From: Octopus vulgaris
Taxonomy: Eukaryota
NCBI GenBank assembly: GCA_951406725.2
Contig: OX597836.1
Span: forward strand, 39,866,001 to 39,930,000
DNA: 64,000 bases
Direction: 5' to 3'
The position numbers were made by a program, and so were the translations under genes. A model generated the notes under the pieces. That model did not search any database and had not been told where the DNA came from. It worked only from the letters and a program-made list of their open reading frames with translations. This document shows positions 1 through 64,000 of this stretch, one piece after another; within the stretch, counting starts at the first letter, position 1, and each line of letters opens with the position of its first letter.

Positions 1-40240: not shown

Positions 40241-41075
40241 CTGTTGCATGTAAACTACATATATCGTTAGCGTTATAGTGCTAAATGAATTACACATTCT
40301 TCGAATCCTAGTAATGATATCAAACAGCAAATGCAAAACCAAAAAAAAAAAGAGAAATAAAAAAAAAGCAAAAACAAAAAACAAAAATGCCTTTATCGTG
40401 GTATTTCTTTCGTTCACTATTTATTTATTTTATCGGTTCTCGAGCCAAGATCTGCTGGAACCAATTTTCTTCTAATGATCCATGCTTAGTTATACTCATT
40501 TGCTTCTTCCTTTCACTTTCGCTTTTGTTTTTACTTTCTTTTGGTTGTCTTACCAACAGACTTTGGACAGAACTGGCAATTCCCCATCATCAATTACCAA
40601 TTATTCATTATTCATTATTCATTTTTCATTTCCCTTCATTTTTGTTTTTTGTTACGTGTGTTTTTTCATTGTTTTTTATCCACATTTAACAATTTTCTCC
40701 CTTTAATGAAGCATGTTGCTGTATTTACCATTTACCATTTACCATTTACCATTTGCTATTTACCATCCACTCTGCCAGATCGTCTCCTCCTCTTGAAATA
40801 TTAACGAACATTTACGCGGTAGCTCAATCTGCTAGGAATAGGAACGACAGCCAAATTTTTCCTATAAAAACACCCTATCAGCCAACTTCAAACGAACACT
40901 GTGTAGGGCTTGTTGAAAGGGAAATTTGTATCTAGGACCACACACGATGTATCTAGGAATATTCATGATGAATACAAGGGTACATTATGTGTAATTCAGT
41001 TTTCTGGTGAGCTCAACAGAATTCATTGAACATTTATAATTTTCTAGCAACTTAGTAATTTAATGTAATCCTTGA

Positions 41076-41157
<82 letters not shown>

Positions 41158-41212
41158 GTAGTAGTAGTAGTAGTAGTAGTAACAACAACAACAACAACAA
41201 CAATAACAATAA

Positions 41213-41261
<49 letters not shown>

Positions 41262-41305
41262 TTTACCCCAGTGTCACTTTGATGGCATGCACTGCTCTCT
41301 CACTC
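41262..41305 (+). mobile_element. 5'-truncated stub of TAA-targeting element (same 3' end as 44033-44504)
   Basis: TTTTACCCCAGTGTCACTTTGATGGCATGCACTGCTCTCTCACTC between (AAT)n tracts. Confidence 0.85.
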
Positions 41306-41376
<71 letters not shown>

Positions 41377-41410
41377 TAATTATAATAATAATAATAATAA
41401 TAATAATAAT

Positions 41411-41445
<35 letters not shown>

Positions 41446-41477
41446 TAATTATAATAATAATAATAATTATAATAATG

Positions 41478-41556
<79 letters not shown>

Positions 41557-41576
41557 TAATAATAATAATAATAATA

Positions 41577-41863
41577 AGCCTTAGATATTCTGATTGATAG
41601 AGCGAATAATGCAGATGTTGACAAAGCCCTGACCCATCAATGGCTAATGGCCTCTGGCTTAAAATCTGATACAAAAGGGTTTATCATAGCAGCTCAAGAT
41701 CAATGCCTACCTACAAGGAACTACCAGGCCAACATATTAAAGAACGGCAGTAGCCCAAAATGTCGTGTATGTCAACAACAAAATGAAACCATTGATCATG
41801 TTGTCTCCAACTGCAGTCTTCTTGCGCCTACAGAATATCTCAACAGACTCGATAGAGCTGCAC
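41577..41863 (+). pseudogene. R4/Dong-like LINE fragment with CCHC zinc knuckle
   Basis: HQWLMASGLKSDTKGFIIAAQDQCLPTRNY..CRVCQQQNETIDHVVSNC; starts right after (AAT)n. Confidence 0.88.
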
Positions 41864-41884
41864 TCTTGCTTGATCACTATCTAC

Positions 41885-41960
<76 letters not shown>

Positions 41961-42768
41961 TGAGCAAGCGAGTGTAAACTGCTAGCATCTATCACGCTTT
42001 CACCAACAGTTTTAGCTCATCTCTTGAACCTGCGGAACATCGAAGATTTGACGGTTGGAAACAGAAAGGATTGCTCCAAAATCTGGATGGCAATCATTTT
42101 TATCTCAGTAGCTAGGAATAGCATGAAATGAAGTATCTTGCTCAAGGATACAGCTTGTTTACGAATGTCTATTTGAATTAAATAAATATGTAGAATGAAC
42201 ATAAAATACACAAGAAAAAAATTAGAAAAATATTACTTTACAGCGGAGTAATTACCAGGTAAGTGTCTTGATCTGATAGCATGTGTTGAAACAAAAATGA
42301 TTGCAGCGTGGCAAGGCATTCAAAAACAAACAAAGCCCGTTAATTTCACTTAAACATTTACTGTTTGTAATATAGTGTCAAAATTTTTATGGCTCGAAAC
42401 TGTGACCTAGTTGCTAACAACGTTATCCGTTTCGTCGACTCTTCACCTCATCAGCCGCCGTTGAAAACAATACATAGTAGTTGTCGTAGGCATTTGAGTT
42501 GACCACGAACTGCCAAAGGATCGAAGCGGTTACTTTTTATATTACCCGAGAAATAAGCGATTAACAAACTTTCGAAAGCTATCGACTACATACTCCTAAA
42601 ACGCTATAGGTTGGGGTCACTTAAATACATGACAGGGGTTACACAGAAATTAAACGAATGTGTGCGCACAGTACAGCAACATAGTATGTATGTATACTAT
42701 GTATAATTGGTATGTATGCATGTAGGTACTGATCAATGTATGTATATTCATTTATATATACGTGTATG

Positions 42769-42802
<34 letters not shown>

Positions 42803-42853
42803 TATATACATATATGCACATATATATATATATATATACATACGTATATATAT

Positions 42854-42912
<59 letters not shown>

Positions 42913-43350
42913 TGTGAGTATGAGTATGTGTGTGTGTGTGTGTGTGCGCGCGCGGCGTTTGTTCTCGAAGTCGAAATTTCAAACTTTGCTGTTTCCAGTA
43001 TCATACTTGGCCATCTATCAAGTGATTTATCATTTTCCTGATGTAATGCCTTTATGTGTGTGCATGTATGTATGCGCGTGTTTTTTTTATGTGTGTGTGT
43101 GTGTGTGTGTGTGCCTGTGTGTGTTTGTGTTTGCATGTGTGTGTGTATGTGTGTGTATGTGTGTGTGTGTGTGTGTGCGCGCGTGTTTGTGTGTATGTAT
43201 GTGTTTGTTATGAAATTGTATCACATTTCAGACAGTCTAATTATATAACGAACCCATTTAACTGTTGTTATCTAAATGTTGTACTTTCATTATCTCAACT
43301 CATGACACCTTTCGCTCACTAGTGCTGATGGTAGTGATGTATATATGTAC

Positions 43351-43382
<32 letters not shown>

Positions 43383-43680
43383 ATACATACTAAAAACATT
43401 CAGTGTGTGGCCTCTCTGATACGTTTAATGTTTTAGCGAGGTAAATGATGACATGTTCACTTGGCTAGTTGCCTGCATTATTATGCACTTCTTTCGCTTT
43501 ATCTTGCAGTCAAAACAATCGATAATTTAAGGCGCTGAAATAAATGTAGAATTCAACTCTTTGACCGGAACCGCGATAAAAGAACCAATCTTTTGCTGAG
43601 TTCTATAGAAGTCATTGAATATTTACAATTTTCTATCAACTTCTGAGTATAGGATTGTTCTTATTTGGCATGATGATGAC

Positions 43681-43970
<290 letters not shown>

Positions 43971-43987
43971 TAATAATAATAATAATG

Positions 43988-44032
<45 letters not shown>

Positions 44033-44035
<3 letters not shown>

Positions 44036-44504
44036 GTATAAAAGATGGGCTACAGCAAATATTCTGCTCAATACCACAGATTTGCTTGTCAGTTGTTTGA
44101 CTTTAACCAGTTGAGCATATCCCTTAGTGGCTGACGATATGTGCATCTCTGATCACGAGCAGAAGTAGTGGGGGAGCATCATAGCTATGTGTTGAGAGGG
44201 ATTCTTTGGGGTTTGAATAATTCACCTCTGGAAACATGGGTGGTTCTTTCAACATCCTTAAACAACCCTTATTCAGGGACCTTTTGAGCGGGATGGGCTA
44301 CACAACCTGAAGAAAATTCTAACTGGGCCCCACCTGCAAGGTCATGTGCTGTTTATCTTGATATGAGATCACCATGTCGCGCACATATGGTTGTGATGCA
44401 TGTGCCTGGTGTACCCTTATCAGACAGGTAGTCATGATAGGTATATTGGGCTTCATATATTTTACCCCAGTGTCACTTTGATGGCATGCACTGCTCTCTC
44501 ACTC
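44033..44504 (+). mobile_element. Second TAA-inserted element (non-coding 3' portion, class uncertain)
   Basis: ~470-bp unique segment bracketed by (AAT)n; 3' end identical to 41262-41305. Confidence 0.7.
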
Positions 44505-44579
<75 letters not shown>

Positions 44580-44873
44580 TTAATGATGAGCAGGAGGAAG
44601 TGGGATAAGAGGGGAAGAAAATAGGGAAGAAAAGGAGAAAGAATGGGATGCACGTCTCATTTTACGGAAACTTTAAACTAGATACGACCTGCCATTTTAA
44701 CGTTCCCATCATTCGACACCTTTCAGGTGGAGCACCACCTTTAATCGAGTAAATCGACCCCCAGGACTTATTCTTTTTAAGCCTAGTACTTATTCTATCG
44801 ATCTCTTTTGCCGAACTGCTAAGTTACGGGGACTTAAACACACCAGCATCGGTTGTCAAGCGAAGACACACAA

Positions 44874-44904
<31 letters not shown>

Positions 44905-44972
44905 CACACATATATTTCAACAATTGAGGGTAAAATTAATTAATTAATCAATTTCACCAAGTACACACACAC

Positions 44973-45171
44973 ACTGAACATTAGAAATACACTAAAAAAA
45001 CTTTTCAAAACTATTTCCAATACTTAAAGAAAACCTCTCTCATATAGTGTTTGCTCAATTCAACTCACAACTTGTGAGTTGAATTGAGCAAACACTATAG
45101 AGAGAGGTTTTCTTTAAGTATTGGAAATAGTTTGTGAAAAAGTTTTTAGCTGCTATTTCTAATGAGTTCAG
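44973..45171. repeat. Near-perfect ~200-bp palindrome, centre 45071
   Basis: ..TTGCTCAATTCAACTCACAA-C-TTGTGAGTTGAATTGAGCAA.. Confidence 0.92.
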
Positions 45172-45185
45172 TATGCGGCAAGTAA

Positions 45186-45219
<34 letters not shown>

Positions 45220-45682
45220 TGAGATAGGGGTTGTGAGTGCGTTTGACCCTGATGTTCATAAGTAGTGGGTCAATAAAATATGTGATTGGGTATTATCTGG
45301 TAGTTGATTATTGATTAAGTTGTATTATATATATTATATATTATATATATATGTTTCTGTCTACTAATTCCACTTACAAGGCTTTGGTCGGCCAGAGACT
45401 ATATTAAAAGACACTTGCCCAAGGTGCCACGCAGTGGGAATGAACCCGGAACCATAATCACAAATCTTAATGAAAATCTTTTGTTGTACCTCTGCTTGAA
45501 ATTTGGTGGCATCGGGTGTGACAGTACACCCAATACAACAACCACCAGGTGTCACTGATATGATGGACTCTCTCGTCGGAGACGACGTATGAGCGTTCAG
45601 CCCTTTACCGAACGACCTGCACAATTGGTTTGATTATTGTGATTAAATGTTCGTGCCGTACATTAGTTCACTCCAAGCATCA

Positions 45683-46017
45683 GGAGGCGCAATGGCTCCG
45701 TGGTTAGGGCAGCGGACTCGCGGTTTCGATTCCCAGACCGGGCGTTGTGTGTGTTTATTGAGTGAAAACACCTAAAGCTCTACGAGGCTGCGGCAGGGGC
45801 TGGTGGCGACCTCTGTTGTACTCTTTCGCCCCAACTTTCTCTCACTCTTTCTTCCTGTTTCTTGTCCCCGACTTCCTAAGCAACCGCTGAGCCTGGATGC
45901 GCATTCATCCATCCGTCGATGCTCTACTGCGGGTCTTACGAATAGCAAAGGACCACGTTTCGGATTTCTCCCTCGAAGACCGCTTCGCTCAACAAACAAA
46001 CAAACAAACACAAACAA
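45683..46017 (+). mobile_element. SINE family C head with third tail type ending (CAAA)n
   Basis: GGAGGCGCAATGGCTCCGTGGTTAGGG head; imperfect TSD CTCCAAGCATCA/CTCCCAGGATCA. Confidence 0.8.
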
Positions 46018-46478
46018 GCTCCCAGGATCAAAACCATGTTACCTGAACAGGTGCACGGTGTACCATGTGTCAGGTGTCGGAGCGATCACAGAGCAACGTG
46101 AGATGAAGTGTTTTACTCAAGAACACAACGGTCAAGGAAGTGAAACCAAATATTCGCGATCGTGGGCGGTACAGCCTAAGTACTAGGCCATAGGATTCCG
46201 TCTAATGACGTAATGTAAATGGTATGTGCTAGGGTTGGTTTACCACTAAGACTCTAGCTTTAACAGTAACTAAAACAAAGGCCGCATTGTAGTTGCCTAG
46301 AAAAGAATGTCTATAAATGATTCATCATTGAGCAGGTAGATATATATAAGAAAGAAAGATCTGCTGTAAGAGACTTTATGCATTATTTCTTAATCTCTTA
46401 TTGACTATACTTTGCAATTATGTCTGAATTGTTAATTACATGCTCTAAAGTAAAACCACTTGTTTTTCTTGTTTCTTT

Positions 46479-46566
<88 letters not shown>

Positions 46567-46569
<3 letters not shown>

Positions 46570-46983
46570 TATTCTTTTATTCTTTTACTTGTTTCAGTCA
46601 TTTGACTGCGGCCATGCTGGAGCACCGCCTTTAATCGAGCAACTCGACCCCGGGACTTATTCTTTTGTAAGCCCAGTACTTATTCTATCGGTCTCTTTTG
46701 CCGAACCGCTAAGTAACGGGGACGTAAACACACCAGCATCGGTTGTCAAGCAATGCTAGGAGGACAAACACAGACACAAACACACACACGCATATATATA
46801 TATATATATATATACATATATACGACGGGCTTCTTTCAGTTTCCGTCTACCAAATCCATTCACAAGGCTTTGGTCGGCCCGAGGCTATAGTAGAAGACAC
46901 TTGCCCAAGGTGCCACGCAGTGGGACTGAACCCGGAACCATGTGGCTGGTAAACAAGCTACCTACCACACAGCCACTCCTGAG

Positions 46984-46985
<2 letters not shown>
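46567..46985 (-). mobile_element. SINE family D, full length
   Basis: Reverse complement of 38947-39345. Confidence 0.95.
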
Positions 46986-47018
<33 letters not shown>

Positions 47019-47034
47019 GTATGTATATATATAT

Positions 47035-47331
47035 ATCACGTGACCGACCAGGCTATCAGATGTTGCTACACATCGCTGGTCACAATGCGCTTCGCATTGT
47101 TTTAGCCTTCAAATGACGCCACCCCGCTGGCTAAGTGAGAAGGCCGACAGAAGAAAGAGAGAAAGCTGTGGCAAAAGAGTACATCAGGGATCGCCACCTG
47201 CCCCTGCCGGAGCATCGTGGAGCTTTAGGTGTTTTCGCTCAATAAACATTCACAATGCCCGGTCAGGGAAGCCAAACCGCGATCCTATGACCACGAGTCC
47301 GCTGCCCAAACCACTGGCCCATTGCGCCTCC
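47035..47331 (-). mobile_element. SINE family C head with fourth tail type
   Basis: Head reverse of 23242; tail shared with 31304 and 52159. Confidence 0.85.
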
Positions 47332-47345
47332 ACACACACACACAT

Positions 47346-47411
<66 letters not shown>

Positions 47412-47514
47412 GTATATTTATATATATATATATATATATGAACGTGTGTGTGTGTATGCGTATGTAACAGAATAAATTAGTAAATACATAAAATTACTAC
47501 AACAAGAAATTCTA

Positions 47515-48420
47515 AAACAGACCATTTGTAGCTAGTTTCAGCATGCCCTACCCATCGTCTAAGCAATTTTGTTGGCATTATTTTGAAGCCATCATGTACC
47601 AAAAAACCAAGTTTCATTCGGGATAAAATTTAATTCCTTTCCCGTCTTTCCAAAGCATCAGAATTGAACACGATCTTGCTTAATTTTGATGTTCTAAGCC
47701 TCTACTGATATAATCCACACAATTTAGGAATAAAGGCGATTACATATTGTATTAATAAACATTGATAAAAGTGACTTCCAGTAAATTCACCATGGTAATA
47801 TGAGATGCAGTCAAACTTATTCTTGAAAGCAAAAATTTTTGTTTTTCATTGAAAATAATTATCTTCAAATTAAAGTCACAACGATTGGGGCCAAATCGCC
47901 CACTTTATGATACCCCAGTACTTAGAACAGCTATATCAATGAGTTGAAAAAAGTGCGGTACTGCTTTTAGAATAGTGAATGGAAGAGATATTTCGATGAC
48001 TGTTTCATTATCTGGGTAAAATCTCTAGATACTTTGACAGTACTCCTCCGAATAATCCGCACCCAACTCTGAAAGATACAAAGGAGCTGAGCAATAAATA
48101 TTTATCGTTCCTTGACGTAATGGTAATTAAAAATAACACAATCAACACTACTCATATGTATTATACTGTCAGGCCAGGAAAATGTGTACCATTGTTGATA
48201 TAGATACCAGAGACAACGTCTCACAGAACTCAAATGATTTCTACCCAAAGAAAAATAACCATCCCTACTTATAGAAAAATTATATACTGCGTGTGAACAA
48301 ATGGCTATGGAACAACTTAGAGCAATCAAGAAAGACCACAAAAACAAAACATCATACCAGTTATATGTCACCAAAAATATTTTTGACAACACCAAATCAA
48401 AGTTGCTCATCACCAGTCAA
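47515..48420 (+). pseudogene. Decayed Penelope-like reverse transcriptase
   Basis: Manual translation: ACPTHRLSNFVGIILKP..SFIRD; ILLNFDVLSLY; YLQIKVTTIGAK; WKRYFDDCFIIW (47980-48015); LSFLDVMV; RLTELK*FL; many stops and frameshifts. Confidence 0.85.
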
Positions 48421-48540
48421 AGTAACGCACTAAAAACATTTAATTACTTATATATATATATATTTAAACATAATTCATAGTGTAATAATAAATTATTATT
48501 AACAGTGGCCTAGCACAAAAAACGAATTAGTCATTAGGCT

Positions 48541-48887
48541 CTCTTTTACTCTGTTACTCTTTTACTTGTTTCAGTCATATGACTGCGGTCATGCTGGAGC
48601 ACCGCCTTTAATCGAGCAACTCGACCCCAGTACTTATTCTATCGGTCTCTTTTGCTGAAACCGGTAAGTAACGGGGAAATAAACACACCAGCATCGGTTG
48701 TCAAGCAATGCTAGGGAGAAAAACACAGACACACAAACACACACACGCATATATATATATACATATATACGACGGGCTTCTTTCAGTTTCCGTCTACCAA
48801 ATCCACTCACAAGGCTTTGGTCGGGGCGAGGCTATAGTAGAAGACACTTGCTCAAGGTGCCACGCAGTGGGACTGAACCCGGAACCG
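48541..48887 (-). mobile_element. SINE family D, 5'-truncated
   Basis: Homology to 38947-39345. Confidence 0.9.
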
Positions 48888-49027
48888 TGATTATTCATAT
48901 AGAAATACAATAAGAGGCTTCCAAATAGGAAAGCGTTGTGCTAGAAAGAGCAGTAGAAATCTCGAAAACCACAAAAAAGGATAAATTCTAGAAAGGAATG
49001 AAAATTAAAAACGTTTACCATCTCAAC

Positions 49028-49069
<42 letters not shown>

Positions 49070-49332
49070 GGAATCTCCCATCGAAGACGACTCATGATTT
49101 GAGTTGTACAGTTTGTAAAATAGTAATATTATAAACAGATTTGACCACATTTTTTCTAAATGCTTGCTTAATGGGATCTGACGAACATCAGTTTCTCTAA
49201 TTTTCTCTCATGCACCAAATGGCAATTGCTATAAAGCATTCGTGAAGTAAAATCATGTAGCAACACCAAATGGCGGTGCCCCAGCATGGCCACAGCTTGT
49301 GAGCTGAAACTAGATAAAAATAAAAAAATAAA

Positions 49333-49521
49333 TAGTTTTAATATAATTTTTAATATATCGACCGGTTTCGCTATTCATGCTATTAAGGTTTACTTATTTG
49401 AATACGTATTTTTTTAAGAAGAAATTTTTGTCCATGTTTTGTGTGACAATATTTACCAGTGAGATATCATGAATAGCGGAAGCGAAACCGGTCGATATAT
49501 TAAAAATGATATTAAAACTAT
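49333..49521. mobile_element. Fold-back Penelope-like fragment with partial hammerhead
   Basis: TTTTAATATATCGACCGGTTTCGCT mirrored at ~49481-49505; ATATC..ATGA..GC-GGAA-GC-GAAA-CCGG-TC-GATAT. Confidence 0.6.
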
Positions 49522-49558
49522 GTAAAGTGTGTGTATTTTCCTTTTTTTTAAATTTCTT

Positions 49559-49597
<39 letters not shown>

Positions 49598-49913
49598 GTA
49601 TACGCATGCATAAATATACATACGAGACCACTCAAACACAAACAAATGTGGATGGCAATTATTGTATGGATAATATTCCAAACTCCTGAACTGTGGATCA
49701 GCATTCCACTGTAGTGATGATGGTATCTTGAAAAACGCAACAGTAGGAAACTGTTCTGTGATGGTAAGAGGAGGCAAGTTAGAAGGCGGTAACAGGAAAC
49801 ATAAACATATAACCGTGTGTGTGCATAGTTACGGATATATATATATATATATATTCATATATAAATGTACACATAAGTGCATATATATACATATTTGTAC
49901 ATATATATGTATT

Positions 49914-49958
<45 letters not shown>

Positions 49959-49960
<2 letters not shown>

Positions 49961-50120
49961 CACTCACTATTGTAATTAAGTAAATTTGTCCACCTGCATA
50001 TGCAAATATTTTTAAACATTAGTGCCAATTTTGTAAATATATATCTATTTATGTATGTATATATATCATGTTGTGCATATGCATTTATATATATGTGCAT
50101 ATACATATATATGATATGTA

Positions 50121-50156
<36 letters not shown>

Positions 50157-50181
50157 ATATATATATATATATATATATATG

Positions 50182-50253
<72 letters not shown>

Positions 50254-50331
50254 ATATATTGCACTCGCTACTGTAATTAAGCAAATTTGTACACCTGCAT
50301 ATGCAAATATTTATAAACACCGGTGCCAATT
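49959..50331. repeat. ~73-bp direct duplication (49959-50031, 50259-50331) separated by (AT)n
   Basis: TGCACTC..TGTAATTAAG..CACCTGCATATGCAAATATTT..GTGCCAATT twice. Confidence 0.85.
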
Positions 50332-50853
50332 CTCAGTCAGTCATGGCTTACACAGGCAATCCCTCTGTAACCGAAACCAAAGTTGAAGCCAGCGCTGCAG
50401 GCGGTTGTTTCAGACATTGTAGCTCTTCAATCTTGAAGATGAAAAACAAATGTGGCTACTAAATGAAGTGTTTTAGAACAGCACTTCAGCGAAAATAGCT
50501 TTCGGCCATGTAAGTGCAGCAGGGCAAACAACTTGATGGTCAGAGAATATATCATAGAAATTTGTATCTGTTTTCCCCACATCTCTAATTCCTCACTATA
50601 TTTCAGTTTATCTCTTTCCATCTCACCGTCTCTTTCTCCCCCCCCCCCACTCATGTCTCTCCCTCTCTCTCTCTGTGTCAGCTAGTAAAAGGATGCTAGA
50701 TTAGATATGGCGATTTGCCATTAGTTTTCTGGAGTATCAGGTGAAAACCCTCCTATATACCAGTAAGTAAGACGATATTCTCGGAAGATCTACAACGTTT
50801 CTCCTTCAAGCTAGACATCAATCATGATTACCTGAGCACAAATGAAACACACG

Positions 50854-50893
<40 letters not shown>

Positions 50894-51046
50894 GAAGCAC
50901 CACACAATGTTTAACGAAGATCATATTGTCTTTCTCCAGCTCGCTCACAGTATATATATATATATATAAAGATGTGTCATTTGTGTGAACGTGTGGAGGC
51001 ATATGTTTGTGTGCACACAACTGCGTGCGTATATGCATCTGTGCAT

Positions 51047-51087
<41 letters not shown>

Positions 51088-51528
51088 CATACATACATAC
51101 ACATATTATTGTTATTTACGAGGTAATACCTAATATCAGAATCGTTTCAATGCCTTTCTGTATTTTCACAAAGTTTGTCGGATATTTACTCGTTAATAAA
51201 TGAAATATTGACACTTCACATACGCTACTGGAGAGTACTCGGTAGCTATCTATCTACCTCTCAGTCTATCAGTCAATATATATATATATATGAAGGTAAA
51301 GATAGACAGGCAGAGAGAGATCAGGCTAGTTACATATGTCAAAAGAAAGCACATTTGATATAAAGTATTATTCAGTTAGATTGTTTGTATGCGTTTCTAT
51401 AAAAACTAGGCTATCAATCAATTTACTGCAAGGTCCATACTATTTGGTTTTAGCCCGAAGATTCAATCTTCAGACGTCTGCACGCTATTACCTAAGCTCT
51501 ATGTACTCATGTATACTCTGTATCTCTC

Positions 51529-51687
<159 letters not shown>

Positions 51688-51902
51688 GTACGTGTTCATA
51701 TACGTATACATGTAAAGGGAGAGAACAAAGATAGAATTCCTTTTAACGGAATTGTATCAATTTGTATCAGTGACATTGGTTTCTGGCAGAAGTAATCCTG
51801 TATTTAGTCAATCAAGGACTGAAGTACAAAAGGAACTGATGTCGCTCTGCTAAAAGATATATGTGTGTGTGTATGTGCGTGGGTTGTGTACGATTGTGTG
51901 TG

Positions 51903-51935
<33 letters not shown>

Positions 51936-52070
51936 CTGTGTGTGTACGCGCTCGTTTGTGTGTATATGTGTGTATATGTATACAGACATCTATACAGATA
52001 AATATTTCTGTTGCATTGTATCTATCTATCAATTTATCTCTGTCTTTATCTTTATGTATACACATTCATA

Positions 52071-52080
52071 CACACACACA

Positions 52081-52159
<79 letters not shown>

Positions 52160-52277
52160 GGCCTGCTCGCTTAGCAGCAGGGTGGCGTCACTTGAAGGCT
52201 AAAACAATGCGAAGCCCATTGTGACCAGCAATGTGTAGTAACATCTGATATCCTGGTCGGTCACGGTGATCACGGTG

Positions 52278-52308
<31 letters not shown>

Positions 52309-52519
52309 TGTATGTATAGTTTAACGTCCGATGATGATGATGATGATGATGATGATACATACATACATACATACATATATACATACATACATACATATAT
52401 ATCACCGTGATCACCGTTACCGACCAGGATATCAGATGTTACTACACATCGCTGGTCACAATGGGCTTCGCATTGTTTTAGCCTTCAAGTGACGCCACCC
52501 TGCTGCTAAGCGAGCAGGC

Positions 52520-52570
<51 letters not shown>
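52071..52570. repeat. Large inverted duplication of a SINE tail plus flanking microsatellites
   Basis: 52159-52280 mirrored at 52401-52520; (CA)n/(TG)n and (ATGT)n/(ACAT)n also mirrored. Confidence 0.92.
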
Positions 52571-52574
<4 letters not shown>

Positions 52575-52584
52575 ATACTTCAAA

Positions 52585-52760
52585 TTTACAGATAACAAAA
52601 CACGAAGACAGGTGTCGAAACAACAAGCAGGTGTATTAGTTTAACGCTCGGGAAGAATGGAAAAGTCTTTTACGTTTCGAGCCTAGGTTCTTCAAAAGAA
52701 AGGATTAAGAGTAAAAAAAAAGGAGAGAGAATGAAACAAAATAGTTTTTGTAGGGATGAC
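52585..52760 (-). mobile_element. Penelope-like fragment, degenerate hammerhead
   Basis: Reverse strand CTTT-CTTTTGA-AGAACCTAGGCTC-GAAA-CGTA-AAAG; homologous to 19119-19305. Confidence 0.5.
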
Positions 52761-53301
52761 GAAATAGCCAAAGGAAGGCTGAAAGAAAGGGAGATAATGA
52801 CAGTGACCCCGTCGAACGAATCTATTCTCGCATGAGTTTCGGTTTAAACCTTGGCAAAATGGAATACTCTATACTTGCCTTTTATCCTTTTAGGATCGAT
52901 AAAGTACGTACGAGTTGAGCATTGGGGTCGATGCAATCGACTTAACCGTTCCCTAACATTGCTGGACTTGTGCAAAAATTTGAAATCCTTATTGTTGATG
53001 ATGATGCTGTTGTTCTTATTGAAAAGCGGTAGATTTGAAAAATCACTCGAGAGTCCGACAAATTCTGTTTGTATAATAAAGACGCCCTTCAGTGAAGTAT
53101 GACGATGGGATTGTACCTTGAAAGTTACCCTCTAAGGCACATGTCCGCGTTGCTGGCCTCGTGCCTAAATCAGAGACGATTATTATGATTGATTCATGCA
53201 AAAGTTACAGAGTTTCAGGCGTATGTGATTATACACACACATCACACCTACAAATAGCTCCGGCCATCAAACACACACATATACGCACACACACACATAT
53301 A

Positions 53302-53463
53302 GGCGGTGGCGTTGTTGCGTGGTAAGAAGCTTGCCTTCCAGCTACTTGGTTCCGGCTTCAGTCCCACTGCATGGCACGATGGGCAAGTGTCTTCTACTAT
53401 AGCTTCGGGCCGACAAAAGCCTTGTGAGTGGTTTTGTTAGACTGAAACAGCAAGAAGCCCGTC

Positions 53464-53466
<3 letters not shown>
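53302..53466 (+). mobile_element. SINE family D 5' half
   Basis: CAGTCCCACTGCATGGCACGATGGGCAAGTGTCTTC. Confidence 0.85.
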
Positions 53467-53505
<39 letters not shown>

Positions 53506-53770
53506 TAAAAATTTTAAATTTTATATATTATATATTTTGTATATTATATTAATTATCATTATTTTTGTTTTGGTTTATGTTTTTCACTGTTTGATTTACC
53601 TAATAGTGGTTTTATCTCTAATTTAATTTATATCTATAGTGTGAAACTTGATATAATCCTAAATCTAATTTTTCCCTGTAAGTTTGGATTTACTCCCTAA
53701 TATTATTATTATTATAATTATTATATATATATACATATACAGAGAGAGAGAGAGAGAGAAACAGAGAGAC

Positions 53771-53833
<63 letters not shown>

Positions 53834-54241
53834 AAGGAATACGTATATAACCGTGATATCTCGAAAATTATAATAGTTTTATTATAGAAAATGGCACAGT
53901 CGTTCCAAGCGACGAGTCAAGCCATTGATGAATTTATCTAAAGTCTTTGGCCTTTGTATTCAATAATAAAATACTACACATTGTTCTTAGCCAAAGACCC
54001 GAGACAAATACTTCACGAATGAGACCATGAACACCGTCCTTTGAATATGATGGAACATTGCGGTTTGTGAGTCCATATCCACCTGTACCCTAAAAATAAC
54101 ACATTAAACTTATTAATTACAAATGGAAATTCGTATGGTCCACTGACCTGTTTTACGACAGCTCGAACAAATTAATTAAAAATGATGATTCTATGTTTGT
54201 AAAATGGTTAGAAGCATCATTTACGAAAGACTAGGAATATT

Positions 54242-54880
54242 AGTTTCAAATTTTGGCACAAGGCCAGCAATTTTAGGAGAGGGTTAAATCGATCATATCG
54301 ATCCCAACGCTCAACTTGTACTTATTTTATCGAACCCGAAAGAATGAAAGTTTCAAATTTTGGCACAAGGCCGGCAATTTTAGGAGAGGGGTAAATTGAT
54401 CACATCGACCCCAACGCTCAACTGGTACTTATTTTATCGAACCCGAAAGAATGAAAGTTTCAAAATTTGGCACAAGGCCGGCAATTTTAGGAGAGGGGTA
54501 AATTGATCACATCAACCCCAACGCACAACTGGTACTTATTTTATCGAACCCGAAAGAATGAAAGTTTCATATTTTGGCACAAGGCCAGCAATTTTAGGAG
54601 AGGGGTAAATGGATCACATCAACCCCAACGCACAACTGGTACTTATTTTATCGAACCCGAAAGAATGAAAGTTTCATATTTTGGCACAAGGCCAGCAATT
54701 TTAGGAGAGGGGTAAATTGATCATATCGACCCCAACGCTCAACTGGTACTTATTTTATCGACCCCAAAAGAATCAAAAATGAAGTTGACATCGGCGGAAT
54801 TTGGACTCAACGTAAAAACGGAAGAAATGGCGCTTAACAATTGGTCCGGCGTGCTAACGATTCTGCCAGCACGACGTCTT
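54242..54880 (-). mobile_element. SINE family A (alt tail) with 3' half amplified to 5 x 107 bp
   Basis: Units start 54242, 54349, 54456, 54563, 54670; last continues into the tRNA head. Confidence 0.92.
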
Positions 54881-55112
54881 AAAAACATATATTTCAGGTC
54901 TATATTTAAGAGATGAGGAATTATGTACATTATTTACATTCAATAGATATTTGTCCCTATCTTGTTTGTTGCCCACGGGCATATGGCGTAGTGGTTAAGA
55001 GCGCGGGCTACTAGCTCCAAGATTCCGAGTTCGATTCCAAACAGTGACCTGAACAATAACAACAACAACAACAACAACAATAAATAATAATAATAACAAC
55101 AACAACAATAAC

Positions 55113-55195
<83 letters not shown>

Positions 55196-55397
55196 GAGCG
55201 CGATTCGATTGTAAGATCATATTTGAATGGCAAGAAATCCATGGGCCTAGGATTGGGTTCAACACCGGGGTCTAGCGAAACTAACAGGGCCTACAAGTCA
55301 ACCGTGAGAAGGAATAAAACGCAAATGGGCCCATGGATTTCGTGCTCTTCGTCTTGACTGTTTACCTTTGTGAAGAGTTACGTCAATCCTTTTTAAA

Positions 55398-55465
<68 letters not shown>

Positions 55466-55466
<1 letters not shown>

Positions 55467-55652
55467 CAGGACTTACAAACACATATAACATACAGAAAAT
55501 TGCACTACTAGGCACTGCACACATCCTACGCAGAACACTTTCCATACAATAACCATCAGAGCATCACAACAAATCACAGCAAATGGGCCCATGGATTTCG
55601 TGCTCTTCGTCTCGGTAGTGAAGTGAAAGCACACTATAAAAATATAACTACG

Positions 55653-55730
<78 letters not shown>

Positions 55731-55911
55731 CAGGACTTACAAACACATATAACATACAGAAAATTGCACTACTAGGCACTGCACACATCCTACGCAGAAC
55801 ACTTTCCATACAATAACCATCAGAGCATCACAACAAATCACAGCACATACCCAAGGCACAGAGAGCTGCGCTCGGTAGTGAGGTGAAAGCACGCTATAAA
55901 AAATAAAACTA

Positions 55912-55916
<5 letters not shown>
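55466..55916 (+). mobile_element. Two tandem R4/Dong-like 3' ends in (TAA)n (55466-55655, 55730-55916)
   Basis: PGLTNTYNIQKIALLGTAHILRRTLSIQ* plus 3'UTR; same 5' truncation point. Confidence 0.9.
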
Positions 55917-55977
<61 letters not shown>

Positions 55978-55995
55978 CACAATAATAATAATAAT

Positions 55996-56026
<31 letters not shown>

Positions 56027-56074
56027 TCGAAAAATACCTTATGAATGAGAACCTAGGTTCGAAATTTTCCCCAA

Positions 56075-56120
56075 GACACCTGAAGAAGGCTGGAGAGTAT
56101 ATCAGTCGAAAGGTTGTGTT
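56075..56120 (+). ncRNA. Minimal type I hammerhead ribozyme motif (one substitution in stem III)
   Basis: GACAC-CTGAAGA-AGGCTG-GAGAGTATAT-CAGTC-GAAA-GGTT-GTGTT. Confidence 0.65.
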
Positions 56121-56389
56121 AACAACAAACAAGATGAGGACAAATATCCGTCGAATGTAGATAATGTAGATAATGTAAATAATGTAAATAATGTAAATAA
56201 TGTAGATAATGTAAATAATGTAAATAATGTAAATAATGTATTGAAATATTGACATGGAATTGACATTATTGAAGGATTTGTTTAATCGTAATATTCATTG
56301 TGGTTCTGCTAGTTCTTGAAAGATAGAAGCAACAACAACATCACCAAGACCACTGTTGTTGCCATGAACACCCTCACTACCACTATCAC

Positions 56390-57033
56390 TGCCGCCTCCA
56401 TCACCACCACCACCACCACCACCACCACCACCACCACCACCACCACCACCACCACCACCACCACCACCATCATCATCATCACCACCACCACCACCACCAC
56501 CACCACCACCACCACCACCACCACCACCACCACCACCACCACCACCACCATCATCATCATCACCACCACCACCATCACCACCACCACCACCACCATCACC
56601 ACCACCACTACTGTCATCATTGCAACCAACACTACCACCACCATTACCACCACCACCACCACCACCACCACCACCACCACCACCACCACCACCACCACCA
56701 CCACCACCACCACCATCATCATCACCAACGACAGCAACACTGTCACCACCACCACCACTACTGTCATCATTGCAACCAACACCACCACCACCACCTTTAC
56801 CATTACCACCACCACCATCATCATTTCCTACAATACGAGCACCACTTCTGTTACTATAACGCCGCCGCCACCGCGTAAGCAGTATTACCACCACCACCAC
56901 CACCACCACCACCACCACCACCACCACCACCACCACCACCATCACCACGAGCACCACTTCTGTTACTATAACGCCGCCGCCACCGCGTAAGCAGTATTAC
57001 CACCACCACCACCACCACCACCACCACCACCAC
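56390..57033. repeat. (CAC)n low-complexity tract with internal higher-order duplications
   Basis: ACGAGCACCACTTCTGTTACTATAACGCCGCCGCCACCGCGTAAGCAGTATT at ~56835 and ~56947. Confidence 0.9.
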
Positions 57034-57405
57034 TACTGACACCTCGAAAAGTGTTCTGTACGGTAATAGACATTCATTGAAAGTCAAATACCGGTTGACA
57101 ACCACCACCGACCCGAGACCCCCGCCCCCGCCTATCAAATATCTCATTGTAAAAGTAAAGAACACACATTCTTTTGTCCCGTCACACCTCTAATCTACTT
57201 ATCTCTCTCTACTCCTCCTACACTTTATCCCTACTCATCTTCACATTTCACCTCCCTCCATTTTTCTCTCCCTCTTTCTCTCCCTCTTTCTCTCCCTCTT
57301 TCCCTCTCTCTCTCAATATACAAATGGTGTGTGTGTGTGTGCGTTTATGTACATATATGTGTGTGTCTGTTTGTTTGTGTGTGTATGTGTTTACATATAG
57401 ATATT

Positions 57406-57441
<36 letters not shown>

Positions 57442-57586
57442 TGTGTATGTATGTATACTAGTTGGCTTATTTCTGGCTACGTATGTCGTACCCAACTTCA
57501 TTCAGGCTAGGAATCTTTGCTAATGAATTATTATTAAGCTAATGAGTAAATTGTTTGAGCTAGTATGTATGCGTGAATATGTATGC

Positions 57587-57727
<141 letters not shown>

Positions 57728-57729
57728 TA

Positions 57730-57815
<86 letters not shown>

Positions 57816-58260
57816 CTTCTATCTTCGATACGCCAGTCTTCATGCCCTATGTAATCTAGTGATTTATTTCAGTAGACGCATAGTGACCTCTCGGGTTTTT
57901 ATGGGGTGTTCACTCACCAAACCTCTTACTAGGCTCCGAGTCACTGAAGATGCAAGGGGGGGGGGCAGTGATATTCCAACACCGAAGCTCCAGAGAAGGT
58001 CTCTAGATGGCTTTTGGATAAAGGGGACAGGCTGCTGCTTCGCGACTCTTGAGCAGAAGGACCTTAACGATGCTCCGTTGGATCTAAAGGACGAACGGGT
58101 TTGATGCTTTTGGGGTGCGTGGTCAGTGAAGCTGCATGGATCTTACTGGGTATACGAGTAAGTCTTTCAACATCTATATATATATGTGTGTGTAGCCGCG
58201 CATGCGCTATATATATATGTGTGTGTAGCCGCGCATGCGTGTATATCTTTTATCTTTTTT

Positions 58261-58450
58261 AAACACGAGGGACAAACAAGGACAGACACAACGGATTAAG
58301 TCGATTATATCGACCCCAGTGCGTAACTGGTCCTTAATTTATCGAAAGGCAAAGTCGACCTCGGCGGAATTTGAACTCAGAACGTAACGGCAGACGAAAT
58401 ACGGCTACGCATTTCGTCGGCGTGCTAACGTTTCTGCCAGATCACCGCCT
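58261..58450 (-). mobile_element. SINE family A with internal deletion
   Basis: Homology to 13876-14107. Confidence 0.88.
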
Positions 58451-59359
58451 CCCGTGTCTGTATTTATATGTATGTATTATATATGTGCATATATCTATAT
58501 CTTGCAAATATAAATTGATTTTAGATATATGCGCAGCCGCATTGGCATACATGAACATCCTTATACACAAACACAAATATATACCCATATTCAAATCTGC
58601 ATACAAACGCACGCAAACGCACGTACATATACACACAGAGACACAGAATGTTAAGTATCGCAACTAAATATTCATGTCGAAAATGTGAAATGTCATATAT
58701 CGCGATGGCATACTTTGTGTCGCTCTACCGACTCTACTACGCACTTCGGTAATATCATCTTTGCGCAAGTTTACACTTGTTGAATGGAGTGAATAATCAA
58801 GACAAAAGTCCTTCTTACTTTAACGTTTCAAGGCACTATTTTATCATCATCGCGGAAGGATAAAAGAACAAATCGTCCACGGCGGGGAAATTGAACACAG
58901 GATGTTATAAGACATAAATTTGAAGGGAAGGGAGTAGTAAATACGGCATACACTCAATTATTTTACTGTGCTCACTCCTCGATACTTTCTTATATTTAAC
59001 ATCGGTCAATCAGTCAGTCACCTTCGACACGGATTTGAACCCGGAACGTAAAGGGAGGTAACTCGATTGCACTGGATATTTTGTCGGTCGCTTTACTGGT
59101 TCCACCAGCAACGAATTTACGATTTTACGATTATAATTCACTGTCGGGGTTGTTCGCGTTAGTGTTTTAGTTATTTTATTTTATATAATTATTTAATTTT
59201 TTTTTTTTGTTATCGTTGTTGTTGCTGTTATTGGTTTTTACCTTTTGGAATATGGAGTGTTTTACCTGCGGAAATTTTCTAAGGAGAGTAAAGGTAAGAA
59301 GATGACGTTTCATTATTCACAAATTTCGTGTGACGTCATACTTACATATGTTTATATAT

Positions 59360-59526
59360 GCATATTCTGTTGTGTCTGGGGAGAGACATTTTCTTTTTGT
59401 GCCTTATTATTTAACACACTCACCGGTAAAATTTCCACTTTTTTCTCATTTTTATTGTCCTAAAATTTTTGTTGCGTCTTGCAACCTTTTCAATAGTTAT
59501 GACTCCCCAGACACAACAGAATATGC
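59360..59526. repeat. Fold-back element with ~24-bp inverted ends
   Basis: GCATATTCTGTTGTGTCTGGGGAG / CTCCCCAGACACAACAGAATATGC. Confidence 0.85.
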
Positions 59527-60050
59527 TTCAACACACGAACTCATATAAAGAATCTTGCAAACCAAATCCCAAAACGAAATATATATGCATATATAAATAT
59601 AATGGCGGTGCCCCAGCATGGCCACAACTCGTAAGCTGAAACTAGATAAAATAAATATAAAATAAATAAATATATATGCTTGTATATATATATATATATG
59701 AATATGTGGGCGGATGTGTGAATGTAAACAATATGCATACGTACATATATTTGGAAGTATATTTACATATATATAAGCATGTGTGTGTATGTGTGTGCGT
59801 GCTTGTGCGTGTGTTCTCGTGTGAAAGCAGTTATGCATATGTATATCTAGAGCTCGGTTATACATTTGTTTAGTAAAAGTTACAAGGGTACACAGTGCAC
59901 ACCTGTATACATACACCTGTATACACCTGTATACATAGTTATATACACCTGCATTCGCACGCACGTACACACACACACACACACACGCATATCTATGTAC
60001 ACACGCTTACATACATATGAATATTTATGTACACAGTCATATACATATAA

Positions 60051-60091
<41 letters not shown>

Positions 60092-60277
60092 TGTATGTGC
60101 GTATGTATGTATGTATTTATGTATGTATGTATATATATATATGTATATATACGTGTTTGTATGCATACACACTCATATACATAAGCATATATTTATGCAT
60201 GTGTATGTGTGTATGCGTGTATATGTATGTGTGTGTGTATGTGCGTGTGAGTGTAATAAGCGATAAAAATATATACA

Positions 60278-60769
<492 letters not shown>

Positions 60770-60770
60770 G

Positions 60771-60802
<32 letters not shown>

Positions 60803-60832
60803 CATATATATATATGTATGTATATATTTAAA

Positions 60833-60911
60833 AAATCCGAAGATTAAAAATTTTTTTACATACAAAATTTAGATGAATGTATGTAAAAAATTTTGTTTAA
60901 TCTTCGGATTT
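60833..60911. repeat. Hairpin in short (AT)n-embedded element
   Basis: AAATCCGAAGATTAAA..TACATACA / TGTATGTA..TTTAATCTTCGGATTT. Confidence 0.8.
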
Positions 60912-60993
60912 AAAAAAAAATATGCTAGGCCACTGGTTTTAATTGGTTAACATCAATTTCTACACTTATTTATAGTTCACCTCTAAAAAATAA

Positions 60994-61031
<38 letters not shown>

Positions 61032-61034
<3 letters not shown>

Positions 61035-61250
61035 TCTTTACTCTTTTACTTGTTTCAGTCATTTGACTGCGGCCATGCTGGAGCACCGCCTTTAGTCGAG
61101 CAAATCGACCCCGGGACTTATTCTTTGTAAGCCCAGTACTTATTCTATCGGTCTCTTTTGCCGAACCGCTAAGTAACGGGGACATAAACACACCAGCATC
61201 GGTTGTCAAGCAATGCTAGGGGGACAAACACAGACACACAAACACACACA

Positions 61251-61293
<43 letters not shown>

Positions 61294-61451
61294 GACAGGC
61301 TTCTTTCAGTTTCCGTCTATCAAATCCACTCACAAGGCATTGGTCGGCCCGGGGCTATAGCAGAAGACACTTGCCCAAGATGCCACGCAGTGGGACTGAA
61401 CCCGGAACCATGTGGCTGGTTAGCAAGCTACTTACCACACAGCCACTCCTG
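61032..61451 (-). mobile_element. SINE family D, near full length
   Basis: Reverse complement of 38947-39345. Confidence 0.95.
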
Positions 61452-61538
61452 ATGAAATTTTCTCTATATATAGGACACATCGAAGCGCTCTGTATATTTG
61501 AGCCATAGGAGAATAAGAAAAATAAGGATGTGAGATAT

Positions 61539-61608
<70 letters not shown>

Positions 61609-61808
61609 GGGATATGTTGTATAGAAACGTATCTTAGAACGGATGTCCTTTCGGCTTCAACCGACTTCAACAATATTCACTCTATAAAACACTCTCTTCT
61701 ATTGAATTACTTGACGTCACACTCTACTATTTGTTTTAGCAACCACCGAGTCTATGCTCTTCATTCTATATGTTTGCCTATCTGTCTGTTTGTCTGTGTG
61801 TGTCTATG

Positions 61809-61850
<42 letters not shown>

Positions 61851-62074
61851 TGTCTGTCTGCATGTCTGTCTGTCTGCCTGTCCTTGTCTCCTTTCTATCT
61901 GACTATCACTGTCTTTTTGTCTCTGTCATTCGCTCTTTCATTGCCTGTCTTTCATTGCTTTATTAGTCTGCTCGTCTATCTGATTGCCTGTCTGTCTGTC
62001 TGTCTGTCTGTCAGCTTATCTGTCTGTCTGTCAGCTTATCTGTCTGTCTGTCTGTCTTTTTGCCTCTGTTTGTA

Positions 62075-62117
<43 letters not shown>

Positions 62118-62308
62118 CTGTCTGTTCATGTCTTCTTTCTATCAATGTTTATCACTGTCTTTTTGGCCTTCTGTCATTCGGCCTTCCGATTAGCTATGTC
62201 CTTGAGCAAGAATCTTTATTTCTTGCTGCTCTGATCTTCTCGGTCATCAAGAATCAGTTATACCTCTAATTCAAAGGGTCAGCAATTTCACATTTTGTGT
62301 CATAAAGT

Positions 62309-62540
62309 GGCGAGGAGCTGGCAGAAACTTTAGAACGCCGGGCGAAATGCTTAGCGGTATTTCGTCTGCCGTTACGTTCTGAGTTCAAATTCCGCCGAGG
62401 TCAACTTTGCCTTTCCTCCTTTCGGAGTCGATAAATTAAGTACCAGTTACGCACTGGCGTCGATGTAATCGACTTAATCTCTTTGTCTGTCCTTGTTTGT
62501 CCTCTCTGTGTTTAGCCCCTTGTGGGTAGTAAAGAAATAG
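62309..62540 (+). mobile_element. SINE family A nested in a family C tail (62270-62690)
   Basis: TSD ATTTTGTGTCA; flanks rejoin as TCAAAGGG..TGTGTCACGCTGAAT..AAGGGTACACGTGTCTGTGG. Confidence 0.9.
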
Positions 62541-62862
62541 AAATTTTGTGTCACGCTGAATCTCCCTGAGAATTACATTAAGGGTACACGTGTCTGTGGA
62601 TTACTCAACCATTTGCTCATTAATTGACGATCCGGGTGTTTCGGTGATCCGACCAACTGGAACTCTCATCGTCGTAAGCCATGGCGTAACAGTTTTATCC
62701 TTATGTTCCTTAGCCTCTCTTTTCCTCTGACTGTCTGTCTTTCCCTCCATCTTTATGTAACTCTATGCATCAGCATCTCTGTCAGTCCTTCCTCCTCTAT
62801 GCCATTCTACCTTTCAGTTACTCTATACGTTTGATTCTCTGTCTGCCGCACTCTCATATGTT

Positions 62863-63198
62863 GAGACCCCCTTCGGTCATGACTGACCGTGGGATTGCAC
62901 CTAGAAAGTTACACTCCCAGGCACAAGTCTGGGCACGGTTGATTATGGAAGACCAGCAGTCGCCCATGCATACCAGCCTCCCCTCTCCACGTCACCGATG
63001 TTGTCCAAGGGAAAAGGCAACAGCAGATACAGCTTGGCACCTGTGACGTTGTAACTCATTTCTACAGCTGAGTGAACTGGAGCAACGTGAAATAAAGTGT
63101 CTTGCTCAAGAACACAGCACGCAGCCCGGTCCGGGATTCGAATTCCCAACCTCACGATCGTAAGCTCGACGCTGTAACCACTGAGCCATGCGCCTTCA
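62863..63198 (-). mobile_element. SINE family B, full length
   Basis: GAAGGCGCATGGCTCAGTGG head, B-box GAATTCGAATCCC; matches 3117-3432. Confidence 0.92.
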
Positions 63199-63445
63199 CA
63201 ACATCGTGCTATATATATGTCACATATAGTAATTATCTCCACTGTTCACTATACCCATATACTGTAACCAGAAATTTTTGTTTTCAAGATTATTGAATGC
63301 CACCTCTATTAGAACATGTAAACATAAATATCTAGGCTAAAGTAAACAAAGCTGTATACTTTTAACCTCATTTTATTACTATATTCAACATTTAAGTAAG
63401 ATATAGTATTTACCGATTTTATTGAAGACTAAATTACATTATCCC

Positions 63446-63647
63446 TCTACAGTTGAGTGAAGTGGAGCAACGTGAAATAAAGTGTCTTGCTCAAGAACAC
63501 AGCACGCAGCCCGGTCCGGGATTCGAATTCCCAACCTCACGATCGTAAGCTCGACGCTCTAACCACTGAGCCATGCGCCTTCACAACATCGTGCTATATA
63601 TATGTCACATATAGTAATTATCTCCACTGTTCACTATACCCATATAC
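63446..63647. repeat. 202-bp duplicate of 63061-63262
   Basis: SINE head plus unique flank ..CACTATACCCATATAC repeated almost identically. Confidence 0.92.
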
Positions 63648-63649
63648 AA

Positions 63650-63893
63650 AAAGTGTGTCATCTCTTGTGAAGGGTAGGAGAGTCCAGTTTGCTGGACATT
63701 GTTGTAGAGCTGAAAAAGAAGTAATTTCTACTCTTCTCCTCTGGAAGCCATCTACTCGCAACACCAGAGGGCGCACACTCTCCTACCCTGATGTAATCTC
63801 CAGGGATACAGGCATCCAGCAACAGGACCTCCGTAATGCTATGATGGACCGTGAAGTCTGGCGCAACATGGTAAATTCCATTGTCTCGACCAC
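63650..63893 (+). pseudogene. 5'-truncated RTE-type LINE 3' end
   Basis: VKGRRVQFAGHCCRAEKEVISTLLLWKP..RGRTLSY..AMMDREVWRNMV. Confidence 0.85.
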
Positions 63894-64000
63894 GTATATT
63901 CATTATCTATTACAGATCTGCTCTTAGGTTAATTACTAATAGATTTCAGCTGCGTAAAAACAACATTGAAGTAAGTGTGAATACTTTTTAAGAGATTACC

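Follow-up and report, generated by a model that had tools for sequence, protein, structure and literature searches.

The feature at positions 54895-56240 of the window (the whole stretch of DNA that was analysed, 64,000 nucleotides in length) is best explained as a terminal repeat (pLTR) that a Poseidon-type Penelope-like element (PLE) left here head-to-head and that has since decayed; the tRNA-derived head of this repeat likely marks the start of the element's RNA and likely served as its Pol III-type promoter. Taken as a whole, I put this explanation slightly above an even call. The parts of the window copy, from left to right, are:

54895-54971, minus strand: inverted second arm, 5'-truncated, consisting of the body end, the 9-mer and the full 32-nt tail (the tail at 54895-54926)
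54972-54976, plus strand: short leader of the direct arm, matching the final bases of the partner 3' UTR that precede the head
54977-55052, plus strand: tRNA-derived head, with an A box at 54984-54994 and a B box at 55029-55037; tRNA-Arg(TCT) is the best match among 36 tRNA genes compared
55053-55193, plus strand: 5' part of the (AAC/AAT)n linker
55194-55399, plus strand: later insert 1, with no identity assigned and a single partial match elsewhere (L052)
55465-55655, plus strand: later insert 2a, a LINE 3' end terminating in (AAT)n, with a 34-nt piece in common with insert 1
55729-55916, plus strand: later insert 2b, a second 3' end of the same LINE as insert 2a, 95-98% identical to the best copies elsewhere
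55917-56022, plus strand: 3' part of the linker, (AAT/AAC)n
56023-56153, plus strand: body, matching the 5' part of the coding region in the partner's Penelope ORF; the first ATG lies at 56045 and the frame is broken in the window copy
56075-56120, plus strand: minimal type I hammerhead, with the predicted cut after 56115; position 56112 differs from the family majority
56154-56240, plus strand: 9-nt tandem array of about 9-10 units (expanded), the tail-less 3' end of the direct arm; in the partner its units are the codons Asn-Val-Asn, in frame

Every part named in the original prediction is present at this locus, namely the head with its A and B boxes, the (AAC/AAT)n linker with its inserts, the hammerhead core and the 9-nt array. 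The inverted copy of the tail that was said to abut the head is also real, although the extent proposed for it (54927-54971) was too short, since the arm runs from 54895 and includes the 32-nt tail. Because the inverted arm has this tail and the direct arm does not, the inverted arm was not copied from the adjoining DNA as it stands. The A and B boxes lie 45 nt apart, start to start, as in the host tRNA-Arg gene, and the hammerhead is made up of a GACAC:GTGTT stem I, CTGAAGA, an unpaired A, a 6-bp stem II and GAAA. The copy is about 91% identical to other copies of the family, has no recognisable target duplication, contains a TTTT at 56065 and a TTTTT within an insert, and looks like a dead, decayed insertion.

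LINE 3' ends use the (AAT)n linker as a landing site (55194-55916 in the window), and the same LINE end occurs in the linkers of four other loci (L020, L021, L049 and L270). Judging by a motif, I take this LINE to be R4/Dong-like. Dong-R4 is listed as active in an octopus genome in the available text of PMC13282606, which fits that label. Several other repeats share the window: just left of the feature, at 54235-54777, an internal piece of another SINE-like repeat recurs in tandem as about five units of 107 nt; a 184-nt tandem occupies 13035-13589; and at 52228-52452 an Rfam alignment drew attention to a long, MITE-like inverted repeat around microsatellites.

Head and hammerhead body form a single family, as the original prediction had it. 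The body or tail lies within 1.2 kb downstream of 34 of 45 sampled heads (the remaining 11 of this exact-word sample have neither), and separate searches of the genome with head and body returned 30 loci each, most with both parts in order. Copies occur in 8 of 60 evenly spaced 10-kb tiles, which, scaled to a 2.8-Gb genome, extrapolates to about 37,000 genome-wide (Poisson range 16,000-74,000). Exact 20-mers were found 11,849 times for the body and 5,493 times for the head, and reversed controls gave 0, so the abundance of the family is not due to chance; at exact-match rates of 0.28-0.5 (body) and 0.32 (head), these counts suggest 24,000-42,000 body arms, the number of insertions being lower. 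The size of the family is put at some 15,000-40,000 insertions. At five loci (L246, L255, L256, L259 and L272) the head ends in (AAT)n and lacks a body within 1.2 kb, and such heads could be broken copies, or else a free head-plus-microsatellite SINE, a possible donor of the head. Sequencing runs of five organisms contain the stretch, and none of the runs listed as containing it is recorded as RNA.

The whole unit is carried by an element that encodes a reverse transcriptase (RT), which bears out the earlier proposal of mobilisation by a Penelope-like RT. The route to this partner was a loose end that recurred, in reads and contigs, upstream of the head and gave a word with 690 exact genome matches; the head follows this word within about 30-60 nt in all 20 fetched loci, and in most of them the word closes a GIY-YIG-type ORF. 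Likewise, the head stands directly after the ORF stop in 20 of 20 long ORF loci, and on the N-terminal side the tail, or body plus tail, runs into the ORF in 15 of 30. The majority ORF is 834 aa long (2,502 nt), has no stop and contains DKG, YGLPKIHK, GxxMGS, YVDD and GIY-YIG-type motifs. Pfam RVT_1 matches the partner weakly (E 2.7e-6) and Pfam GIY-YIG gave no match on its C-terminal piece, so the endonuclease call rests on motifs. The order of the pLTR is 3' UTR, head, (AAY)n, ATG, hammerhead, 9-mer and tail, followed by the ORF. As in endonuclease-positive PLEs, then, one ORF with a PLE-type RT plus, at its C-terminus, a GIY-YIG (by motif) is attached to the repeat, and the pLTR holds the ORF start together with a minimal hammerhead. 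The ATG in the body opens the frame, and roughly the first 50 residues are encoded by the hammerhead, 9-mer and tail; in P0123, an 847-aa relative from another source with 55% identity, the N-terminal peptide that overlaps the ribozyme is the same. The tail belongs to this partner and is not a LINE 3' end, again as foreseen. All 150 scored matches to the partner are decayed, with no intact copy among them and a longest open frame of 569 aa. From its motifs and its missing CxxC finger, I infer that the partner is a decayed Poseidon-type PLE; the finger before GIY-YIG is absent by eye, and identity to a finger-bearing family is about 28-35%.

Other PLE sequences were met along the way. The dominant young PLE (781-aa ORF, finger-bearing) was rejected as the partner, as it has a different hammerhead and no shared tail, and a further 20 GIY-YIG loci have no attached tail. 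This young finger-bearing family (L091-L100, for example G000:C16:20834500-20842500) has open 781-aa frames (16 of the 150 matches listed), its direct pLTRs measure about 456 nt and its hammerhead is a U3-A8 variant. At 47540-48170 of the window (plus strand) a different Penelope family, Neptune-like, is represented by a heavily decayed RT fragment that is 32-49% identical to L091. A third abundant hammerhead-like repeat (L039:1-1000, L109, L149, L156 and L172) has U at core position 6 in most copies, and in L039 it sits downstream of a GIY-YIG fragment.

Penelope-type mobilisation of the family is well supported by the structure of its insertions. With clusters touching a locus edge excluded, two arms are present in 34 of 52 clusters from unbiased loci and in 37 of 59 from query-picked loci, and all of these are divergent (head-to-head), the two arms often joining with overlaps of 2-4 nt. 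Where two complete 3' ends could be compared (n=52), the tail is on one arm in 46 clusters, on neither in 5 and on both in 1, against 11.1 expected with both if the arms were independent (P=6e-5). Tail-bearing ends stop at a single base and tail-less ends stop within the 9-mer array. A shared flank of at least 8 nt, read as a target duplication, is present in 26 of 46 cases (a few of them in low-complexity DNA) versus 2.6% of mismatched control pairs. At the level of the family, the inverted 5'-truncated arm, the one-sided tail and the short target duplication are all present, and these are described features of endonuclease-positive PLEs (excerpts of PMC3846280 and PMC8557442); the ends also fit the two internal priming sites on uncleaved RNA described for Anolis Poseidon (in the available text of PMC11167929).

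A mechanism can be proposed on the model of Anolis Poseidon. Transcription from a tandem master would begin at the head, and the RT-endonuclease would nick both target strands some 8-15 nt apart. cDNA would then be primed internally at two sites of the uncleaved RNA, the tail end and the 9-mer, leaving two 3' ends that face outward, one arm bearing the tail. Synthesis primed in the first pLTR would go no further than the head, where the RNA has its 5' end, and so would yield the many short copies, and priming in the second pLTR would yield the rarer ORF-bearing, 5'-truncated ones. The two cDNAs would join head-to-head, and the hammerhead would not set the copy ends. In the window copy, LINE 3' ends later entered the (AAT)n linker.

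What, then, is the head, and did it drive transcription? Its alignment to tRNA-Arg(TCT) scores 59 against at most 39.5 in 200 shuffles, in a comparison with 36 tRNA genes that form an incomplete set. Run on the feature, ARAGORN and Rfam recognised neither a tRNA in the head nor a hammerhead in the core, and both assignments rest on motifs and alignment; such Rfam matches as there are in the window were set aside as microsatellite artefacts. The 5' ends of copies cluster at tRNA position -7 to +1: counted from tRNA position 1, 33 of 45 heads start at -12 to +8, 4 at -19 to -13 (three of these look like fold-backs when inspected by eye), 6 within the head and 2 farther upstream. By direct mapping, 4 of 49 heads (8%, CI 2-20%) reach upstream PLE sequence, a sample that includes four known loci among the first 49 word matches (two short, two PLE-linked), and exact words (850 versus 5,493) put this share higher, at 15-26% after calibration. 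In three full-length copies the first pLTR extends as far as the head, and two of the three end there.

The head is placed directly before the ORF start, where the promoter of a pLTR belongs. A Pol III transcript of the ORF would need a sense strand that is free of T runs. The majority ORF contains no TTTT, where 2.9-4.5 are expected (P 0.048, 0.024 and 0.005 under three codon nulls); under Markov nulls of order 0, 1 and 2 the corresponding P values are 0.011, 0.074 and 0.24. All of the 8 distant PLE relatives have 2-11 TTTT runs each, and the density of TTTT is 0.37/kb in decayed partner copies versus 3.8/kb in the Neptune-like family. Six LINE ORFs are likewise TTTT-poor (3, 3, 1, 3, 0 and 5 runs), GGGG is also absent from the majority ORF, an absence accounted for by codon use, and the bias in Phe codons (6 TTT, 14 TTC) is borderline by itself (P 0.06). 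Matches to the family make up 7,925 of 12.9 million reads in one RNA-Seq run and 6,263 of 12.0 million in a second from the same organism; depth is equal on both strands of this fragmented cDNA, with no pile-up of starts or ends, a pattern that tells neither which polymerase acted nor whether cleavage occurred. The use of the head by Pol III is compatible with these data and may be modestly favoured by them. That a coding PLE was actually driven by Pol III is a more tentative proposition, which, judged from sequence, I would place appreciably below even.

The same element, integrating in the same way, could instead carry the head as a passenger, part of an old SINE that became trapped in the pLTR, with the sharp 5' end produced either by Pol II or by stalling or fold-back of the RT. 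About 34 nt upstream of the head, a TATA-like word overlaps the stop codon of the ORF (in the L182:1490-1530 region and in other ORF-linked copies), so Pol II could start at the same place. Alternatively, a hairpin at the head start could halt the RT or cause fold-back with no RNA end required, and fold-back extensions of 7-79 nt do occur in the family. Other Penelope pLTRs are fixed in length and carry TATA/Inr-like motifs as well as 5'-terminal palindromes of 18-38 bp (according to the parts of PMC3846280 at hand), autonomous elements have been argued to require Pol II (PMC10886601, in excerpt), and the lack of TTTT is not significant under the trinucleotide null. However, the majority head has both boxes perfect and perfectly spaced although its tRNA fold has been lost, the 5' ends gather at the very start of the tRNA-like sequence, and TTTT is absent where related PLEs have many. 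I therefore consider a passenger head unlikely, if a serious contender, and retain the head as the probable mark of the RNA start.

A second question is whether the short copies lead a life of their own. The original prediction of a stand-alone SINE/retrozyme hybrid is not supported, since the tRNA head sits in the pLTR of an autonomous element, the body is the start of that element's ORF and the short copies show no separate lineage. Divergence is 7.8% in the heads of 35 ORF-linked units and 7.6% in those of 45 unbiased short units, and 5.5 and 5.3%, respectively, in their bodies. The two sets have the same majority sequence save for one shared polymorphic site, they share polymorphisms and they show no diagnostic site; at nominally significant sites the short copies are always nearer the majority, and the strongest such site lies inside the sampling word. 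With equal age and no diagnostic differences, in samples of a size that could miss small subfamilies, the short copies look like solo pLTRs and not like a separate SINE lineage, which argues for one source of short and ORF-linked copies. A true SINE, whose solo copies were transcribed independently by Pol III and re-copied in trans by the Penelope protein, I regard as improbable. Such copies do have the tRNA-derived head with A and B boxes that is proper to a tRNA-derived SINE, and they outnumber ORF-linked ones about 4- to 12-fold. Furthermore, pLTR sequences alone can mobilise cargo in trans (PMC3846280, in excerpt) and schistosomes have a Pol III SINE with a hammerhead (PMC6765202, likewise). 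However, a tRNA-derived SINE is a non-autonomous lineage that shares only its 3' part with its partner, whereas here the partner shares the whole unit, including the head; neither diagnostic variants nor an age difference separate the two sets of units. Finally, the usable RNA of Anolis Poseidon must include ORF sequence past the tail (PMC11167929, in the portion available), and the solo copies lack such sequence.

The ribozyme has the CUGANGA / GAAA / NUH core of a minimal type I hammerhead, with stems I and II both predicted by folding, and its unpaired base before stem II, short stem I and palindromic 15.2-16.2 match the minimal form as described in the available text of PMC4209133. Free folding of the core region is no better than that of shuffles (z -0.6 to -1.1). 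Among 77 copies, CTGA[T/A]GA is kept in 58, GAAACGTT exactly in 34 and the whole motif in 25. The family majority reads GAAACGTT at the core, the consensus anticipated by the earlier reading of the window alone. The window copy reads GAAAGGTT in its place and has thereby lost the palindrome needed for dimer pairing, the predicted dimer duplex being +1.0 kcal/mol versus -5.7 kcal/mol in the majority. The hammerhead would probably cleave only as a dimer or with the help of protein. Copies extend about 40-75 nt or more beyond the predicted cut site, so self-cleavage does not make the copy ends. A non-LTR retrozyme, copied by hammerhead cleavage, circularisation and rolling-circle reverse transcription, would suit the palindromic minimal hammerhead conserved in the majority and the derivation of animal retrozymes from pLTRs (10.64898/2026.07.22.740005, in excerpt), but it is hardly credible here, being largely refuted by ends that lie at the 9-mer or tail end and not at the cut site, with copies that are dispersed, single or head-to-head and not in head-to-tail arrays bounded by cleavage, and with no pile-up of read ends at the cut site, a weak point in fragmented cDNA.

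What is new here is a PLE with a tRNA-headed pLTR and many solo copies, Penelope-like integration itself being known. No description of a tRNA-headed pLTR or of a Pol III-driven PLE was found in the largely open-access literature searched, and the family may already bear a name in Dfam or Repbase. The promoter and RNA start of PLEs are poorly known; in this family, tens of thousands of copies would record the RNA start, located at a tRNA-type promoter that lies in a coding element's terminal repeat. Production of the full RNA by Pol III would contradict the expectation, stated in the available part of PMC10886601, that autonomous retrotransposons need Pol II, and, as Pol III RNA is uncapped, it would raise the question of how such an RNA is translated, for which an explanation would be needed. 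Even without Pol III, the family provides a clean genomic test set for two-site internal priming (one-sided tails in 46/52). It also carries a warning, in that some SINE-looking repeats are solo pLTRs.

How does the octopus family compare with known systems, as excerpts of the relevant papers describe them? Like Adineta Pen2a (PMC3846280) and Anolis PAc (PMC11167929; overview in PMC8557442), it has an RT together with a GIY-YIG at the C-terminus in a single ORF. It resembles Penelope/Poseidon pLTRs in combining the ORF start with a minimal hammerhead, an optional 30-40-nt tail at one end and an inverted 5'-truncated arm, and also in its 8-15-nt target duplication and the palindrome at the pLTR 5' end. 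However, its pLTR begins with a tRNA-derived A/B-box head and (AAY)n where described Penelope pLTRs have TATA/Inr-like motifs, its solo pLTRs far outnumber ORF-linked ones, and its ORF is without TTTT. With SM-alpha and Sj-alpha of Schistosoma (PMC6765202) it shares a Pol III-type promoter and a type I hammerhead in a short dispersed repeat, but those repeats are described as often tandem, ribozyme-processed and non-coding, and the excerpts name no partner for them, whereas the octopus unit forms both the ORF start and the terminal repeat in an element that codes for protein, and cleavage does not generate its ends. The TRIMp3 elements Cassandra, Helenus and Ajax (PMC10886601) likewise have a small-RNA-derived Pol III promoter in a retrotransposon terminal repeat; they are non-autonomous LTR elements whose autonomous partners are expected to be without the Pol III repeat, whereas the coding PLE of octopus shares the head. 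The octopus SINE OR1 is a CORE-SINE (PMC4824008). Finally, animal non-LTR retrozymes (10.64898/2026.07.22.740005) are, similarly, non-coding derivatives of pLTRs that bear hammerheads, but they are defined by head-to-tail tandems, with no tRNA head mentioned in the available text, whereas the octopus family is dispersed and head-to-head.
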